Assembly: GCA_963677485.1 (NCBI GenBank) | Contig: OY781964.1 | Location: 2,784,001-2,848,000, forward strand | DNA: 64,000 bases | DNA from: Armatimonadota bacterium | Lineage (GTDB): Bacteria > Armatimonadota > HRBIN16 | Direction of reading: 5' to 3' | Shown here: positions 1 to 64,000 of the stretch, one piece after another | How the letters are laid out: the number at the start of each line of letters is the position of its first letter | Numbering within the stretch: the first letter of the stretch is position 1 | Translations under genes and position numbers: made by a program | The notes under the pieces: generated by a model | Databases searched by the model: none | What the model was told of the DNA's origin: nothing | The model's input: only the letters and a program-made list of their open reading frames with translations

Positions 1-1829
1 AGCCAGAGCGCAAGGAACACCGACACCAGCACGATTTGTGTGCTGCCCACAGGCATATCCGGTGTCTCATCCAGCATCTTTAGCCAGATATTCGTTATCA
101 CCAGCAGAGGCACGAGGCCGATGACCGGTAACCAGTTCCATAGCACCTCCACACCCTTACTAGGCATGGGGATGGCCTGTTTGACACACATCTTTTTAAA
201 GCGGTACCGCCAGATAACCCAGGGCACTATCAAGCTCAATGCCATCAACGCGTTCTTTTCGATACCAGTGGCTAACCCGATGTTGCTGCCGCGCCAGGGC
301 ATCCAAGCCGCTTGCGTGAGCAGTGTATACACCGCCAGCGGCACCAGCAACCACCAGATGATCAGCTGCCGCAGCTCCAACTGCCAATCAAGCTCCGGCA
401 CCGATGTCGCGGTCTTTCGGCAGATGAGCTGCCATAGGCCGGTGCGCACCAGGCCCACAACCAACAATACCAGCCAGGCAACAAGAAGCATCATGATAAC
501 AGCTTCATCCACGAGGGTGTATTCCACCATCCGTGAGGCAGCGAGTTGGGACGCAGGGATTGGCGCAACGGAGCCCATACCATACATCATTTCTAGCACC
601 ATCCCCCCGTTTGCTATTCGGCGGCTGAACACGGCTTTGATCTGCGGGCTTAGTGCGTCGATATTGTGGACAGACTGTTCAAGCAGTCGCTTCTGAGCAG
701 GCAGTCCCAGCGAGGAGGCGATGGCTATTGCGGTCTTCTGGTTATACTTCAACAGCGCCTTCGCCAACAATGTGTCCATCACGCGACCATCATTGCTGCG
801 GATCATCTGCGAACTGTAGGGCAACAAAGAGCCCATCAGTTGCAGGGCCTCCGCCTTGTAGCCCATCTGTGCCAACTTAGGACCGATTGACGATAGCCTT
901 AAGGCCATTTCGCGCGACCTGGTGCTATACATGACATCCATGTCAGACATCATCATCAATTGGTTGGTTTTGTAGTGCTCTACCAGCACAGGATGGCTGA
1001 TCTTCAGTGGTATGACATCCAGTGTATGCCGCTGAATGGGCAGCTTCGATGCTCGGATATAAGCTTTAATCCCCAGAAGCATCTGGGCGCGGTCGACAAC
1101 AGTGTAGCTTGGTTCGGGTCTTACCTTCGGAGTTTTCGGTTTGACCGACGGCATCAGCATAGAGGGAGATGCCATCTTACCCGGTGCTGGGATATTTGGT
1201 TTGCCGCCAGGTGGCATGGTCATCGTGGGCATTTTGGGCTCAGACAGGCCAGGTTTTCCGACGGGTTTTTGCGACATCTGCACTCCAGGCATCGGCCCGG
1301 GGCGTCCAGGGATGGAAGGCATCGGCGCCCAGCCGATTTGCTGGAGGTCATCTGTCAGAGCGATCTGAAGTCGTACCATCGCCTCAAGCATCGGGTAGAG
1401 GCCATTGCCTGGGTCCAGCCGCTGTCCAGCAGCACAGATTTTAATACTGCTATCGAATTGTGACTTCACGTCGGAAGCGCTCCGTCCAGGACGTTTCTCC
1501 GACCAGCTTATGTTGAACATACGCGACGCCAGGAACGCCATCTGCGCCTTTTCGGTGCTGTTCAGACTGCTCTTCTTGGCCAGGTCACCCAACCGCGCCA
1601 TTTTATCGATGATCGGTTGTATGTCGTATACTGGGCTATCTTCATCAATGATCAGGTTCGGCCAGGGATTCAGGGGTAAAATCTTCGCCGTGACAGGCGG
1701 TGTCTCTTCATAGTCGTTCTGGCTCGCGTCCTGCGAATAGAGGAAGCCGATCAAGCGTACAGACCACAGCCAGCCGATCACAAGTGCAAGCAGAACCGAG
1801 AGGACACCAAACCAGCCAGATTTCTTCAT
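1..1829 (-). CDS. Hypothetical multi-pass membrane protein, 3'-truncated by the window edge
   Basis: Not in the ORF track because it has no stop in the window. Manual reading gives ATG at 1829 (MKKSGWFGVLSVLLALVIGWLW...) and an open frame to position 3. It has an N-terminal TM/signal, a Pro/Met-rich linker and several C-terminal hydrophobic helices (IMMLLVAWLVLLVVGL, LIIWWLLVPLAVY). Confidence 0.75.
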   Translation of the reverse strand, partial: MKKSGWFGVLSVLLALVIGWLWSVRLIGFLYSQDASQNDYEETPPVTAKILPLNPWPNLIIDEDSPVYDIQPIIDKMARLGDLAKKSSLNSTEKAQMAFLASRMFNISWSEKRPGRSASDVKSQFDSSIKICAAGQRLDPGNGLYPMLEAMVRLQIALTDDLQQIGWAPMPSIPGRPGPMPGVQMSQKPVGKPGLSEPKMPTMTMPPGGKPNIPAPGKMASPSMLMPSVKPKTPKVRPEPSYTVVDRAQMLLGIKAYIRASKLPIQRHTLDVIPLKISHPVLVEHYKTNQLMMMSDMDVMYSTRSREMALRLSSIGPKLAQMGYKAEALQLMGSLLPYSSQMIRSNDGRVMDTLLAKALLKYNQKTAIAIASSLGLPAQKRLLEQSVHNIDALSPQIKAVFSRRIANGGMVLEMMYGMGSVAPIPASQLAASRMVEYTLVDEAVIMMLLVAWLVLLVVGLVRTGLWQLICRKTATSVPELDWQLELRQLIIWWLLVPLAVYTLLTQAAWMPWRGSNIGLATGIEKNALMALSLIVPWVIWRYRFKKMCVKQAIPMPSKGVEVLWNWLPVIGLVPLLVITNIWLKMLDETPDMPVGSTQIVLVSVFLALW

Positions 1830-1912
1830 CGAATAGACACCTCATGTGAAAAATCGGTTAATCACTGTTTGTATCTTACGCACCGCAGGATCGTTTGTCA
1901 AGGACTGCCGGA

Positions 1913-1933
1913 AGGGTGATTCGCGAATCGCCC
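1913..1933. repeat. REP-like palindrome GGG(C/T)GATTCGCGAATCGCCC
   Basis: Near-perfect palindrome; a second copy with a GTAG head lies at 25411-25434. Confidence 0.7.
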
Positions 1934-2049
1934 ATAGACAGATTGTGAAGGCCGGCGACCATGTGCGACGAGTTCCCGCAACCCCCTAAAGTGGGCCTTG
2001 TCATCCGTCGCTGATCATTACCGGTCCGCTGAAGCGGACGGGGGCATCT

Positions 2050-2448
2050 CTTCGTGTTTATTCGTGTTTATCTGTGGTTAAAATCCCTCCGCGTTGTCTG
2101 CCCCGTAGTGGACATGTCAGATGAGTATGACGAGTAGGACGATGCGCCGTGATGCAATGCCTCCACAATTCGTGTCCATTCGTGTGCATTCGTGGTTAAC
2201 AATCCCTTCGCGCCTTCGCGGCTTCGCGTGAGATCATAACCTAATCTGTGTAATCTGCGTAATCTGTGGATAGATTCATCCGTGTTCATCCATGTTTATC
2301 TGTGGTTAAATCCCTCCGCGTTGTCTGCTCCGGAGTGGACATGTCAGATGAGTATGACGAGTAGGACGATGCGCCATGATGCAATGCCTCCACAATTCGT
2401 GTTCATTCGTGGTTGACTATCCCTTCGCGCCTTCGCGTCTTCGCGTGA
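2050..2448. repeat. Intergenic mosaic of 9-10 bp triplet repeat modules; a ~170-180 bp block is duplicated
   Basis: Modules (ATTCGTGTNC)n-GGTT, (TTCGCGNC)n-GTGAG, (ATCTGYGTA)n-GGAT and GATGAGTATGACGAGTAGGAC. Block ~2051-2231 recurs at ~2279-2448. Confidence 0.85.
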
Positions 2449-2505
2449 AGCCATGTATTCACTGCGTGAGAACCCTATTCTGCTAATTGTTTGTATAATT
2501 GAAAC

Positions 2506-3891
2506 ATGAGTACATCGGCAATCAACACAACAACCTGTTCCGGCTGGGGACGCTACCCAAAAGCTCCCTGCGGGTTATACAGACCCGACAGCCTACGCGA
2601 GCTGGGCGATATCCCCACGGACTGTAAACAGCGCGGCTGGTCGGTGATACCTCGCGGACTAGGCCGCAGTTACGGCGACGCAGCCCTCAATGGCGGCTTC
2701 GGCGCGGCGTTGATGACCCACCTCGACCGTATCATCGAATTCAACACCTCCACGGGTCGGCTGCGCTGCGAGGCGGGTCTGAGCCTGCTGCAGATCATCC
2801 GGCGCCTGATGCCCCTGGGATGGTTCCCCATGGTCACCCCTGGCACGCAGTTCTGCACCGTGGGCGGGGCCATTGCGGCTGATGTCCACGGAAAAAACCA
2901 CCATGTGGACGGCTCCTTTGGCGACCACCTTTATCAGCTCACACTGATGCTGCCCTCAGGCGAGATGGTATCCTGCAGCCGAGAGCAGAATTCCGATCTG
3001 TTCTGGGCCACCGTGGGTGGGATGGGTCTGACCGGTGTGATCGTCGATGCCGAGTTTCAGCTTCGGGCCGTGCAGACGAGCCGGATTACCGAAAGCCGCG
3101 TGCGCACGCGCGATCTGGACGAGACGCTGTTCACCTTCCAGGAGCGCGACAGCCGGTATCCCTATTCCGTGGCTTGGATGGACTGCCTGAGCACAGGACG
3201 CCACTTTGGGCGCGGAGTTCTGCTGTTTGGCGACCATTCGGTAAGTACAGACCTGCCGCGGATGGAGCAGGACAAGCCGCTTTCATTACCCAAAGCGAAG
3301 TCGGTGACGGTTCCGATGGACGCTCCAGGATTTCTTTTGAACCGCCTCTCGCTGCTGGCATTTAACCAGGCCTATTACTCCTTTAATCCCACCAACGAGA
3401 GCCACATTGTCAGCACGCAGCGCTTCTTCCACCCGCTGGACGCCGTGGTGGACTGGAACCGGCTGTATGGTAAAGCCGGATTTACGCAGTGGCAGTGCAT
3501 CGTGCCTTTTGACGGCGGTGCCAAGCGGCTGCAGCAGATTTTAGAAAAAGTGCAGCATAGCGGTCAGTTGCCCTTCCTGTGCATTCTGAAGCGCATGGGT
3601 AAAGGAAGCGGCGGGCTGCTCTCCTTCCCGATGGAGGGCTACACCCTCGCGATGGACTTCCCTGTGCGGAAAGGACTGCTCCCGCTGCTGGATGCATTGG
3701 ATGAACTGGTGCTGCAAGCGGGTGGGCGGCTCTATCTGGCGAAGGATGCCCGGGCGTCGGTCAGCACCATCGCTGCGATGTATCCAAATCTGCACCTATT
3801 TAAAACTATGAAGATGAGTATCGACCCGAACATGCTGATGCAGAGCAACATGAGCCGTCGGCTGGAGCTTTCGGCTGAGGTGTCGGCATGA
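2506..3891 (+). CDS. FAD-binding oxidoreductase, DprE1-like (decaprenylphosphoryl-beta-D-ribose oxidase family)
   Basis: RGLGRSYGDAA, VTPGTQFCTVGGAIAADVHGKNHH, ATVGGMGLTG and GGRLYLAKD motifs; coupled to a downstream SDR. Confidence 0.85.
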   Translation: MSTSAINTTTCSGWGRYPKAPCGLYRPDSLRELGDIPTDCKQRGWSVIPRGLGRSYGDAALNGGFGAALMTHLDRIIEFNTSTGRLRCEAGLSLLQIIRRLMPLGWFPMVTPGTQFCTVGGAIAADVHGKNHHVDGSFGDHLYQLTLMLPSGEMVSCSREQNSDLFWATVGGMGLTGVIVDAEFQLRAVQTSRITESRVRTRDLDETLFTFQERDSRYPYSVAWMDCLSTGRHFGRGVLLFGDHSVSTDLPRMEQDKPLSLPKAKSVTVPMDAPGFLLNRLSLLAFNQAYYSFNPTNESHIVSTQRFFHPLDAVVDWNRLYGKAGFTQWQCIVPFDGGAKRLQQILEKVQHSGQLPFLCILKRMGKGSGGLLSFPMEGYTLAMDFPVRKGLLPLLDALDELVLQAGGRLYLAKDARASVSTIAAMYPNLHLFKTMKMSIDPNMLMQSNMSRRLELSAEVSA

Positions 3892-4625
3892 AGAAAATAC
3901 TGATCGTCGGCGCCACCTCACGCATGGCTTTGGAACTGGCTCGGATGTATGCGGCGGAAGGCGCACATATGGTATTGGCCGGTGTCGAGGCGGACGAACA
4001 GCAGCGTGTGGCGGCGGATGTACGCGTGGGCAACGATGGCGAGGTATACACCGCCGATTTCGATATCACCCAACTGCAGCACCACCGCGACTTCCTGGAC
4101 CAGGTGATCGTGCAGTTGGGCGGCCTCGACGGCCTCGTGCTGTTTTGCGGCAGCATGGCGGGAGTGGAAGAGGCCAAGACCGACCCGCAGGCTCTGGACT
4201 GGCTGATGCGTGTGAACGCCATCGGCCCGATGGCATTGGCGGGTCTGGCGGCTGAGCATATGCAGCAGCAGAGATCGGGCTTCATCGTCGGCTTGAGCTC
4301 GGTGGCGGGTGACCGCGGCCGGCAAAGCAACTACCCATATGGCGTGGCCAAAGGGGCGTTTGCTCTCTATCTGCAGGGGTTGCGCAACCGGCTGCATAAA
4401 AGCGGGGTCAGGGTGATCACCATGAAACCCGGTTTCGTAGATACCCGTATGACCTGGGGTATGGGCAAGCTGCCGTTCATCGCCAGCGCCGAAGAGGTGG
4501 CCAGGGCCATCTACCGCGCCCCTCAGGGCGTTCAAGACATCGTGTATGTAAAACCCATCTGGGCGCTGATCATGTGGGTCATCAAGCACATCCCCGAGGC
4601 GATCTTCAAGCGCATGAAGCTGTAA
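3888..4625 (+). CDS. Short-chain dehydrogenase/reductase, DprE2-like
   Basis: ILIVGATS, SSVAGDRGRQSNYPYGVAK (YxxxK) and KPGFVDTRMT; ATGA overlap with the upstream gene. Confidence 0.85.
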   Translation: MKKILIVGATSRMALELARMYAAEGAHMVLAGVEADEQQRVAADVRVGNDGEVYTADFDITQLQHHRDFLDQVIVQLGGLDGLVLFCGSMAGVEEAKTDPQALDWLMRVNAIGPMALAGLAAEHMQQQRSGFIVGLSSVAGDRGRQSNYPYGVAKGAFALYLQGLRNRLHKSGVRVITMKPGFVDTRMTWGMGKLPFIASAEEVARAIYRAPQGVQDIVYVKPIWALIMWVIKHIPEAIFKRMKL

Positions 4626-4721
4626 CTGGGGGGCGTGAACCACGGATTGGACGGATCGGGAATGTTTCGTGTTTAGCTTCAAAGCGCCAACAACCGGTTA
4701 AGATGACTCAGAGGTAGCAGA

Positions 4722-5177
4722 ATGACAACAATCAACCTCACACAACCTGAGGCCGATGCGCTACTCGCAATGGATAAATGCCGTATAGATGACCAATTGT
4801 GGACATTTCCGCAACATGGTGGATGCATTAGTATTCCGTTGACTTCTCGAGATCATAGAGAGCACTTCACACTCGATGTAAGCCGTAGTATGAATATCCT
4901 GTGTAAATGGAAATACCAAAACAGGGTTCGTCAGTCTATAATATTGGCAAGGTGTGATATCGGTGGTGCTCCACATCGGAACCCAGATGACATAGAGATT
5001 GGATGTCCTCACCTACACCTATACCGTGAGGGGTATGGGGACAAGTGGGCGTTCCCTCTCCCTCAAAAGTCTTTTCGCGATACGACTGACATGTGGATGT
5101 TGCTCATGGACTTCATGAGCTATTGCCATATCGTAGAACCTCCGAATATCCATAAGGGTGATACCCATGATAAGTGA
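4722..5177 (+). CDS. DUF6978-like hypothetical protein
   Basis: [15 protein letters not shown]...[17 protein letters not shown] motif, typical of the small protein found upstream of DUF1828/1829 genes; lower GC. Confidence 0.65.
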
Positions 5178-5931
5178 ATTTCACGATCTGCTAGACAAAT
5201 ACCATCTCTGGCTTAAGGAAAAGACAACGCTTCGGCAGGTCAATGACTGGGTTGAGATCACCACTCCTTACCTGGACAGACACAACGACTACCTTCAGAT
5301 ATATGTTAAGCCTGATGAGGGTGGCTATGTATTGATGGATGACGGCTACATCCTAGAAGATTTGGAGACCTCCGGGTGCAAGTTAGATTCGCCTAAACGG
5401 CAGGAGCTGTTGCACACCGTACTAAACGGGTACGGCATCAAGATCGTCAACGGCACACTGCAGGTACGTGCAACAAACGAGAGCTTCGCCCTGCGGAAAC
5501 ACAATCTGTTGCAGGCGATGTTATCGGTCAATGATATGTTCTACCTCGCCCAACCTGCTGTGGCTAGTCTGTATTGCGAAGACGTGGCCAACTGGCTTGA
5601 CTATCACGAAATCCGATACACACCGAGGGTGAAGTTTACCGGCAAGACCAGTTTTGATTATATGTTTGATTTTGCAATACCAAAATCAAAAACACAACCC
5701 GAACGGTTGATCAAGGCCATCACCAATCCCAATCGCGATTCTGCCCAATCGGCAATCCTCTCATGGCACGACACCAGGGAGGTTCGTCCCCATGCATCCA
5801 GGTTCTATGCCGTTCTGAACGATGCCGCACGCGATATACCTTCGACGGTCATAGAGGCCTTGCGAAGCTACGACGTGGTGGTAGTTCCCTGGAGTAAACG
5901 CGATGATGTCTGGGAAGAACTCGCTGCGTAG
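5167..5931 (+). CDS. DUF1828 + DUF1829 domain protein (C-terminal PD-(D/E)XK-like fold)
   Basis: [17 protein letters not shown]...DDGY in the N-terminal half and [15 protein letters not shown] in the C-terminal half. ATG 5167 overlaps the end of the upstream gene (ORF track uses GTG 5158). Confidence 0.7.
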
Positions 5932-6017
5932 CTTCTATACCCAACATTGGCATTACATCCACCCAGTCTACCCCTCCCATTTGCCACGTTGGCCGGTGTG
6001 ATGATTAACTGTATCTA

Positions 6018-7340
6018 ATGAGAACACTCGCACATACACTCCTATACACCTTCCTTTGCCTGCTGGTGACCGTCACAGGCGCGAAGGCGCAGCCCGAAGT
6101 CAGCCTCACCGGACTGCCAAACGGTCTGCGGGTGATCGTATGCACGCGCACGGAGGCCCCGCTGGTCAGCATCCACCTGAGGGTTCACAGCGGCTCCGCG
6201 GCGGATGCGCCCACCGCGCTGGGTGCTGCACATGCCTGCGAACACATCATCTTCAGCGGCACTACCACCCGCGGTCCTGGCGAAATGGACAACGAGATCG
6301 AGGGCATGGGTGCCAGTCTTCAAGCCACTACCACCCGCGATACCATCCAGCTCTCCACGGTGGTCTCCAAGAGCTATTGGCAGGAGGTCGATGCACTCAT
6401 CGCCGATGCGGTGCAGAACCCCACAGTGCCGGACAAGGAGTTCGACCGCGAGCAGCTCATCATCCTGCAGGAGTTAGCCCGTCGCAGCAATGAGCCGCGC
6501 TTCCAGGCGGAGGAGGCGCTCTGGCCAATGCTGTTGCCTGAGAGCCCGTATGCGCACTCGATTGGCGGCACCAAGCAAAGCGTGCTGGGGCTGAAGCGTG
6601 AATCAATCCTGCAATTCATCCGAACCCACTTTGTGCCCAATAACTGCACGCTGGTGCTGACGGGTGACATCACGCCAGAAGAAGCGCTGCCGGTGGTTCG
6701 TAAGCACTACGGCAACTGGACGGCTGTCAGTCTGCCCCCGGTGCCCGCCCCGCAAAGGCCAGTATCGACCAGCATACGAGGTCAAAAACTGCTCTCTGTA
6801 TCGTCACAACGCACTGTAGCGTTCGGGTTTGTGGCCCCCGGCGTGGCTCAGTGGCGCGATGCCCTGGCGTGCGATGCCCTGCTCTATCTGCTCAGTGCCC
6901 CTGAGGCGAACCTCAAACAGCAGTTGCTGCATGACAAGCTGGCTAGCCAGGTAGATGGCCGCTATACCACCAGCCGATGGCCCACACTGCTCTACCTGAG
7001 TATCCCGCTGGGTAACCAGACGGATGCCCGCGATGTCGAACAGCGGGTTCTGGCTGAATGTTCACGACTAGCTGAGCAGGGGCCGACACCGATGGAGCTA
7101 AGCAAAGCGATCCGGCAGCTTGCCGGGCAGCAGTTATTCACCGAGGAAACCCTGGAAGGGCAATCCACTTTGCTCGGGTTGATGGATTCTATATCCGACT
7201 ACCGCAAGTCGCTGAGCTATATCACCGACCTTCAAAGCCTGAGCATTCAAGAGGTGCAGACGGCCGCCCGAAACTACCTGGTAAATGGCCCCAGGGCTAT
7301 CGTGACGGTAGAGCCGATGAACCTGGAGGCAGCGAAATGA
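6018..7340 (+). CDS. M16 (pitrilysin) family zinc peptidase, catalytic subunit, secreted
   Basis: Signal peptide; LPNGLRVI; inverted zinc motif HACEH; FVPNNCTLVLTGD. Confidence 0.85.
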   Translation: MRTLAHTLLYTFLCLLVTVTGAKAQPEVSLTGLPNGLRVIVCTRTEAPLVSIHLRVHSGSAADAPTALGAAHACEHIIFSGTTTRGPGEMDNEIEGMGASLQATTTRDTIQLSTVVSKSYWQEVDALIADAVQNPTVPDKEFDREQLIILQELARRSNEPRFQAEEALWPMLLPESPYAHSIGGTKQSVLGLKRESILQFIRTHFVPNNCTLVLTGDITPEEALPVVRKHYGNWTAVSLPPVPAPQRPVSTSIRGQKLLSVSSQRTVAFGFVAPGVAQWRDALACDALLYLLSAPEANLKQQLLHDKLASQVDGRYTTSRWPTLLYLSIPLGNQTDARDVEQRVLAECSRLAEQGPTPMELSKAIRQLAGQQLFTEETLEGQSTLLGLMDSISDYRKSLSYITDLQSLSIQEVQTAARNYLVNGPRAIVTVEPMNLEAAK

Positions 7341-8665
7341 GCCGCTGGGCCGCCATATTTGTGTTGATCACACTCTGTCTGCCTGGCTGGTGCCTCATGC
7401 CGCCGGTGGAACGAATGGTGCTGTCCAACGGCGTCACCGTGGTGTCGGTCACGGAGCCTGGTGCGCGGATACTCTCCGTGCAGGCCTTTTTTAAAGTGGG
7501 CTTGTGGGCGGAGCCCTCTGGGCAGGCCGGAATCCGGCATCTGGTGGCCCGCAGTCTGTTCGGCAGCAGTGAGAACCAGAGTTCGGATGATCTGGCCCGC
7601 GAGATCGACCGGGTGGGGGGTGCTGTGTATGTCAACCCCGCCCCCGACATGATAGAGCTGGGTGTGAATACCGTGACCGATCAGTTTGCCAACGCCAGCT
7701 ATCTGCTCTGCGATGCCATCAAAAACCCTCAGTTTGAGCCCGTCGTGCTGGAAAGTGCGCGCACGGTCTGCCTGGCGGACCTGGAAGCGGAGCAGAACAG
7801 CCAATTTCGGGCCACATTCCGACTGCTGCGAAACCTCACCATGCCCGACTACAGCAGTTACAGCCGCAGCTTGATTGGTGACCGCAGCTTTCTGCAATCC
7901 GCCACAGCACAGCAGTGCCGCAGCTTCGCCGCCGGTCAGCTTACCGCCGACCGGCTGGTGGTTGTGGTGGTGGGGAACCTGCCCTCTGCTGCGGTGTTCA
8001 AGCGGTTGGACACTCTGCTGGGCGAGTGGCGTACGAAGCTCAGCACTCCGAGGCCTGATCCTCCGGCCCTGTCGCCAACCCGTGACGTGCTCAGCGATGT
8101 GCAGGACATGCCGACCGCCACCGCCTATCTGGGTGTGGGCGTCTCGGCACCTGGGATGCTGAGCCCGGATTATCCCGCCGCTCAGGTGCTGACCACACTG
8201 CTGGGCACCGGCAAAAGCAGCAGGGTATTCACCGAGCTGCGAACCCGCGCCGGCATGGGCTATGAGCTGGGCGGGTTCTACCCTGACCTGCGCGACGGCA
8301 GCCTGATCATGCTATACCTGCAGACCTTGACCAGCATGGATGACCCCAACACGGGCATGCCGGTGATGCTGGTGAACGAAGCCAAGCAGCAACTGGTGAA
8401 CCAACTTAAGCTGCTGGTGAGCAAGCCGCCCACGGATGCCGAGGTGTTGCGCGCCAAGCGGATGCTGATAGGCAACCACGCGTTGAAGCACCAGCGCCAG
8501 CGCGACCGCGCTTACTACCTCGGGTGGTACGAAGCGGTAGGCCTGGGGTGTGAATATGACCGGAAGTATGAGAGCATCATCAACGCCGTGACCGCTGAGC
8601 AGGTGCGCAGCCTCGCCAAGCGGCTCACCCCGGGTTACGCCGTGGCCGTGACTATGCCCAAATAG
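7337..8665 (+). CDS. M16 family peptidase, non-catalytic partner subunit
   Basis: LSNGVTVV; HxxEH is replaced by HLVAR; SSRVFTELRTRAGMGY (R-Y pair); ATGA overlap. Confidence 0.8.
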   Translation: MSRWAAIFVLITLCLPGWCLMPPVERMVLSNGVTVVSVTEPGARILSVQAFFKVGLWAEPSGQAGIRHLVARSLFGSSENQSSDDLAREIDRVGGAVYVNPAPDMIELGVNTVTDQFANASYLLCDAIKNPQFEPVVLESARTVCLADLEAEQNSQFRATFRLLRNLTMPDYSSYSRSLIGDRSFLQSATAQQCRSFAAGQLTADRLVVVVVGNLPSAAVFKRLDTLLGEWRTKLSTPRPDPPALSPTRDVLSDVQDMPTATAYLGVGVSAPGMLSPDYPAAQVLTTLLGTGKSSRVFTELRTRAGMGYELGGFYPDLRDGSLIMLYLQTLTSMDDPNTGMPVMLVNEAKQQLVNQLKLLVSKPPTDAEVLRAKRMLIGNHALKHQRQRDRAYYLGWYEAVGLGCEYDRKYESIINAVTAEQVRSLAKRLTPGYAVAVTMPK

Positions 8666-8683
8666 CCGGAGTTTGGCGGGACC

Positions 8684-9262
8684 TTGTCTGAACCACGGAT
8701 TACGCGGATTATTTGGATTTCACGGATGGGGAGTAGACCCCGGTCCTACCTTTGCGTCCTTGCGTGTGACAGTTCCCATCCGCGTTCATTCGTGTTCATC
8801 CGTGGTTAAAAAATAACCTTCGTGCCGATCGCCGTCCGCCATGGAACCAGACCGGCGCGGTCTTGAGCCCTCTGTTACTTCCATAGTACCGTCAGACCGC
8901 CCCGGACATAGCCAATTGGGCTGCGGTGGGGGTTTCCCATCCGTGCCATCCGTGTAATCCGTGTAATCCGTGGTTCAGACAATCTGTGTCATCTGTGTCA
9001 TCTGTGGATGCGTTCCTCCCCTTCGTGTCCATTTGTGTCCATTCGTGGTTAAGAAATTCCCTCGTGTCAATAACCGTCCGGCTATCCGCCAGACCGGCGC
9101 GGTTAGGGGAAAACCGCCCCGGACATGGCCAACTAAGCGGTGACTTCCCCATCCGTTTCATCTGTGTAATCCGTAGTTCAGACAATCCGTGTAATCTGCG
9201 TAATCTGTGGATTTTCTTTCCCTTCGCGCCGTCACCTGCGGTGTCGCGTCTTCGCGTGAGAC
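8684..9262. repeat. Large intergenic mosaic of triplet repeat modules and AGACCGGCGCGG/ACCGCCCCGGACAT units
   Basis: (ATCCGTGTA)n-GGTTCAGACAA occurs three times, the first inverted (8684-8732). Also (ATCTGTGTC)n-GGAT, (ATTCGTGTC)n-GGTT and TTCGCG modules. Unit ~8778-9010 is imperfectly repeated at ~9022-9212. Confidence 0.85.
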
Positions 9263-9358
9263 AATTACCTTGCACCGTCATCTGTCGATAACCCCCCCTT
9301 GACTGCATCCGCCATCTGGCGCACAATACATCAAGTATACAAATACGGAGGCACCACG

Positions 9359-11374
9359 TTGACAGAGCCCCTTCCCACAACGCACCTGCTGACCCCATGG
9401 TCAGACAAAATAGACAAACAGTGTCCCTGGCCGGAGTATCCCCGCCCGCAGATGGTGCGCGGCAACTGGCAGAACCTGAACGGAGCCTGGAACTACGCCA
9501 TTTTGCCCACAGAGGCATCGGCCCCTGAGCAGTTCGATGGCGAAATCCTGGTGCCGTATCCCGTGGAATCCGTGCTCTCCGGCGTGCAGAAGAGCGTTGG
9601 GCCAGAGAACAAGGTATGGTATCAGCGCAGTTTTACGGTGGCTAGCTTGACGCATGGCAACCGGCTCTGGCTGCACTTCGGGGCTGTGGACTGGCATACG
9701 CAGGTCTGGATCAACGGCCAGATGGTGGGCGAGCACAAAGGCGGATATCTGCCCTTCCAGTTCGACATCACCGATGCGCTGGTGGAGGGTGAGCAAACCA
9801 TCACCGTGGCGGTCTGGGACCCCACCGATACCAAGAGTTATCCGCGCGGTAAGCAGGTTCTCCATCCTGAGGGCATCTGGTATACTCCCGTGACGGGCAT
9901 CTGGCAGACCGTCTGGCTGGAAGTCGCGGCCGCCAACGGCATCAGCAGCGTCAAGGTAGAAGGCGACCTCGAGACCGAATCGGCGGTCATCACAGTGAAC
10001 AGCTATGCCGGCAGCCAGAAACTGCGTGTGGTGGTTCAGGCCGTGTTGGACGGCATGGTGGTGGGCACCGCCTCTGGCTGGCCCAACGAGCCCATGCAGA
10101 TGACGCTGGATGCCGTCAGGCCATGGTCACCCGAAAACCCGGCCTTGTATGACCTGCAAGTGAAGCTGATGCAGGATGAGAAGCTGATTGACGAGGTGCA
10201 GAGCTACTTCGCGCTGCGCACCGTAGAGCGCCGACGTGATGCCAACGGTGTGCTTCGCATGTATCTGAACGGCAACCCATGCTTCATGATCGGGCCCCTC
10301 GATCAGGGCTGGTGGCCTGATGGGCTATATATCCCTGCCACGGACGAAGCACTGCGGTTTGATGTGGCAGCCACCCTCGAGCTGGGTTACAACATGGCCC
10401 GCAAGCACATCAAGGTGGAGCCCGAGCGCTGGTACTACTGGTGCGACAAGCTGGGTCTGATGGTCTGGCAGGACATGCCCAGTGGATTCGTCGTCGGCCA
10501 GGCCATTCCGCCCGGTGCCGCAGAAGATGCCGTGCTGGATGAAGCCGCCAACGCCCATTTCCTGGTGGAGTTGGATGGCATGATCGAGGCCCTCAGGGCA
10601 CACCCCAGCATCGTCGTCTGGGTGCCGTTCAATGAAGGCTGGGGGCAGCATGACACCAATACTATTCTGGAACGCGTGAAGAATGCCGATACCACTCGGC
10701 TGGTGGATGGTCCTACCGGTTGGGAAGACCGCGGTTATGGCGACATGATCGACATGCACAACTACCCAGGGCCAGGAATGTTTGAGGTGATGGAGTCCCG
10801 AATCAGCGTGCTGGGCGAGTTCGGCGGGCTGGCCTACGCGGTGCCCGGACATCTGTGGTGGGACCACAACTTCGGCTATCGCAGCTTTGGCACCCGCGAG
10901 GAGCTGGTGCGCCAGTATATCCGGCTGATGAAGCGACTCTGCTGGCTGAAGAGCCAGGGGCTATCCGCGGCGGTGTATACGCAGACCACGGACGTTGAGG
11001 GTGAAATCAACGGCCTGCTGACTTACGACCGCGCCATCTGGAAGCTGCTGCCGGAGGAGATTGCCGTATGGCATCAGCGCGTCATCGAATGCGATGATAC
11101 GTTCAAGCGATGCTCCATGGAGATAAAATGGGACAGCTCCACCGGCTTGGTGGAGCTTGACCCCGACGCCTTCTTCTACCCTCATCTGGAGTGCGAAGGT
11201 GCCGGCAAGGTCATGCTGAACGGCCAAGTTTTTGCGGAGCTTAGCGAAGGCAAACACAGCATCGGCTTCAGTATCGACCAGCACAACATGCTGGTGAATG
11301 GTGCCAACACATGGCAGCTTGAAGGCGAGTTGCGGGGCGTGCAACTGGTGGACATCTGCCCGGAAGCCGAATAA
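9359..11374 (+). CDS. Glycoside hydrolase family 2 (beta-galactosidase/glucuronidase-like)
   Basis: EYPRPQMVR..WQNLNG, LHFGAVDW, TGIWQTVWLE, RKHIKVEP, WVPFNEGWGQ and LGEFGG motifs. Likely TTG start at 9359 after GGAGG (ORF track 9299). Confidence 0.9.
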   Translation: MTEPLPTTHLLTPWSDKIDKQCPWPEYPRPQMVRGNWQNLNGAWNYAILPTEASAPEQFDGEILVPYPVESVLSGVQKSVGPENKVWYQRSFTVASLTHGNRLWLHFGAVDWHTQVWINGQMVGEHKGGYLPFQFDITDALVEGEQTITVAVWDPTDTKSYPRGKQVLHPEGIWYTPVTGIWQTVWLEVAAANGISSVKVEGDLETESAVITVNSYAGSQKLRVVVQAVLDGMVVGTASGWPNEPMQMTLDAVRPWSPENPALYDLQVKLMQDEKLIDEVQSYFALRTVERRRDANGVLRMYLNGNPCFMIGPLDQGWWPDGLYIPATDEALRFDVAATLELGYNMARKHIKVEPERWYYWCDKLGLMVWQDMPSGFVVGQAIPPGAAEDAVLDEAANAHFLVELDGMIEALRAHPSIVVWVPFNEGWGQHDTNTILERVKNADTTRLVDGPTGWEDRGYGDMIDMHNYPGPGMFEVMESRISVLGEFGGLAYAVPGHLWWDHNFGYRSFGTREELVRQYIRLMKRLCWLKSQGLSAAVYTQTTDVEGEINGLLTYDRAIWKLLPEEIAVWHQRVIECDDTFKRCSMEIKWDSSTGLVELDPDAFFYPHLECEGAGKVMLNGQVFAELSEGKHSIGFSIDQHNMLVNGANTWQLEGELRGVQLVDICPEAE

Positions 11375-11385
11375 GCGAAATCCCT

Positions 11386-11407
11386 GGGGCACCGAATTCG
11401 GTGCCCC
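11386..11407. terminator. Perfect palindrome downstream of the GH2 gene (terminator or REP)
   Basis: GGGGCACCGAATTCGGTGCCCC just after the stop; a related hairpin at 16931-16956 lies between adhE and rex. Confidence 0.5.
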
Positions 11408-11767
11408 GGGCTGATTGCACCTTCTCTAGTTTTAAGCCCCACTCATAAAACTAACTAGTGATTCATATAGTAGCTTAGCTTAGTGTACGTACTATATACC
11501 TATAATATATCATCAAACATTTCGTTTTCATAAGAAATTTCGCCGAAACGAGGAAAACCTAATTGCAAACATCTCAAAGAAACCTCATGTCCAAAATGGC
11601 TAAAATTCATATGATAACGTATATATTGCCATAAATATGTCATTTAACATCACAATGGACTGGGGTCGATTTTTTGTTTTTTTGGCGTAGTTTACACCAA
11701 TCCAGCCGATGAGGCGGGCTTTTCATGTTGTTCCCCTTCGGGCGGGTGCCTGCATCAGGGAATCTCT

Positions 11768-12877
11768 TCAAAAAGTCCTTAGCACACGATAGCTGATGAA
11801 CTGCTCGCGTATGGGGAAGCTCTGTTCGCCGCCGTCGTACGGAATCACCAGAAAGACAAACCACACGGAATACACCCTACGTTCAGTCCCACCCCTGATG
11901 CTGAACGTGGACACGCGGTAATCATATCTGTTCACACTCCTTAAATAAGCTCCGTCCGCTAACGCCCCATTCGTCAGTATCGTCTGCAGGGTATTATATG
12001 GCTTCGCGCTTTTATCTTGGGGGTCGCGGTTCAATATCGCCCATTTTATGGCCGCCCGCAGCTCCTTTTCCGTGAGTGCAGGTTGAGATTTGCCCACAGC
12101 ATCGGCTTGAGCTTTCACATTGAACGCCTTCACCACATCGGGCAATTTGGTGGGGACGGGAAGGGCGCGACTCTCCTCGACTTGGTCTGGGGCCTGGGCA
12201 CCCACGATGATGGTGTTGCCGTTGTAGTCTCTGGTCACCATGCCAAGTCTCGTGGCAAATTCGGAGGCACCTGTGCCGACGGGATGTATATCTGCAGCTC
12301 GTGACGCTTGCAATGTCGGTTTTCCCTGTGCCTCCATTTCCAGAACGCGATGGCTTATGAACCGCTCGCGGATAGAGAACGAGCTGACGCCGCCATCACG
12401 TGGTATCACCAAGCGCACGGACCACACATTGAATTCGAATAGATCCGAACCGCCATTCTTGCTCTCGAGATAGGGTCCAAGGCGTCGGTATCGGTTCACA
12501 CTCTGAAGGTAAGCACCGTCCACTAACGCTTTGTTTGTGATGATCTTCCGTATTGTTGCATATTGCTGTTTCGTGGCCTGCTTTGGGTCGGGTGTGATTA
12601 TTTCCGAATTTAACGCCCCGATCAGCTCATTCACGGTGAGCGGCGGCTGAGTTTTGCCTACAGGGTCACTTTTTGCTTTGGTATTGAACTCCTTAACTAC
12701 ATCTAGTAGTTTGCTGGGTACCGGTAATGTGCGGCTATCCTCAACCTGGTCCTGGGCCTGGGCCCCGACTATGATACTGACGCCGGGCACAGCCTTTACT
12801 ATCTGAGACGCCATGGCGGTCGATGATATCACCGCGAGGAGTGATAGTGTGGTAACAGCGTTCTTATGGTATTTCAT
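11768..12877 (-). CDS. Secreted hypothetical protein with two tandem copies of an unrecognised ~140 aa domain
   Basis: Signal peptide; IIVGAQA.DQVE.SR.LPVP.KL.DVVK.FN.KA..D.VGK.QP.LT..EL...GAYL.SVNRY...VW.V.LVIP.DGG..SF.IRE.FIS.RVL occurs twice. Confidence 0.75.
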   Translation of the reverse strand: MKYHKNAVTTLSLLAVISSTAMASQIVKAVPGVSIIVGAQAQDQVEDSRTLPVPSKLLDVVKEFNTKAKSDPVGKTQPPLTVNELIGALNSEIITPDPKQATKQQYATIRKIITNKALVDGAYLQSVNRYRRLGPYLESKNGGSDLFEFNVWSVRLVIPRDGGVSSFSIRERFISHRVLEMEAQGKPTLQASRAADIHPVGTGASEFATRLGMVTRDYNGNTIIVGAQAPDQVEESRALPVPTKLPDVVKAFNVKAQADAVGKSQPALTEKELRAAIKWAILNRDPQDKSAKPYNTLQTILTNGALADGAYLRSVNRYDYRVSTFSIRGGTERRVYSVWFVFLVIPYDGGEQSFPIREQFISYRVLRTF

Positions 12878-12904
12878 CGGACCCCTCTTATATTGCTAGT
12901 TGAG

Positions 12905-14284
12905 CTAGCGTTCTATCGTCGGTACAACGGTAGGCATTGGCGTCTGGTCACGCACAGCACCGTATAGATTCAACCACCTGCGGCCTACAGGACGGATCAG
13001 GGAGCCGTCATCCATCATTACCCACTCTTTGCTCCAGGGCGTATTGGGGCCCTGGGTGGTTTCATTCACCCGTTCTGACGTCTTGCCTGGCGACATCAGT
13101 ATCAGCCCACCCTCTGCGCCTGGCGATATGGTCAGGTGTGCTGCACTAGCGATCACTTCCAACACTGCGCCTAGCGGAATTCCGCGCGCCTCAGTCTTCA
13201 CGCTGATGTCGTTCGGCACCTTAGCATCGACGGTGATCTTTAGCGAGGTCACCTTTGAGAGTGCCTCCGCTGCCTGGCGTATTCTTGCGGACTTCAGCAC
13301 AATATCGACGGGTTTTGCGAGTGTAACCAACCGTCGTGCGGCCGCCAGAGCAGCCGTACACTCAGCTATCTGCTCGCGCAGTTGTTTCATGTCAGCATTT
13401 AGTTGTGGCAACACCTGTTGCTTGGGGGGCCGACTTTCTCTTCTCTTCGCTGTTTCCCTATATCTTAAGGACAGATGCTGCTGCGCCGTCAAGAATTTCA
13501 GCTCAGATTGTAATTCGTTGAGCTGAGACGACAGCAAGCGGATTTGGTTGTTGATAGCCCGCAAAGGTTCTTGAATCTCGGTATATGCACCGTCGGCGGC
13601 CTGGTCAGTGGGTGAGGCTGCAGTGGGATCTGACACATTCGGAGCAGGTGAAAGCATAGGGAGAGCCTCAATAGTGCCGCTTCTCCCATTCTCCCGTCGT
13701 TTTATCTCTTCTGGCGTTAACCAACGGCATCGAATGAACTGCTCGCGGATCGGGATTGCGTGGGTGCCGTGCTGATTTGGGATCACTAACCGCACAGACC
13801 ACACAGTAAATGTCATGCCGTTGTTTTCATATCCGGTCAGCACTTCAAGATAGGCGTCATCTGCGAGAGTTCGGGACATGGCAATCTTCTCAAGTGTGGC
13901 ATTTTCCGCGGGCGACATCATCTTTGGCACTGGGTTCTTGATCATCCATTGGATGAAGGCCAGTAACTCATCTTCGGTCAATTCGGGCTGGTCTTTGCCT
14001 ACAGGGTCTGCCGCAGCTTTCCTATTGAACTCTTGAATCGCTGCAGATAGCGTGGCGGGGTGAGGTATCTCGGTCTCAGCAGCTACCAGGAGAGATGGAG
14101 CGATATCGGTCGCAACGTAGGGCCCCATGGGCAGCCGGTCATCATGATTTGCACCAGTGGCCGCCGGGGTATTGTCGGCGGCGCGGCAGGGCATCATATT
14201 CGAAGCCGTTAACGCGAGTGCTGCCAGCACAACCATCGTGATCCGTGCATTTTTTGTCATTTCGCTCTCCATGTGTCTATTCAT
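12905..14284 (-). CDS. Secreted protein: same unrecognised domain + coiled coil + STN-like domain
   Basis: Signal peptide (likely start at MTKNARITMVV); EFNRKAAADPVGKDQPELTEDEL...VWSVRLVIP...IREQFIRCR; heptad region; C-terminal IRQAAEALS...GIPLGAVLEVIA (STN/secretin-N0-like). Confidence 0.7.
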   Translation of the reverse strand: MNRHMESEMTKNARITMVVLAALALTASNMMPCRAADNTPAATGANHDDRLPMGPYVATDIAPSLLVAAETEIPHPATLSAAIQEFNRKAAADPVGKDQPELTEDELLAFIQWMIKNPVPKMMSPAENATLEKIAMSRTLADDAYLEVLTGYENNGMTFTVWSVRLVIPNQHGTHAIPIREQFIRCRWLTPEEIKRRENGRSGTIEALPMLSPAPNVSDPTAASPTDQAADGAYTEIQEPLRAINNQIRLLSSQLNELQSELKFLTAQQHLSLRYRETAKRRESRPPKQQVLPQLNADMKQLREQIAECTAALAAARRLVTLAKPVDIVLKSARIRQAAEALSKVTSLKITVDAKVPNDISVKTEARGIPLGAVLEVIASAAHLTISPGAEGGLILMSPGKTSERVNETTQGPNTPWSKEWVMMDDGSLIRPVGRRWLNLYGAVRDQTPMPTVVPTIER

Positions 14285-15146
14285 CGCGGCGCAGTGAGGT
14301 AACTACCGTAACCGTGAATGATGGTGTTGGGCGAGAACCCGAAATCGCCACCTCTTCTTGAGTGCGTTGGGTGTAAGGGTCATCGGTAATGGTCCACTCG
14401 GTTTTCGCGCGGTGACCGTCCTTGTCTGTGCTCCAGGCCGAGGCATATGCATATCCGATTTCATCGTCCGCGGCATAGCCGGTAGACACTTTGATCGATG
14501 GCATCGTGCGTGCGAGCACAAACTGGGTCGTTGCACTAACCCTGTTGTCATCAACTGTGCTCAGTGATCGAATGGAGTTTGGCTTCTCCAGTCGCTGCTC
14601 TCCAACATATTGGTCCGTACGGGCACTCTGGGTCGGAAAGGGCGTATACGGGGGTACACTGGCTATTTGCCTTAGCGCGACCACACGCTCAACTCGCTGC
14701 GGCTGTTGAGGAGATACCACAGGATATCGATGCGGCACAGCGACACTTTTCACGGTGCTCAACATGGCTTTTAGTTGGACAGCCGGTCCGACATGCTTGA
14801 CTTCGGGAATAACTGTGGGCTTCACCATGTGGGTTTCTGACCGGACACTGGCTGGCTTCGATGCAATTCTCGCTTGGTTATTGGCTTCGTCCCTGTGTGA
14901 GTTCACGCTCCAGACCACTCCTATCACAACCACCGCCAACACGATTGCCGGAACAGCCCACAGCAGATTTGGGCGTTTAACCTGGACATGGGACAGGCGT
15001 GAGGCTGCCGCCGCATCTGCCAGGAGACGCTGCTTCAACCCCTCCAACGGGGCGGGAAGAGGGGCATTGCGCATCGCCAGCTCCAATAGTCTGCGTTCTT
15101 GTCTGACCCTATAGCTTCGGCGTATGAATGATATCAACCTATTCAC
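14277..15146 (-). CDS. Putative single-TM anti-sigma factor
   Basis: Directly downstream of and overlapping the ECF sigma gene; short cytoplasmic N-terminus, one TM (WAVPAIVLAVVVIGVVW) and a Pro-rich periplasmic linker. Confidence 0.65.
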   Translation of the reverse strand: MNRLISFIRRSYRVRQERRLLELAMRNAPLPAPLEGLKQRLLADAAAASRLSHVQVKRPNLLWAVPAIVLAVVVIGVVWSVNSHRDEANNQARIASKPASVRSETHMVKPTVIPEVKHVGPAVQLKAMLSTVKSVAVPHRYPVVSPQQPQRVERVVALRQIASVPPYTPFPTQSARTDQYVGEQRLEKPNSIRSLSTVDDNRVSATTQFVLARTMPSIKVSTGYAADDEIGYAYASAWSTDKDGHRAKTEWTITDDPYTQRTQEEVAISGSRPTPSFTVTVVTSLRRDE

Positions 15147-15699
15147 TATCTTCGATCTCCTCCCTCAGAGCGGTTCGCAGCTTCTCGAATGCGACGAAAA
15201 GACGTGTCTTCACCGTGCCTAACGGCAGGCCAAGAATGTCGGCCACTTCGCGGTATTTCAACCCCTGGGTGCATCGCAACACCACGACCTCTCGGTATAT
15301 CAGCGGCAACTCGGTCACAGCCTGCTGCACTTTTTGGTTCATCTCTTCCGCCCTCAGCCGTTCGATCAACTCAGGCATGGGGTCAGGAGAAACCAGGGTG
15401 TCTTCATCTATTGGTTCGGTCTGTGGATGGTCGCGCCGCATATACTCACGGCAGACGTTCAGGGCGATGGTATGCATCCAGGTCGCCAGTGACGCACGCC
15501 CCTCAAACTTGTCCAACGACCGCCAAGCCGTTGCGAAAGTGTCCTGTGTCAAATCTTCAGCCAGTGCCACGTCCCTGGTCATGCGGTAAAGGAACGCATA
15601 TATCCGTTCATAATGCGTTTCTACTACCTCGCTATATGCCTTCATCTGACCGTTGCTCAGTTCCCGCAATAGCTTGCGGTCGCGGTATGACATGGCCAC
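15139..15699 (-). CDS. ECF RNA polymerase sigma-70 factor
   Basis: Region 2 AEDLTQDTF...FEGRASLATWMHTIALN and region 4 LPLIYREVVVLR...Y.EVADILGLPLGTVKTRL. Confidence 0.92.
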   Translation of the reverse strand: MAMSYRDRKLLRELSNGQMKAYSEVVETHYERIYAFLYRMTRDVALAEDLTQDTFATAWRSLDKFEGRASLATWMHTIALNVCREYMRRDHPQTEPIDEDTLVSPDPMPELIERLRAEEMNQKVQQAVTELPLIYREVVVLRCTQGLKYREVADILGLPLGTVKTRLFVAFEKLRTALREEIEDSE

Positions 15700-15834
15700 T
15701 CCAGTTTCGCTTATTTTGGCTTCCGTATATTTAGATGCAGTGAAGGCCTGTTTTGTTTGGTGAGGTGGTGGTGAGGAGGGACACGGTCTATTGACTACAG
15801 TTCATATGCCCACCCCCGCGCTCTAAAGGACAGC

Positions 15835-16110
15835 CAAAAACCCACAAATCCAGATTGGGATCGTATCGACCATGTTCCGCGACATAAATGTCTCGGCTAT
15901 TGATCAATAAGCCCGCTAAACCGGGCTGCGGAGCTCCTTGCCGACAAAGATAACGTTAATGAAGACTGCTTCAGCAGCCTTGGTGTTCAATAGCCGAGAC
16001 ATTTATGTCGCGGAATCGGTGACCTACTGGCCATGCTATATTTGTGGGTAATAGACTGACATTTATGTCGCGGAATCGGTGGCCGTAGACCTTCAATTCA
16101 TTTGTAGGTA
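15835..16110. mobile_element. Non-autonomous REPIN/MITE-like element (family C)
   Basis: Perfect 29-bp inverted repeat TTCCGCGACATAAATGTCTCGGCTATTGA (15875-15903 / 15987-16015) and end motif TATTTGTGGGTAATAGAC (16039-16056); a homologous element lies at 53120-53371. Confidence 0.7.
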
Positions 16111-16265
16111 TTCGACCGGGTGACGAGACCCGCGGTAGCGTGTGCTGGTAGCCGGTGATGTGGTCGATCAGCCCGAGTCGACGGGTTCCATCGCCTCCTG
16201 CGGGCGCTGGCGGAGGCCACCCTGCGCCCTTGCGTTTGTAATCTTTTGCTCGCCTCAGCTGTCGT

Positions 16266-16910
16266 CTACAGATTCATCAGCTTGCGGCAGAGCACGGCCA
16301 GGCCGGTGGAGAGGTCCTCATTTTGCACGGCGATGCCTTTTGGCAGTTGCAGAGCCACGGAAGTGAAGTTCCAAATCCCCTTGATGCCTGCGGATACGAG
16401 CAATTGGGCCACCTCATGGGCGGCGGGTGAGGGCACGGTCAGGATGCCGATCTTGACCTCCAGCCTCCTCACGGTAGCGTCAAACGAGCTCATGGGAAGC
16501 ACTGGTATTCCGTGAATACTGCGGCCAACGATACTTTCATCACCATCAAATGCCGCCACTATACGCAGGCCATGCTTTTCAAAGGCGCGGTAGCCCAGCA
16601 GCGCAGTTCCCAGGTGGCCCACACCCACCAGCACCGCATCGCTGGTCATGTTCCAGCCCAGATACCTTTGGATACTTTCCACCAACTGCTGCACGGAATA
16701 GCCTATACGCGGCCGGCCTGTGACACCAGTCACCGACAGATCCTTACGTACCTGCACTTGATCCAGCTCCAACGCATTGGCGATGTGCGTGGTGCTGATG
16801 TTTTCCTGTCCGGTGCTTTGATACTCCAGCAAGACTTGAAGGTAGGCGGGCAGACGTCTGATGGTGGGTAGACTTCCGGTTTTGGCCGCAGGTTGTGTTG
16901 GCGTGGACAT
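16266..16910 (-). CDS. rex: Redox-sensing transcriptional repressor Rex
   Basis: PTIRRLPAY, QVRKDLS..G..G....GY wHTH and the VLVGVGHLG Rossmann motif; directly downstream of adhE. Confidence 0.93.
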   Translation of the reverse strand: MSTPTQPAAKTGSLPTIRRLPAYLQVLLEYQSTGQENISTTHIANALELDQVQVRKDLSVTGVTGRPRIGYSVQQLVESIQRYLGWNMTSDAVLVGVGHLGTALLGYRAFEKHGLRIVAAFDGDESIVGRSIHGIPVLPMSSFDATVRRLEVKIGILTVPSPAAHEVAQLLVSAGIKGIWNFTSVALQLPKGIAVQNEDLSTGLAVLCRKLMNL

Positions 16911-16975
16911 GAGTGCTCTCTTTCGTTGGTGTGGGGCACCAAATCAGATGCCCCACTATTCAGTGTATCTGGTGA

Positions 16976-19603
16976 TTACCCGTGGTAGGCTTTGACCAGG
17001 ATATCTTTCAGCTCTGTGACCAGCGGGTATCGCGGGTTTGCGCCTGTGCACTGGTCGTCGAAGGCATTCAGTGCCACATGATCCAGCCGGGCCATGAAGG
17101 CGGTTTCGTCCACCGCGCACTCTTTGAAGCTGCCGGGCATGTTCAGTTTCTGTCTGAGCTCATTCACAGCGGCGATCAAGCTGGCTACGCCCTCTTCGTT
17201 CGTGCTGGCTGGCAGGCCTATCGCAGCCGCAATCTCCTTGTATTTCCGGTCGGCCACCGGGAACTCGTAGTTGGCATACGCGGTATACTTGCTGGGCGTG
17301 GATGCGTTGTAGGCAATCACATGCGGCAGCAGTATCGCATTGGCCCGGCCGTGCGGCACGTGGAACTCGCCGCCGATTTTATGCGCCAGGCTGTGGTTGA
17401 TGCCCAGGAAGGCGTTAGTGAAGGCCATTCCCGCCATGCAGCTTGCGTTATGCATCTTCTCACGCGCCAGCTCGTTACTGGGCTGATCGTAAGCGATTGG
17501 CAGATACTTCATCACCATCCGAGCGGCCTGGATGGCCAGAGCATCGGTGTAATCGCTGGCGAGCACAGACACGTAAGCCTCGATGGCATGGGAAAGCACA
17601 TCCATTCCCGTGTCGGCGGTGACCGACTTTGGCACGCTGTAGGTGAGCTCGGGGTCCAGGATGGCGATGTCCGGCGTCAGCGCATAATCGGCTAGAGGAT
17701 ACTTGATCCCTGCGTTCTTATCTGTGATGACCGCAAATGCGGTGACCTCCGAGCCGGTGCCCGAGGTGGTGGGAATCGCCACGAACACGGCTTTCTTGCC
17801 CAGCACCGGGAACTGCACGGCCCGCTTGCGGATGTCCACAAAGCGAAGCGCCATGTCCTCAAAGCGGGTGTTCGGCTGCTCATAGAACAACCACATGCCC
17901 TTCGCCGCGTCGATGGGCGAGCCGCCGCCGAAGGCTACGATCACATCGGGCTGGTAGTGGCGCATCGCCTCTACACCTTTATATACGGTGTCGGTGCTGG
18001 GATCAGGCTCGACGTCGCTGAAGACCAGCGTATCCAGGCCCGCTTTGTGCAGATACTCCTCCACACGGTGGACAAAGCCCAACTGCACCATGGTGGGGTC
18101 GGTCACGATGAAGGCGCGTTCGCCCTGGATGTTCAGCAGATACTCAAGGCAGCCTTTTTCAAAGTAGACTTTCGGCGGGATTTTGATCCACTTCATGTTG
18201 ACCTTCCGCTTGCTCTGTCGTTTGATGTTCAGCAGGTTTCGCACGCTCACGTTCTCGCTGGTGCTGTTTCCGCCGAACGCGCCGCATCCCAGTGTGAGCG
18301 AGGGGTCCATGCGGTTGTAGATGTCACCGATGGCTCCAAAGCTGGTGGGCACGTTCTCCAGGATTCGGCTGGCGCGGATGCGCTGGCTGTAGGCGTGCAA
18401 TATGACCGGGTTCCGGCTGAAGATTCCTGCACTGTGCCCCAGCCCACCGAAGCCGGTCAGGCGGTCGCAGATGTCCATCGCTTCGTCGGTGGTTTTTGCG
18501 ACGTAGTATCCCAGAATGGGCGAGAGCTTCTCGCGGCTCAGTGGCTCTTGTGGGCCGACTTCGTCCAGAAGGGCGATGAGGATTTTGGTCGCGGCCGGCA
18601 CCGTGAACCCGGCGGCCACAGCGATTTCATTCGCCGGTTGGCCGACGACCGCTGCACTCATGCTGCCGCGCTTTTCATCGATGGCCACCTTCTCCACCAG
18701 CTTCTTTTCCTCTGGGTTGAGCACGTAGGCACCCTGCTGCACGAACCGCTCGAGCACGACCTTGGCGATGACCTCATCGACGACGACAGACTGTTCGCTG
18801 GCGCAGATGGTGCCGTTGTCGAAGGTCTTGCTCAGAATGATGTCATTCACGGCCATGTTGATGTTGGCGCTCTGCTCAATATACACAGGCACGTTGCCAG
18901 GGCCTACGCCCAGCGCCGGCTTGCCGGAGCTGTAGGCGGCGCGAACCATGCCGGATCCGCCCGTGGCCAGGATCAACGAGACACCGCTGTGCTTCATCAG
19001 CTCGTTCGTCTTGTCCACGGTGGGCAGCGTGATCCACTGGATGCAGTGGGCAGGGGCACCAGCGGCCACGGCTGCGTCACGCATCACTCGGGCTGCCTCC
19101 GCGCTGCACGCCTGTGCTTTGGGATGGAACGAGAAGATGATGGGATTACGTGTCTTCATCGCGATCAGCGACTTGAACATCGTGGTGGAGGTGGGGTTGG
19201 TGACCGGCGTGATACCCGCGATGACGCCCACGGGGTCGGCGATCTCCACGATACCCTCTTTGTCGTCCACGGTGATCTCACCGACGGTCTTTTCGTTCTT
19301 GATGTCGTGATATATATACTCAGTGGAGAACAGGTTTTTGGTGACCTTGTCCTCGAATACGCCCATACCGGTCTCTTCCACCGCCATGCGGGCCAGGTCG
19401 AGGCGCTTGGCTACCCCGGCCAGGGCCATTGCGCGGACGATGGCGTCCACCTGCACCTGGTCTAGTTGCATGAACTGCTGCAGTGCCTCAGAACCGTTGG
19501 CTACGAGCTGTTGCACCTCATTGTCGATCATGGGTTCTACTGGTTCCGCGGCCGCTGTTTCTGGCGTAACGGCCTGCTTTTTATTCGTAGCTTGTGCGCT
19601 CAT
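16976..19603 (-). CDS. adhE: Bifunctional acetaldehyde-CoA/alcohol dehydrogenase
   Basis: PVTNPTST, ATGGSGMVRAAYSSGKPALGVGPGN, KTFDNGTICASEQ and GCGAFGGNS in the ALDH part; GGGSPIDAAK, PTTSGTGSE and HSLAHKIG...HGRANA in the Fe-ADH part. Confidence 0.96.
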   Translation of the reverse strand: MSAQATNKKQAVTPETAAAEPVEPMIDNEVQQLVANGSEALQQFMQLDQVQVDAIVRAMALAGVAKRLDLARMAVEETGMGVFEDKVTKNLFSTEYIYHDIKNEKTVGEITVDDKEGIVEIADPVGVIAGITPVTNPTSTTMFKSLIAMKTRNPIIFSFHPKAQACSAEAARVMRDAAVAAGAPAHCIQWITLPTVDKTNELMKHSGVSLILATGGSGMVRAAYSSGKPALGVGPGNVPVYIEQSANINMAVNDIILSKTFDNGTICASEQSVVVDEVIAKVVLERFVQQGAYVLNPEEKKLVEKVAIDEKRGSMSAAVVGQPANEIAVAAGFTVPAATKILIALLDEVGPQEPLSREKLSPILGYYVAKTTDEAMDICDRLTGFGGLGHSAGIFSRNPVILHAYSQRIRASRILENVPTSFGAIGDIYNRMDPSLTLGCGAFGGNSTSENVSVRNLLNIKRQSKRKVNMKWIKIPPKVYFEKGCLEYLLNIQGERAFIVTDPTMVQLGFVHRVEEYLHKAGLDTLVFSDVEPDPSTDTVYKGVEAMRHYQPDVIVAFGGGSPIDAAKGMWLFYEQPNTRFEDMALRFVDIRKRAVQFPVLGKKAVFVAIPTTSGTGSEVTAFAVITDKNAGIKYPLADYALTPDIAILDPELTYSVPKSVTADTGMDVLSHAIEAYVSVLASDYTDALAIQAARMVMKYLPIAYDQPSNELAREKMHNASCMAGMAFTNAFLGINHSLAHKIGGEFHVPHGRANAILLPHVIAYNASTPSKYTAYANYEFPVADRKYKEIAAAIGLPASTNEEGVASLIAAVNELRQKLNMPGSFKECAVDETAFMARLDHVALNAFDDQCTGANPRYPLVTELKDILVKAYHG

Positions 19604-19694
19604 TGCATTATCCTTTCGCTCATTTGACGATGAGACTGTGCGTATCCTTAGTATAGAAGTCTGGGTAACTGACTAATTGTCACCGCAGAATATA

Positions 19695-19740
19695 TCGCTT
19701 AGTTTATATCGATACTTATTTATCGATATCTATTTCACGA
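19695..19740. promoter_or_regulatory. Three overlapping 18-bp TCG-N12-CGA boxes upstream of adhE (putative Rex operators)
   Basis: TCGCTTAGTTTATATCGA (19695-19712), TCGATACTTATTTATCGA (19709-19726) and TCGATATCTATTTCACGA (19723-19740). Length and half-sites resemble the Rex consensus TTGTGAA-N4-TTCACAA. Confidence 0.5.
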
Positions 19741-19944
19741 TACCATGTAATGAACGGGTGATGCAACTGGCAGCAGCATTTCTGTTGGGCGAGTATGGGT
19801 AAAATAAGTGGGATTGTACCGATGATACGCAGAAATGATACGCTATGGTCGTTTTAACCGGCTGCTTGTGAGCCGATGCAGACTGGGTAGGTTGGCGTTT
19901 TGGGTGATTGGTTTGGAGCATATAGGCTGTAGCGAAACCCGACG

Positions 19945-20214
19945 CCGCGACATCAATGTCAGTCTATTACCCACAAATACATAACGCACGATAGAGGTCT
20001 TCCGGGCACCCACGAAGTGGGTAGGATTCTTATAGCCAGGGGTGAGCGAAGCGATACCCCTGGAAAAGGGCACACCATCCTTACCCCGAAGTGGGTCGAA
20101 CCTGATGTTTACGGCAACAGACCCACGTTCGTGGGTAGATGGTGTCAGGCAATCCCCCACGGGTTGCGCTTCGCTTCCCCGTGGCTACAAGAATCTTACC
20201 CACTTCGTGGGTGC
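19945..20214. repeat. Family C end motif followed by a REPIN-like long inverted repeat
   Basis: 19945-19979 is the reverse complement of 16039-16073. GCACCCACGAAGTGGGTAGGATTCTTATAGCCA...(20006-20063) pairs with ...TGGCTACAAGAATCTTACCCACTTCGTGGGTGC (20157-20214). Confidence 0.75.
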
Positions 20215-20301
20215 TGGACACCGCATTGACACAGATTTGGCCGGTCTAGATCATAACAGGTAATCCAATTTAGGTATGTAGATAATGCCGTGCAGTCCTC
20301 A

Positions 20302-20931
20302 TTATTCATACTGCTTCAGCATCAACGCCCCGAAGTTGTGTACCTTGGCGGCGATGATCAACAGCAGCAGTCCAAAAATGATGCCGTATGGGGCGATCAG
20401 CCAATCCATATGGAGAGTCGCGGCGTCATGTTTTACCAGCAGCATCGCGCCAAAGATGATGGAGGAGATCCCGAAGAGCACAAACACCCACTCTCCATAC
20501 ACCTCCGACTGGAGGCTGATCTTGTAAACATCCGAGCGCAGATAGAGCGTGGCGATCACTTCAAGAATACCTGTGGCGATGGCCCAGATTGCGACGTAGG
20601 ATAACAGCAGCATAGCCGTTTTGCCGGGGGCAATGAGTGTCAGTGCGCCGACGGCGAGGCTGATCACTCCCCAGACGAAGATGATCCACCAGTAGTGTTG
20701 GCCCTGCAATCCCGCCATGGCGGTGGCGATACCAAGAATTCCATCTACCAGGGTGTAGGCGCCGAACAGCAGCATCAGGGGGGTGATGGTATCATTTGGC
20801 AGGCACCACGCCATCACGCCGAACATGATGGCCAGCAGACCACGGGACAGCAAGACGGCCCATGATTTATACAGTGTGGCGATTAGGGGGTAATTCCTGG
20901 GATCCGTTCTGGGGTTAATTCTTCGCTTCAT
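20302..20931 (-). CDS. HdeD/DUF308 family membrane protein
   Basis: W..LL.RGLLAI.FG..A...P......L.LLFGAY.LVDG pattern with six TM helices; ATG 20931 has a GGAG RBS (ORF track 20967). Confidence 0.85.
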   Translation of the reverse strand: MKRRINPRTDPRNYPLIATLYKSWAVLLSRGLLAIMFGVMAWCLPNDTITPLMLLFGAYTLVDGILGIATAMAGLQGQHYWWIIFVWGVISLAVGALTLIAPGKTAMLLLSYVAIWAIATGILEVIATLYLRSDVYKISLQSEVYGEWVFVLFGISSIIFGAMLLVKHDAATLHMDWLIAPYGIIFGLLLLIIAAKVHNFGALMLKQYE

Positions 20932-21053
20932 ATTACACTCCGTTTGGTTAAGTATCGTGAAGCCCAAGAGTCGTATTGCGGACCGAACTACAGCCTTACA
21001 TGGTCACAATTTGATGATAACACGTGTTAGCAGATTTGTACACAAGCACCCAT

Positions 21054-21163
21054 TCACGCGAAGACGCGAAGGGCTGACGCACAACGCGAATACGCAAGGG
21101 TGCAAGGACGCAAGGAGGAGTAAAGATGCCTGGATTATCCACGATTGGACACGAATGCAGAAT
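21054..21163. repeat. Triplet repeat modules
   Basis: TCACGCGAAGACGCGAAGGG, AACGCGAATACGCAAGGGTGCAAGGACGCAAGG and ATCCACGATTGGACACGAAT. Confidence 0.7.
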
Positions 21164-21292
21164 GGTTCACGCTAGGTTGGCCACAATCCTGGCGCGCGTG
21201 CTCTGAAGAAGGTGCAGCGATTCGGTGTCCAGATAGACACCAAATTGAATACCCGAGTGGTGCAGAGCCTCTCGCTTCGGACTGGTTTTCGC

Positions 21293-22507
21293 CTACGGCG
21301 CCATTGTGAGCGTCCACTGCCAATCCCGGCGTGCGGTCGCATCGATGCGAGCTCGCTCCTTCTCTTGAATCGACTTGTCCATGTCCTTGAGCAGTGCCTG
21401 ACGCTCGGCTTCGCCCCCCTTGGGTACGTCCCATAGGCTCGTTCGCCAGCGCTTGAAGTAGAGCTCCTCCTGCTCACTGGAGATACGATTCACCTTTTCG
21501 CCGAGGATCTGCCACGGGCCGGGCATCGTGGCCAGATTCACACCCGCCTCAAGATCGTTCGCGGAGAACGTTCCGATGTCTATGCCTTGGACTACCAGCT
21601 TCCAGTTGCCCGTTTTGAGTCCAGCGATGCTAAGCGGGTAGTAATCCAGTTCTTGTATGATCGGGAAGAACGCGAATGTCGCCGACGCATCCGAGTCGAA
21701 GCTCGTGGGAAGCGCCGCATCGATGCGGGTGAAGCTCACGGTATTTGCCAGAATCTTCAGGCCGAAGATCTTACAGCGGTCGGCACGAATTCTTCCGTTT
21801 CGAGCATCGATCTTCAGTCCCGAAGGTTGCTCATCACATCCCATCGCCCTCAGCAGACCGTATGCCATTATCGCATGGCCGGAATCGTTGGGGTGAATTT
21901 GATCCGGGATCATCATGAACTTCGGATCCAACGCCAAGGCCCTATTCCGGATATCTAACATAAGGGAGTGGATGTCATAGACCGGCACGTGCTCGCTAGC
22001 CGCAAGGTTGGCTACCCCCTTGGCAAACAGACCAAGTGTAGCATTGTATCTGGAGGCCGGGTTGCGGGCTTGCACACAGCCGGGAGTAAGCAACACTACC
22101 TTCGCTCTAGCCTTCTTAAGCTCGGTAACCAGACCAGTCATGCCGGTCATGTATTCCTTGAAACCAGCCAGATCAAAATCCTTGTAGCCAGCATCGTTCA
22201 TGCCGAAGCAAATGCTGACCACGTTTGGTTTGAGTGCCAGAACATCCCGCTGCAACCGTCCAAGTCCGCCCGGCGCGGTGTCACCGCTCCACCCTGCGTT
22301 GCGGAACGTGATATCCGAACCCGGATACCGCAGTGTAAAGTAGTTCATCACGTAGCGCGAGTAGATGAGCTGCTGAGTGATACTGTCCCCGAGAAACACC
22401 ATCCGCTCACCCTGCCTAAGCAACGGCTTCGCATACAAACCAGCGTCACAAGCAAGCAAGGCCACCATCACGACCGCGCAGATCGCAGAACGTCTCATTA
22501 GGTTCAT
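21293..22507 (-). CDS. SGNH/GDSL hydrolase (secreted esterase)
   Basis: FLGDSIT, NAGWSGD, FGMND and PDQIHP blocks; signal peptide; ATG 22507 after AGGAGG (ORF track 22564). Confidence 0.88.
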   Translation of the reverse strand: MNLMRRSAICAVVMVALLACDAGLYAKPLLRQGERMVFLGDSITQQLIYSRYVMNYFTLRYPGSDITFRNAGWSGDTAPGGLGRLQRDVLALKPNVVSICFGMNDAGYKDFDLAGFKEYMTGMTGLVTELKKARAKVVLLTPGCVQARNPASRYNATLGLFAKGVANLAASEHVPVYDIHSLMLDIRNRALALDPKFMMIPDQIHPNDSGHAIMAYGLLRAMGCDEQPSGLKIDARNGRIRADRCKIFGLKILANTVSFTRIDAALPTSFDSDASATFAFFPIIQELDYYPLSIAGLKTGNWKLVVQGIDIGTFSANDLEAGVNLATMPGPWQILGEKVNRISSEQEELYFKRWRTSLWDVPKGGEAERQALLKDMDKSIQEKERARIDATARRDWQWTLTMAP

Positions 22508-22632
22508 TTCTTCCTCCTGAAGATCGTTTTTAATGCACGGTCGTAAGCAAAGGGTCGGCGCCAAAACCAGCCCCTACTCTGACCACACTTTCAACTTTTC
22601 ACTTTGGGTTACGACTGCCCCCTACTGAGGCT

Positions 22633-22800
22633 TCACAACCCGTTAGGCTTGAACCCGCGTAGGTTTATGTCAATCGTGTCGATCGCGAAGTAATAGCGAT
22701 TCCCCAGGTTGCGTTTTCCGCCAACGCCAACCGCAATGGTATGGTTACCGGGACCAGGATCAGTCGCGACCCCGGCAGGCTTGCAGTAACTATGGTGGCA
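22633..22800 (-). pseudogene. Possible remnant of a beta-sandwich carbohydrate-binding C-terminal domain
   Basis: PGNHTIAVGVGGKRNLGNRYYFAIDTIDI resembles the end of the GH127 gene in this window (GPHTLTMTVLPSKSADSKGTFVNIAGLTV); no intact upstream frame. Confidence 0.3.
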
Positions 22801-23330
22801 ATCTGCTGCGCTCACGGATGTCCATCCGACCATAGCTTGTCGGCGATCTCTTGCTGGAGACGAACCCGCGACCCACAGCTCATAGCTCGAGTTCTGGGAA
22901 GCACGATAGGAAATCGATTAAGTCTTATAGTTATTTTTGATAGTTCAGGCCTTACATTTACGACGACGATCGCCTTCTTGAGGTTCCGGGAGCGTCTGTT
23001 CAGTTCTCCGGGAAAAATCTACTCCAGTAGCCCTGTGTAGCGAGGCACGAGCGTATCGAAGAGTAGCCAATCCTCGACCGTGCTTCATTCCCGCCGTCGC
23101 TGGTGATAAAACCATCTTCCTCATCCGCGCGAAGTTGCGAGCCTGATAGCTCGGATGGTCGGCACATCTCATTCGTTTGACCGGAGTTCAACTCATCTCG
23201 TCACAATATGCATTGATCAGTACTATGTACGGCGAAGCCTTTCCGACGGCATTCAGAACTGTAACAGTAGCCATGCAGCCTAATTCCGGCGCGGTCTGGC
23301 GGTTCGCCCCATCATCAATGCGCCAATTGG

Positions 23331-23460
23331 CTGCAGGTTTGGTCACCCACACCGTTACGAACCGCGGAGCTGAAGGTCCTGGGCAGCGCCGTTGCGGGTT
23401 CCTGCACCGCACGGCTGATTGATTGCGGCTGGTGTCGATTCGCTCGGTTTGCGCAGGGAA
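23331..23460. repeat. Degenerate copy of part of the structured element at 63.8-63.96 kb
   Basis: Shares GTCACCCACAC, GGAGCTG, TGCGGGTTCCTGCACCGCACGGCTGAT and GTCG.TTCGCTC...GCGCAGGGA with 63824-63957. Confidence 0.7.
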
Positions 23461-23696
23461 TATAGTATGGCATTTCGGTCGACACGCATATTCATGACCT
23501 CAGTCAGCACGAGGGTGAACCGATATGATTTTGTCGACACATAGGGGTATTATGAAGATGCTCTTAACGGATTGGCGTAAGGCCAATTCGGAAGGGGATG
23601 CTGCTATGATGACCCAAAAAATACCATTATTAAGCTGTGGAGTTAACTCATGCTTGCTAGCTACCCGGCCTATAGAACGGAGCCGACATCAACGCC

Positions 23697-24188
23697 ATGG
23701 TAGATGCAAAGTGTTACAAAATAGTGAACAGTATCTCTGTTAAGATGGCGGTATATGCCAAGTGCATTGTGGGTATAGCACTTATGCTCTACTTGATGCT
23801 TGTGTTATCTCCATCGGCATTCAATCCCGTTCTATTGACCTTTTTGGTGTTTTGGATATTGATGGGAGGACCCCTGACACTTATTGCCCCCCTCACAACA
23901 TGTATATTTATCACTCACCGAGGTATCAGTCTGGTGACAGCGTCTACACGACAATACCAACCTACCATTAGTTGGGAGCAACTGATAGAGGTAGAAATAC
24001 ATCGTAGTCACGCATCTGGTATCAGCAAAGTTGTGGTATACGGACAATATGAGCCACAGAAAAATGGCCAGACTACTACATTACGGAAGAGGATCGTGAT
24101 CCCCGGGAACCATCCCGATATCCTGCGGATCGTGAATGATATACGCGAAATTGCACCGGATAAGTTCAGTGATATTAATGACAAATAA
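23697..24188 (+). CDS. Hypothetical membrane protein (2 TM + possible bacterial PH-like domain)
   Basis: Two hydrophobic helices followed by ITHRGI...ISWEQLIEV; lower GC; overlaps the next gene. Confidence 0.55.
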   Translation: MVDAKCYKIVNSISVKMAVYAKCIVGIALMLYLMLVLSPSAFNPVLLTFLVFWILMGGPLTLIAPLTTCIFITHRGISLVTASTRQYQPTISWEQLIEVEIHRSHASGISKVVVYGQYEPQKNGQTTTLRKRIVIPGNHPDILRIVNDIREIAPDKFSDINDK

Positions 24189-25278
24189 TACCATAGTGAC
24201 CGACAAAAATCCAAACATGGCGATCCGTGAAGCTTTACGCCGGATGATCCCACTGCTGTGTGTTCTGGCTGCGGTGTGGTGTGCCTTCAAACCAGGGTAT
24301 ATGGTCACCGTGCACCCGGTGCCTTTGGCTATGCTCATCCCCGTAAGGCCAGGGGATGCCGAACGCACGAAACTGATCACTGCTGCTAAAAATGGAGAGC
24401 TGAGTCCGGGGCAGTCATTGCAAGCGTGGACGTTAGTGTGGAAGCGAAACAAATTCGTTAAGGGGCATCCAAACGAATGGCAAGCCATCGTCAGCCAGAT
24501 CAACAGAGATGCTGATGGTCACATAGATATCCCGCTCAACACCATCCCTACTCCCAGATATAGTTTTACCAAGGTATCGGTTGACACCGCGATGATGGTG
24601 GATATGTCGTATCGGCTGAGGAAGCTGGTTCCGTTCTGGCTGCTTGGTGCGTTGTTAGTTTATGTTCTCATCCCCTGGCCTCCAAAGAATTCAGATATAG
24701 TATTCGGGCGTAAACGATGGGGCAGCATCATTTTGCCGGACTGGGTTGGTTTGATGCTCACTGGGTGCTTTATGGTTTTGGTCATCCCTGCTGTTACAGG
24801 ATATTCCATATACCCAGCTCCGATGCCTGGACTTCAATGGAGTTTGATGTATATATTGTCGGGGACGAGTTTCTTGGTAGTAGCTTGGTACAATGGCTGT
24901 ACTTATGTGAGGCTTACAAATCAGCAGCTTGAACTCCGATCACCAAGAGGTATGGAAGCTGTCGCTTATGACCAGATTGAAAGCATTGAATTATGCCAAA
25001 TTACCGCCCCAGGGTGGGTTCAGTGGATTGCTCTTGTCATGGTGCCCTTTACTTTATGTACGGTAATGTACACCCGTAAGCAGCTTCTTGAGACACGGTC
25101 CGGAGCGATAATCACCATGAGAAATGGCGATGCGAAACGCTGTGTGCTAGATAACATAGTTGCCTACGACGAACTGTTAAAGTTGCTACAGACCAAATCA
25201 AACTGTAAGCTTATTGGATTTGATCTGCAATGCCTGGCATTACTGCGAAGCAAAGGATTCACCATGGGGCCAATCTAG
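24178..25278 (+). CDS. Hypothetical multi-pass membrane protein
   Basis: Several TM segments and an LTNQQLELR...VAYDQIESI PH-like segment; ATG 24178 (ORF track 24136). Confidence 0.65.
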   Translation: MTNNTIVTDKNPNMAIREALRRMIPLLCVLAAVWCAFKPGYMVTVHPVPLAMLIPVRPGDAERTKLITAAKNGELSPGQSLQAWTLVWKRNKFVKGHPNEWQAIVSQINRDADGHIDIPLNTIPTPRYSFTKVSVDTAMMVDMSYRLRKLVPFWLLGALLVYVLIPWPPKNSDIVFGRKRWGSIILPDWVGLMLTGCFMVLVIPAVTGYSIYPAPMPGLQWSLMYILSGTSFLVVAWYNGCTYVRLTNQQLELRSPRGMEAVAYDQIESIELCQITAPGWVQWIALVMVPFTLCTVMYTRKQLLETRSGAIITMRNGDAKRCVLDNIVAYDELLKLLQTKSNCKLIGFDLQCLALLRSKGFTMGPI

Positions 25279-25306
25279 CCGCTTGTTTTGGTTAAAGGGG
25301 GAGCTC

Positions 25307-25434
25307 AACGCAAAGACGCAGAGGTGCAAGGACGCAAGGGTATGTGACCGCGCCGGTTTTTCAGAGCACTTACAATCGCCATACGGCCCATCTCCAACGC
25401 GGTCTGGCTTGTAGGGGCGATTCGCGAATCGCCC
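25307..25434. repeat. Triplet module plus GTAG-REP
   Basis: AACGCAAAGACGCAGAGGTGCAAGGACGCAAGGG (25307-25340) and GTAGGGGCGATTCGCGAATCGCCC (25411-25434). Confidence 0.7.
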
Positions 25435-25468
25435 TTCCTGCGCCGGAGGTTTTATCACCCACCCGCTC

Positions 25469-26740
25469 CTACTTCTTCAGATACAGCAGCATCCCCTGGC
25501 CAGGGGCGAGGAAGCGGTTCTCACCAGAGAACTCTATGTCGATGCCGCGGTAGGCGTTGACGCTCATCACGGTACCGGTATCGTTGAAGCTGGGGTTGAA
25601 GTATGTGCTGTTGGTCAGGTTCTTGTTCACCACCATGATGTAAGGGGTTCGATCCGGCCCCACAAACTCACCTACCAGCAGGTCTTTACCCTCAATCGCC
25701 TTGAGGTGATGGCTGCTATCTAGCCCTCTGCACCCGAGTGGAACGTTGGGGGTATGGAATACATTCACGCTCTTCAGCTTCAGGTATGAGGGTGCCAGCC
25801 GGTGAATCTGCAAGTTGGCCATGCGGATGTGTTCCCAGGTCAGGGTTCTACGGCCAAACTGGTCAATCGCCGCCAACCGATAACTACCGATGGGCGGGGT
25901 GTAGTAAGTGAAGTATGCCAGCCCCTTCACACCATACGCCAGGCTGGTATACATTTGCAGGTATATAGTGGCCTGACTGGGCTCAGCATATTCAAAGTGG
26001 GCTGTTCCTAACACGATATTCCAGAAGGGGAGTTGATACTGCAGTGCCTTAGCCCGCATCGCCTCCAGATTGGAGTAATAGCGGTCCGCATCCAGACCGC
26101 GGCCCTCGAACAATGAGTAGTTATCGTAACTTAGGAATGCGGGTCGGCACTGCTGCACGAATTGGTCGATGTAGTCGTCGTAACTATCAGCACCCAGTTG
26201 TTCATTTGTGGCATAGTTGGGCAGCAGATTGATGTATGGCAGTTTGCTATTATCCGCGGCTCGAATAGCTTTGGCGGCTTTAGCCAGCCGCGGGAAGGCA
26301 CTGGTATGGGGTTCATCTATGATGTAGATACCCAGCAATGCGGGGTCGTTCTTGTATGGTGTTAAAAACTTCGCAGCCGCTGTCAGTGCTTCTGCATCGC
26401 TCATCGTGTCGGTGATCGGGCTTCCGGTTGCGATGACGGATAGACCGTATTTACGGGCATACTTGACCGTATCTATACTGGCAAAGCCCGTGGTATTGAA
26501 GCCACATTCCCAGAGGTCCTTCATAGCAGCATCCAATTTCGGCACGCCGTCCCAAAAAGCGTTCGGCCAGAAACTGCCGGTCTTATTCAGTTCAGGCATT
26601 CCACCCCAGGGCATAATGACGAACTCCTGCGCACTCACCCGGCCTTTCGTATACATCGGGTTAGCCTCTTTAGCCGCTTGCGCGCCGACGGTCATACTCG
26701 CGAGCATCAAGCCGCACAGCAGCAGTGTTCGTAGATGCAT
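25469..26740 (-). CDS. Secreted putative glycoside hydrolase (clan GH-A-like TIM barrel)
   Basis: Signal peptide; GIYIIDEP, YINLLPNY, LSYDNY and SLAYGVKGLAYFTY; ATG 26740 after AAGGAG. Confidence 0.7.
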   Translation of the reverse strand: MHLRTLLLCGLMLASMTVGAQAAKEANPMYTKGRVSAQEFVIMPWGGMPELNKTGSFWPNAFWDGVPKLDAAMKDLWECGFNTTGFASIDTVKYARKYGLSVIATGSPITDTMSDAEALTAAAKFLTPYKNDPALLGIYIIDEPHTSAFPRLAKAAKAIRAADNSKLPYINLLPNYATNEQLGADSYDDYIDQFVQQCRPAFLSYDNYSLFEGRGLDADRYYSNLEAMRAKALQYQLPFWNIVLGTAHFEYAEPSQATIYLQMYTSLAYGVKGLAYFTYYTPPIGSYRLAAIDQFGRRTLTWEHIRMANLQIHRLAPSYLKLKSVNVFHTPNVPLGCRGLDSSHHLKAIEGKDLLVGEFVGPDRTPYIMVVNKNLTNSTYFNPSFNDTGTVMSVNAYRGIDIEFSGENRFLAPGQGMLLYLKK

Positions 26741-26796
26741 GTTTTTCTCCTTCATCGTAATCATAACCCACCACTTTTTCAGCGGGACGTCGACAT

Positions 26797-29700
26797 CTAC
26801 TTGATGATGTATATCCCCGTATCATACTGCCCGATCTTCACCGTGAAGCGGGTGAGGTCCTCACCTATCACCGCCCCTGTGAAGGCATCGGTCACCTTCG
26901 CCGGCTTCGGCAACACCACTGTCCGCTCCGCCGTGCTGCTGCCGTGCAGGCCGATGGTGTTGGGTCCGATGTAGATCGGCTGGTCGTCCTCGCTATACAC
27001 CGGTATGCCGGCCAGTTTAGCGATCCCACGGATCATCGCAGGGTTCAGGTGCGGTGCCGCCGAATAAACCGAGTTCCAAGAGGGATACCTCTTTACAACG
27101 GCACCCGGCTGTCCTGCCAGTTCTACGGGCGAACTCAAGTTACCAATCACCTCTGCCTGCGCATCGGTGGGGAGTATGATTGGGCCGAAAGCACCCTCAC
27201 TACCGTAGGGATTACCTGAACCCGCCTCCGGTGTGACGGTCACGATACCGGATACTTTGCTGAGCGTCAGCTTGATGCCGGTCAACGAACTACTGTTCTT
27301 GACGTCCAATGTGTCGGTGGCGATGCCGGGAGCCCACACCCAGGCCAGCACACGCCCGTCAGATTTCAGGTTGGCCTCAATCCAGGCGCGTGTGCTCTGA
27401 GGAAGGTGCATCGAATCGAGGAACAGGTAGGCCTTGTACTTGGGCATTTTGGGGTTACCAAGGTCGCTGTCCAGGTAGACATCAAACTGAACTCCTGAGC
27501 GGTGCAGTGCCTCGCGTTGTAGGTAGACTGCAGAACGCAGCGGCTCAGTGAGCAGGCTGGTATAGGGGGCGGCACTGTCGCTGACGATCACCGCTAAGCG
27601 GTTGCCGTCCAAAGCGTTGGGGGTGTTCTGGGCATCGAAGGTCAGTGAGGCCATTTTCTGGATGTCCGGCATCAGTATTTTGCTGCCTTCATACCACGGC
27701 AGGCTGAAGCAGTACCAGTACACTGGTGATCCCGCTGCGGTATACATAGCCCATTCCCGCCGAAGCACACCAATCGTCTGCTGCTCGGTTTCGTTTCGTC
27801 CAAACCCGGCTCCGGCGGCTGACAAATGAGTGCGGATGTCGGCTTGATCGATCCATATTTTATTGTGCAGGCGCATCGATGCGATGGCACTCATATAGCC
27901 GCCGGTACCGCCAGCTTGCCGGTTTTGGTACGAGGTGGGTGACATTAGGTAATCCACATTTTTGCTGTTGAGGATGTTCGCCAAGCCGAAGTGACCCGTG
28001 TGCTGCGTACAGTAACCACTGTAGAACTGCTCTTGAACATAGCCATAGAACGCCCCTGCAAGCTTCTTGTGGTGTGTCTCCCGCTTCACGATGCTGCAGA
28101 AGTAGTCCACCGTGCCGGATGTCAGGTCGCTCATGAACTCGGTGTAATCAATCACCGGCTGCTCGCTCTTGGGGTCGCGGAGGCTGCCGTTCTCGGATTT
28201 GGCCCGCATCTCGGGAGTGGGGATCGCAACACTGGCGAGGGTGACAGTCTGGTCATTCCATGCCGATTTTAGCCGTGCATCGGTCTGGTATCGCCCCTTC
28301 AACCAGGCGCTGAATCGACGGCGGGTCGGTTTGCTGTAGTCCAGGAACAGGCTATCCTGACCGCCATGATACATCCACTCATAACTTCCGCCAGCGCAAG
28401 GCTGATATCCGACGATGCGGTCGGCATACGGCGAGTTTTCAAGGTGCCGTATGAACTTCGCCATCGCCTCTCCTGCCTCTTTACGCCACAACTCAGAGGA
28501 GAAGCTGACGGTCTGGTGACCGTAACGCTCAAACACCTTGCCGTTGATATCCTGGCAGAGCTCCTCAGGATGCTGCTTCTGCCACCAGTCACCCTCAGGT
28601 GAGGTCATCGGTGCCGCCAGATCGACGTAGAACCACGGGATGACGCGGGCCTGGGGGTCATCCTCAAAAAGCTCCGCCAGCATGGTGTTCGTCAGGGTGT
28701 AGTCATACTCGTTGTTACCTACCCAGCCCATCTGGCGGGTCTCAAGGTAGTACAGGTGGATGTTCGCGTTGCCAAACAGCCGCACCTGTGCACGGTTGTC
28801 GGATTCATACATATATCCCATCATGGGCAGCGGCTTATCACCCTCGAAAATCTGCGGGGTGCCGTTGTGTGTCCGCACGGTGTAGCTTTGCTGGATGGTC
28901 TGACGGGCTGTCACTTCGACACTTCCCATGATGTTTTTCGCACGACCTTTCAGTTGATACATGGGCATATACAGCACCACATCATGCTTGCCAGGCCAAA
29001 TACGCTCCGGCAGCTTCATCTTTACTGGCCCGATTGAGTTGATTTTCCCTTGAACCCATTTGGATGGATTGAGCTTCACCCTGGACACAACCGTGCCCTG
29101 CCTGACCAGCCGAAGTTCGCACGGCTGTGTGACCGCACTGTATGGTTTGATCTTCAAACTCACGCTGATCGACTGCCCGGGTTTGGCGGTCTTGGGCACC
29201 GATGCCGCTAATAACTCGACCGGCTTCAGATCTGGGGATACTACGCTGATGGTGTCGATCTTCACCGTCACCCGCTCGCCTACTGTGTAGTCGCTCAGCA
29301 CAGCGACGATCTGTGTGGTGGGGAAGTCGAGCACACCGTCGTCGTCTTTACTCCAGGGGGCCAGCACACATTTCTCCATCGGGAAGCTGACATAGTGCCA
29401 CTCGCCATCGGTCGCCAAGGGAATGGCGGGGATATTGTAGATGCTGCCGTCTGCCTCTACCAGGTTCAGCGACAAGGAGACCTTATTCCGGCCCACATTT
29501 TGAACCCAGACACCCAGTGATGCGACCGGTGCGTGGACGGCGGCGTCTGTCCATACGTCGGCGCCTCCCAATTTCGGCACGAAGTCCATCTTCATACAAC
29601 TGCCTGTATGCCCGCTGGGGTCCACACTCATTTTCCAGTCGGCATACTCCTCGGCCATACGGGGAGCATCGCGACTGGTTCCCCAGGCACGCAGCGTGTC

Positions 29701-29829
29701 GAAACTGTCGATGATGGTGGTTTCGGGGGCGGCACCCAAGGGTACCGCGGCGGATAACAGTGTCATTCCCAGAAGTGCTGATAGTATGCGGCAGCCGGTC
29801 TTTACGTGTGCGATCATTTTATGATCCAT
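26797..29829 (-). CDS. Secreted GH42-like beta-galactosidase-type protein with N-terminal carbohydrate-binding domain
   Basis: SFSSELWR, RIVGYQPCAGGSYEWMY, DYSKP...F.AWLK.RY.T...L..AWN; C-terminal trimerisation-like domain; paralogue of the next gene. Confidence 0.75.
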   Translation of the reverse strand: MDHKMIAHVKTGCRILSALLGMTLLSAAVPLGAAPETTIIDSFDTLRAWGTSRDAPRMAEEYADWKMSVDPSGHTGSCMKMDFVPKLGGADVWTDAAVHAPVASLGVWVQNVGRNKVSLSLNLVEADGSIYNIPAIPLATDGEWHYVSFPMEKCVLAPWSKDDDGVLDFPTTQIVAVLSDYTVGERVTVKIDTISVVSPDLKPVELLAASVPKTAKPGQSISVSLKIKPYSAVTQPCELRLVRQGTVVSRVKLNPSKWVQGKINSIGPVKMKLPERIWPGKHDVVLYMPMYQLKGRAKNIMGSVEVTARQTIQQSYTVRTHNGTPQIFEGDKPLPMMGYMYESDNRAQVRLFGNANIHLYYLETRQMGWVGNNEYDYTLTNTMLAELFEDDPQARVIPWFYVDLAAPMTSPEGDWWQKQHPEELCQDINGKVFERYGHQTVSFSSELWRKEAGEAMAKFIRHLENSPYADRIVGYQPCAGGSYEWMYHGGQDSLFLDYSKPTRRRFSAWLKGRYQTDARLKSAWNDQTVTLASVAIPTPEMRAKSENGSLRDPKSEQPVIDYTEFMSDLTSGTVDYFCSIVKRETHHKKLAGAFYGYVQEQFYSGYCTQHTGHFGLANILNSKNVDYLMSPTSYQNRQAGGTGGYMSAIASMRLHNKIWIDQADIRTHLSAAGAGFGRNETEQQTIGVLRREWAMYTAAGSPVYWYCFSLPWYEGSKILMPDIQKMASLTFDAQNTPNALDGNRLAVIVSDSAAPYTSLLTEPLRSAVYLQREALHRSGVQFDVYLDSDLGNPKMPKYKAYLFLDSMHLPQSTRAWIEANLKSDGRVLAWVWAPGIATDTLDVKNSSSLTGIKLTLSKVSGIVTVTPEAGSGNPYGSEGAFGPIILPTDAQAEVIGNLSSPVELAGQPGAVVKRYPSWNSVYSAAPHLNPAMIRGIAKLAGIPVYSEDDQPIYIGPNTIGLHGSSTAERTVVLPKPAKVTDAFTGAVIGEDLTRFTVKIGQYDTGIYIIK

Positions 29830-29856
29830 CCGCGGATATGGTTCTGTGTTCGGATT

Positions 29857-32800
29857 TCATTGGTTGTGCCATTTCAGCCAGAAAAGTGCCGTGTCGTATT
29901 GCGGCAATTGAACCTTATAGCTGGTGATGCCGGTGCCGATGACGGCTCCGGTGTAAGCATCGGTCACGTCCGCCGGCCTTGGCAGCACCACCTCACGCAG
30001 TGCTGTGGCACCACCATGAAGCCCGATGTTGTTGCTGCCGATATAGATTGGCTGGTCGTCCGTTGAATAGATAGGCACACCAGCGAGTTTCGCGATACCG
30101 CGGATCATTGTGGGGATCAAATGCGGCGCGGCACTGTAAAGCGATGTCCAGGTGGGATACCTCTTGATGACCGCTCCTGGCTTACCAGCCAGACTGACCG
30201 GTGAGATCAGGTTGCCGATGACCTCTGCGGATGGCTCATCAGGCAACAGCACAGGCGAGAAGGCACCGATACTGCCGTAGGGCTCACCCCAGCCCGCCTC
30301 AGGCTGCATCGTGACCACTCCGGGCTGCGGACTGATGGTCAGGTTGATGCCCGTCAGCTCACTGCTGTTCTGCACGGCCAGGCGATCAGTCGCGATCCCC
30401 TGCGCCCAGACCCACGCCAGCACACGACCACCGCTTTTGAGGTTGGTCTGTATCCACTTCCGGCGTTCGGGCGACAGGTGGAGAGAATCCAAGAAGAGGT
30501 AGGCTTTATACTTCGGCATCTTGGGATTATCAAGGTCGCTGTCCAGGTAGACATCAAACGGCACTCCCGAACGGTGCAGCGCCTCCCGCTGGTAGTAGAC
30601 CGCTGAGATCAGCGGCTCCGTCACCAGCGTGGTGTAGGGGGCCGCGCTGTCGCTGACGATGACCGCCAGCCGGTTGGGATCTGTCGGCGAAGGCAGTTTT
30701 TGACCCTTTTCGGCGATCTGGGATATCTGGGCCATGCTCTGCATGATCTTCGCGCTGCCCATGGTCCATGGCTGGCTGAAAGAATACCAGGTCACAGGCA
30801 CATCGACGGAAAGGTCCATCGCGGCTTCGCGGCGAAGCACACCCACCGATTGCTGCTCGGTATCCACGCGCCCGAACCCCTGGTTGGTCGGCGAAAGATG
30901 GGTGCGGATATCGCCCTGGTTGATCCAGAGCTTATTATGAAGCCGTATCGAGGCCAGCGCACTCATGTAACCGCCGGACTCACCCGCACGACGGTGGTCA
31001 TACGATGTGGGGGCCATCAGATAGTCCACATTGGGGCTGCGCAGCACGCCGCCCAGGTCGAAGTGTCCCGTATGCTGAGTGCAGAAGTTGCCGTAGAACT
31101 GCTCCATCACATAACCGTAGAACACGCCGGCCAGCTTCTTTCGATTCGTTTCGCGTTTGACGATACCGCAGAAATAGTCGATGGTATCTGAAGTAAGCTG
31201 CGAGAGGAATTCGGTGTAGTCGATGACCGCCTGCTCTTTGGCCGGATCACGCAGACTGCCGCTCTCCATGCTCTTGCGCGCCTCAGGCGTTGGGATGACG
31301 GCACTACTCAGGCTCACGTCCGAACTATTCCATGCCTTTTGCAACGCGGCATCCGTGCGGTAACGCCTACGCAGCCACTGTCGGAACCGGCGCACGGTGG
31401 GCTGACTGTAGTCCAGAAATGCGAAGTCCTGCCCGCCGTGGTACATCCACTCATAGCTGCCGCCTGCCGATGGCTGGTAGCCCACCACCCGGTCGGCATA
31501 TGGTGATGCCTCAACATGCTGGATGAACCTCGACATCGCCGCACCGGCATCTTGACGCCAGATTTCAGACGCAAGGCTGACCGTCTGGTGCTGATACCGC
31601 TCAAACACCTTGCCGTTATTGTCCTGGCAGAGCTCCTCGGGGTGCTCATCCTGCCACCAGTCGCCGTCGGAATCCACCAGCCAGGGGGCGAGGTCGACGT
31701 AGTAGATCATGATCACGCGGGCTTCGGGGTCGACTTGAAACAGCTTGACCAGCATGTCATCGATCTTGCGGTAGTCGTATTTGTTGTTGCCGATCCAGCC
31801 CATCTGGCGGGCATCCAGCCAATAGAGGTGCACACCGGCCTGGCTGAGAGCACGCATCTGCGGGGCACTGTGGAACTCATACATATAACCCGTCATCGGC
31901 ATCAGCTTGCTGCCTTCAAAAACCTGCGGACGGCCAAGATGGTTGCGCAAGGTGTAGCTTTGCCTCTTTATGGCGGGGGCTGCGATGTGGATATGCCCCA
32001 TCACATTGCCCGTTTTGCCGGAAAGCTGAGCGTTGGGGGCCTGCAGAACCAGCTCCGCCTTGCCTGCCCACATGCGGGAGGGCAGCTTGATGCTGACCGG
32101 CCCAACGGCGTTGGTGCGTCCGGGCACGCACTTTGTGAGGTTCACCGGGGCACTGGCCAGCACCACTCCTTGCTGTTTGATCTGCAGCTCAGACCCCGCG
32201 GCGATGGCCGAAGTGGGCTTTAGCTTCATTGAGACCTTGACGCTCTGCCCTGCTTTAGCCTGCTTGGGTACGCTCAGCGATAACAGCTTCACCGCAGGGT
32301 AGCTGATGGGCGTGACGTAGAGGTCATCCAGCTTCACGATCACCCGCTGGCCTGGGACCAGCCCGCCGAAGGAGATGATTACCTTCGCCGTCGGGAAGTC
32401 GAGATGGTTGTTTTGATCCTTGCTCCAGGATGACGAGACGAAACCCTTGAGTGGGAAACTGACATACTGCCATTGACCGCCTGGGGCCAACGTTACACCA
32501 GATGACTCATACACCGCGCCGTCGTCTTCCACGATGTTCAGTGCCGCTTTCATCGGATGTTTTGTGACATTCTGCACCCACACACCGACGGATTCAAAAG
32601 GGGCTTCAATGCGAGCCGGACCCCAGACGTCTGCGCCTGTCAGCTTGGGAACAAAATCCAGCTTCATGCATGATCCTGTGCGCCCCGCCGGGTCTGTGCT
32701 CATTGACCAGGCTGAGTATTCTGCCTTCATACGCGCTTCATCACGGCTGGTAGTCCAGGCACGTATGCTGTTGAAGCCATTGACCAGCGTGCGTTGAGGC

Positions 32801-33006
32801 GCCGCCTGCCCGGCGATCGCAAACGCCAACATGTACATGCAGACGAGGGCCCATATTATCCGATGGCCCGTAGGGGCGGGGTTTCCCCGCCCTGTAATTC
32901 GCCCGCATCCGTGACCCGTAGGGGCGGGGTTCCCCCGCCCTAGAATCCGAACGTCATTGGGCGGGGAAACCCCGCCCCTACGGCGTGTATACCAAAATGC
33001 CCTCAA
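29857..33006 (-). CDS. Secreted GH42-like protein, tandem paralogue of 26797-29829
   Basis: Collinear similarity (RVVGYQPSAGGSYEWMYHGGQD, CTQHTGHF). Probable start is TTG 33006, overlapping the sulfatase stop with GGAG upstream; the ORF-track extension to 33348 overlaps the sulfatase. Confidence 0.75.
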   Translation of the reverse strand: MRAFWYTRRRGGVSPPNDVRILGRGNPAPTGHGCGRITGRGNPAPTGHRIIWALVCMYMLAFAIAGQAAPQRTLVNGFNSIRAWTTSRDEARMKAEYSAWSMSTDPAGRTGSCMKLDFVPKLTGADVWGPARIEAPFESVGVWVQNVTKHPMKAALNIVEDDGAVYESSGVTLAPGGQWQYVSFPLKGFVSSSWSKDQNNHLDFPTAKVIISFGGLVPGQRVIVKLDDLYVTPISYPAVKLLSLSVPKQAKAGQSVKVSMKLKPTSAIAAGSELQIKQQGVVLASAPVNLTKCVPGRTNAVGPVSIKLPSRMWAGKAELVLQAPNAQLSGKTGNVMGHIHIAAPAIKRQSYTLRNHLGRPQVFEGSKLMPMTGYMYEFHSAPQMRALSQAGVHLYWLDARQMGWIGNNKYDYRKIDDMLVKLFQVDPEARVIMIYYVDLAPWLVDSDGDWWQDEHPEELCQDNNGKVFERYQHQTVSLASEIWRQDAGAAMSRFIQHVEASPYADRVVGYQPSAGGSYEWMYHGGQDFAFLDYSQPTVRRFRQWLRRRYRTDAALQKAWNSSDVSLSSAVIPTPEARKSMESGSLRDPAKEQAVIDYTEFLSQLTSDTIDYFCGIVKRETNRKKLAGVFYGYVMEQFYGNFCTQHTGHFDLGGVLRSPNVDYLMAPTSYDHRRAGESGGYMSALASIRLHNKLWINQGDIRTHLSPTNQGFGRVDTEQQSVGVLRREAAMDLSVDVPVTWYSFSQPWTMGSAKIMQSMAQISQIAEKGQKLPSPTDPNRLAVIVSDSAAPYTTLVTEPLISAVYYQREALHRSGVPFDVYLDSDLDNPKMPKYKAYLFLDSLHLSPERRKWIQTNLKSGGRVLAWVWAQGIATDRLAVQNSSELTGINLTISPQPGVVTMQPEAGWGEPYGSIGAFSPVLLPDEPSAEVIGNLISPVSLAGKPGAVIKRYPTWTSLYSAAPHLIPTMIRGIAKLAGVPIYSTDDQPIYIGSNNIGLHGGATALREVVLPRPADVTDAYTGAVIGTGITSYKVQLPQYDTALFWLKWHNQ
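32870..32981. repeat. Three GTAG-type REP palindromes GTAGGGGCGGGGTT(T/C)CCCCGCCC
   Basis: Copies at 32870-32892, 32918-32940 and inverted 32959-32981. Confidence 0.85.
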
Positions 33007-34451
33007 GGCAGCTTCTCCACGTGATGCCCACGCCCGGTTTCGCGAAGCCGTTTGGCATACCGTTCGCGAAGACCCCGCACATGCCACGGACCGCCTTCGT
33101 GCATCACGGTCCATAGCGGGTCGACCGGCTGGCTGCTGGTGACCATCATCTCCGTGTGCCACTCTGCCAAAAATGCCTCGGCCTGGTTGACGATGTCCGG
33201 CCGTTGATCGGCCAGATTCGTGGTTTCGTGAGGGTCGTCCTCGATGTTGAACAGCATATGCGACGGGTAGTCCTTGAACCCAGCGTGGTAGGTGCGGATC
33301 ATCACCCAAGGCCCAAACCGCACCGCTCGCTGGCAGCTCCAGGCACACTGGCTGAGCACCAGATAATCACGGCCTGTGGGTGTACCCTCACGCAGTGATT
33401 CCGCAAAACTGATGCCGTCCCAGACGGCCGGACTCTGACCGCCTAGCAGCTCCACCGTGGTAGGCGGCAGGTCGAGGTTGTAGTGCAGGCCATCATCCAC
33501 CGCACCCTGGCGCATACCGGGCCAGGAGACTATCAACGGGATGTGGCTGCAGATATGGTCAGCGGTCTGATGGTCGCCATATACGTTTAGCTCGCCGAGG
33601 TTCTCACCGTGGTCAGAGCTGATGATCACCGCGGTGTCCTCCAGCACACCCTGTGCTTCCAGGCAATCGATGATCTGCCCAATGTGGTCGTCCATATACC
33701 GGATCCCGGTGTCGTATCCGTCGATCCATCGGCGGAAGTCATCGAGATTGTTTATTGTGGTGGGCACCCTCGGGTAGGGGTAGTTGATAGGCTGCTCCAT
33801 GTCGATCGGCTCCTGTGCAGAGTGCGGACCGAAGCTGGCACGGTGCTCATCGATAATCTCCTGGGTCAGCCAGTCGGGGATCGGCTCGCCCTCGAAGGGG
33901 TTGCCACACTCCATGGGCGTGCGGTAAGGGGTGTGGGGATCCCAGAAGTTGACCTGCAGAAACCAGTTGTCGCTCTGGCCGTTCTGCTGCAGCCAGTTGA
34001 GGGCCACCGGCGCGATCTCGTCGGCGCGTTCCATCCCGCCTTTGCCGGTGTTGATCATCTCGTTGAAGCCGGTGTAGAACCACCACGCGGAGTGCCGCTC
34101 CGCAAATGGGCTGACCGATACCGTATGATACCCCGCCCTGCGCAGCATCATGGGCCAGGCCGTGCGGGATGCTGCCGTTCCAAAACCGCGGCTTGTGCCC
34201 TCAATGCAGGGATCTGCCGCGGTGCCCCCATGCCCCACCACGCCGGTGTGGATGCCAAACCGGCCGCTGAAGAGTGCGGATCGGGAGGGCAGGCAAGGTG
34301 CATCGGTGGCGTAGTAGTTCTCGAAGCGCACGCCTCTTGCCGCGATGCGGTCGATGTTCGGCGAGGTGTTCCGCTGGTAGCCGTAGCAGCCCAGATGGTC
34401 CGGGCGCAGGGTATCAAGGTCGAGATATAGTATTCGCACAGTCGTCTCCAT
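33003..34451 (-). CDS. Sulfatase (Cys-type, formylglycine-dependent)
   Basis: DLDTLRPDHLGCYGY, CLPSR (CxPxR), DPHTPY, SDHGE and LFNIEDDPHE. Confidence 0.92.
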   Translation of the reverse strand: METTVRILYLDLDTLRPDHLGCYGYQRNTSPNIDRIAARGVRFENYYATDAPCLPSRSALFSGRFGIHTGVVGHGGTAADPCIEGTSRGFGTAASRTAWPMMLRRAGYHTVSVSPFAERHSAWWFYTGFNEMINTGKGGMERADEIAPVALNWLQQNGQSDNWFLQVNFWDPHTPYRTPMECGNPFEGEPIPDWLTQEIIDEHRASFGPHSAQEPIDMEQPINYPYPRVPTTINNLDDFRRWIDGYDTGIRYMDDHIGQIIDCLEAQGVLEDTAVIISSDHGENLGELNVYGDHQTADHICSHIPLIVSWPGMRQGAVDDGLHYNLDLPPTTVELLGGQSPAVWDGISFAESLREGTPTGRDYLVLSQCAWSCQRAVRFGPWVMIRTYHAGFKDYPSHMLFNIEDDPHETTNLADQRPDIVNQAEAFLAEWHTEMMVTSSQPVDPLWTVMHEGGPWHVRGLRERYAKRLRETGRGHHVEKLP

Positions 34452-34596
34452 GGGTGTGTTGTCTTCTGGTTACCAATTCGGGATTTGGAGACGGAATACC
34501 TGCATGAGGCGGGAGGGATCGTCTCACGCGACACCACAGGTGACGGCGAGAAGACGCGAAGGGGTGGTTACACATGAACTAAAGTGCATGAGTTCA

Positions 34597-34668
34597 TTCA
34601 TTATTAGATTCATTATATATTTCATTTTAAATTTCAAAATTTATTTCAATTTATATGTCAGTTAATAC
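34597..34668 (+). repeat. AT-rich array with exact 12-bp periodicity upstream of the Fic gene
   Basis: TCA at 34598, 34610, 34622, 34634, 34646 and 34658. Confidence 0.75.
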
Positions 34669-34716
34669 TTAAATAGTGCATAATAGGTAGTAATACCATC
34701 CATAAGGAGCACGAAA

Positions 34717-35901
34717 ATGAAATATGAGAGCTCGCATCTGTGGCTGCAGTTTCGGTATGACTACAGGCAGATACCACCGCATGTATGGACGATTATAGGC
34801 GAATGTGCCAGCAAAATCGACCACATCATACACACGCCGTTGAATGCCGAGATTCGCAAGCTCATGCATGATGTCTGCCTCATCAAAGGTGCTCAGGCCA
34901 CCACGGCAATTGAAGGTAATACGCTCAGTGAGGAACAGATCAGGTCGATCTTGGAGCACAAATCCACTGTGCCCCCCAGCTTCAAATACCAGGAGCGAGA
35001 GGTTGGTAATATCCTGAGGTTGTTTGGTGATGTAAGTGCTCATATGGTGTTAGCTCAAAGCTCCAGGATTTCACATAGTAATGTGTGCGAGTGGAACAGG
35101 CGAATACTTGAGGGTGCCGAAACGGAAGGTGTGCCAGGCAGGATTCGTGAGGTGGAGGTCGGCGTATCCAACTACCTCGGTGCGCCAGCTCAGGACTGCG
35201 AGTGGTTGCTGAACAGGCTTTGCACTTGGAATAACGAGCTCCAAACAGGGCACGAAAAAGAGTTGAAGCTAGATGTCACGAGCAATGCAATCCTGCGCGC
35301 GATCATCATGCATCTGTATTTTGTATGGATCCATCCATTTCAGGATGGCAACGGTAGAACGGCTCGCTTGTTTGAATTTGCGATTCTTCTAGGTTCGGGT
35401 GTGCCTACTCCGGCGGCCCATCTACTGAGCAATTTCTACAACCGCACGAGGGATATGTACTACCGACGGTTGGATGACGCGAGCAAGCTCCATAATGGGT
35501 TGCCGTTATTTATTGAGTATGCAGTGACAGGCCTGCGCGACCAACTGGTGGACCAGCTGGATCTATATATCTACCCTCAACTCTGGCACTTGACGCTTCA
35601 GGATCAAATTGCGGTAATGTTCCGAAAGGAGACCGGTAAAACTGCCGACCGAAGACGGCTGCTCATCGAGACGATGACCGGAGACAACGCCTTGTTGTGG
35701 AAGCCAGTCGCCATGAGTGAGCTGCGGCGTATTAGCGTTGATGTTGGGGTGAAGTATGCCGACATCAGCGACTCCACCTTGAGGCGTGATGTATTGTGGC
35801 TGGTCGAGCAAAAGCTGCTCACCGTCACGGGTGATCAGGTGGCGGTGGCATTGGGAAGTGTGGTGGAGAAGCTACCCGACAGGCGCATTGAACGGGCGTA
35901 G
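34717..35901 (+). CDS. Fic family protein with internal inhibitory helix and C-terminal wHTH
   Basis: HPFQDGNGRTAR Fic motif; ATTAIEGN inhibitory motif; C-terminal ISDSTLRRDVLWLVEQKLL HTH; AAGGAG RBS. Confidence 0.9.
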   Translation: MKYESSHLWLQFRYDYRQIPPHVWTIIGECASKIDHIIHTPLNAEIRKLMHDVCLIKGAQATTAIEGNTLSEEQIRSILEHKSTVPPSFKYQEREVGNILRLFGDVSAHMVLAQSSRISHSNVCEWNRRILEGAETEGVPGRIREVEVGVSNYLGAPAQDCEWLLNRLCTWNNELQTGHEKELKLDVTSNAILRAIIMHLYFVWIHPFQDGNGRTARLFEFAILLGSGVPTPAAHLLSNFYNRTRDMYYRRLDDASKLHNGLPLFIEYAVTGLRDQLVDQLDLYIYPQLWHLTLQDQIAVMFRKETGKTADRRRLLIETMTGDNALLWKPVAMSELRRISVDVGVKYADISDSTLRRDVLWLVEQKLLTVTGDQVAVALGSVVEKLPDRRIERA

Positions 35902-35988
35902 ATGCTTTACCGGTTGAGCTAAACAGGGAAGTCAAGACCGGCCCGGAAATGGAAAACCGGTCCGGTCATATAGTATCCGAGCCGGCCA

Positions 35989-37089
35989 TCACCTCACCCG
36001 CCCCAGCTTCACCAGTGTGCCCTCATCTTGCTTCTCGTATTGCACCAACAGGGAGCCCCGGTTTTTGCCATAGCGTAGTTGCGTCACGCCCGGGAAATAT
36101 ATGGTGTACCGGCTGTCGATGGTCTGCGCGCGGCTCTGCCAACGGCCGCCCTCGTCGAGACTCAGCACACACTTCAAGTTCATCTCCAGCTTCCCGGTGG
36201 AGATCACACCAGGGGCGAGTCGGTCCTCATCGGTGGTGAACACGCACAGAAGAGCACCGTTCTCCAACCGGACCATCCAGGGAGCGGTGACGTTGAAGTT
36301 GCGGTCGGCGGGCTCATACAGCGTTGCTCGCTCCTGCTTCTGCCAGCTCCAGCTTTTCCCGCCGTCGTCGGATGTGGTGGTTCGCAACAATCCCCGGTGC
36401 GGCGGGTAGTTTTGCACGCCTTCAAACGCGCAGATCAGCCGCCTGCTGGGCAGCTCTACCACACTGCACATGCCGTCGCGCGAGAGGTGGCTGGGGTCGT
36501 GCGCCCGGCTGACCGTCACCGGGTTCATCCAACTGCAGAGCACCGGATCCCAGCTCCTCATGGTGAGCCACTGGTGCCGCGGAAAGCCCAGGGTTGACGG
36601 CGTGACTTCATCGTCGTAATAACACTGAAGCGTGCCGTCGCGCCTCTGCAACAGGAACGTGGACCACAGCCCTGCTTTGGTGCCGTGCGACGAGGTGATG
36701 TCCGAGTGGTGCGACCAGGTGAGCCCGTTGTCGCAGCTTTGAGCGACCCTTAGCCGAAATATCCGCTGAGCGATGGGGAGATCACTATGACACAGGTTAT
36801 CGCGGTAAGAGTAGAGCAGCCTGCCGTCGCGGAGCTGGGTCATGTGACCATCGCCGATGTCCGCACCTATAGCAGGGTTATAGGCGACCCGGCTGAGGTA
36901 TTCCCAGCGGAGCCCGCCATCCAGACTGCGGTGGCACTGCACCTCGAAACCACCTGTGCTGACGGGTACCGTCTTGGTGACCAGTACTGATCCGTTGCGC
37001 AGCTCCAGCGGTGTCTTGAAACCGGCACCGCGATGCGCATCGGCATCCCAGATGATACTCGGTCGTGCGTTGATAATGAATAACCTCAC
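35989..37089 (-). CDS. BNR/Asp-box beta-propeller protein (sialidase-like)
   Basis: Asp boxes SLDGGLRW, SCDNGLTW, SDDGGKSW and SLDEGGRW; start uncertain. Confidence 0.75.
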   Translation of the reverse strand: MRLFIINARPSIIWDADAHRGAGFKTPLELRNGSVLVTKTVPVSTGGFEVQCHRSLDGGLRWEYLSRVAYNPAIGADIGDGHMTQLRDGRLLYSYRDNLCHSDLPIAQRIFRLRVAQSCDNGLTWSHHSDITSSHGTKAGLWSTFLLQRRDGTLQCYYDDEVTPSTLGFPRHQWLTMRSWDPVLCSWMNPVTVSRAHDPSHLSRDGMCSVVELPSRRLICAFEGVQNYPPHRGLLRTTTSDDGGKSWSWQKQERATLYEPADRNFNVTAPWMVRLENGALLCVFTTDEDRLAPGVISTGKLEMNLKCVLSLDEGGRWQSRAQTIDSRYTIYFPGVTQLRYGKNRGSLLVQYEKQDEGTLVKLGRVR

Positions 37090-37204
37090 ATGATGGCGTG
37101 CCTAATGATACTATAGCCAACCCAGGGTGTCCTGTGCACCTCTGCGTGTGTATACTTCTTATAGAACCGGCTTCTCTGCGGTCACGAAAGCGAGCGACAA
37201 CCCG

Positions 37205-39307
37205 ATGCGAACCCTCATATGCAGCCTGATACTCTTCACCGTGGTGCTGATGCCATCCCTAGCCCAGCCAGCGGAAGAGCAGCCGCCCGCCTGCCAGATC
37301 AATGTGCTGGTAGCCGATGGCAAATGGGTGAAGCAGCCGCTGGTGATCAACGACCGCGCGCAGGCGGACGAGAATGTGCAGCGAATCCGTCAGATCATCG
37401 AAGCGGCTCCCGCCGGTGCCGCGATCCATTTCCCGGCCGGCGACTATTACCTTCACGGCTCCGCGCTGCCCAACCGCGGCTCGGTGGAGACAACCCAGCC
37501 CGGACAGGTGATCTACGGCGATGGGGCCGACGTGACCAACTTCATCCAAACCGATGGACGCAAAGACTTCGGCTTCACCTGCGATCAGGCCCGCAAGCGC
37601 GTGCCCACCGCCACGGTGCGTGTGCGTCACAAAGGCTGTCGCGTGAGGGACCTCAGCGTGCTGGTTGACCCCACCCTGCCGCAATTCGCGATCATCCCCT
37701 CGGCGGCCGTTCAGTTGGCGCACATCAAGTATTTCGCTGATGGCAACATCGGCATCATCGAAACCACCGGTCAAGGCGCGGACTACCTGCTGGATTACAT
37801 CAACATCACCAGCGTGAACGTGGGGCGCAACATCAAGTCGGGCATTCAGGGATGGCATTTCTTTGAGGTGGGTGTGGACATCGTGGGCTCCGGCGGCGAG
37901 GTGAAGGTGTATGACATGGACCGCATAGACGCCAAAACCGGCGTGCGACTGGACAACGGCAACCACTGCGGTCAAGGCGGCTATTACTTTGAAAACTTGG
38001 AGAACACCGGCCGGCATGGCGTCACCAACGGCGGGGTGTTCTTCGACTGGGTGGGCGGTCAGGCCCCCATGCTGCGCAACTGCAATGTGGGCTTCAATAA
38101 CGGTCTGCACGCGGGCGCGATGGGGGCGTTTGGGGATCGGTTTGAGCCCTTCCCTGAGGGTGAAGTGGTGCGTCGCGCCGGCAAAAACTGGGACTGGCTG
38201 ACACTGCACGGTCATGCGGTGGTGGATGAGCCTAACCCGGCGCAACGCACGGAGTGGTACGGTCTGCCTCGATACGTGGAGCGGGTAGTGCGGATCGGCA
38301 GTGAACCGCGCACCGGCGGCACCGAGTGGATCGAGGGCCGCGACTTTAGCGTGGAGACCATCACCAAGGACGGGGATCTGAAACAGGCCTCCAAAATCCA
38401 CTGGATCACCGAAGGGCCAGCGCCGAACTCCATCTACTACGTCACCTTCCAGCAGCCCAAAGAGTATCGCGTGCATGACCTCGAGTGGGGTTACCTCATC
38501 AACAGCCAGTTGGGCGAGGCATTGCAGACCGCGGCCGATGGCTACGCGTTGAAGTTTGATGACCAGGGGTTTGGCTACAAGAACCCCGATTTCCGGTATG
38601 GTGTGGGTTACGGCTTCCAGATTTCCAACACGCTGGTGCTGAACGGGCTGATGGTGTTCAAGGGGTATGTGGACTATGTCAGCGTGCTGAACAACACCAT
38701 GGCGGCCTGCAACTTTTCGATTGAAGGATACGCGATGGACCGCATGGCCAGCCGGATCACCCTCAACGGCAACAAGATGAACGGCTTGAGTATCGGCGAC
38801 TACGTGGCGCAGATCACCTTTGAGGGCAACGAGACGGGCGGGATCGTGAAACTGAACGCACCAAACCATGCCGATGACATCAACATCAACCGCAACACGC
38901 TGGTCTCCGGCGACCTCAGCGCGGTCGACCTGTCGGGCCACATCATCAACCTGCGAATGGAGAGCAACGACCTGCGCTTGACCGGCGGTTACGGCATCAA
39001 GCTGAAGGGCGTGACCGATGGCATCATCGCACGCAACAACCTCAACGGGGCCTCCCAGGACGGGCTGTTTGTGGAGGCCAGCAAACGGCTGATCATCAGC
39101 GAGAACATCGCCAACCGCTGCAATAACGGCATTACAGTCGCCACCGGTGCTGAGAGCGGGATATCGCTGCGGGGTAACCTCTGTGCTGATAACCGCCAGG
39201 CGGGCATCCGCATCCTCAGCCCCAGCGGCAAACTGCCCAGGGGGTTGGTACTGAAGGACAACAATCTTGAGGGCAACCCGAAGGCGGTAGCGGTCGCCAA
39301 GCCGTAG
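37205..39307 (+). CDS. Secreted right-handed parallel beta-helix protein (pectin-lyase-like fold)
   Basis: Signal peptide MRTLICSLILF; IHFPAGDYY...IYGDG pectate_lyase_3-type start; C-terminal I..N...G PbH1 repeats. Confidence 0.75.
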   Translation: MRTLICSLILFTVVLMPSLAQPAEEQPPACQINVLVADGKWVKQPLVINDRAQADENVQRIRQIIEAAPAGAAIHFPAGDYYLHGSALPNRGSVETTQPGQVIYGDGADVTNFIQTDGRKDFGFTCDQARKRVPTATVRVRHKGCRVRDLSVLVDPTLPQFAIIPSAAVQLAHIKYFADGNIGIIETTGQGADYLLDYINITSVNVGRNIKSGIQGWHFFEVGVDIVGSGGEVKVYDMDRIDAKTGVRLDNGNHCGQGGYYFENLENTGRHGVTNGGVFFDWVGGQAPMLRNCNVGFNNGLHAGAMGAFGDRFEPFPEGEVVRRAGKNWDWLTLHGHAVVDEPNPAQRTEWYGLPRYVERVVRIGSEPRTGGTEWIEGRDFSVETITKDGDLKQASKIHWITEGPAPNSIYYVTFQQPKEYRVHDLEWGYLINSQLGEALQTAADGYALKFDDQGFGYKNPDFRYGVGYGFQISNTLVLNGLMVFKGYVDYVSVLNNTMAACNFSIEGYAMDRMASRITLNGNKMNGLSIGDYVAQITFEGNETGGIVKLNAPNHADDININRNTLVSGDLSAVDLSGHIINLRMESNDLRLTGGYGIKLKGVTDGIIARNNLNGASQDGLFVEASKRLIISENIANRCNNGITVATGAESGISLRGNLCADNRQAGIRILSPSGKLPRGLVLKDNNLEGNPKAVAVAKP

Positions 39308-39317
39308 GGGAGGGGAA

Positions 39318-39476
39318 TTAACCGCGGATAGACGCGAATGAACACGGATGGGAATGGCTTACGCGAAGACGCGAAGACGCGAAGGGGTAGCCAAGCCATG
39401 TCCTACTCGTCTTACTCATCCTACGTGTCCTTTTGGGGGCTTTTTTAACCGCGAATGAACACGAATGAACGCGAAT
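39318..39476. repeat. Triplet repeat mosaic (four module types)
   Basis: TTAACCGCGGATAGACGCGAATGAACACGGAT, ACGCGAAGACGCGAAGACGCGAAG, GTCCTACTCGTCTTACTCATC and TTAACCGCGAATGAACACGAATGAACGCGAAT. Confidence 0.8.
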
Positions 39477-39532
39477 GCCGGACGGCAACCGCCTGTGGAA
39501 CTCCGTGCATACCGTGCCATGACTGATCATCT

Positions 39533-40798
39533 CTACCCGATGACAATCATCTTCGGAAATGGCTCTTTCGCCATGACATTCCACATTTTATCGATGTATG
39601 CCAGCGTGTAAAATTGTTCATAGTAGTGATAGAAATAGGCACCTTTGGACGTCATCTCATAGATTCCGTTCTTCTTCTTAGCGAGTCCCAATGCCGTTGC
39701 CATGAAAAACTCAATGCCATATTTCGCCAGAAGTGACGTATGGAAAAACCGACTGAACTCTTTAGGGTCCACTCTCGTAGTGTATGCCGTCCAGAAAAGG
39801 TAATAGACCATTCTTTGATTTTTCGTGAATCGCACTGTCAAGGCGGTAGGCAGATTATGTTCTGAAATTCGTTGGATATACGCCTCAACGGAAAATGTAT
39901 TGATTTTGAATTGATCTGGTAATAGGGTGGTTGCGGAACAACCAAAGCCGAGGAAGTTGTCTCTCGTCATAGATGAATACTTCCCAGCACCAGCTTTCGT
40001 GAAAGTCCAGATGGATTCTCTCACATATCCATTGTCATTAAAGTATTCAGTGATGGCATCCATTAATGCCCGCTTTTGCTTTTCACCCATTGGCATCATC
40101 TTTGTCTTCGTAAAGGAGAAGTCAATAAACGGATAGATGGCCACGTGATTGGCACCATTTTGAAAGGCAGTGTCGATATCGGCCTTCAAGGTTTCGAATG
40201 TCTGTCCAGGGATGGCAAATATAAGGTCCATGGAGACCGTCTCAAAGGGAACCTTCTTGAGTGCCGTGAACATCTCACGATAGTATTCACCAAATCTCCC
40301 TAGCAACGTCAGACTAGTTTCTTGAAAAGACTGGATTCCGATACTGATTTTCGAAATTCCAATGTTCTTTAGTGTTGTCAGAATCTCGGCGGTTACATCG
40401 GCAGGATGCAGCTCAATCCCTATTCCCTCGGTGATTGTGAAATACTTTTGAATTGTTTCGATGATCTGTCCGATATAATCCACCAATAATGCGGGCGATC
40501 CACCACCAAAGTAAAGGCTCGTAACGACCTTTTTGGCAACTGCGCTATTATGATGATCATTCCCCACCATAATGATTTCCTTGAGAAGAGCCTCGACATA
40601 CGCCTTGGCCTGTTCCTGACGATAAACAACCTTGCAATAGGGGCAGAAGCTGCAAATGCTTCGACAAAACGGGATGTGAACATATAGTCCCAATCCACTG
40701 GCGTCTCTGTACTGAAGGGTTGCATCATAATCATCACCAAACACAAATGGTCGAAGTGATCGTGTCAACCAGATTCTGGCCAAGGATGCTTGTTTCAT
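39533..40798 (-). CDS. HemN/coproporphyrinogen III oxidase-like radical SAM protein
   Basis: LYVHIPFCRSICSFCPY (CxxxCxxC), YFGGGSP, ISIGIQSF and DLIFAIPGQT; low GC. Confidence 0.85.
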   Translation of the reverse strand: MKQASLARIWLTRSLRPFVFGDDYDATLQYRDASGLGLYVHIPFCRSICSFCPYCKVVYRQEQAKAYVEALLKEIIMVGNDHHNSAVAKKVVTSLYFGGGSPALLVDYIGQIIETIQKYFTITEGIGIELHPADVTAEILTTLKNIGISKISIGIQSFQETSLTLLGRFGEYYREMFTALKKVPFETVSMDLIFAIPGQTFETLKADIDTAFQNGANHVAIYPFIDFSFTKTKMMPMGEKQKRALMDAITEYFNDNGYVRESIWTFTKAGAGKYSSMTRDNFLGFGCSATTLLPDQFKINTFSVEAYIQRISEHNLPTALTVRFTKNQRMVYYLFWTAYTTRVDPKEFSRFFHTSLLAKYGIEFFMATALGLAKKKNGIYEMTSKGAYFYHYYEQFYTLAYIDKMWNVMAKEPFPKMIVIG

Positions 40799-40810
40799 TT
40801 AGGTCTGCTC

Positions 40811-41722
40811 TCAGATATACTTCGTATAAGTGCTTAACATTTCGCATACCATGCGGGGATTCCCCTGGAATATCAGCGTATATTCAGCAACAAAGAAGTA
40901 TCCACATTTTGCGCACAGGCCAGGATTGTTGATGCATCTCCCACAGGTTGACAGAACTCCGTTTTCCATCACAACGCACTGATGACATGGCGTCGGAAAA
41001 CTGTTATTGATGATGTAAGGGAATGCACTTTTCAAATTGAAAATCGGGTATCCCGCCCTCATCAGCTCCGATATCTCATTGCAACAAGCCGTCTTGTCGT
41101 CAACTGTAAGCTCAAGTTCCTCTGTACCTGGATACGGCGTGTGGAAGTTAAAGGAAACGGCTTTCACATGCTTTTCCTGTCGCACTCGTTCACAAACACT
41201 TCGTATCTTGCCCTTGTTCAATTGGTTGATCGCCATATAAAAACAGATATTGTCGGCTGTGGCGTTTTTGACATTTTTCATGATGAGGCCGTAAGTTTCG
41301 CCGCGGATTGAATCATGAGCCTCACGGTCACCGTCAATACTCAGAAGTATCAGGTCTGCTTCAGGAAGGTCGATGGGATATGTTCCATTCGTCACAATAT
41401 TGACGATCAGAAACCCAATATTCTTAGCCTCAACGACCAAGTCCCGCAATGATTTACCACTGTCAGTCCAAAGAAATGTTTCCCCTCCACTAAAAAACAG
41501 AATTCGGATGCCCATTTCATACAACTGTTTCATTTCTTGCTGTATTTGGAGGTAAGGATGAATGACCGAAGTAATATTACTAACAGCGCAATGTTTGCAG
41601 GTGATATTGCATTTGTCTGTTACTATAATGGTTCCTAGAATAGGATTCTTCTTCTTGAACAGGATCGTAGAAATCCCGAATTTCAGAAATCGATAAACAG
41701 ATGATGATTTCAATAAGGTCAA
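40811..41722 (-). CDS. Radical SAM protein with Cys-rich C-terminus
   Basis: CNITCKHC, FSGGE, VTNG, SIDG...HDSIRG and a C-terminal PCHQC...CGRC....LCAKC cluster (SPASM/twitch-like); TTG start at 41722 or 41713. Confidence 0.85.
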   Translation of the reverse strand: MTLLKSSSVYRFLKFGISTILFKKKNPILGTIIVTDKCNITCKHCAVSNITSVIHPYLQIQQEMKQLYEMGIRILFFSGGETFLWTDSGKSLRDLVVEAKNIGFLIVNIVTNGTYPIDLPEADLILLSIDGDREAHDSIRGETYGLIMKNVKNATADNICFYMAINQLNKGKIRSVCERVRQEKHVKAVSFNFHTPYPGTEELELTVDDKTACCNEISELMRAGYPIFNLKSAFPYIINNSFPTPCHQCVVMENGVLSTCGRCINNPGLCAKCGYFFVAEYTLIFQGNPRMVCEMLSTYTKYI

Positions 41723-41884
41723 TCCCTTCGCTTAATCATACGACGACAGAGTTAATACATAGATCATGAAATGGCTTGTAGAACACCTACCATCACTGCT
41801 CATGTTGAAACACAGATGGGTGTTAGCAACTACATTATGACGGTTTTCAGCGCATATCACCAGAAGGCGTGATGTGTGATAAGG

Positions 41885-42223
41885 GGAGGCCAATCGGGAG
41901 ATTGGCGTGCCCAGGGGGCGGATTTTAACCACGGGTGGACACGAATGGACGCGAATGGGTGACCGGTGTAGGGGCATTCCCCCTGTGGTTGCCCCCAGAC
42001 AGACACGGCAAACGGCCCCTGGGGTTCCCTGATACCTCACGCGGTGGGCGCGGAGGTGGCCCATCCGAACTCATCCTCCCCATCCGCGTAATCCGTGGTT
42101 CAGACAACCCTCCCGCACCGTCAAACCCGGAAAGACCGCCCCGGTTAGGAGAAAACCGGCGCGGACATGGCATCTCCCTCCCTCTTCGTGTCTTCGTGGC
42201 GTCACCTGTGGTGTCGCGTGAGA
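41885..42223. repeat. Mosaic of REP palindromes and triplet modules upstream of proS
   Basis: GCCAATCGGGAGATTGGC, TTAACCACGGGTGGACACGAATGGACGCGAAT, GTAGGGGCATTCCCCCTGTGGTTGCCC, ATCCGCGTAATCCGTGGTTCAGACAA, AGACCGCCCCGG..ACCGGCGCGGACAT and GTCACCTGTGGTGTCGCGTGAGA. Confidence 0.8.
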
Positions 42224-42332
42224 TTCCGGACAACCCACCCCCCGTCTGGCACCGGAACGCGGTACCCCGTACAATATCCATGTGGAATAACGCCCCCCAA
42301 GGGTAGGAGGGGCTCACAGGAGGAACCGTACC

Positions 42333-43772
42333 TTGCCAAAAGAAGGAATCACCCCCCGAAGTCAGGACTACAGTCAGTGGTACCTCGACATCGTGCAGAC
42401 GGCCGAAATGGCGGACTACTCCGCGGTGCGCGGCTGTATGGTCATCCGTCCCCATGGTTACGCCATCTGGGAAGGCATCGTCAGCGAGCTTGACCGCCGC
42501 ATCAAAGAGACCGGACATCAGAACGCCTATTTCCCGCTGTTCATCCCACTCAGTTTTCTCACCAAAGAGGCCGAACACGTGGAGGGATTCGCCCCCGAGG
42601 TGGCACTGGTCACCAGGGGTGGAGGCGAGGAGTTAGCCGAACCGCTGGTCGTGCGACCCACCAGCGAGGCCATCATCGGCAACAGCTTCAGCAAATGGAT
42701 CAAGAGCTGGCGCGACCTGCCGCTGCTCATCAACCAGTGGGCCAATGTGGTTCGCTGGGAAATGCGCACGCGCCCCTTCCTGCGCACCACAGAGTTCCTG
42801 TGGCAGGAGGGCCATACCGCCCACGCCACGGGTGAGGAGGCCAACGAAGAGGCACTGATGGTGCTGCACCACATCTACAAGGACTTCGCCGAGAAGGTGA
42901 TGGCCCTGCCGGTGTTGGTCGGCCGCAAAAGCGAAAAAGAGAAGTTCGCTGGCGCAGAGGCCACCTACGCCATCGAGGCGATGATGCAGGACGGCCGCGC
43001 GCTGCAGTCTGGCACCACGCACTATCTGGGGCAGAACTTCGCCAAGGCGTTTGACATCACCTACACCACCGCGGACAACAAGCTGGAATACGCCCACACC
43101 TCCAGTTGGGGCGTCTCCACGCGGCTCATCGGCGCACTCATCATGGCGCATTCCGATGACGAGGGGTTGGTTCTTCCGCCCGCGCTGGCACCCATTCAAG
43201 TGGTGGTCGTGCCCATCTACCGCAAGGAAGAGGAGCGCGCCAGCGTGATGGAGGCGATTGAACGCATCACCTCCGACTGGAAAGGCAAGTTCCGCTTCAA
43301 ACTGGACGACCGCGACCAGGTGAGCCCGGGCTTCAAGTTCAACGAATGGGAGAGCAAGGGCGTGCCCGTGCGCGTGGAAGTGGGCCCCAAAGACGTTCAG
43401 AAGGGCACCGTGGCTCTGGCTCGGCGCGACATGCCCGGCAAGGCCGGCAAGAGCTTCGTGCCGCAAGAGGGTCTGACCGACACGGTGGTGGCTCTGCTGG
43501 CCGACATCCAGCAAAGCCTCTACCAGAAGGCCCTGGACTTCCGCGAGGCGCACATGCAGACGGTCAACAGCTACGAAGAGCTGACCGCCGCTGTGCAGAC
43601 GGGCTTCGCCCGATGTTACTGGGACGGCAGCCGCGAGGACGAACAGAAGGTGCAGGATGAGCTGAAAGCCACCATCCGCGTCATCCCGTTCGACCAGCCG
43701 GATGAAGAGGGCACCTGCGTGCTCACCGGCCGGCCGACCAAGCAGATGGTCATCTTCGCAAAAAGCTACTAG
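42333..43772 (+). CDS. proS: Proline--tRNA ligase (archaeal/eukaryote-like type)
   Basis: [55 protein letters not shown] and C-terminal FAKSY; AGGAGG RBS before TTG. Confidence 0.97.
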
Positions 43773-43797
43773 CGGCTCTGATCTCTGGATATCTGAA

Positions 43798-43832
43798 ACA
43801 GGCCGAGGTGCATATGAAGCACCTCGGCCTGT
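43798..43832. terminator. Hairpin between convergent proS and the TolC-family gene
   Basis: ACAGGCCGAGGTGC-ATATGAA-GCACCTCGGCCTGT, a 14-bp perfect stem. Confidence 0.7.
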
Positions 43833-43835
43833 CCG

Positions 43836-45149
43836 CTATTTGGTATAACGACCTACCGCACGGTCAAGCTCAACTTGCGATGAGAGCTGATCGTATCGGG
43901 CGTTCACAAGGTTGCTTTGCGCCTGTGTGAAAGCCAGTTCCGCATCACTCAACTCCACCTGACTCGCCATGCCTTCTGCATAGCGGGCACGGGAGAGGCG
44001 CAGGCTTTCGGTCGCCTGTTCGAGCCCTTTGCTTGCGGTGGTCAGTTTTTCCGAAGCATTTTGAACATGAACATAGGCTACACGCACCTGAAGGGTGATC
44101 GCCGCCTTCGTGTCCTCCTCTGCGGTGGCCGCTGAGCGGATTCCCGCTTTGGCCTGCTCCAGCCGACCAGACCTCTGCCCGCCATCAAACACTGGAACTG
44201 ACACCGTGAGTGCGACGGAGGCATTGCTGTCCTGATGGGCTCTCTCCGCTGCATCCACCTTGGCAGTGGCACTCAGCACCACGCTGGGGCTCATGTCTCT
44301 GCCGGCCAGTTTGTGGTTCAACTTGGCCAATAACGCATTCTTGCCGGCAATTGCCAGCTCTGGGCGGTTGTTCAAGGCTTCGGTCAGGTATGTCTCATAC
44401 GATCCGAGCGTCACTGCCTGATCGGCAGGCTTCACCAGCTCCAGTGGGGCATTGACATCCATGCCCATCATACGGTTGATGATTGACTTAGTGACCTGAA
44501 TGGCATTCGTGGCATTGATGACCGACTGTTGTGCAGCCGAAATCGCCGCATCTGCCCGGATGGTATCTACCTTGGATGCGATCCCCGTTTCGACCAGCGA
44601 CTCAGCGGTGTGCTTGCGTGTGACTGCGTTGCGCATCGCCTCCTCCGCTACAGCCAGCATCTCCTGGCTGCGCAGCATATCGTAATAGGCCATCTTGGTC
44701 TGCATCACCACATCGTTGCGGGTGCCGGTAACCATCAAGTTGGCTGATTGCGCATTGGCCTGCGCGGCATGTGTCCCAGTGCGGATCATTCCGCTGAAGT
44801 CGAGGACCTGACTGACGGATACCCCGTATGAAGCGACAGCTTGAGGCACATACGGGAAGTTGTAAGTGACCAGTTGCTGGTTGTCAATCCCAACGGCCAA
44901 AGGCAGGTTGATCTCTGCGCTTCGATCCGAGGCATATCCAAACATGCCGAGATGGGGGTTTGCTGTGCTTCGGGCCTCCTTGACACGGCCTTCGGCGGCG
45001 TCTGCGTTCTGTTTTGAAAGCTGTATTGCATAGTTATGGGTGAGTGCGGTGGTCACGCATTCATCGATTGTCTGTGCTGTCTGTGCAAAGCACATAGAGG
45101 GCAGCACGCAGAGCACTGCGCATATATAGGTTTTTGATCTTGTTTTCAT
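43836..45149 (-). CDS. TolC family outer membrane efflux protein
   Basis: Signal peptide; two OEP repeats (VSVPVFDGG, ARYAEGMASQVELSDA); last gene of the emrAB-like operon. Confidence 0.88.
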   Translation of the reverse strand: MKTRSKTYICAVLCVLPSMCFAQTAQTIDECVTTALTHNYAIQLSKQNADAAEGRVKEARSTANPHLGMFGYASDRSAEINLPLAVGIDNQQLVTYNFPYVPQAVASYGVSVSQVLDFSGMIRTGTHAAQANAQSANLMVTGTRNDVVMQTKMAYYDMLRSQEMLAVAEEAMRNAVTRKHTAESLVETGIASKVDTIRADAAISAAQQSVINATNAIQVTKSIINRMMGMDVNAPLELVKPADQAVTLGSYETYLTEALNNRPELAIAGKNALLAKLNHKLAGRDMSPSVVLSATAKVDAAERAHQDSNASVALTVSVPVFDGGQRSGRLEQAKAGIRSAATAEEDTKAAITLQVRVAYVHVQNASEKLTTASKGLEQATESLRLSRARYAEGMASQVELSDAELAFTQAQSNLVNARYDQLSSQVELDRAVGRYTK

Positions 45150-45198
45150 GGTTTACCTCGAGTTGTTGAACGTATCATCGGCTGACAGATTGAGCTGA

Positions 45199-46797
45199 TT
45201 AGTGCATAGAAGCCTGAACCTTCGGTTCTCCCGGTTTGGGATCCCTTAAGAACACAATGAAGGGCAACACGATGGCAAATACGATGGCGATGATCAGGAA
45301 CAGGTCATTGTATGACATGATCACCGCCTGGCCTTGTATGGTTTGTTGCAGAACATACAGCGACTTGCCTTGAGCGGTCGCGATATCCGAACCTTTGCTC
45401 ATAAACGCTTGCTGATACATCGTAAACCGTGCGAGAGTTTCTGGGTTGTAGATGTTGATATGCTCCGTTATCATCGTATCGTGAAAGTGAATCCGCTTAG
45501 TGAGGATGGTGGAGATCAATGCAATTCCAATGGTGCCGCCCAGTTGACGGGTCATATTGAACAGCCCAGATCCATCTCCTAGATCGGTGCCTGTCAACCC
45601 TGCCAGGCTGGCCGTCATTAACGGAGCCATGATGAACCCGATACCGACACCCAGCCATACCTGCGGCCAGAGGATGTGCTCTGGTCCGCTGAGATAGGTG
45701 ACGCTGTTCAAGGCATACATGGAACCTGCACTACAGAGAACCCCAATCACCACCACCAACCGCGCGGGTACCTTATTGCCTATAAACCCGGTGAGCATCA
45801 TGGCTACCGAGGAGGCCAGTACCCATGTCAACATAATCACACCAGACTGTTGTGCGGTATACCCTCGAAGGTTCTGTAGGAATACTGGCAGTACAAAAAG
45901 CGTACTGAACAAACCAACACCTGAGACGAACGAGCATATGCATCCTGCCGCCAGCGCTTGATTCTTGAATACCCGCAGATTGACGATAGGATACTCTGTC
46001 GTCAGAGACCGGTAGATGAACAACACCATGCTCACGGTACTGATGATGAGCAGCCATACGATGAAGTTTGACTGCATCCATCCTTGTCGTTCGCCTTTCT
46101 CCAGCATCACCAGCAGACATCCCAGCCAGGAGGACAGCAGCACAATACCGGCGACATCAATCGGTTTGGTCAAATCGGCGGGAATTTGCGGTTCCTTAAT
46201 CATCGCCCATAACACCATGATCGCTGCGATGCCGGGCAGCACGTTGACATAGAATATCCATGGCCAGGCGTAGTTGTCTACCAAGTATCCCCCAATGATA
46301 GGACCTAAAGCAGGACCCACCATGACCCCTGTACCAACCAACGCTGTGACTAGTCCTGCTCTTTCGGGAGGAAAAACATCCAGCAAAGTTGATAATCCGG
46401 TGGACATCAAGGCCGCTCCGCCGATCCCTTGCAATATCCGGTAGAAGATCAGCAGACCCAAAGTCGTGGCTGTTCCACACAGGAGCGAGGTTATCGTAAA
46501 TGTAATTAACGAGGTGACCAAGAGCTTTCGGCGGCCGAACCGCGCTTCCAGCCAACCCGACATCGGCAGCACAATCACGTTGGTCAGCATATATCCTATG
46601 GACACCCAACTTATCTGGTCTATGGTCACACCAAGGTTGCCCATCATCGTAGGAATAGCTACGTTAATGATGGTCGAGTCCAGTGCTACCAGGATGATGC
46701 CCAATGTGATTCCTGCTAGTATCAATAGCCGCTGGTTTCGATTGTAGCGCATATACTCGGCGACAGGCTGTGATGTTTTTTGGCTCATATCAGCCAC
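45199..46797 (-). CDS. DHA2 (EmrB/QacA) MFS efflux permease
   Basis: LDSTIINVAIP, GWLEARFGRR, RILQGIGG, GPALGPIIGGYL..WPWIFYVN and GLFNMTRQLGG. Confidence 0.92.
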   Translation of the reverse strand: MADMSQKTSQPVAEYMRYNRNQRLLILAGITLGIILVALDSTIINVAIPTMMGNLGVTIDQISWVSIGYMLTNVIVLPMSGWLEARFGRRKLLVTSLITFTITSLLCGTATTLGLLIFYRILQGIGGAALMSTGLSTLLDVFPPERAGLVTALVGTGVMVGPALGPIIGGYLVDNYAWPWIFYVNVLPGIAAIMVLWAMIKEPQIPADLTKPIDVAGIVLLSSWLGCLLVMLEKGERQGWMQSNFIVWLLIISTVSMVLFIYRSLTTEYPIVNLRVFKNQALAAGCICSFVSGVGLFSTLFVLPVFLQNLRGYTAQQSGVIMLTWVLASSVAMMLTGFIGNKVPARLVVVIGVLCSAGSMYALNSVTYLSGPEHILWPQVWLGVGIGFIMAPLMTASLAGLTGTDLGDGSGLFNMTRQLGGTIGIALISTILTKRIHFHDTMITEHINIYNPETLARFTMYQQAFMSKGSDIATAQGKSLYVLQQTIQGQAVIMSYNDLFLIIAIVFAIVLPFIVFLRDPKPGEPKVQASMH

Positions 46798-48369
46798 CTA
46801 TTGGGTAGTAATGACTGCGGTGACAGACATCCCGGCATGTAGGCGGTCAATGCCCCGTTGGTCTGGAGTGATCGTGAGTTTTACCGGGATACGCTGCACT
46901 ACTTTTGTGAAGTTCCCAGATGCATTATCTGGTGGGAGCAGGGCGAATGTCGCACCGGTTCCAGAAGCGATGCTATTGACAGTGGCCGCAAAGGACTGCC
47001 CTGCCAGGCTGTCGACTTTGATTTCTGCACTCTGACCAGGCCTGAGTTTTGCCATCTGCGTCTCTTTGAAGTTTGCGACCACCCAGATGTTTTGCGACGG
47101 TGGGGGCACAATCGCCATCAACGGCATACCGGGTTGGACGAGTACGCCTTCATTTACGCTGCGCTTGCTGACAATACCCGCAACAGGTGCCGTAATTCGG
47201 GTGTAGGACAATCGGAGTTTAGCGTCGGCGAGTGCCGCCCGTGCCTGACTAACCCTGGCACTTGCTTGATGTGCTGCGGCTTGGCTCATCGCCACCTGTT
47301 TTGGAGCCGTTTGTGCCTGTGTCAGCATCGCGAGGGCCTGTGTGTGACGCGCTCTTGAAATCAGCACCGCACTCCCAGATGAGACTAACTGAGCCCTTGC
47401 CTGTGTCACGCCAGCCAGCGCGGCATTATGCAGCTCCTGAGCCGCGGCATACTGAGCCTGTGCCTGATTGATGGTGGCATTCGCTGAAATAGTCTGCTCT
47501 TTGGCGGCACGCAGATCGGCCTTTTTCGCGTTAAGTGAGGACTTAGTTGAACCCAAATGCTGCTGCGCCGTCTGTAGCTGTGACTTCGCAATCTGCTCAC
47601 CGACGGCGGCTTGTTCCGCCACCTGGGTTCCAATCACATTATCGGATAGAAGTTTTTTGTATCTTGCGTTGTCGTTGACGGCTTTAGTATAGACCGCTTC
47701 TGCTGTTTCCAATGCGGCAGTTGCTGAGTTAACGTCGGTCTCTGCGGTTTCTACTTGTGCAGAAGCCGCCTCTATGGCAGCATCAGCGCGCCTTTGCTGA
47801 GCTTGCGCAGAGATGATGGCGGATTTCGCAACGGTGATGTTCGCTTGCACCCCTTTGGCATTAGCCGAGGCTTGCATCACGGAGGCTTCGTTGCGTGCCA
47901 CATCAGCTTCAGAACCGCCGATAGCACTCTCTGCTTGATTGGCCCCTGCTTCCGATTGTTGAATCTGAGCCATGCCGGTATCGTTGGTCAGCCCGACGTT
48001 GACTCCGCTCGCTTGTGCTGCGGCGATAGCCACGTCGAGGTTGGCTTCCGCCTGCTGAACTGATGTTTTATATGTGGAATCATCTAGCACTGCGATCAAC
48101 TGTCCTGCTTGAACATGCTGGTTATCTGTCATGTAGACCCGTTTCACTGTTCCGCTTACCTGGGGAGCGATAGTGATGATGTCAGCGGTCAGATAGGCGT
48201 CATCAGTGGAGGCATGCGCTGAGGAATACCTCCAGTAGTTCGTCCCACCGACAATGACGGCTATGGTGATTGCTACAACCGCGATCTTACCCAGCAAGTT
48301 TGCGGTCGTTTTGTTTTTTTGCATTACGTGATGATCGGGTTTCATATCAGATGGTTCTGATGCGCTCAT
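46798..48369 (-). CDS. EmrA/HlyD family membrane fusion protein with long coiled coil
   Basis: STDDAY, IAPQVSG, YTRITAPVAG, WVVANFKETQ and FALLPPDNASGNFTKVVQRIPV. Confidence 0.92.
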   Translation of the reverse strand: MSASEPSDMKPDHHVMQKNKTTANLLGKIAVVAITIAVIVGGTNYWRYSSAHASTDDAYLTADIITIAPQVSGTVKRVYMTDNQHVQAGQLIAVLDDSTYKTSVQQAEANLDVAIAAAQASGVNVGLTNDTGMAQIQQSEAGANQAESAIGGSEADVARNEASVMQASANAKGVQANITVAKSAIISAQAQQRRADAAIEAASAQVETAETDVNSATAALETAEAVYTKAVNDNARYKKLLSDNVIGTQVAEQAAVGEQIAKSQLQTAQQHLGSTKSSLNAKKADLRAAKEQTISANATINQAQAQYAAAQELHNAALAGVTQARAQLVSSGSAVLISRARHTQALAMLTQAQTAPKQVAMSQAAAHQASARVSQARAALADAKLRLSYTRITAPVAGIVSKRSVNEGVLVQPGMPLMAIVPPPSQNIWVVANFKETQMAKLRPGQSAEIKVDSLAGQSFAATVNSIASGTGATFALLPPDNASGNFTKVVQRIPVKLTITPDQRGIDRLHAGMSVTAVITTQ

Positions 48370-48456
48370 GACATCCTCCAGTTAGTTGAAATGGCAGGGG
48401 TGATACCTACCATCGCAGGGATAGTTGGTGATAGACTGATTGATACAGCCATCATG

Positions 48457-48478
48457 ATAGTTAGTGGTCACTAACTAT
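48457..48478. promoter_or_regulatory. Putative TetR operator
   Basis: Perfect palindrome ATAGTTAGTG-GT-CACTAACTAT directly downstream of the efflux operon promoter. Confidence 0.75.
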
Positions 48479-48483
48479 ATTTC

Positions 48484-48511
48484 ATAATATACTATTTCTA
48501 TAGTTTGTCAA
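48484..48511 (-). promoter_or_regulatory. Sigma70 promoter of the efflux operon
   Basis: Minus strand TTGACA (48511-48506) - 16 nt - TATTAT (48489-48484). Confidence 0.65.
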
Positions 48512-48517
48512 TAGTAT

Positions 48518-50169
48518 CTTACCAACCATATTTTGAACACGGTGTATAGAATATTCTGATATTACGCACCACACAAAGCGTTAGGCACAACGATCTGGCG
48601 AATAGCAAGTGCTGCCATGATGATACGCTTGCCAAGTGCAGTGAGGTAGTATTTGTAGCGTTTACCGCATTTTTTAACGAGCCGGAATACTCGGCATCGC
48701 TTGATGAAGTATGATATCTGAGAGCTGGACATCTGCGGTAAGGCTTTTTGAAGCATACGGTTTGTGATCCCGCTGATGCATCCCTCTCCGCGAGCAAGTG
48801 CAATGAGACATTCCAAATCCTTCTTGAGGAAAAGGTTGAATCCTCGATACGAGCGATGATCACGGGTGGTCGAGGTCGCGATTTTGATGATCTGATGTTC
48901 ACCATCGCTGTTGTCATCAAGGGCGGAAAGAAAGTCAAGATATCTGTTGTTTGCAGATAATAACAGTTCCCTCAATGGAGGAAGGCTGTAGATGGTCTTT
49001 TGCATAGGGGCGTATTTAATCTCAGTCGTCCCATCATGATGTTCTACCTCACGGTAGTGTTTAAATTCAGAGACGTCATTCACAGTCGTCTCGATACGCA
49101 AGATTATCCCTTGCTTGTCATACATTTTGATAGAAGCCCATCCCATGTAGTGTTTGATGCGCGTGCCTTGTATGCGGCGATCGAACTTGTAGTCAGTGCC
49201 GATCTCAGCGAGTGTTCGCCCATCAAGTTTCTTACCAAGAAACATCGCGATAGACTCTGGCGTTACCGTATGTATCGCTGTTTTGACTAGATTATCGTAG
49301 ATGGCTTTGAGGTCTTCGGCGCGTTTGAACACGATGTCTGTAGCATATTCCACCTGCATTAGCGACCAATGATATGAATTGTCAGCAAGCCGTATCACGG
49401 GGCAATACATTCTGGCAAATGCATCCAGCGCATGGTGCAGCTTATCAGCAGGAAAAGCGTCTGCCAGCCTCTGAGCACAGCTAAAGTCGTCGATTTTTAC
49501 AAAGGCGTTGTCCAGTGGAGTGAAAACTACTCCCTCGGATTGAAGGCAATGCGCGAGATAATTGTGTCCATTACAATAGAATTGCAGACGGAAGGGCACC
49601 CAGGTCGGAACTCGTAGATAGCACAGTCCAAACTCTGCATCGATGAAATAGAAGTAGTAATGAAGACACTTGGTCTCCTTGATATTCAGCCGGGTTTTGT
49701 GGGTAATCTTGTCGTGCCACGGGGTGTATGCAGGACATTTTTCCAACACTGAGAATATGTGGACGAGACCGGGGTGACACCCTCGACTACTAATGATCTC
49801 TTTGATGCGGTCTTCTTTTCGAAATGAAGAGGCACGGCGTATATACTCAATTTCAATGCTGTTGGTAACGGCAAGGCGTTCCGCATTGGCTTTGATCTCA
49901 TCTCGTAGAGGTTCGGCAAATTCCTTAGGAAAGTCAAATAGCCTGATGTTGCGTTGATGAAGATAGATGCCCATTCCGTCGCTATGACACCAGCCTGGGA
50001 TTGTACCGGTGATAACTATGCGGTCGAAGCATGAATATACCCCAGCTATCTGCTTTGCATAGCGTTCTTGAAGTGATGTCATTCTGGGCAACCTCACGAA
50101 AGGGTGTTTGAATGTATATTACGTGGCGAATGCAATCATTCCTTTTTTGGTTGCGGCTAAGCCGCCTTA
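48518..50169 (-). mobile_element. Putative insertion element of an unclassified type
   Basis: A single lower-GC ORF separates tetR from its operator and efflux operon. TAAG (minus strand) sits at both proposed ends (48518-48521, 50166-50169), with hairpin GCGGC-TTA-GCCGC followed by AACCAAA at the 5' end and no terminal inverted repeats. Confidence 0.6.
48562..50082 (-). CDS. Putative transposase/relaxase with Rep_trans-like motifs and C-terminal wHTH
   Basis: SCFDRIVITGT, HYYFYFID, FYCNGH, QVEYATDIVF and IKMYDK...LRIETT; C-terminal MarR-like wHTH (ISYFIKRCRVFRLVKKCGKRYKYYLT); ATG 50082 with GAGG (ORF track 50097). Confidence 0.65.
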   Translation of the reverse strand: MTSLQERYAKQIAGVYSCFDRIVITGTIPGWCHSDGMGIYLHQRNIRLFDFPKEFAEPLRDEIKANAERLAVTNSIEIEYIRRASSFRKEDRIKEIISSRGCHPGLVHIFSVLEKCPAYTPWHDKITHKTRLNIKETKCLHYYFYFIDAEFGLCYLRVPTWVPFRLQFYCNGHNYLAHCLQSEGVVFTPLDNAFVKIDDFSCAQRLADAFPADKLHHALDAFARMYCPVIRLADNSYHWSLMQVEYATDIVFKRAEDLKAIYDNLVKTAIHTVTPESIAMFLGKKLDGRTLAEIGTDYKFDRRIQGTRIKHYMGWASIKMYDKQGIILRIETTVNDVSEFKHYREVEHHDGTTEIKYAPMQKTIYSLPPLRELLLSANNRYLDFLSALDDNSDGEHQIIKIATSTTRDHRSYRGFNLFLKKDLECLIALARGEGCISGITNRMLQKALPQMSSSQISYFIKRCRVFRLVKKCGKRYKYYLTALGKRIIMAALAIRQIVVPNALCGA

Positions 50170-50276
50170 GGACTAGCAGAAATGAGCTCATGAAATGGTA
50201 TGAGCAAACTGCAGTAGGTAGCTGACAGGCAGAATGAAGTAAAATGGGGTGGGCAGGAATACACATGGAGATTTGC

Positions 50277-50855
50277 ATGAACGCATATGATAAGTCGGAG
50301 ATGACGCATTCGGATCAAACAAGAGAGCGGCTGCTCACATCAGGGCTGAACCTGCTGGCAGTGAAGGGATACCGCGGTGCTGTCACCCGCGAGATCGCTG
50401 CAGGAGCAGGCGTCACTGAAATGACGTTATATCGCCATTTTCGGTCAAAAGACGAACTTTTCGCCGCCGCCATTGATGTTAATGGCAAACGGATGTTGTC
50501 ACTCATTCCAGAACCGAGCGGTGACATCACAGCCGATCTGGTGCTACTCTCTGCGAACTTGGCCAAACAGATTCACGCCGTTTTAATGCAACTTATTCAA
50601 ATCGTACCGGAATTACGGCAACACGATGAGTTAAAAGAACAGGTCAATAAGGCGAAGCACGAGTTCCGGACCAAACTGATAACACTCTTGAGCTATTACA
50701 CCAATGGTAACGCGCCTAGCACCTCGGATACGATGCGGTTCTACATGTTTATTGGACCCATACTGCTGCACTTGCTGGACAGTGATGATTCTGAGTTTGT
50801 GTTTGACTGCGAACAACACGTTAAATTGTTCCTGGAAGGTATCTCCGTCGCCTAG
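50277..50855 (+). CDS. TetR/AcrR family transcriptional regulator
   Basis: TREIAAGAGVTEMTLYRHFRSKDELF HTH; divergent from the efflux operon; ATG 50277 after GGAG. Confidence 0.92.
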   Translation: MNAYDKSEMTHSDQTRERLLTSGLNLLAVKGYRGAVTREIAAGAGVTEMTLYRHFRSKDELFAAAIDVNGKRMLSLIPEPSGDITADLVLLSANLAKQIHAVLMQLIQIVPELRQHDELKEQVNKAKHEFRTKLITLLSYYTNGNAPSTSDTMRFYMFIGPILLHLLDSDDSEFVFDCEQHVKLFLEGISVA

Positions 50856-50975
50856 CCACGCTGCTTCCCTTCTGAAGGAACCTGCTCCCTTCACGGTGAA
50901 ATGGTAAGTTAGCAATACTGCCATATCGCACTACTGTGTAACACATCGGCAGCACCGTATCCAAGGGGGCAATCA

Positions 50976-53006
50976 ATGCTTGAGAGATTCGATTATAACG
51001 GGGTCACCCTTCACGACGGCAACTTCAAACGACAATTCGATGAGGTGCGGGATTTCTACCTGCGCCTGCCCTGCGACGACCTGCTGAGAGGCTACCGAAT
51101 CCGCGCTGGTCGACCAGCCCCCGGGGTGGATCTGGGCGGATGCTACCTCAGCCACAACACCTTTGGGCAGGTGATGTCGGGATTGGCCCGCATGTATGCC
51201 GCGACCGGTGACGCCGCCTGTAAGGCGAAGGCTCTCTCGCTGATGCACGGCTGGGCGGAATGCATCGAGCCCGACGGCTATTTCATGATTGAGCGGAAGT
51301 CACCGCTGATCCCCTACCAGTTTGACAAGATGCTGGTGGGCCTGCTGGATGTTTTCATCTACTGCAAAGACAAAGATGCTCTGAAACACATGCACACCAT
51401 CACTAACTGGGCCATCAAAAACATGAGCCGCGAAAAGCCGTTTGCCAGACCCACCGGTCCAGAAGTCGGTGAATGGTATACCCTCAGCGAGAACCTCTAC
51501 AGGGCCTACCTCGCCACCGGAGATGCCAAGTTCCGCGACTTTGGGAAAGAGTGGGAATATAAGGAGTTCTGGGACATGTTCACCAGCAATTCCGACATTT
51601 TCCAGCACCCCATGAACGGCGGATGGTACCACGCCTATAGCCACGTGAACTCCTTCAACAGCCTGGCTGCGGCCTACGCGGTGAACAAGAACCCCGTCAC
51701 CCTGCAGACGCTCAAGAACGCCTTCGAGTTCATGTGGAGCCAGCAGCTTTGGGCCACCGGCGGATACGGTCCGGGTGAGTGCTTGATCCCGCGCAAGGAG
51801 CTTGTGGGTTGGTTGACCAAGGCCAGCAACCACTTTGAAACCCAGTGCGGCTCCTGGGCGGTTTTCAAGATGAGCAAGTACCTCACGGAGTTCACCGGCG
51901 ACGCCAAATATGGCGACTGGACGGAGCTGATGTGCATCAACGCCATTGGGGCCAGCATACCCATGGACGCCGACGGCAGCGTGTTCTATTATTCCGAATA
52001 TGAGCTGAACGGATCGAGCAAAAAGAACGTGGCACCGTGGGCCTGTTGCTCCGGCACCCGGCCGCAAGCGGTGGCTGACTTCCATGACATCATATACTAC
52101 AAAGATAAAAGCGACATCTATGTGAACCTGTTTGTGCCCTCCTCGGTGGAGCTGAACGGGGTTATGTTAACTCAGAACACGCGTTTCCCCGAGACAGCCG
52201 GCACCGAGCTGGTGGTTTCCACCGAGAAACCCATGGCATTTGCGATCAGCATACGCAACCCGGGCTGGCTCTCGAGTCCGATGAAGATCAAGCTCAATGG
52301 CAAGCCGATCGAGGCCAGAGTCGACGCCACGCGCTGGGTGACAGTCCGTAGAACCTGGACCGACGGTGATACCCTCAGCGTAGAACTGCCCATGAGCTTC
52401 AGCCTGAGCTCCATCGACCCTGAAAAGCCGTATCCCGCCGCGGTGATGTATGGCCCGGTGACGATGGCCTCCAGAATGTCAGGCGCTGGTATTCTGCGTT
52501 CATTCGACCTGAAGCACCTGAGCAGCGTTCTGAAGCCCGTCGAAGCGGAGCCCTTGAACTTCCGTGTGGCGGATGACCCCTCGGTGCTTGTGAGGCCTTT
52601 CTACCAGTACAAGGCTGGCGAGAAGTATTTTGTCTACCTCAACATCGATCAAAACGTGCGGAATGTGCCCAACAGTGCGTTGAAATACAGCTCAGGATGG
52701 ACAGATTACAACCAGTGGATGACATCAAATACACCGGGAACCACAGTAGAGTATCGCTTCACAGGCGCCGGGATCCGCCTTTATTACGCCCTGTATGATG
52801 ACGCTGGCCAGTTGGAGGTCAGTTTGGACGGCCAGAAGCTGGGTGTCGTGGATGAGTATGGTCCGTACCGGGGTAAGAACAGCGAGCAGGACTTCAAGGG
52901 CCTCGAGAAGGGGCCGCACACCCTCACCATGACGGTTCTGCCCAGTAAATCGGCCGACTCCAAGGGCACCTTCGTGAACATCGCCGGGCTGACGGTGTTT
53001 GAATAG
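50976..53006 (+). CDS. GH127/GH146-like beta-L-arabinofuranosidase with C-terminal beta-sandwich
   Basis: HAYSH, ETQCGS, WACCSGT (Cys/Glu Zn-site pattern), IYVNLFVPS and YGP. Confidence 0.82.
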   Translation: MLERFDYNGVTLHDGNFKRQFDEVRDFYLRLPCDDLLRGYRIRAGRPAPGVDLGGCYLSHNTFGQVMSGLARMYAATGDAACKAKALSLMHGWAECIEPDGYFMIERKSPLIPYQFDKMLVGLLDVFIYCKDKDALKHMHTITNWAIKNMSREKPFARPTGPEVGEWYTLSENLYRAYLATGDAKFRDFGKEWEYKEFWDMFTSNSDIFQHPMNGGWYHAYSHVNSFNSLAAAYAVNKNPVTLQTLKNAFEFMWSQQLWATGGYGPGECLIPRKELVGWLTKASNHFETQCGSWAVFKMSKYLTEFTGDAKYGDWTELMCINAIGASIPMDADGSVFYYSEYELNGSSKKNVAPWACCSGTRPQAVADFHDIIYYKDKSDIYVNLFVPSSVELNGVMLTQNTRFPETAGTELVVSTEKPMAFAISIRNPGWLSSPMKIKLNGKPIEARVDATRWVTVRRTWTDGDTLSVELPMSFSLSSIDPEKPYPAAVMYGPVTMASRMSGAGILRSFDLKHLSSVLKPVEAEPLNFRVADDPSVLVRPFYQYKAGEKYFVYLNIDQNVRNVPNSALKYSSGWTDYNQWMTSNTPGTTVEYRFTGAGIRLYYALYDDAGQLEVSLDGQKLGVVDEYGPYRGKNSEQDFKGLEKGPHTLTMTVLPSKSADSKGTFVNIAGLTVFE

Positions 53007-53119
53007 GCTGGTTGATAAGTCAGGCTCACGCGAAGACGCGAAGGGAATTAAAACGCGGTCCTCACTCCTGAGGGTAAGGACCGCATGCATACGCAGGTGA
53101 ATCGGCGAAGGTTAACCCA

Positions 53120-53371
53120 GTCTATCACCCAAACGAATAACAAGCATATGGCCTCCGTTTCCGCGACATAAATGTCTCGGCTATTGACCTGCCAAGCCTG
53201 CTGAAGCAGTCTAGGTTCAGCCACAGTATATCAGCCGCACATACAGGGCGAAGCCCTACAGCCTGCTTCAGCAGGCTTGGCAGGTCAATAGCCATGTGCT
53301 TTAGCGCGTGGCATGGCGGAATGCGATGGTTTACAACGCACGACCCAAATCTGTATTTGTGGGTAATAGAC
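53120..53371. mobile_element. MITE/REPIN-like element (family C)
   Basis: Ends GTCTATCACCCAAACGAATA / TATTTGTGGGTAATAGAC; long internal inverted repeat GGCTATTGACCTGCCAAGCCTGCTGAAGCAG ... CTGCTTCAGCAGGCTTGGCAGGTCAATAGCC; contains the same 29-mer as 15875-15903. Confidence 0.75.
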
Positions 53372-53377
53372 CAGGTG

Positions 53378-55984
53378 CTACCCTTTGGCGAAGCGCACCG
53401 TCAGGCTTTCGCCCGCCTTGAACTGCACACCACCGGGGAAGCTGAGCACGCCCTGCATGTACTGGAAGGGCACGCTGGTTCCTGCCACACTCACGCTTTG
53501 GGGATGTGATCCCGCCTTGTTTTGAAGCTTCAGGCTGTTGAGTTTCATCTCTCCGCCCAGCAGTTTGATGCTGGCGGTCTTGCTGGTGAACTCCACCTGG
53601 CCCCAGCCGCTGTCCAGCGACCACATGCAGCGGAACTTCCCGTCTTCCCACCAGACCGGTGCAAACCCGAGATGCCCGTTGACCATATCGAACTCCATCC
53701 CGCTGAGGGTGGGCAGCAGTGCGAAGCTGGCCATACTGCGGGCATAGTTGTTGCCGCACTCGAACTCATTCCATGGGTTGCGCTTCTCGCCGTCATAGCG
53801 GTCACGCACAGCTCTGACTACATCCAGGCCTTGTTTGATCAGCCCTTCTTGAATCATGTGGATACCGGCCTGATATTCAAAGCCGTTCATCGCCTCTTCT
53901 GCGTAGGTCAGTGGGAAGTAGGGCTTCGTCTCTTCATCCGGCCAATGGCAAATGACCGTGGCGGCCTCGCCGTTCACGGCGTAGATGCGCCAGCTGTTGT
54001 AGAAGTCGCGCATGGTGCGCTTGTAGTTGTATTTGTAGATCGACTGCAGGGCCTTTTTGGTCAGATCGGTGTCGAAAATACGGCCCAAGCCACACAGATT
54101 GGCGTGCCATTGCGCCACCACTTGGTCGATGTGGCAGCCCTCGGCGATTTGGTGCCTGATCTGCTGCGTTTCAGCATCCCAGTAGGCGTCATGCACGGAG
54201 CCGAACTTAGCGTCGGCGTCGGTGAAGCGGTCCAGGATGCTCTTGTCAGTGAAGTCGACCAACTGGTGGAAATACTCGCCATTGAAGCAGTGCTCTTCGA
54301 TGTATTTCTGACCGCTGGCAAACAGCGAACGGTAGAGCTCCGCACTCTCGGGCTCACCCATCGCTTCAGCCATTTCGGCACCCGCCTTCAGTGCGGCCAG
54401 GTAGAAGCCGGTCAGATAACTGTTCGCACCGAACAGCTCGGTGTCGAGTGTGTGATGCTGCCGTCCCTCGAGCACACCGTCTTTATCGGCGTCCCACTTG
54501 TCTTCGTTTGTCTCGCTCCAGGCCCACTCCAGGCTCAGCTTGACCTTCGGCCACCAGGCGCGCAGCCATTCCGTGTCGCCGCAGATTTTCCAGTCGCGAT
54601 ACACCTTAATGATCCCGCCAAACTGACCGTCAGCACAGGCATGGAAGTCCCATTGAGCGCGGCCGAGGGGCAGCATGATGCGGAAACTCATCATGCCGTC
54701 TTCGCGAAGGTTGTGGGTATACTCCAGCTCGCGCAGGCTGCGCTCCAGTTTGGGGAACAGGAACGGCAGTGCATAGGCGTAGTTCCACACATGTGTGCAA
54801 CTGCCCTCGCAGCAGCCCGTGCGCTGGCAGCAGCCCTCGAAGCCGTAGAAGGAGCCGTCTGTCAGCCGAATGCAGGTCGCGGATTTGAGCAAAGAGACAT
54901 TAGCTGAGACCGCATCCAGCACCTCCTCAGGCAGCGTGCTGCTGAAGAGTGCCTCGTGATACGCCTCGGTATCGGTGCGCAGCCGATCCCACTCGGACAG
55001 GCAGTATTCCGCGGTTTCGGAGCTGTCCTTCCACTGAGTGGCATACCAGTTGGTCCACATATTCATCTGCTGCTCAGACTTGTCCCCGCAGCAGCCCTCA
55101 GCGCAGTCGCACTTTTTCGGGTTCCAGAAGTTCACGTGGTTGGGGAAATTCCAGGCGATCACGAACTTCACCCGGCGTGTCTCGCCCGGCTGGAGCGTCA
55201 AGCAGCCGCTGATGGCGCCGGTGTCGCCGCCTGGTACATCCGCTTCAGCCGCATAGGCGTCATAGTCGCGGGCCACCAGTGCACCTGGCTTGATGAACTG
55301 CCGCCAGAAGAGGGCCACATGCCCGGAGCGGCTCCAGTAGTTCTGCACGCTGCTGATGTGAGCGTCCGAGCCAATGGTGAGGTCGCCATACTCAGGAGCG
55401 TCCGATGCGAATTTGCTGCTGCCCAGCTTGAGCAGGGTCAGACCCTCCGCTGTCTGCGGGGTGTTCAGATTGTTTTTGGGCAGCGGATTGCACACGGAGA
55501 GCGCCACGGTGTAGTCCACCTCGAAGGCGTTGGTGTTCTTGATCTCTACCTCGTAAAAGGCCGCGGGGATGCTGGAGTCGCGGTCATTCAAAGGGATCAG
55601 CGGGTTGAAGGCGTGCAGCGTGACCTTGCCCGGGAAGCTCTTGTCCTTGAACTGCAGAGCCGCGAACGGGTACTCGCCGTCGAACACAGCGTCCTTGAAA
55701 TGCGGGAAGCCCGCCATAGTATCCCGCCCGATGCCGTTGCCGTTACCCGAGGGGTCGGTGTAGGGAGGCAGTTGGTCGCTGTGCATCACGCGCGCGTCCA
55801 GCACACGGCCCTCAGCCTCCGCTTTGATGGCGAAGTGGTTGAAGCCGTTCAGGCTGTTTTTGTTTGGGCGGTTCTGCATTTCCCACTCCACCAGCCGGCC
55901 GTTGCCGCTCAGGCCGATGCATCCTGTGCCGATGCCGCCGATGGGCATGGAGATGGTCTGTGTTTTTCGGTCTCGATACTTCAA
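53378..55984 (-). CDS. GH116 family (non-lysosomal glucosylceramidase-like) glycoside hydrolase
   Basis: MPIGGIGTG, FYGFEG...CEGSCTHVWNY, ADGQFG, HHTLD and RNPWNEFECGNNYARSMAS; TTG 55984 after GGAGG (ORF track 56050). Confidence 0.88.
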   Translation of the reverse strand: MKYRDRKTQTISMPIGGIGTGCIGLSGNGRLVEWEMQNRPNKNSLNGFNHFAIKAEAEGRVLDARVMHSDQLPPYTDPSGNGNGIGRDTMAGFPHFKDAVFDGEYPFAALQFKDKSFPGKVTLHAFNPLIPLNDRDSSIPAAFYEVEIKNTNAFEVDYTVALSVCNPLPKNNLNTPQTAEGLTLLKLGSSKFASDAPEYGDLTIGSDAHISSVQNYWSRSGHVALFWRQFIKPGALVARDYDAYAAEADVPGGDTGAISGCLTLQPGETRRVKFVIAWNFPNHVNFWNPKKCDCAEGCCGDKSEQQMNMWTNWYATQWKDSSETAEYCLSEWDRLRTDTEAYHEALFSSTLPEEVLDAVSANVSLLKSATCIRLTDGSFYGFEGCCQRTGCCEGSCTHVWNYAYALPFLFPKLERSLRELEYTHNLREDGMMSFRIMLPLGRAQWDFHACADGQFGGIIKVYRDWKICGDTEWLRAWWPKVKLSLEWAWSETNEDKWDADKDGVLEGRQHHTLDTELFGANSYLTGFYLAALKAGAEMAEAMGEPESAELYRSLFASGQKYIEEHCFNGEYFHQLVDFTDKSILDRFTDADAKFGSVHDAYWDAETQQIRHQIAEGCHIDQVVAQWHANLCGLGRIFDTDLTKKALQSIYKYNYKRTMRDFYNSWRIYAVNGEAATVICHWPDEETKPYFPLTYAEEAMNGFEYQAGIHMIQEGLIKQGLDVVRAVRDRYDGEKRNPWNEFECGNNYARSMASFALLPTLSGMEFDMVNGHLGFAPVWWEDGKFRCMWSLDSGWGQVEFTSKTASIKLLGGEMKLNSLKLQNKAGSHPQSVSVAGTSVPFQYMQGVLSFPGGVQFKAGESLTVRFAKG

Positions 55985-56320
55985 GGGGTGCCTCCAGGAT
56001 ACGGTATATCGTTCATCATTACTGATTTTGCGGTATGTTGTGGAAAACATACCATTGCTAATAACTAATGATACCCCAGCGACGTGCCTTGCGCCATATT
56101 GGGGCTTCTCGGATGATCACGCGGAGACGCGGAGTGCGCGGAGGGGGGAAGGCTTACCACAGCGTTCTCCAGTTAGTCATTTGACTTCTTCGTGCTCTGT
56201 TACCTGCCAAGAATTACGATAGTGAAGGGAGTGTACTGATACCATATTCTCTATAGCAGTCTGAATTACAGATGCAAAAACGTGTTATGATATGCGTGTA
56301 TACCCTGAATGAGGAGAACT

Positions 56321-58183
56321 ATGCGGTTGTCTACTTACGAGGAACAAACATCGCCATTCATCGGCGCTCTTGAGACCATGTCTGCCAAACAGCTCACCGA
56401 ACTATCCGAGAGTGATGTGTTGATGCATTATATGATAAGAGCACAAATCCATCATCGTGCTTCAGTCAAATATTGCGAGGAGGGGTTCGATGAAGAATCG
56501 AAACAGCAGCTTTGTGAATCCATCGCATTCAAGTTCATGGTCAGCAACGATGATGAAAAACGACGATTTTACCCCAGTGTTGTATTTACGAATGGTCAGA
56601 ATGGGAAAGTCGAATTTCCAAGCTTGTCGAATTTCGACAATAAGGTTTATGATTACTTAAGGGGAAGAATTCATGACACCCAAAATCCGGCGATTATAGC
56701 TCGATTTGCAGATATCATTTGGTGCGCCCGCAGGTCAGATAGTTATACCCAGGCTAAAGTGGCGATCGATGCATACCATGCATTTGTTGACAGATGGCTG
56801 GCAACCCCAGCCAATACACTGAACTACGGAATAGACTTGTGCGATGCACTAATACGTTCCATAAACATAGCCCAACAACTGAAACAAAACGATCTAGTCG
56901 AAACAGGTGTCCATAAAGCGATTGATGTATGTAATCAGCTTGATGCAAACAATTATAACATGCCTATGCAAGATATTCTGGCAGGCCTGTTGACAAAATA
57001 CGATAAAATTAAGCAGTACGTTAGCGAAACAAATCTCCAAGACATGATCAAAAACGCTAATAGTTCCATCAAATTATTGGACGCTCAATATCCGTATTAC
57101 GCTGATATGCAACGATGTTTGATGGTTTCTATACGTAAGATCTACACTATATTGAACAATGCGAGAATGATTGAGGAAATGACAAAGCGTATTGCAGATA
57201 ACTGTGTGTTTGAAGCAAATTGGATTGTGGATAATCTTCATTTGGGACATCGTCAGGCGATTCGCCTAGGGGAAGAAGCTATTATCGAATACCATAAAAT
57301 CGGCGACAAGCACCTGATCTGTGCCGTCCAAGCACATATTTTCGGCTGGCACAAAGCCGCCGAATCAGAGATGTCGGTATTTGATACATCAGTAGAAGTA
57401 CCTAAAGACGAAATCGATAGATGGCTTCATAAATTCAAAGTGGCTCCCATATCGGACGTTGCCATGCTGATATGCAGCGACCGTACCTTGATGCCCTCAG
57501 CCATTAGAGCAAGAATGCAAGCAACGCGATATAAAGAGGAATTTCCTTTGATATTTGCGATTAACCATCAACTAGTTTCTGAAGAAATGAGCTTGAAATT
57601 CATACCAACCACCGAAAGTGGGGATGAACTACTTGAATACTATACCGCTTGGAATATACGGATTAATTACCAGTTTGTAGCTCGTATATTATTGATAAAG
57701 CTATTTGACCACCTAGAACAGTCACATAAAGATTACATTGAACATTTCGTTAAGCACGTAAGTGGATCGCCAATGATTAAGCATTCCAGAGCAACCATAG
57801 TTGTATGGGCGTTCGAAGCACAATCAAGAGGTGACTACACATCGTGCATACATATTCTCGCGCCACAAATTGAAGGATGTCTTCGAGATATTGCGAAACA
57901 TCTGGCAATTCAGATAACAGAAATGAAAAGGCAGGGTGAATGGAGCTACATTACTTTAAATACCATTATTCAACGAATATCTGATACAAAACGAGTCGAT
58001 GACGACCTATTACGCTTCATAAACCTTTTATTATGCAGCCAATACGGTGATAATTTACGAAATGAAGTATGTCATGGGATTGCGAATATCCGCGATATGT
58101 CAAGAGAAAACGCGTTACTTATGATCTATATCGTATTAATGTTATGCTCCATTGATCTAGAATCAACACCACAGGCGAACTAA
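56321..58183 (+). CDS. DUF4209-domain (HEPN-like) protein
   Basis: Low GC; helical N-terminus; C-terminal HILAPQIEGCLR...GDNLRNEVCHG (RxxxxH); ATG 56321 after GAGGAG. Confidence 0.75.
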   Translation: MRLSTYEEQTSPFIGALETMSAKQLTELSESDVLMHYMIRAQIHHRASVKYCEEGFDEESKQQLCESIAFKFMVSNDDEKRRFYPSVVFTNGQNGKVEFPSLSNFDNKVYDYLRGRIHDTQNPAIIARFADIIWCARRSDSYTQAKVAIDAYHAFVDRWLATPANTLNYGIDLCDALIRSINIAQQLKQNDLVETGVHKAIDVCNQLDANNYNMPMQDILAGLLTKYDKIKQYVSETNLQDMIKNANSSIKLLDAQYPYYADMQRCLMVSIRKIYTILNNARMIEEMTKRIADNCVFEANWIVDNLHLGHRQAIRLGEEAIIEYHKIGDKHLICAVQAHIFGWHKAAESEMSVFDTSVEVPKDEIDRWLHKFKVAPISDVAMLICSDRTLMPSAIRARMQATRYKEEFPLIFAINHQLVSEEMSLKFIPTTESGDELLEYYTAWNIRINYQFVARILLIKLFDHLEQSHKDYIEHFVKHVSGSPMIKHSRATIVVWAFEAQSRGDYTSCIHILAPQIEGCLRDIAKHLAIQITEMKRQGEWSYITLNTIIQRISDTKRVDDDLLRFINLLLCSQYGDNLRNEVCHGIANIRDMSRENALLMIYIVLMLCSIDLESTPQAN

Positions 58184-58397
58184 CCCTAGCCATATGGCAG
58201 ATGACTGTAGAGGACATATCCTTATGTTGTTCGTAAACTACCCCTTCGGTGCATCAAAAGACTACCGCAGGTCGCCGAACCTTAGTAATGGACATTCTGC
58301 GGAAAATCGAGATATCCAAATAGGCAGCGGGATCAGTGTTCTATGTCACGAAGTATAGGCCAGCCCGGATAGGGCAAAACCGGGCCCGCCACCGTTA

Positions 58398-61193
58398 CTA
58401 CCTCCCAACAGCCCCGCGATATGCCCGCATCACGCGGCCGGTCTCGTCGAGCTTCGCAGTGCCCTGGCCCTTGTCGGGTATCAGCCAGCCGCCCTCGTCG
58501 ATCTCGTTCCAGGCATACCACAGCATCGTCCTGGCCTCGGCGGATTTCGGGTTGGCGTCGATCCACTTGAGGGCGGATTGCAGATGTGCCGCAATCTCGC
58601 CCGGTTTGGGCTGAAGCTTATCACCCGAGCCGTCTCGCGGACCACCCCAGCCGGCGCTGAGGTTGGGTATCACTTTAACACCCGTTGCTTTCATGGCATC
58701 CCAGAAGCGCACATGCGCCGCACACAGACCGGCGTAGTCGGGCCCACCCCAACTGGTATACGCGCTGATGGCGTCCAGACCGCCGTCCGTAGCGATCGAA
58801 GCACCGCCCTCCGGTGTCTGCGCCAGCGCGACTAGGTAGGGGTTCGGCAGACCAGCCTCCATCACGCGCTTGCGAAGAGCATCCAGCCAGCCACGGCCGT
58901 TCTCCGCTGTATCAAAGAAGGAGACCTTGGTGCCGCCGCCCAGACGCTCATCGGGGTTCCAAAACATCAGGTAGAGCAGCGGCCGACCGCCAACCACGGT
59001 TTGATAGTTCGGCTGCTTCATCAAGCCAATCAACTCTTGCGTCCGCTTGTCGTTGGGGTTGCGAGGGTCGGTCTTGTTCAGCAGATAGGCGTGACCGGGG
59101 CTGTCCAGCATACAGAATTTCACATCATCCTTGTGCTTGCTGGCTAGGTAGAGCTCTCTCGCCCGGATCATTTTGTCGTGCCGGAAGCCGTCCTCACGCA
59201 CATCCGGGTAGTGGAAGGGGAACACAAAGTAGTCCACACCACCGTTTTTGGCGTAGGCGATTTCCTGGTCGACCACTTTCTGCGTGTCACCGTATATCTG
59301 CACCTTCGTGTCGGAGAGCACTTTGGCGTAGAATGGCAGCCGTCCGTGCCAGCGTTTGTCGGCCAGATTGTCTGCATAGGGGTTGAACGGATCGGTGAAC
59401 CAGGCATCCCAGCGGATGACACCCATCGTCACGCCCACGGTGTCAATCCGTTCGTCCTTGATGCGCAGCCCCGTTTGTTTCACAACCAGGCCGTCCTTTC
59501 CGGCAGGCACCAGACTTCCCACCCGCATGTCGAGTTTATAAAGCGGATCTTGCACTTTCAGCCCGTCCACCGTCACACCGGAGCAGTAGTCCACATCCAC
59601 GGCCGTGGCGGCTCCTGCGAAGAAATAGTGCGTAACGCGGCGCTTGTCCCGATCGCCCAGCAACCTGTTGTTCTCCAGCACCACCCCCGCCACGCCTCTG
59701 AGCATAATCGCGGGAGCGGTCAGGTTCTCGAAGCGGTTATCGCGGATCGTCAGGTTGCGCATCACGATCTTACCCAGGTTCTCCGGTCCGTCGATGGGAT
59801 CACCAGCGCTGACCCGCACGGTGATGGAGGCCAGAGATCCGCCCATGCCTGCGAACCGGTTGTTGGCGATCAGCAGGTTCTGCGGAGGCGGCCCCTCGCC
59901 CCAGATGCGCTCACCAAACCCCAGGTCGATGCCCCACCCCTCGTTGTTATCAAACAGGTTCCGCTCAATCACCCCGCCGATGGAACTGGCGAGAATTCCA
60001 CGTCCGCGGAACGCCTTGAAGTGGCAGTTGCGCACGATGAACGGCGTCTTCGACTCGGGCAGGTTGTAGATCCGACCGCCATCGGCGAAGGAGCTGCCAC
60101 CCACCATACCCTCCACAGGTTCCGTAAAGCGCACGCGGGTCAGTGCGGCGACCGGATCAGCGGAGGCGACGGTGACACGCGCTTTCTCCTTCAGCGTGCG
60201 GCCATCGTAGATGATCATCTTCATGCCCGGTTTGGGCTCGTAGTTCAGGCGCGAGATCGCCACCTCGGTCGGTGAAATCACCTGGTTGAGCAGCAGCGTG
60301 GTGCCGCGCACGTTGATGGCGTCGTCCGCCATGCCCTCAAATGAGCAGCGCTCGATCCGAAGCACACCGCGGTTGCCAGGCGCATGCACGCCGTCGGCAT
60401 TGGTGGAGATCAGGCGGCCTTTCCCAACCTTCACATGGCAGTCAAGATAGGATATGTTGCCGTCGTTGTTGGTCGGATAGAAGCAAAGCGCAGGGGACGA
60501 CAGAATATCCACACGCTCCGCCCTGGCGTCCGTACACTCCGAGAAGCAGACGCCGGAACCCGAGTATGACCGCGTGAGGTGGACATATCCTGCACCGGGG
60601 GTGATCGTCGGACGGAACCAAGCCGGCACATCGCTCAGCTTGCTCACACGCCAACGCCGGCCCGTGAGGTGCTTCATCGTCACGCCTTGAATCACACCAG
60701 GACCATACCGTGTCACCCCATATTCCGCATCGGGCTTCACCGTCATGGCGAACTGCAGCCGCGCCTTGGTGAACGCCTCATGGGTGAAGTCCATCGATGC
60801 CGAATCCAGCTCCAGATCGTAGCTATCGCCTTTTTCGTCCACACTCACCACCGTGCCGAAGGCGTAGGGAACCGGCTCCCAGTCGATCTGCAGATCGCGG
60901 ATGACGACGTTGCGGCATTTCTCAAACGCCACTCCGCCAGCCAACGGGTTGGTGAAGACCAGCGTGGTGGCCTCGCCCGCGCCGCGCAGTGTGATATTTG
61001 AGCCATTTCGGATGAACAGCGACCCCATCTCGAAGTTCACCTCATCGGGTAAAGGCGCCACGCGGTATTTGCGGGCGCCAAACACCACCTCAGAGGCCTT
61101 TTTGGACTCGAGTGCGGCCTCAATCGCCTTGCGGATCGCCGCTCCGTCATCGCCAGTTGTCCCCTGCTTGAAATCATCTACGAAAAACCGCAT
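58398..61193 (-). CDS. Fusion: GH110-like beta-helix domain + C-terminal GH99/WbsX-like TIM barrel
   Basis: STNADGVH...FEGMADDAINV and RGRGIL in the beta-helix; then GVIRWDAW, DQEIAYAKNGGVDYF, GRPLLY and YAWNEIDEGGWLIP. Confidence 0.72.
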   Translation of the reverse strand: MRFFVDDFKQGTTGDDGAAIRKAIEAALESKKASEVVFGARKYRVAPLPDEVNFEMGSLFIRNGSNITLRGAGEATTLVFTNPLAGGVAFEKCRNVVIRDLQIDWEPVPYAFGTVVSVDEKGDSYDLELDSASMDFTHEAFTKARLQFAMTVKPDAEYGVTRYGPGVIQGVTMKHLTGRRWRVSKLSDVPAWFRPTITPGAGYVHLTRSYSGSGVCFSECTDARAERVDILSSPALCFYPTNNDGNISYLDCHVKVGKGRLISTNADGVHAPGNRGVLRIERCSFEGMADDAINVRGTTLLLNQVISPTEVAISRLNYEPKPGMKMIIYDGRTLKEKARVTVASADPVAALTRVRFTEPVEGMVGGSSFADGGRIYNLPESKTPFIVRNCHFKAFRGRGILASSIGGVIERNLFDNNEGWGIDLGFGERIWGEGPPPQNLLIANNRFAGMGGSLASITVRVSAGDPIDGPENLGKIVMRNLTIRDNRFENLTAPAIMLRGVAGVVLENNRLLGDRDKRRVTHYFFAGAATAVDVDYCSGVTVDGLKVQDPLYKLDMRVGSLVPAGKDGLVVKQTGLRIKDERIDTVGVTMGVIRWDAWFTDPFNPYADNLADKRWHGRLPFYAKVLSDTKVQIYGDTQKVVDQEIAYAKNGGVDYFVFPFHYPDVREDGFRHDKMIRARELYLASKHKDDVKFCMLDSPGHAYLLNKTDPRNPNDKRTQELIGLMKQPNYQTVVGGRPLLYLMFWNPDERLGGGTKVSFFDTAENGRGWLDALRKRVMEAGLPNPYLVALAQTPEGGASIATDGGLDAISAYTSWGGPDYAGLCAAHVRFWDAMKATGVKVIPNLSAGWGGPRDGSGDKLQPKPGEIAAHLQSALKWIDANPKSAEARTMLWYAWNEIDEGGWLIPDKGQGTAKLDETGRVMRAYRGAVGR

Positions 61194-61211
61194 GTGACTG
61201 TTAACCTCGAT

Positions 61212-63407
61212 TCACAATGAGCGCGTGGTGAAGAACACCCGCGTGTCCTTCTTGGCTATATTGACCGTGAAGCGGTCTGTGACCCCGAGATCACGCGCTT
61301 CGTAGGCATCATAAACGCGACGTTTCTCCGGCAGACGGATCTCACGCTCACCAGCCTCGTTCACCGAAATGGTGAACACCTCTTTAGTGGCCCAGAGCGC
61401 ATCGCCAGCCTTCGCGTACAGATGGATGCCCGCCTGTGAAGCGATTGCCCGGATCAGCTCCTCCGGTATCAACGGCGACGAGGAGTATATCGACGTCCAG
61501 TTGCTGTGCCGTTTAACGACCAGCCCTGGCCGACCATCGTCCAGACGGCCCAGCACCGTCGCCGCAGGATCGTCAGCGATAAACACGGGGTCCACTTTCC
61601 GCATGGTTCCGTAGCCGAGGCCGTTCAAGCTGGAATAGGCCGGGTCATCGTTCTTGATCGTGATGTGCAGGTTCGCCGATGGCCCACCCCGCTTGATCTC
61701 GATGCCCGTCATCGCGCGCATGGCGCCCATATCGATCGCGCCGTTCCGATAAACCCCAGGGGCATACAGGAAGATCAGGATGTTGCCGTCGCGCTTGAGC
61801 GCATCGATCTGCCGACGCTCAGCTTCGGTCGGTGCCATCACATTCGCGAAGTGGAACACCTTATGTTTTCGGATTTTATCCAGGTCAGATAGTGAGTAGG
61901 CTCCAGACGCCCCGCCATAACGGACAAGTGCCGGCAACTGCATCATCAGCAGTTCGCGCCCCATCAAGTCGCCGATTCCATGGTAGAACACGCTCTTCGG
62001 ATCGACTACAAAAGCTACTTTGTCGACAGGCGACCGGTCGCAGGTCTGCGCCCGTTGCGCGAGAGATGTCAGCTTGGCGATCTCTTTTTGAAGCAGCGGG
62101 TGCTCATAGTTGATGTTGCCCACGTTGAACCAACCCTGCATGATGCCGTTTGCCATGATCCAGCCCTGCGCGCGGCGCTGCTGCAGGGAGTCCTCATCAA
62201 CGCCTGAAGCCTCGCTGTAGCCCTTCTCTGTGATAGAGGTGACGAAGTCGGTCTCGTTGATCCAGCCCTTCCCATGCAGCGCGACGCTGCCCGGTAATGA
62301 CATCGTGGCGGGGGTGCCCACGCCGAGTGCGCGGAACTCCCAATACAACGCCGGGCTATACAGGAAGTCGATGTTCGGGCTGTGCAGCAGCCGATCGAGG
62401 TCGTGGTGACCGGAGTTTTGCTGCCGAGGTTCACCCGCCAGGCCGACTACATAGCCACATGCCGCACCGACGAGTTTACTGCCGCCGGAGGCTTTCTTGA
62501 CCTCCTTCGCCAGGCACTCGATGGTGTCTGCCGTCATCCACGAGTTGTAGATGAGGTAGTCGATCGTCCACTGCTCCTTCGCGGGGTCGCGCAATTGGCC
62601 GAATTCCGTCTTTTTGCGGACGATCGAGGGCGGAGGGACAGCGGTTTCGAAAGTCACAGAAGGCTGCCGCCAGGCGGTCTGGAGGGCCCTGTCGCTGCGG
62701 TATTTCGTGCTTAACCACTTCCGAAAGAGCAGGGTGTTGGCCTTGCAGAAGTCCGTAGTGATGTCAGCGGCATCACTCTGCCACATGAACCATTCCTGGC
62801 TGGACCCGCTAGCTAGGTGGAAGCCGATCACACGGTCGGCATAGGGTGACTGTTCGATGTGCTTCACCAGCTCGCGGAGTGCCTTGCAGGTGTCGGTCCG
62901 CCACGCCTCAGATGCCCAACTGGGCATCGGCTTCGTCATGGACGAGTTCAACGCGAAGCCGGCATTCACCAGCCCATCGACATAGCTTTGCGATGGCATC
63001 AGCTTGCGGCTGCCGTCGTCCGCCTCGTAGATCGAGAGATCGTCAGGGTGCGAGTCCAGCCACCAGTCGGGTGCCCGGATATCCAGCCGCGGCAGGATGT
63101 AGGCCTCGGGGTCAGCTTTCAGCACCCCCGCCACCATATCGTCAAAACTCGTGTAGTCGAACTTGTCCGGTGCCGACCAAAGCTGCCCGCCAAACCCCTC
63201 CCAGAACGGCGCCGAGGCTGTGTTCGTGAAGTCAAACAGCTTCACCCCCGCCTTGGAGAAGTAGCGGATGTATTCCGGCGAGTTGCCGTAGTAGATGCAC
63301 ATCGTGCCCGGGTGCGGCTTGCCGTTGATGGTGAGCGTCGGCACGCCGTGGTATTTCACGAACTTCACAGCGGCGGGTTTCTTGCTGGTAGGTCTGGCAT
63401 TGCTCAT
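61212..63407 (-). CDS. GH42-like beta-galactosidase-type protein (cytoplasmic paralogue)
   Basis: PDWWLDSHPD, SWASEAWR, RVIGFHLASGSSQEWF and FRKWL..KY.....LQ.AW; ATG 63407 (ORF track 63473). Confidence 0.75.
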   Translation of the reverse strand: MSNARPTSKKPAAVKFVKYHGVPTLTINGKPHPGTMCIYYGNSPEYIRYFSKAGVKLFDFTNTASAPFWEGFGGQLWSAPDKFDYTSFDDMVAGVLKADPEAYILPRLDIRAPDWWLDSHPDDLSIYEADDGSRKLMPSQSYVDGLVNAGFALNSSMTKPMPSWASEAWRTDTCKALRELVKHIEQSPYADRVIGFHLASGSSQEWFMWQSDAADITTDFCKANTLLFRKWLSTKYRSDRALQTAWRQPSVTFETAVPPPSIVRKKTEFGQLRDPAKEQWTIDYLIYNSWMTADTIECLAKEVKKASGGSKLVGAACGYVVGLAGEPRQQNSGHHDLDRLLHSPNIDFLYSPALYWEFRALGVGTPATMSLPGSVALHGKGWINETDFVTSITEKGYSEASGVDEDSLQQRRAQGWIMANGIMQGWFNVGNINYEHPLLQKEIAKLTSLAQRAQTCDRSPVDKVAFVVDPKSVFYHGIGDLMGRELLMMQLPALVRYGGASGAYSLSDLDKIRKHKVFHFANVMAPTEAERRQIDALKRDGNILIFLYAPGVYRNGAIDMGAMRAMTGIEIKRGGPSANLHITIKNDDPAYSSLNGLGYGTMRKVDPVFIADDPAATVLGRLDDGRPGLVVKRHSNWTSIYSSSPLIPEELIRAIASQAGIHLYAKAGDALWATKEVFTISVNEAGEREIRLPEKRRVYDAYEARDLGVTDRFTVNIAKKDTRVFFTTRSL

Positions 63408-63491
63408 CGGAGTGGGCTTCCTTTCGGATGGTGGTCTTATGTGTATTATGGTGCATCTCTCGTGCTGGCGCAAAGGGGGGAGGGAATGGCC

Positions 63492-63590
63492 TCACGCGGA
63501 GACGCGGAGGGCGCGGAGGGGGAGAGGGGAGCACGAGGGGAACGAAATTAACTCACGCGAAGACGCGAAGGCGCGAAGGCGCGAAGGGGA
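63492..63590. repeat. Triplet repeat modules
   Basis: TCACGCGGAGACGCGGAGGGCGCGGAGGGG (also at 56117-56146) and TCACGCGAAGACGCGAAGGCGCGAAGGCGCGAAGGGG. Confidence 0.8.
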
Positions 63591-63690
63591 AGCCGTTGCA
63601 GACTGAACAGCCCTGACCGGGGCTGTCGTACATAAGGATTGCGGTTGCAGATGGCGATCACTCTTGCCGGTCTGGCAGGCGCGGGGCCTT

Positions 63691-63972
63691 CCCACGCCCG
63701 CCGGAACGCGGGCCGGTAATGATCAGCGATGGGTGACAGTGCCCGTACCGGGACGAAGTCACGGACGGGCCACGGAACCCGTCGCCAAGTGCCGGTAGTG
63801 TGCATCGCAGGTGATCAGCCACGCTGCCGTGGGTTTAGTCACCCACACGACTACGTTCCGGGAGCTGGCACCCCGGAACTGCGTCCTGTGCGGGTTCCTG
63901 CACCGCACGGCTGATCAGTATCGGCCGGCGTCGCTTCGCTCCTCCCGGCGCAGGGATGCCCATGTCACCCAT
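63691..63972. ncRNA. Candidate structured non-coding element (RNA or ssDNA hairpin element)
   Basis: Nested stems 63729-63738/63963-63972 and 63812-63820/63909-63917 enclose three hairpins; partial homologues at 1993-2045 and 23331-23460. Confidence 0.4.
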
Positions 63973-64000
63973 TGGTCACTACGAATGACCATCGCCAGTG

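Follow-up and report, generated by a model that had tools for sequence, protein, structure and literature searches.

A widespread bacterial insertion sequence whose probable transposase combines a predicted Rep_trans-like fold with a winged helix

To our knowledge, the chemistries used by transposases are few, comprising those of the DDE, DEDD and HUH enzymes and of the serine and tyrosine recombinases. The systems closest to the locus described here are the Rep_trans (PF02486)/MOB_T proteins, i.e. RepC/RepD of the pT181 family, RepSTK1, NicK of ICEBs1 and Orf20 of Tn916, and the Rep-Arvir/RepSNJ2 proteins (DUF7845, PF25227) of archaeal viruses and plasmids (PMC13107129). In HUH enzymes the fold is RRM-like and the tyrosine sits on a helix (PMC5714925). 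For RepDE, PMC4797284 and PMC5714925 give the motifs as D46; R140, D142, A144, D146; R189, Y191, K193; and R212, E214, and the former describes a metal coordinated by D46, D142 and E214, which lie on three separate strands of the sheet. According to PMC13107129, Rep_trans origins are nicked within the hairpin loop, and fusion to a winged helix-turn-helix (wHTH) is not observed in bacterial Rep_trans proteins.

The present locus lies in the window, i.e. the whole stretch of 64,000 nucleotides of an Armatimonadota genome that was analysed, and centres on an open reading frame of 506 aa from its ATG (48565-50082, minus strand; 511 aa from an upstream GTG). This is the single long conserved ORF of a 1.66-kb unit and, as the earlier note had observed, a lower-GC frame (46.4% G+C for the element against 54.4% for the genome) placed between a TetR-family gene (50244-50855; PF00440, E 3.3e-14) and the divergent efflux operon, whose HlyD/EmrA-type membrane-fusion gene (46798-48369) lies on its other side. 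The promoter-like site of this operon (48484-48511, minus strand; TTGACA, 16 nt, TATTAT) belongs to the flanking context outside the element and, with 11 of 12 consensus positions matched, is the best in the scanned region; its -35 box TTGACA (48511-48506) is directly abutted by the right end of the element. The insertion separates tetR from the efflux promoter, the putative transposase gene being oriented toward the operon, and efflux expression may be altered by the placement of this copy.

The element is a recently active insertion sequence (IS). Its mobility, proposed earlier from this single copy, is supported by 22 near-identical copies and an orthologous empty site. The copies are 99-100% identical within a genome of 5.22 Mb, each has an intact 506-aa ORF, and neither solo ends nor deletion derivatives were found in that genome. 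Such a copy number, together with end motifs common to relatives in other phyla, is more than chance. All 22 copies share a 1660-bp block (window 48512-50171). The empty site is represented by a 400-nt metagenome contig from a related organism (run X5), recovered at a 90% likeness threshold and differing from the window at 6 of 50 and at 21 of 342 aligned positions. It joins 48511 to 50168, omits 1656 bases with three letters assignable to either side, and reads GTC-CTA-TTGACA on the gene strand, with a single CTA. The insertion (48512-50170, minus strand) adds 1656 bp relative to this site and consists of 1653 bp of element-specific DNA with CTA at each junction, on the left at 50168-50170 (CTA, or CCA in some related lineages) and on the right at 48514-48512, both on the minus strand. 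A target-derived C (50171, minus strand) directly precedes the left CTA and is C in 22/22 copies as well as in the empty-site contig.

Along the gene strand, the sequence of the left end is CC-TAAG-GCGGC-TTA-GCCGC-AACCAAAAAA and the element terminates ...ATGGTTGGTAAGATACTA, 6 nt past the right end given in the earlier note. That note had given the segment as 48518-50169, with its right boundary at 48518, and expected one TAAG to remain after deletion; since the 22-copy block runs to 48512 and the bridging contig keeps one CTA, the repeated unit is CTA(A) rather than TAAG and the proposed boundary was 6 nt short. Its left end, given as TAAG-hairpin-AACCAAA, has the letters described, but the terminal tetranucleotide is C(T/C)AA and not TAAG. 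We judge an element that runs C(T/C)AA-hairpin...TAAGRGA and is placed between C and CTAA (register II) to be more parsimonious than one that runs A-hairpin...ACTA and is placed 3' of C-C(T/C)A (register I). No empty site was obtained from genomes of relatives: a 3.66-kb query spanning the insertion found a match of just 218 bases in G001, the nearest genome of the same genus, and for three further copies the flanking DNA aligned with G001 and G002 at 65-89% but not as a contiguous site. Contigs from run X1, which end exactly at 48512 and 50171, were rejected as independent context: apart from one mismatch, their loose end is identical to the flank of a different copy here, and they come from the same population. 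In 13 of the 22 reconstructed empty sites the junction is spanned by an open frame of 150 aa or more, which describes gene disruption and is no test of the boundaries; any removal of a multiple of three also keeps the frame.

The conserved left end consists of a hairpin and an adjoining box, both of which could be aligned across relatives. The hairpin GCGGC-TTA-GCCGC (50153-50165, minus strand; 5-bp stem, 3-nt loop) starts 2 nt after CTA, and the 70-nt left end folded as DNA gives -8.9 kcal/mol with the GCGGC/GCCGC stem. Alignment of homologue flanks bore out the suggested hairpin and AACC motif as conserved, with a covarying stem, in 50 left ends: 93.2% of stem cells pair, and two pairs show compensatory changes only (CG 44/GC 5/UA 1; CG 46/UA 4), a degree of covariation reached by 0/500 shuffles. 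Directly after the hairpin follows the AACCAA box (50147-50152, minus strand). Across the 50 left ends, which come from many phyla, it shows no variation at A24, C25, C26 and A28 and at least 90% conservation at A23 and A27; the winged-helix domain may bind here. The full left-end set, C(T/C)AA plus hairpin plus (A/T)ACCNA at 50-133 nt upstream of the ORF, occurs in 54 of 62 non-redundant related loci. The right end, GGTAAGATACTA (48512-48523, minus strand), follows the family consensus TAAG-RG-ACTA, after which the flank most often begins with A. A right end TAAG-NN-ACTA could be picked in 42 of 55 loci, wrongly in two cases (L038, L094), and RNAalifold predicted no pairs in 38 right ends. 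Terminal inverted repeats were not found at the element ends, in agreement with the first reading of the locus. In this copy a weak inverted 6-mer occupies subterminal positions (CAACCA, 50153-50148; TGGTTG, 48528-48523; gene strand) but is poorly conserved in the family; subterminal inverted repeats were dropped as a family feature, only a short ACCA-type similarity recurring.

The preferred target is 5'-C-CTA-(A>T), the base after the right CTA being A in 18/22 copies and T in 4/22. CTA stands at both junctions in 22/22 copies here, and alignments of 6, 11 and 2 copies in three further genomes show the same, as would be expected of a double-strand mechanism in which a 3-nt staggered cut at CTA, or a recombinase-like exchange in a 3-bp core, makes the two CTAs a true target-site duplication or a shared core; a short specific target sequence and the lack of a replication-linked orientation bias also fit such a mechanism. 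Against it, 11 of 54 related left ends carry CCA as their triplet, a state that follows the transposase tree by descent (4 changes compared with 10.2 in shuffles, 0/500 shuffles being as low) while right junctions are CTA in independent insertions: one CCA clade comprises seven related elements with differing hosts and flanks, and the right triplet is CTA in 5/5 of those with a right end in the locus. Because the left triplet of this clade differs from the CTA right triplet, the junction triplets do not appear, from these alignments, to be a plain target duplication. Locus L035 moreover has no CTA after a conserved right end, and the known enzymes of the TBP-like Rep_trans fold nick one strand (PMC4797284, PMC5714925). 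Overall, we regard double-strand cutting or exchange as quite improbable.

Insertions of IS200/IS605 elements show an orientation bias tied to replication direction. A strict IS200/IS605-style 'peel and paste', in which the same Rep_trans-like chemistry would produce a non-replicative single-strand circle for insertion into single-stranded DNA at the replication fork, would suit the absence of terminal inverted repeats, a subterminal hairpin adjoining a short specific cleavage and target motif, and, in some lineages, unequal junction triplets. In 15/22 copies here the lagging-strand template carries the bottom strand of the element, which leans the same way but is a weak bias. Elsewhere, an alphaproteobacterial MAG holds 41 matches, oriented 12:10 within 0.8 Mb on one contig where GC skew has mostly one, weak, sign, and a Nitrospirota MAG holds seven, with an orientation of 4:3 on its contig. 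The 15/22 and 12:10 orientations argue against an obligatory lagging-strand route of the IS200/IS605 kind. With a hairpin detectable at the left end only, and 22 identical copies suggesting a gain in copy number, we consider strict peel and paste unlikely and prefer a rolling-circle-like form of one-strand transposition.

Structural comparison of the protein supports, at the level of the predicted model, a double TBP-like fold of Rep_trans nickases for the N-terminal 390 residues (48913-50082, minus strand). The AlphaFold model has a pLDDT of 94-96 (N-domain pLDDT 96.1, pTM 0.93), and when the N-domain was compared with 48,161 PDB representatives by VIA-align the top seven were five TBP entries and two Rep_trans representatives. 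TBP, a non-enzyme, scored above Rep_trans (Z 9.0), followed by RepSTK1 (4cij_A; Z 7.2, 191 residues aligned, rmsd 4.9), RepDE (4cwc_A; Z 7.1, 177 aligned, rmsd 5.2) and 4cwe_A (Z 7.1); Z values of 7.1-7.2 are moderate, and the modelled fold is by itself insufficient as proof of nuclease activity. Rows 1-39 of a repeat comparison were all TBP or Rep_trans, and Foldseek ranked chains of 4cij (RepSTK1) 1-4 (E 2.1e-4 to 1.7e-3, probability 0.97-1.00), so that the Rep_trans-like fold anticipated in the earlier note was recovered by the AlphaFold and Foldseek route. A viral structure library returned viral TBPs and A0A345MNV4 at E 1.1e-4, and A0A2N9QVX7 also matched; A0A345MNV4 is given as an Inoviridae Rep_trans initiator in PMC13107129. 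A dimer prediction with two N-domain copies scored 0.06 relative to a mark of 0.42, which counts neither for nor against a dimer.

The remaining residues, 391-506 (48565-48912, minus strand), form the MarR/HxlR-like winged helix-turn-helix that had also been suspected, with VIA-align Z 9-10 to HxlR, MarR and ArsR-type structures from residue ~390 onward. The family profile matched a single solved structure, the MarR structure 3bj6 (E 0.013), and a search of solved structures with the single protein gave nothing below E 0.9. PF25213 was matched below threshold by 29 of 70 family members, at residues ~465-510 in the four that matched among ten checked. No Pfam (E up to 1), NCBIfam or PHROG family was found for the 506-aa protein, and PF25227 (DUF7845) gave no sequence-level match. 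PF02486 had no match in the protein and is absent among the matches listed for the 70 members (25 commonest families). In line with the expectation that no known transposase type is involved, Pfam and NCBIfam gave no match to models of HUH transposases or of IS110/IS1111 (DEDD) and DDE elements. An hhalign comparison of the family with 16 MobT relaxases, a profile of proteins 78-93% mutually identical and too shallow for a fair comparison, gave a probability of 0.7%, and the ESM Atlas yielded no usable match.

Conserved residues further link the N-domain to Rep_trans. In 70 sequences down to 28% identity, D20; E245, (A247), D249; K319, Y321, K323; and R329, E331 are invariant or nearly so, and in the model all lie on beta strands, with K319/Y321/K323 on strand 316-323. 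The segments VEYATD, MYDK and LRIE, which had been picked out as equivalents of Rep_trans motifs, correspond in order to motifs I, III and IV with their key residues invariant, and the N-terminal motif, which the earlier note did not mention, is supplied by the invariant D20. As judged from sequence and secondary structure, D20, E245 and E331 fall on three different strands in the Rep_trans order, and Y321 appears to have the Rep_trans setting of a YxK on a strand with basic flanks. D46 of RepDE and D9 of RepSTK1 would fall on D20 if the first strand is ungapped, because the structural alignments start with RepDE 39 at model residue 13 and RepSTK1 1 at model residue 12. The proposed active site (minus strand) includes D20 (50023-50025), E245 (49348-49350), Y321 (49120-49122) and E331 (49090-49092), plus D249, K319, K323 and R329. 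It departs from Rep_trans in having Q-x-E in place of R-x-D in motif I, and motif III is without the trailing E of YxKxxE. Two further tyrosines, Y143 and Y145, are invariant, so the assignment of Y321 as the nucleophile is not unique.

Homologues comprise 6547 representatives at 50% identity (E up to 1e-3) and at least 7998 clusters at 90% identity. They are spread over at least 14 phyla, and related loci, searched for with the single protein as query, have the same ends: (C)C(T/C)AA, hairpin and AACCAA on the left and TAAG-NN-ACTA on the right. Their public labels are MarR or ArsR regulator, or hypothetical protein, much as a mislabelling as MarR had been foreseen. Most of the best 120 homologues are on contigs of just 1.6-2.5 kb, which suggests that the element breaks assemblies, and four related contigs begin exactly at the CCTAA end. 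NCBIfam contains NCBI's IS-family models. The element, whose protein matches no transposase model of Pfam or NCBIfam, belongs to a large bacterial IS family of which literature searches gave no description.

The regulator labels, and structural relatives that are replication initiators and relaxases with no transposases among them, would be consistent with an ORF that is not the transposase, i.e. a regulator or a replication or mobilisation protein on an element moved in trans, or with the unit being a small integrated replicon. Several observations make this very unlikely in our judgement: the 1.66-kb unit has no second conserved ORF; protein and end motifs remain associated across the 14 or more phyla, with protein identities of 50-60%; the 22 copies are chromosomal, without solo ends or deletion derivatives; the distribution is patchy, with the element in 7/200 other genomes of the phylum and 0/17 of the same family; and the PF02486 profile was not found elsewhere in this genome. 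That profile was likewise not found in four IS-carrying Bacillota or Actinomycetota genomes.

We consider it likely that the element is an autonomous, recently active IS whose sole protein is its transposase, a Rep_trans-type metal-dependent tyrosine nickase-ligase joined to a MarR-like winged helix, and that it moves by one-strand, rolling-circle-like transposition. Y321 is the proposed nucleophile and D20, E245 and E331 are the proposed metal ligands. The winged helix and the catalytic domain would together recognise the left end with its C(T/C)AA, 5-bp hairpin and AACCAA box, after which Y321 would nick one strand at C(T/C)AA and become linked to the 5' phosphate. A second cut would occur at the far-end ACTA|A, and the freed or displaced strand would then be joined into the target 5'-C-CTA-A. 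The data show mobility, copy number, the anatomy of the ends, target preference, the modelled fold and motif conservation; we infer catalysis by Y321, the choice of strand, the phosphodiester that is cut, and copying or excision of the moving strand. Overall the process would be analogous to that of IS91 and IS200/IS605, with an unrelated catalytic fold. We count against this explanation that Rep_trans origins are nicked in the hairpin loop while the junction here is 5' of the hairpin, and that the right end has no predicted structure. We lean, if only slightly, toward seeing here a mechanistically new class of transposases in prokaryotes, in which a winged helix is fused to a Rep_trans-like tyrosine nickase-ligase of TBP fold and which drives a very widespread IS family missed by catalogues and pipelines.

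If this holds true, the Rep_trans fold would add one transposase chemistry, and a rolling-circle initiator fold would have been recruited for transposition independently of, and in parallel to, the HUH fold of IS91 and IS200/IS605. The shared architecture of nuclease plus MarR domain would likewise link bacterial Rep_trans to archaeal Rep-Arvir. Tools based on known IS families probably miss the family, and MarR or ArsR labels on its members inflate regulator counts. As a one-gene unit of 1.66 kb with defined ends and a 5-nt target, the element would be a ready experimental system; enzymes that link covalently to single-stranded DNA at a specific sequence are useful as tags.

Compared with MarR/ArsR regulators, the protein has the same winged-helix fold in its last ~115 residues. 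A MarR regulator is ~150 aa and essentially all wHTH, whereas here the wHTH covers only residues ~390-506 of 506, three quarters of the protein being a separate catalytic-type domain, and the gene forms a mobile unit that is present in many copies and has conserved ends. With IS91/ISCR (HUH Y2) and IS200/IS605 (HUH Y1) the element shares the absence of terminal inverted repeats and of ordinary target duplication, insertion beside a fixed 4-5-nt motif, a subterminal hairpin, and an enzyme related to rolling-circle initiators. It differs in a modelled TBP-like fold with the tyrosine on a strand and proposed carboxylate metal ligands, in a hairpin at one end only, and in having no strong orientation bias.

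Likeness to the Rep_trans/MOB_T proteins extends to the double TBP-like catalytic domain (here modelled), a tyrosine on a beta strand within basic-x-Y-x-K, three conserved carboxylates on separate strands in the chain order D...(D/E)xAxD...YxK...RxE, an attached DNA-binding domain, and a hairpin-containing recognition site adjoining the cleavage motif. In contrast to these proteins, the element protein has no sequence-level PF02486 match, its domain spans ~390 residues compared with ~200 profile positions in PF02486, its DNA-binding domain is a C-terminal MarR-like wHTH, and it is encoded by a 1.66-kb multi-copy chromosomal IS rather than a plasmid, phage or ICE. The junction of the element is also beside (5' of) the hairpin, in contrast to the nick in the loop described in PMC13107129. 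As described there, Rep-Arvir proteins resemble the element protein in combining a TBP-fold tyrosine nuclease with a following MarR-like wHTH, in a kinship to Rep_trans detectable by structure alone, and in a conserved hairpin as the cis site; two of the viral-library matches, A0A2N9QVX7 and A0A345MNV4, are cited in the same paper. The element protein differs from Rep-Arvir, so described, in being bacterial, without a PF25227 match or an extra C-terminal domain, and in serving IS transposition as opposed to virus or plasmid replication. If counted as a relative of Rep_trans, the element family would be an exception to the absence of wHTH fusions from bacterial Rep_trans proteins noted in PMC13107129.

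The insertion sequence is a mobile element, present in 22 places at 99–100% identity in its own genome (5.22 Mb, single contig; DNA search), all spanning the 1660 bases of window positions 48512–50171, and a protein search recovered 22 open frames without stops, so that the further copies for which the earlier note had proposed to look exist. Left ends (the hairpin side, upstream of the gene) and right ends number 22 each, with no solo ends in the host genome. When aligned with their flanks on the gene strand, the copies are similar from CCTAAGGCGG to GGTAAGATACTA; because this shared block extends to GGTAAGATACTA, the right end first proposed (...GGTAAG) was 6 nt short.

The transposase ORF runs from 50082 to 48565 on the minus strand (506 aa counted from the ATG; a start at the GTG 15 nt before it would give 511 aa) and lies between a TetR-family gene (50244–50855; PF00440, E 3.3e-14) and a divergent HlyD/EmrA-type membrane-fusion gene (46798–48369), past which two more minus-strand ORFs are read as a putative MFS pump and an outer-membrane factor. 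The lower-GC 506-aa ORF described beside tetR was found, with 46.4% G+C in the element segment versus 54.4% in the genome, as was the hairpin GCGGC-TTA-GCCGC followed by AACCAA. This copy forms a wedge between tetR and the efflux-operon promoter, with flanks at 48484–48511 and 50172–50243; its gene is directed towards the efflux operon, and it directly adjoins TTGACA in the region's best promoter-like site (11/12 match). A palindrome, ACTATAGAAATAGT, sits between the -35 and -10 boxes, remains with the efflux promoter and may be a TetR operator. Repeats were also seen in the flanks of two other copies. Beside the copy at 2507487 (L002:3383-3794), stretches of 60–210 bp match dozens of places on both strands of G001, the nearest same-genus genome (88 matches), and resemble a REP or MITE-like repeat dispersed through the genus. 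Beside the copy at 4242282 (L003:855-1076), ~200 bp find counterparts at over 100 positions in G001 (205 matches in total), many of them in tandem gene arrays at ~2.96–2.99 Mb and 3.19–3.23 Mb, and resemble a module conserved across a large family of paralogous genes.

The element is absent from G001, where the flanks are 65–89% identical and non-contiguous; the species genomes of relatives were too distant to give an empty site. A 400-nt contig from a drinking-water metagenome (X5), aligned at 90% likeness and belonging to a related organism rather than the same one (mismatches 6/50 and 21/342), matches 48462–48511 and then 50168–50509, omitting 1656 bases, with three letters that fit either side. 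On the gene strand its unoccupied site reads GTC-CTA-TTGACA. Insertion therefore adds 1656 bp and leaves CTA at both junctions, the C before the left CTA being target. The predicted empty site thus exists in a relative, but it keeps a single CTA and not the TAAG that had been expected. The base before the left CTA is C in 22/22 copies and the base after the right CTA is A in 18, T in 4 and never C or G, while the genome holds fewer CCTAA (3684) than CCTAT (5434) sites among 17,074 CCTA in all, so the preferred target comes out as 5'-C-CTA-(A>T).

The CTA at the junctions is probably not an ordinary target duplication. When 53 transposases were placed on a quick maximum-likelihood tree, the left-triplet state CCA required only 4 changes versus 10.2 in shuffles, none of 500 shuffles being as low. 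One clade of seven elements with different hosts and flanks carries CCA at the left in all members and ACTA at the right in 5/5 whose locus includes that end, and one genome holds two elements, 85% identical, with CCAA and CTAA respectively at the left and ACTAA at the right in both. From these patterns it follows that the two junction triplets differ in origin. Two registers fit: the first has A-hairpin...ACTA as the element, inserted on the 3' side of C-C(T/C)A; the second has C(T/C)AA-hairpin...TAAGRGA as the element, inserted between C and CTAA. We think the second the more parsimonious, though not proven, because it asks only that a change be tolerated and inherited at the end bearing the hairpin, the target staying constant, and accounts for one locus (L035) whose right end is without any CTA.

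Aligned copies from three other genomes have the same boundary type, with unit lengths of 1625–1660 bp, a left boundary of (C)CTAA(C/G)-CCGGn-loop-nCCGG-AACCAA and a right boundary of TAAG-NN-ACTA followed by A; the hairpin with AACCAA and the short end motif thus recur in the flanks of homologues, as had been suggested. More widely, the left-end motif was found in 54 of 62 non-redundant loci (CTAA 43, CCAA 11). Fifty left ends, namely the window and 49 of these 54 (excluding four that start at the edge of a contig and one whose loop is longer), were aligned without gaps, and pairing across the five stem pairs is 93.2%. Two variable stem pairs change on both sides only (CG 44, GC 5, UA 1; CG 46, UA 4), a covariation reached in 0/500 shuffles, and slid registers fall to 4–38% pairing. 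In sequence terms, the left end has a conserved inverted repeat; a palindrome bound as duplex would yield an equal pattern, so a hairpin in vivo is not implied. Right ends were assigned at 42 of 55 loci, two of the assignments being wrong (L038, L094), with lengths mostly of 1596–1701; the base after ACTA is A in 32, T in 4, C in 3 and G in 2 (n=41, including both wrong rows). Variants are CCTA (L049, L062, L091), TCTA (L086) and ACTG (L093), and no consensus structure was predicted across 38 right ends. In one Pseudomonadota MAG (L048, ~3030–3120) about nine copies of CCTAAGTA stand in tandem immediately after the right end ...GAACTAAGTA, each unit including the preferred target CCTAA; this array could be a microsatellite that was there beforehand and drew the element in, or it could have arisen through recurrent termination and re-initiation.

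The family of the element is very large. A word-indexed search, at its ceiling of 8000 scored candidates, gave at least 7998 at E <=1e-3, the best 120 of which are 57–77% identical over 92–100% of the query and carry no Pfam domain, and an exhaustive search of 50%-identity representatives gave 6547 at E <=1e-3 and 659 at E <=1e-30. Homologues are recorded as 'hypothetical protein' or 'MarR family transcriptional regulator', with 'ArsR family transcriptional regulator' used for one on a Paraburkholderia plasmid, and no source name is 'transposase'; the mislabelling foreseen in the earlier note has therefore occurred. Species-representative genomes contain 252 stretches encoding relatives, in at least 14 phyla as named in the records, with multiple copies in an alphaproteobacterial MAG (41 matches), a Nitrospirota MAG (7) and a gammaproteobacterial genome (8, partly fragmentary). 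At E <=1e-20, matches occur in 7/200 other genomes of the host phylum, several of them broken, and in 0/17 genomes of the same family, a patchy distribution that fits horizontal spread. The alphaproteobacterial MAG (7.4 Mb) has 22 full copies crowded into 0.8 Mb of one contig (G410:C1:578000-1395000), a crowding that suggests either a burst in which copies hopped locally or a plastic region. On the tree, L058/L064 and L070/L089 are near-identical transposases whose hosts belong to different phyla in the records, one pair being Myxococcota and Thermodesulfobacteriota (branch lengths 0.007 and 0.027) and another Kiritimatiellota and Thermodesulfobacteriota, pointing to recent cross-phylum transfer or mis-binned contigs. 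Most of the best 120 homologues lie on contigs of 1.6–2.5 kb, and four contigs (L042, L052, L090, L097) begin with the left-end CCTAA; short-read assemblies seem to break at the element, which implies several copies in those genomes too.

The transposase has no Pfam, NCBIfam or PHROG family match and no PDB sequence match. AlphaFold2 with a 70-sequence alignment gave pLDDT 93.7 for the whole protein, and pLDDT 96.1 with pTM 0.93 for residues 1–390 alone. Against 48,161 PDB representatives, the top seven matches of this N-domain model were five TBP entries (best Z 9.0, 180/189 residues, rmsd 3.9) and two Rep_trans representatives, RepSTK1 4cij_A (Z 7.2, 191 residues, rmsd 4.9) and RepDE 4cwc_A (Z 7.1, 177 residues, rmsd 5.2), the TBP fold being that of Rep_trans nucleases (PMC13107129). 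Rows 1–39 of a second structural comparison were all TBP or Rep_trans, lower rows being partial only (Z <=6.5). Foldseek placed four RepSTK1 chains at ranks 1–4 (E 2.1e-4 to 1.7e-3, probability 0.97–1.00) and gave RepDE entries probabilities of 0.95 and 0.89, in line with the Rep_trans-like structure that the earlier note had proposed. Matches in a viral structure library were viral TBPs and Inoviridae proteins, including A0A345MNV4, a Rep_trans initiator (PMC13107129). Residues ~390–506 are modelled as the C-terminal winged helix-turn-helix that had been proposed, with Z 9–10 to HxlR, MarR and ArsR-type structures and E 0.013 for the family profile against the MarR structure 3bj6.

RepDE carries Y191 flanked by R189 and K193, strictly conserves R140, D142, A144, D146, R212 and E214, and binds metal through D46, D142 and E214 on separate strands of the inner sheet face (Carr et al. 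2016, PMC4797284); Rep_trans motifs are N' (D), I (RxD), II, III (YxKxxE) and IV (W/LxRxE) (2017 review, PMC5714925). In the 70-sequence alignment, which reaches down to 28% identity, invariant columns include D20, E245, K319, Y321, R329 and E331, with conservation of at least 90% at D249 and K323. The stretches VEYATD, KMYDK and LRIE all lie on strands of the models, and their order and within-motif spacing match those of Rep_trans. The stretches proposed as Rep_trans motifs do not agree in every residue: in motif I an E replaces the D and the arginine is missing, motif III is without the trailing E, and just 8 residues separate Y321 from R329. Structural alignments start at RepDE 39 on model residue 13 and at RepSTK1 1 on model residue 12; RepDE D46 and RepSTK1 D9 would therefore fall on D20, if the first strand is ungapped, and may be its equivalents. 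Two more invariant tyrosines, Y143 and Y145, belong to the stretch HYYFYF, located in one strand of the first TBP repeat (window ~49648–49656), and one might be a second nucleophile, as in Y2 transposases.

We propose that one strand would be cleaved and rejoined via a 5'-phosphotyrosine, because the ends are asymmetric, a short direct motif is found at both junctions, the hairpin is one-sided, and an initiator-type enzyme is joined to a DNA-binding domain. On the bottom strand the motif is 3' of the hairpin, the usual arrangement for relaxases. In the IS200/IS605 route, insertion orientation is tied to replication. Here there is no strong replication-linked bias: with cumulative GC skew placing the origin at ~2.16 Mb and the terminus at ~4.76 Mb, the gene strand is on the leading-strand template in 15/22 copies; full copies in the 0.8 Mb of the alphaproteobacterial contig divide 12 to 10 by direction (GC skew there being weak, and negative in 9/12 sampled 20-kb windows), and those on the Nitrospirota contig 4:3. 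Because of this, the 22 near-identical copies and the kinship with replication initiators, we would favour a rolling-circle-like copy-out over strict peel-and-paste.

In the full-text literature, as distinct from IS catalogues, we found no description of a transposase of Rep_trans/TBP fold or of this IS family. As excerpted, the 2017 review assigns Rep_trans to the replication of plasmids and phages and to ICE transfer, and names transposases among HUH enzymes only (PMC5714925), and the 2026 Rep-Arvir paper gives plasmids, filamentous phages and conjugative transposons as contexts, with MarR-like fusions not observed in bacterial Rep_trans proteins (PMC13107129). The 5'-phosphotyrosine one-strand chemistry proposed for the element is that of Rep_trans initiators (PMC4797284, PMC5714925), while IS91 and IS200/IS605 share one-strand cleavage and rejoining but use an unrelated enzyme fold. 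A one-strand, Rep-driven mobile element and the enzyme superfamily are each known; their combination would be new.
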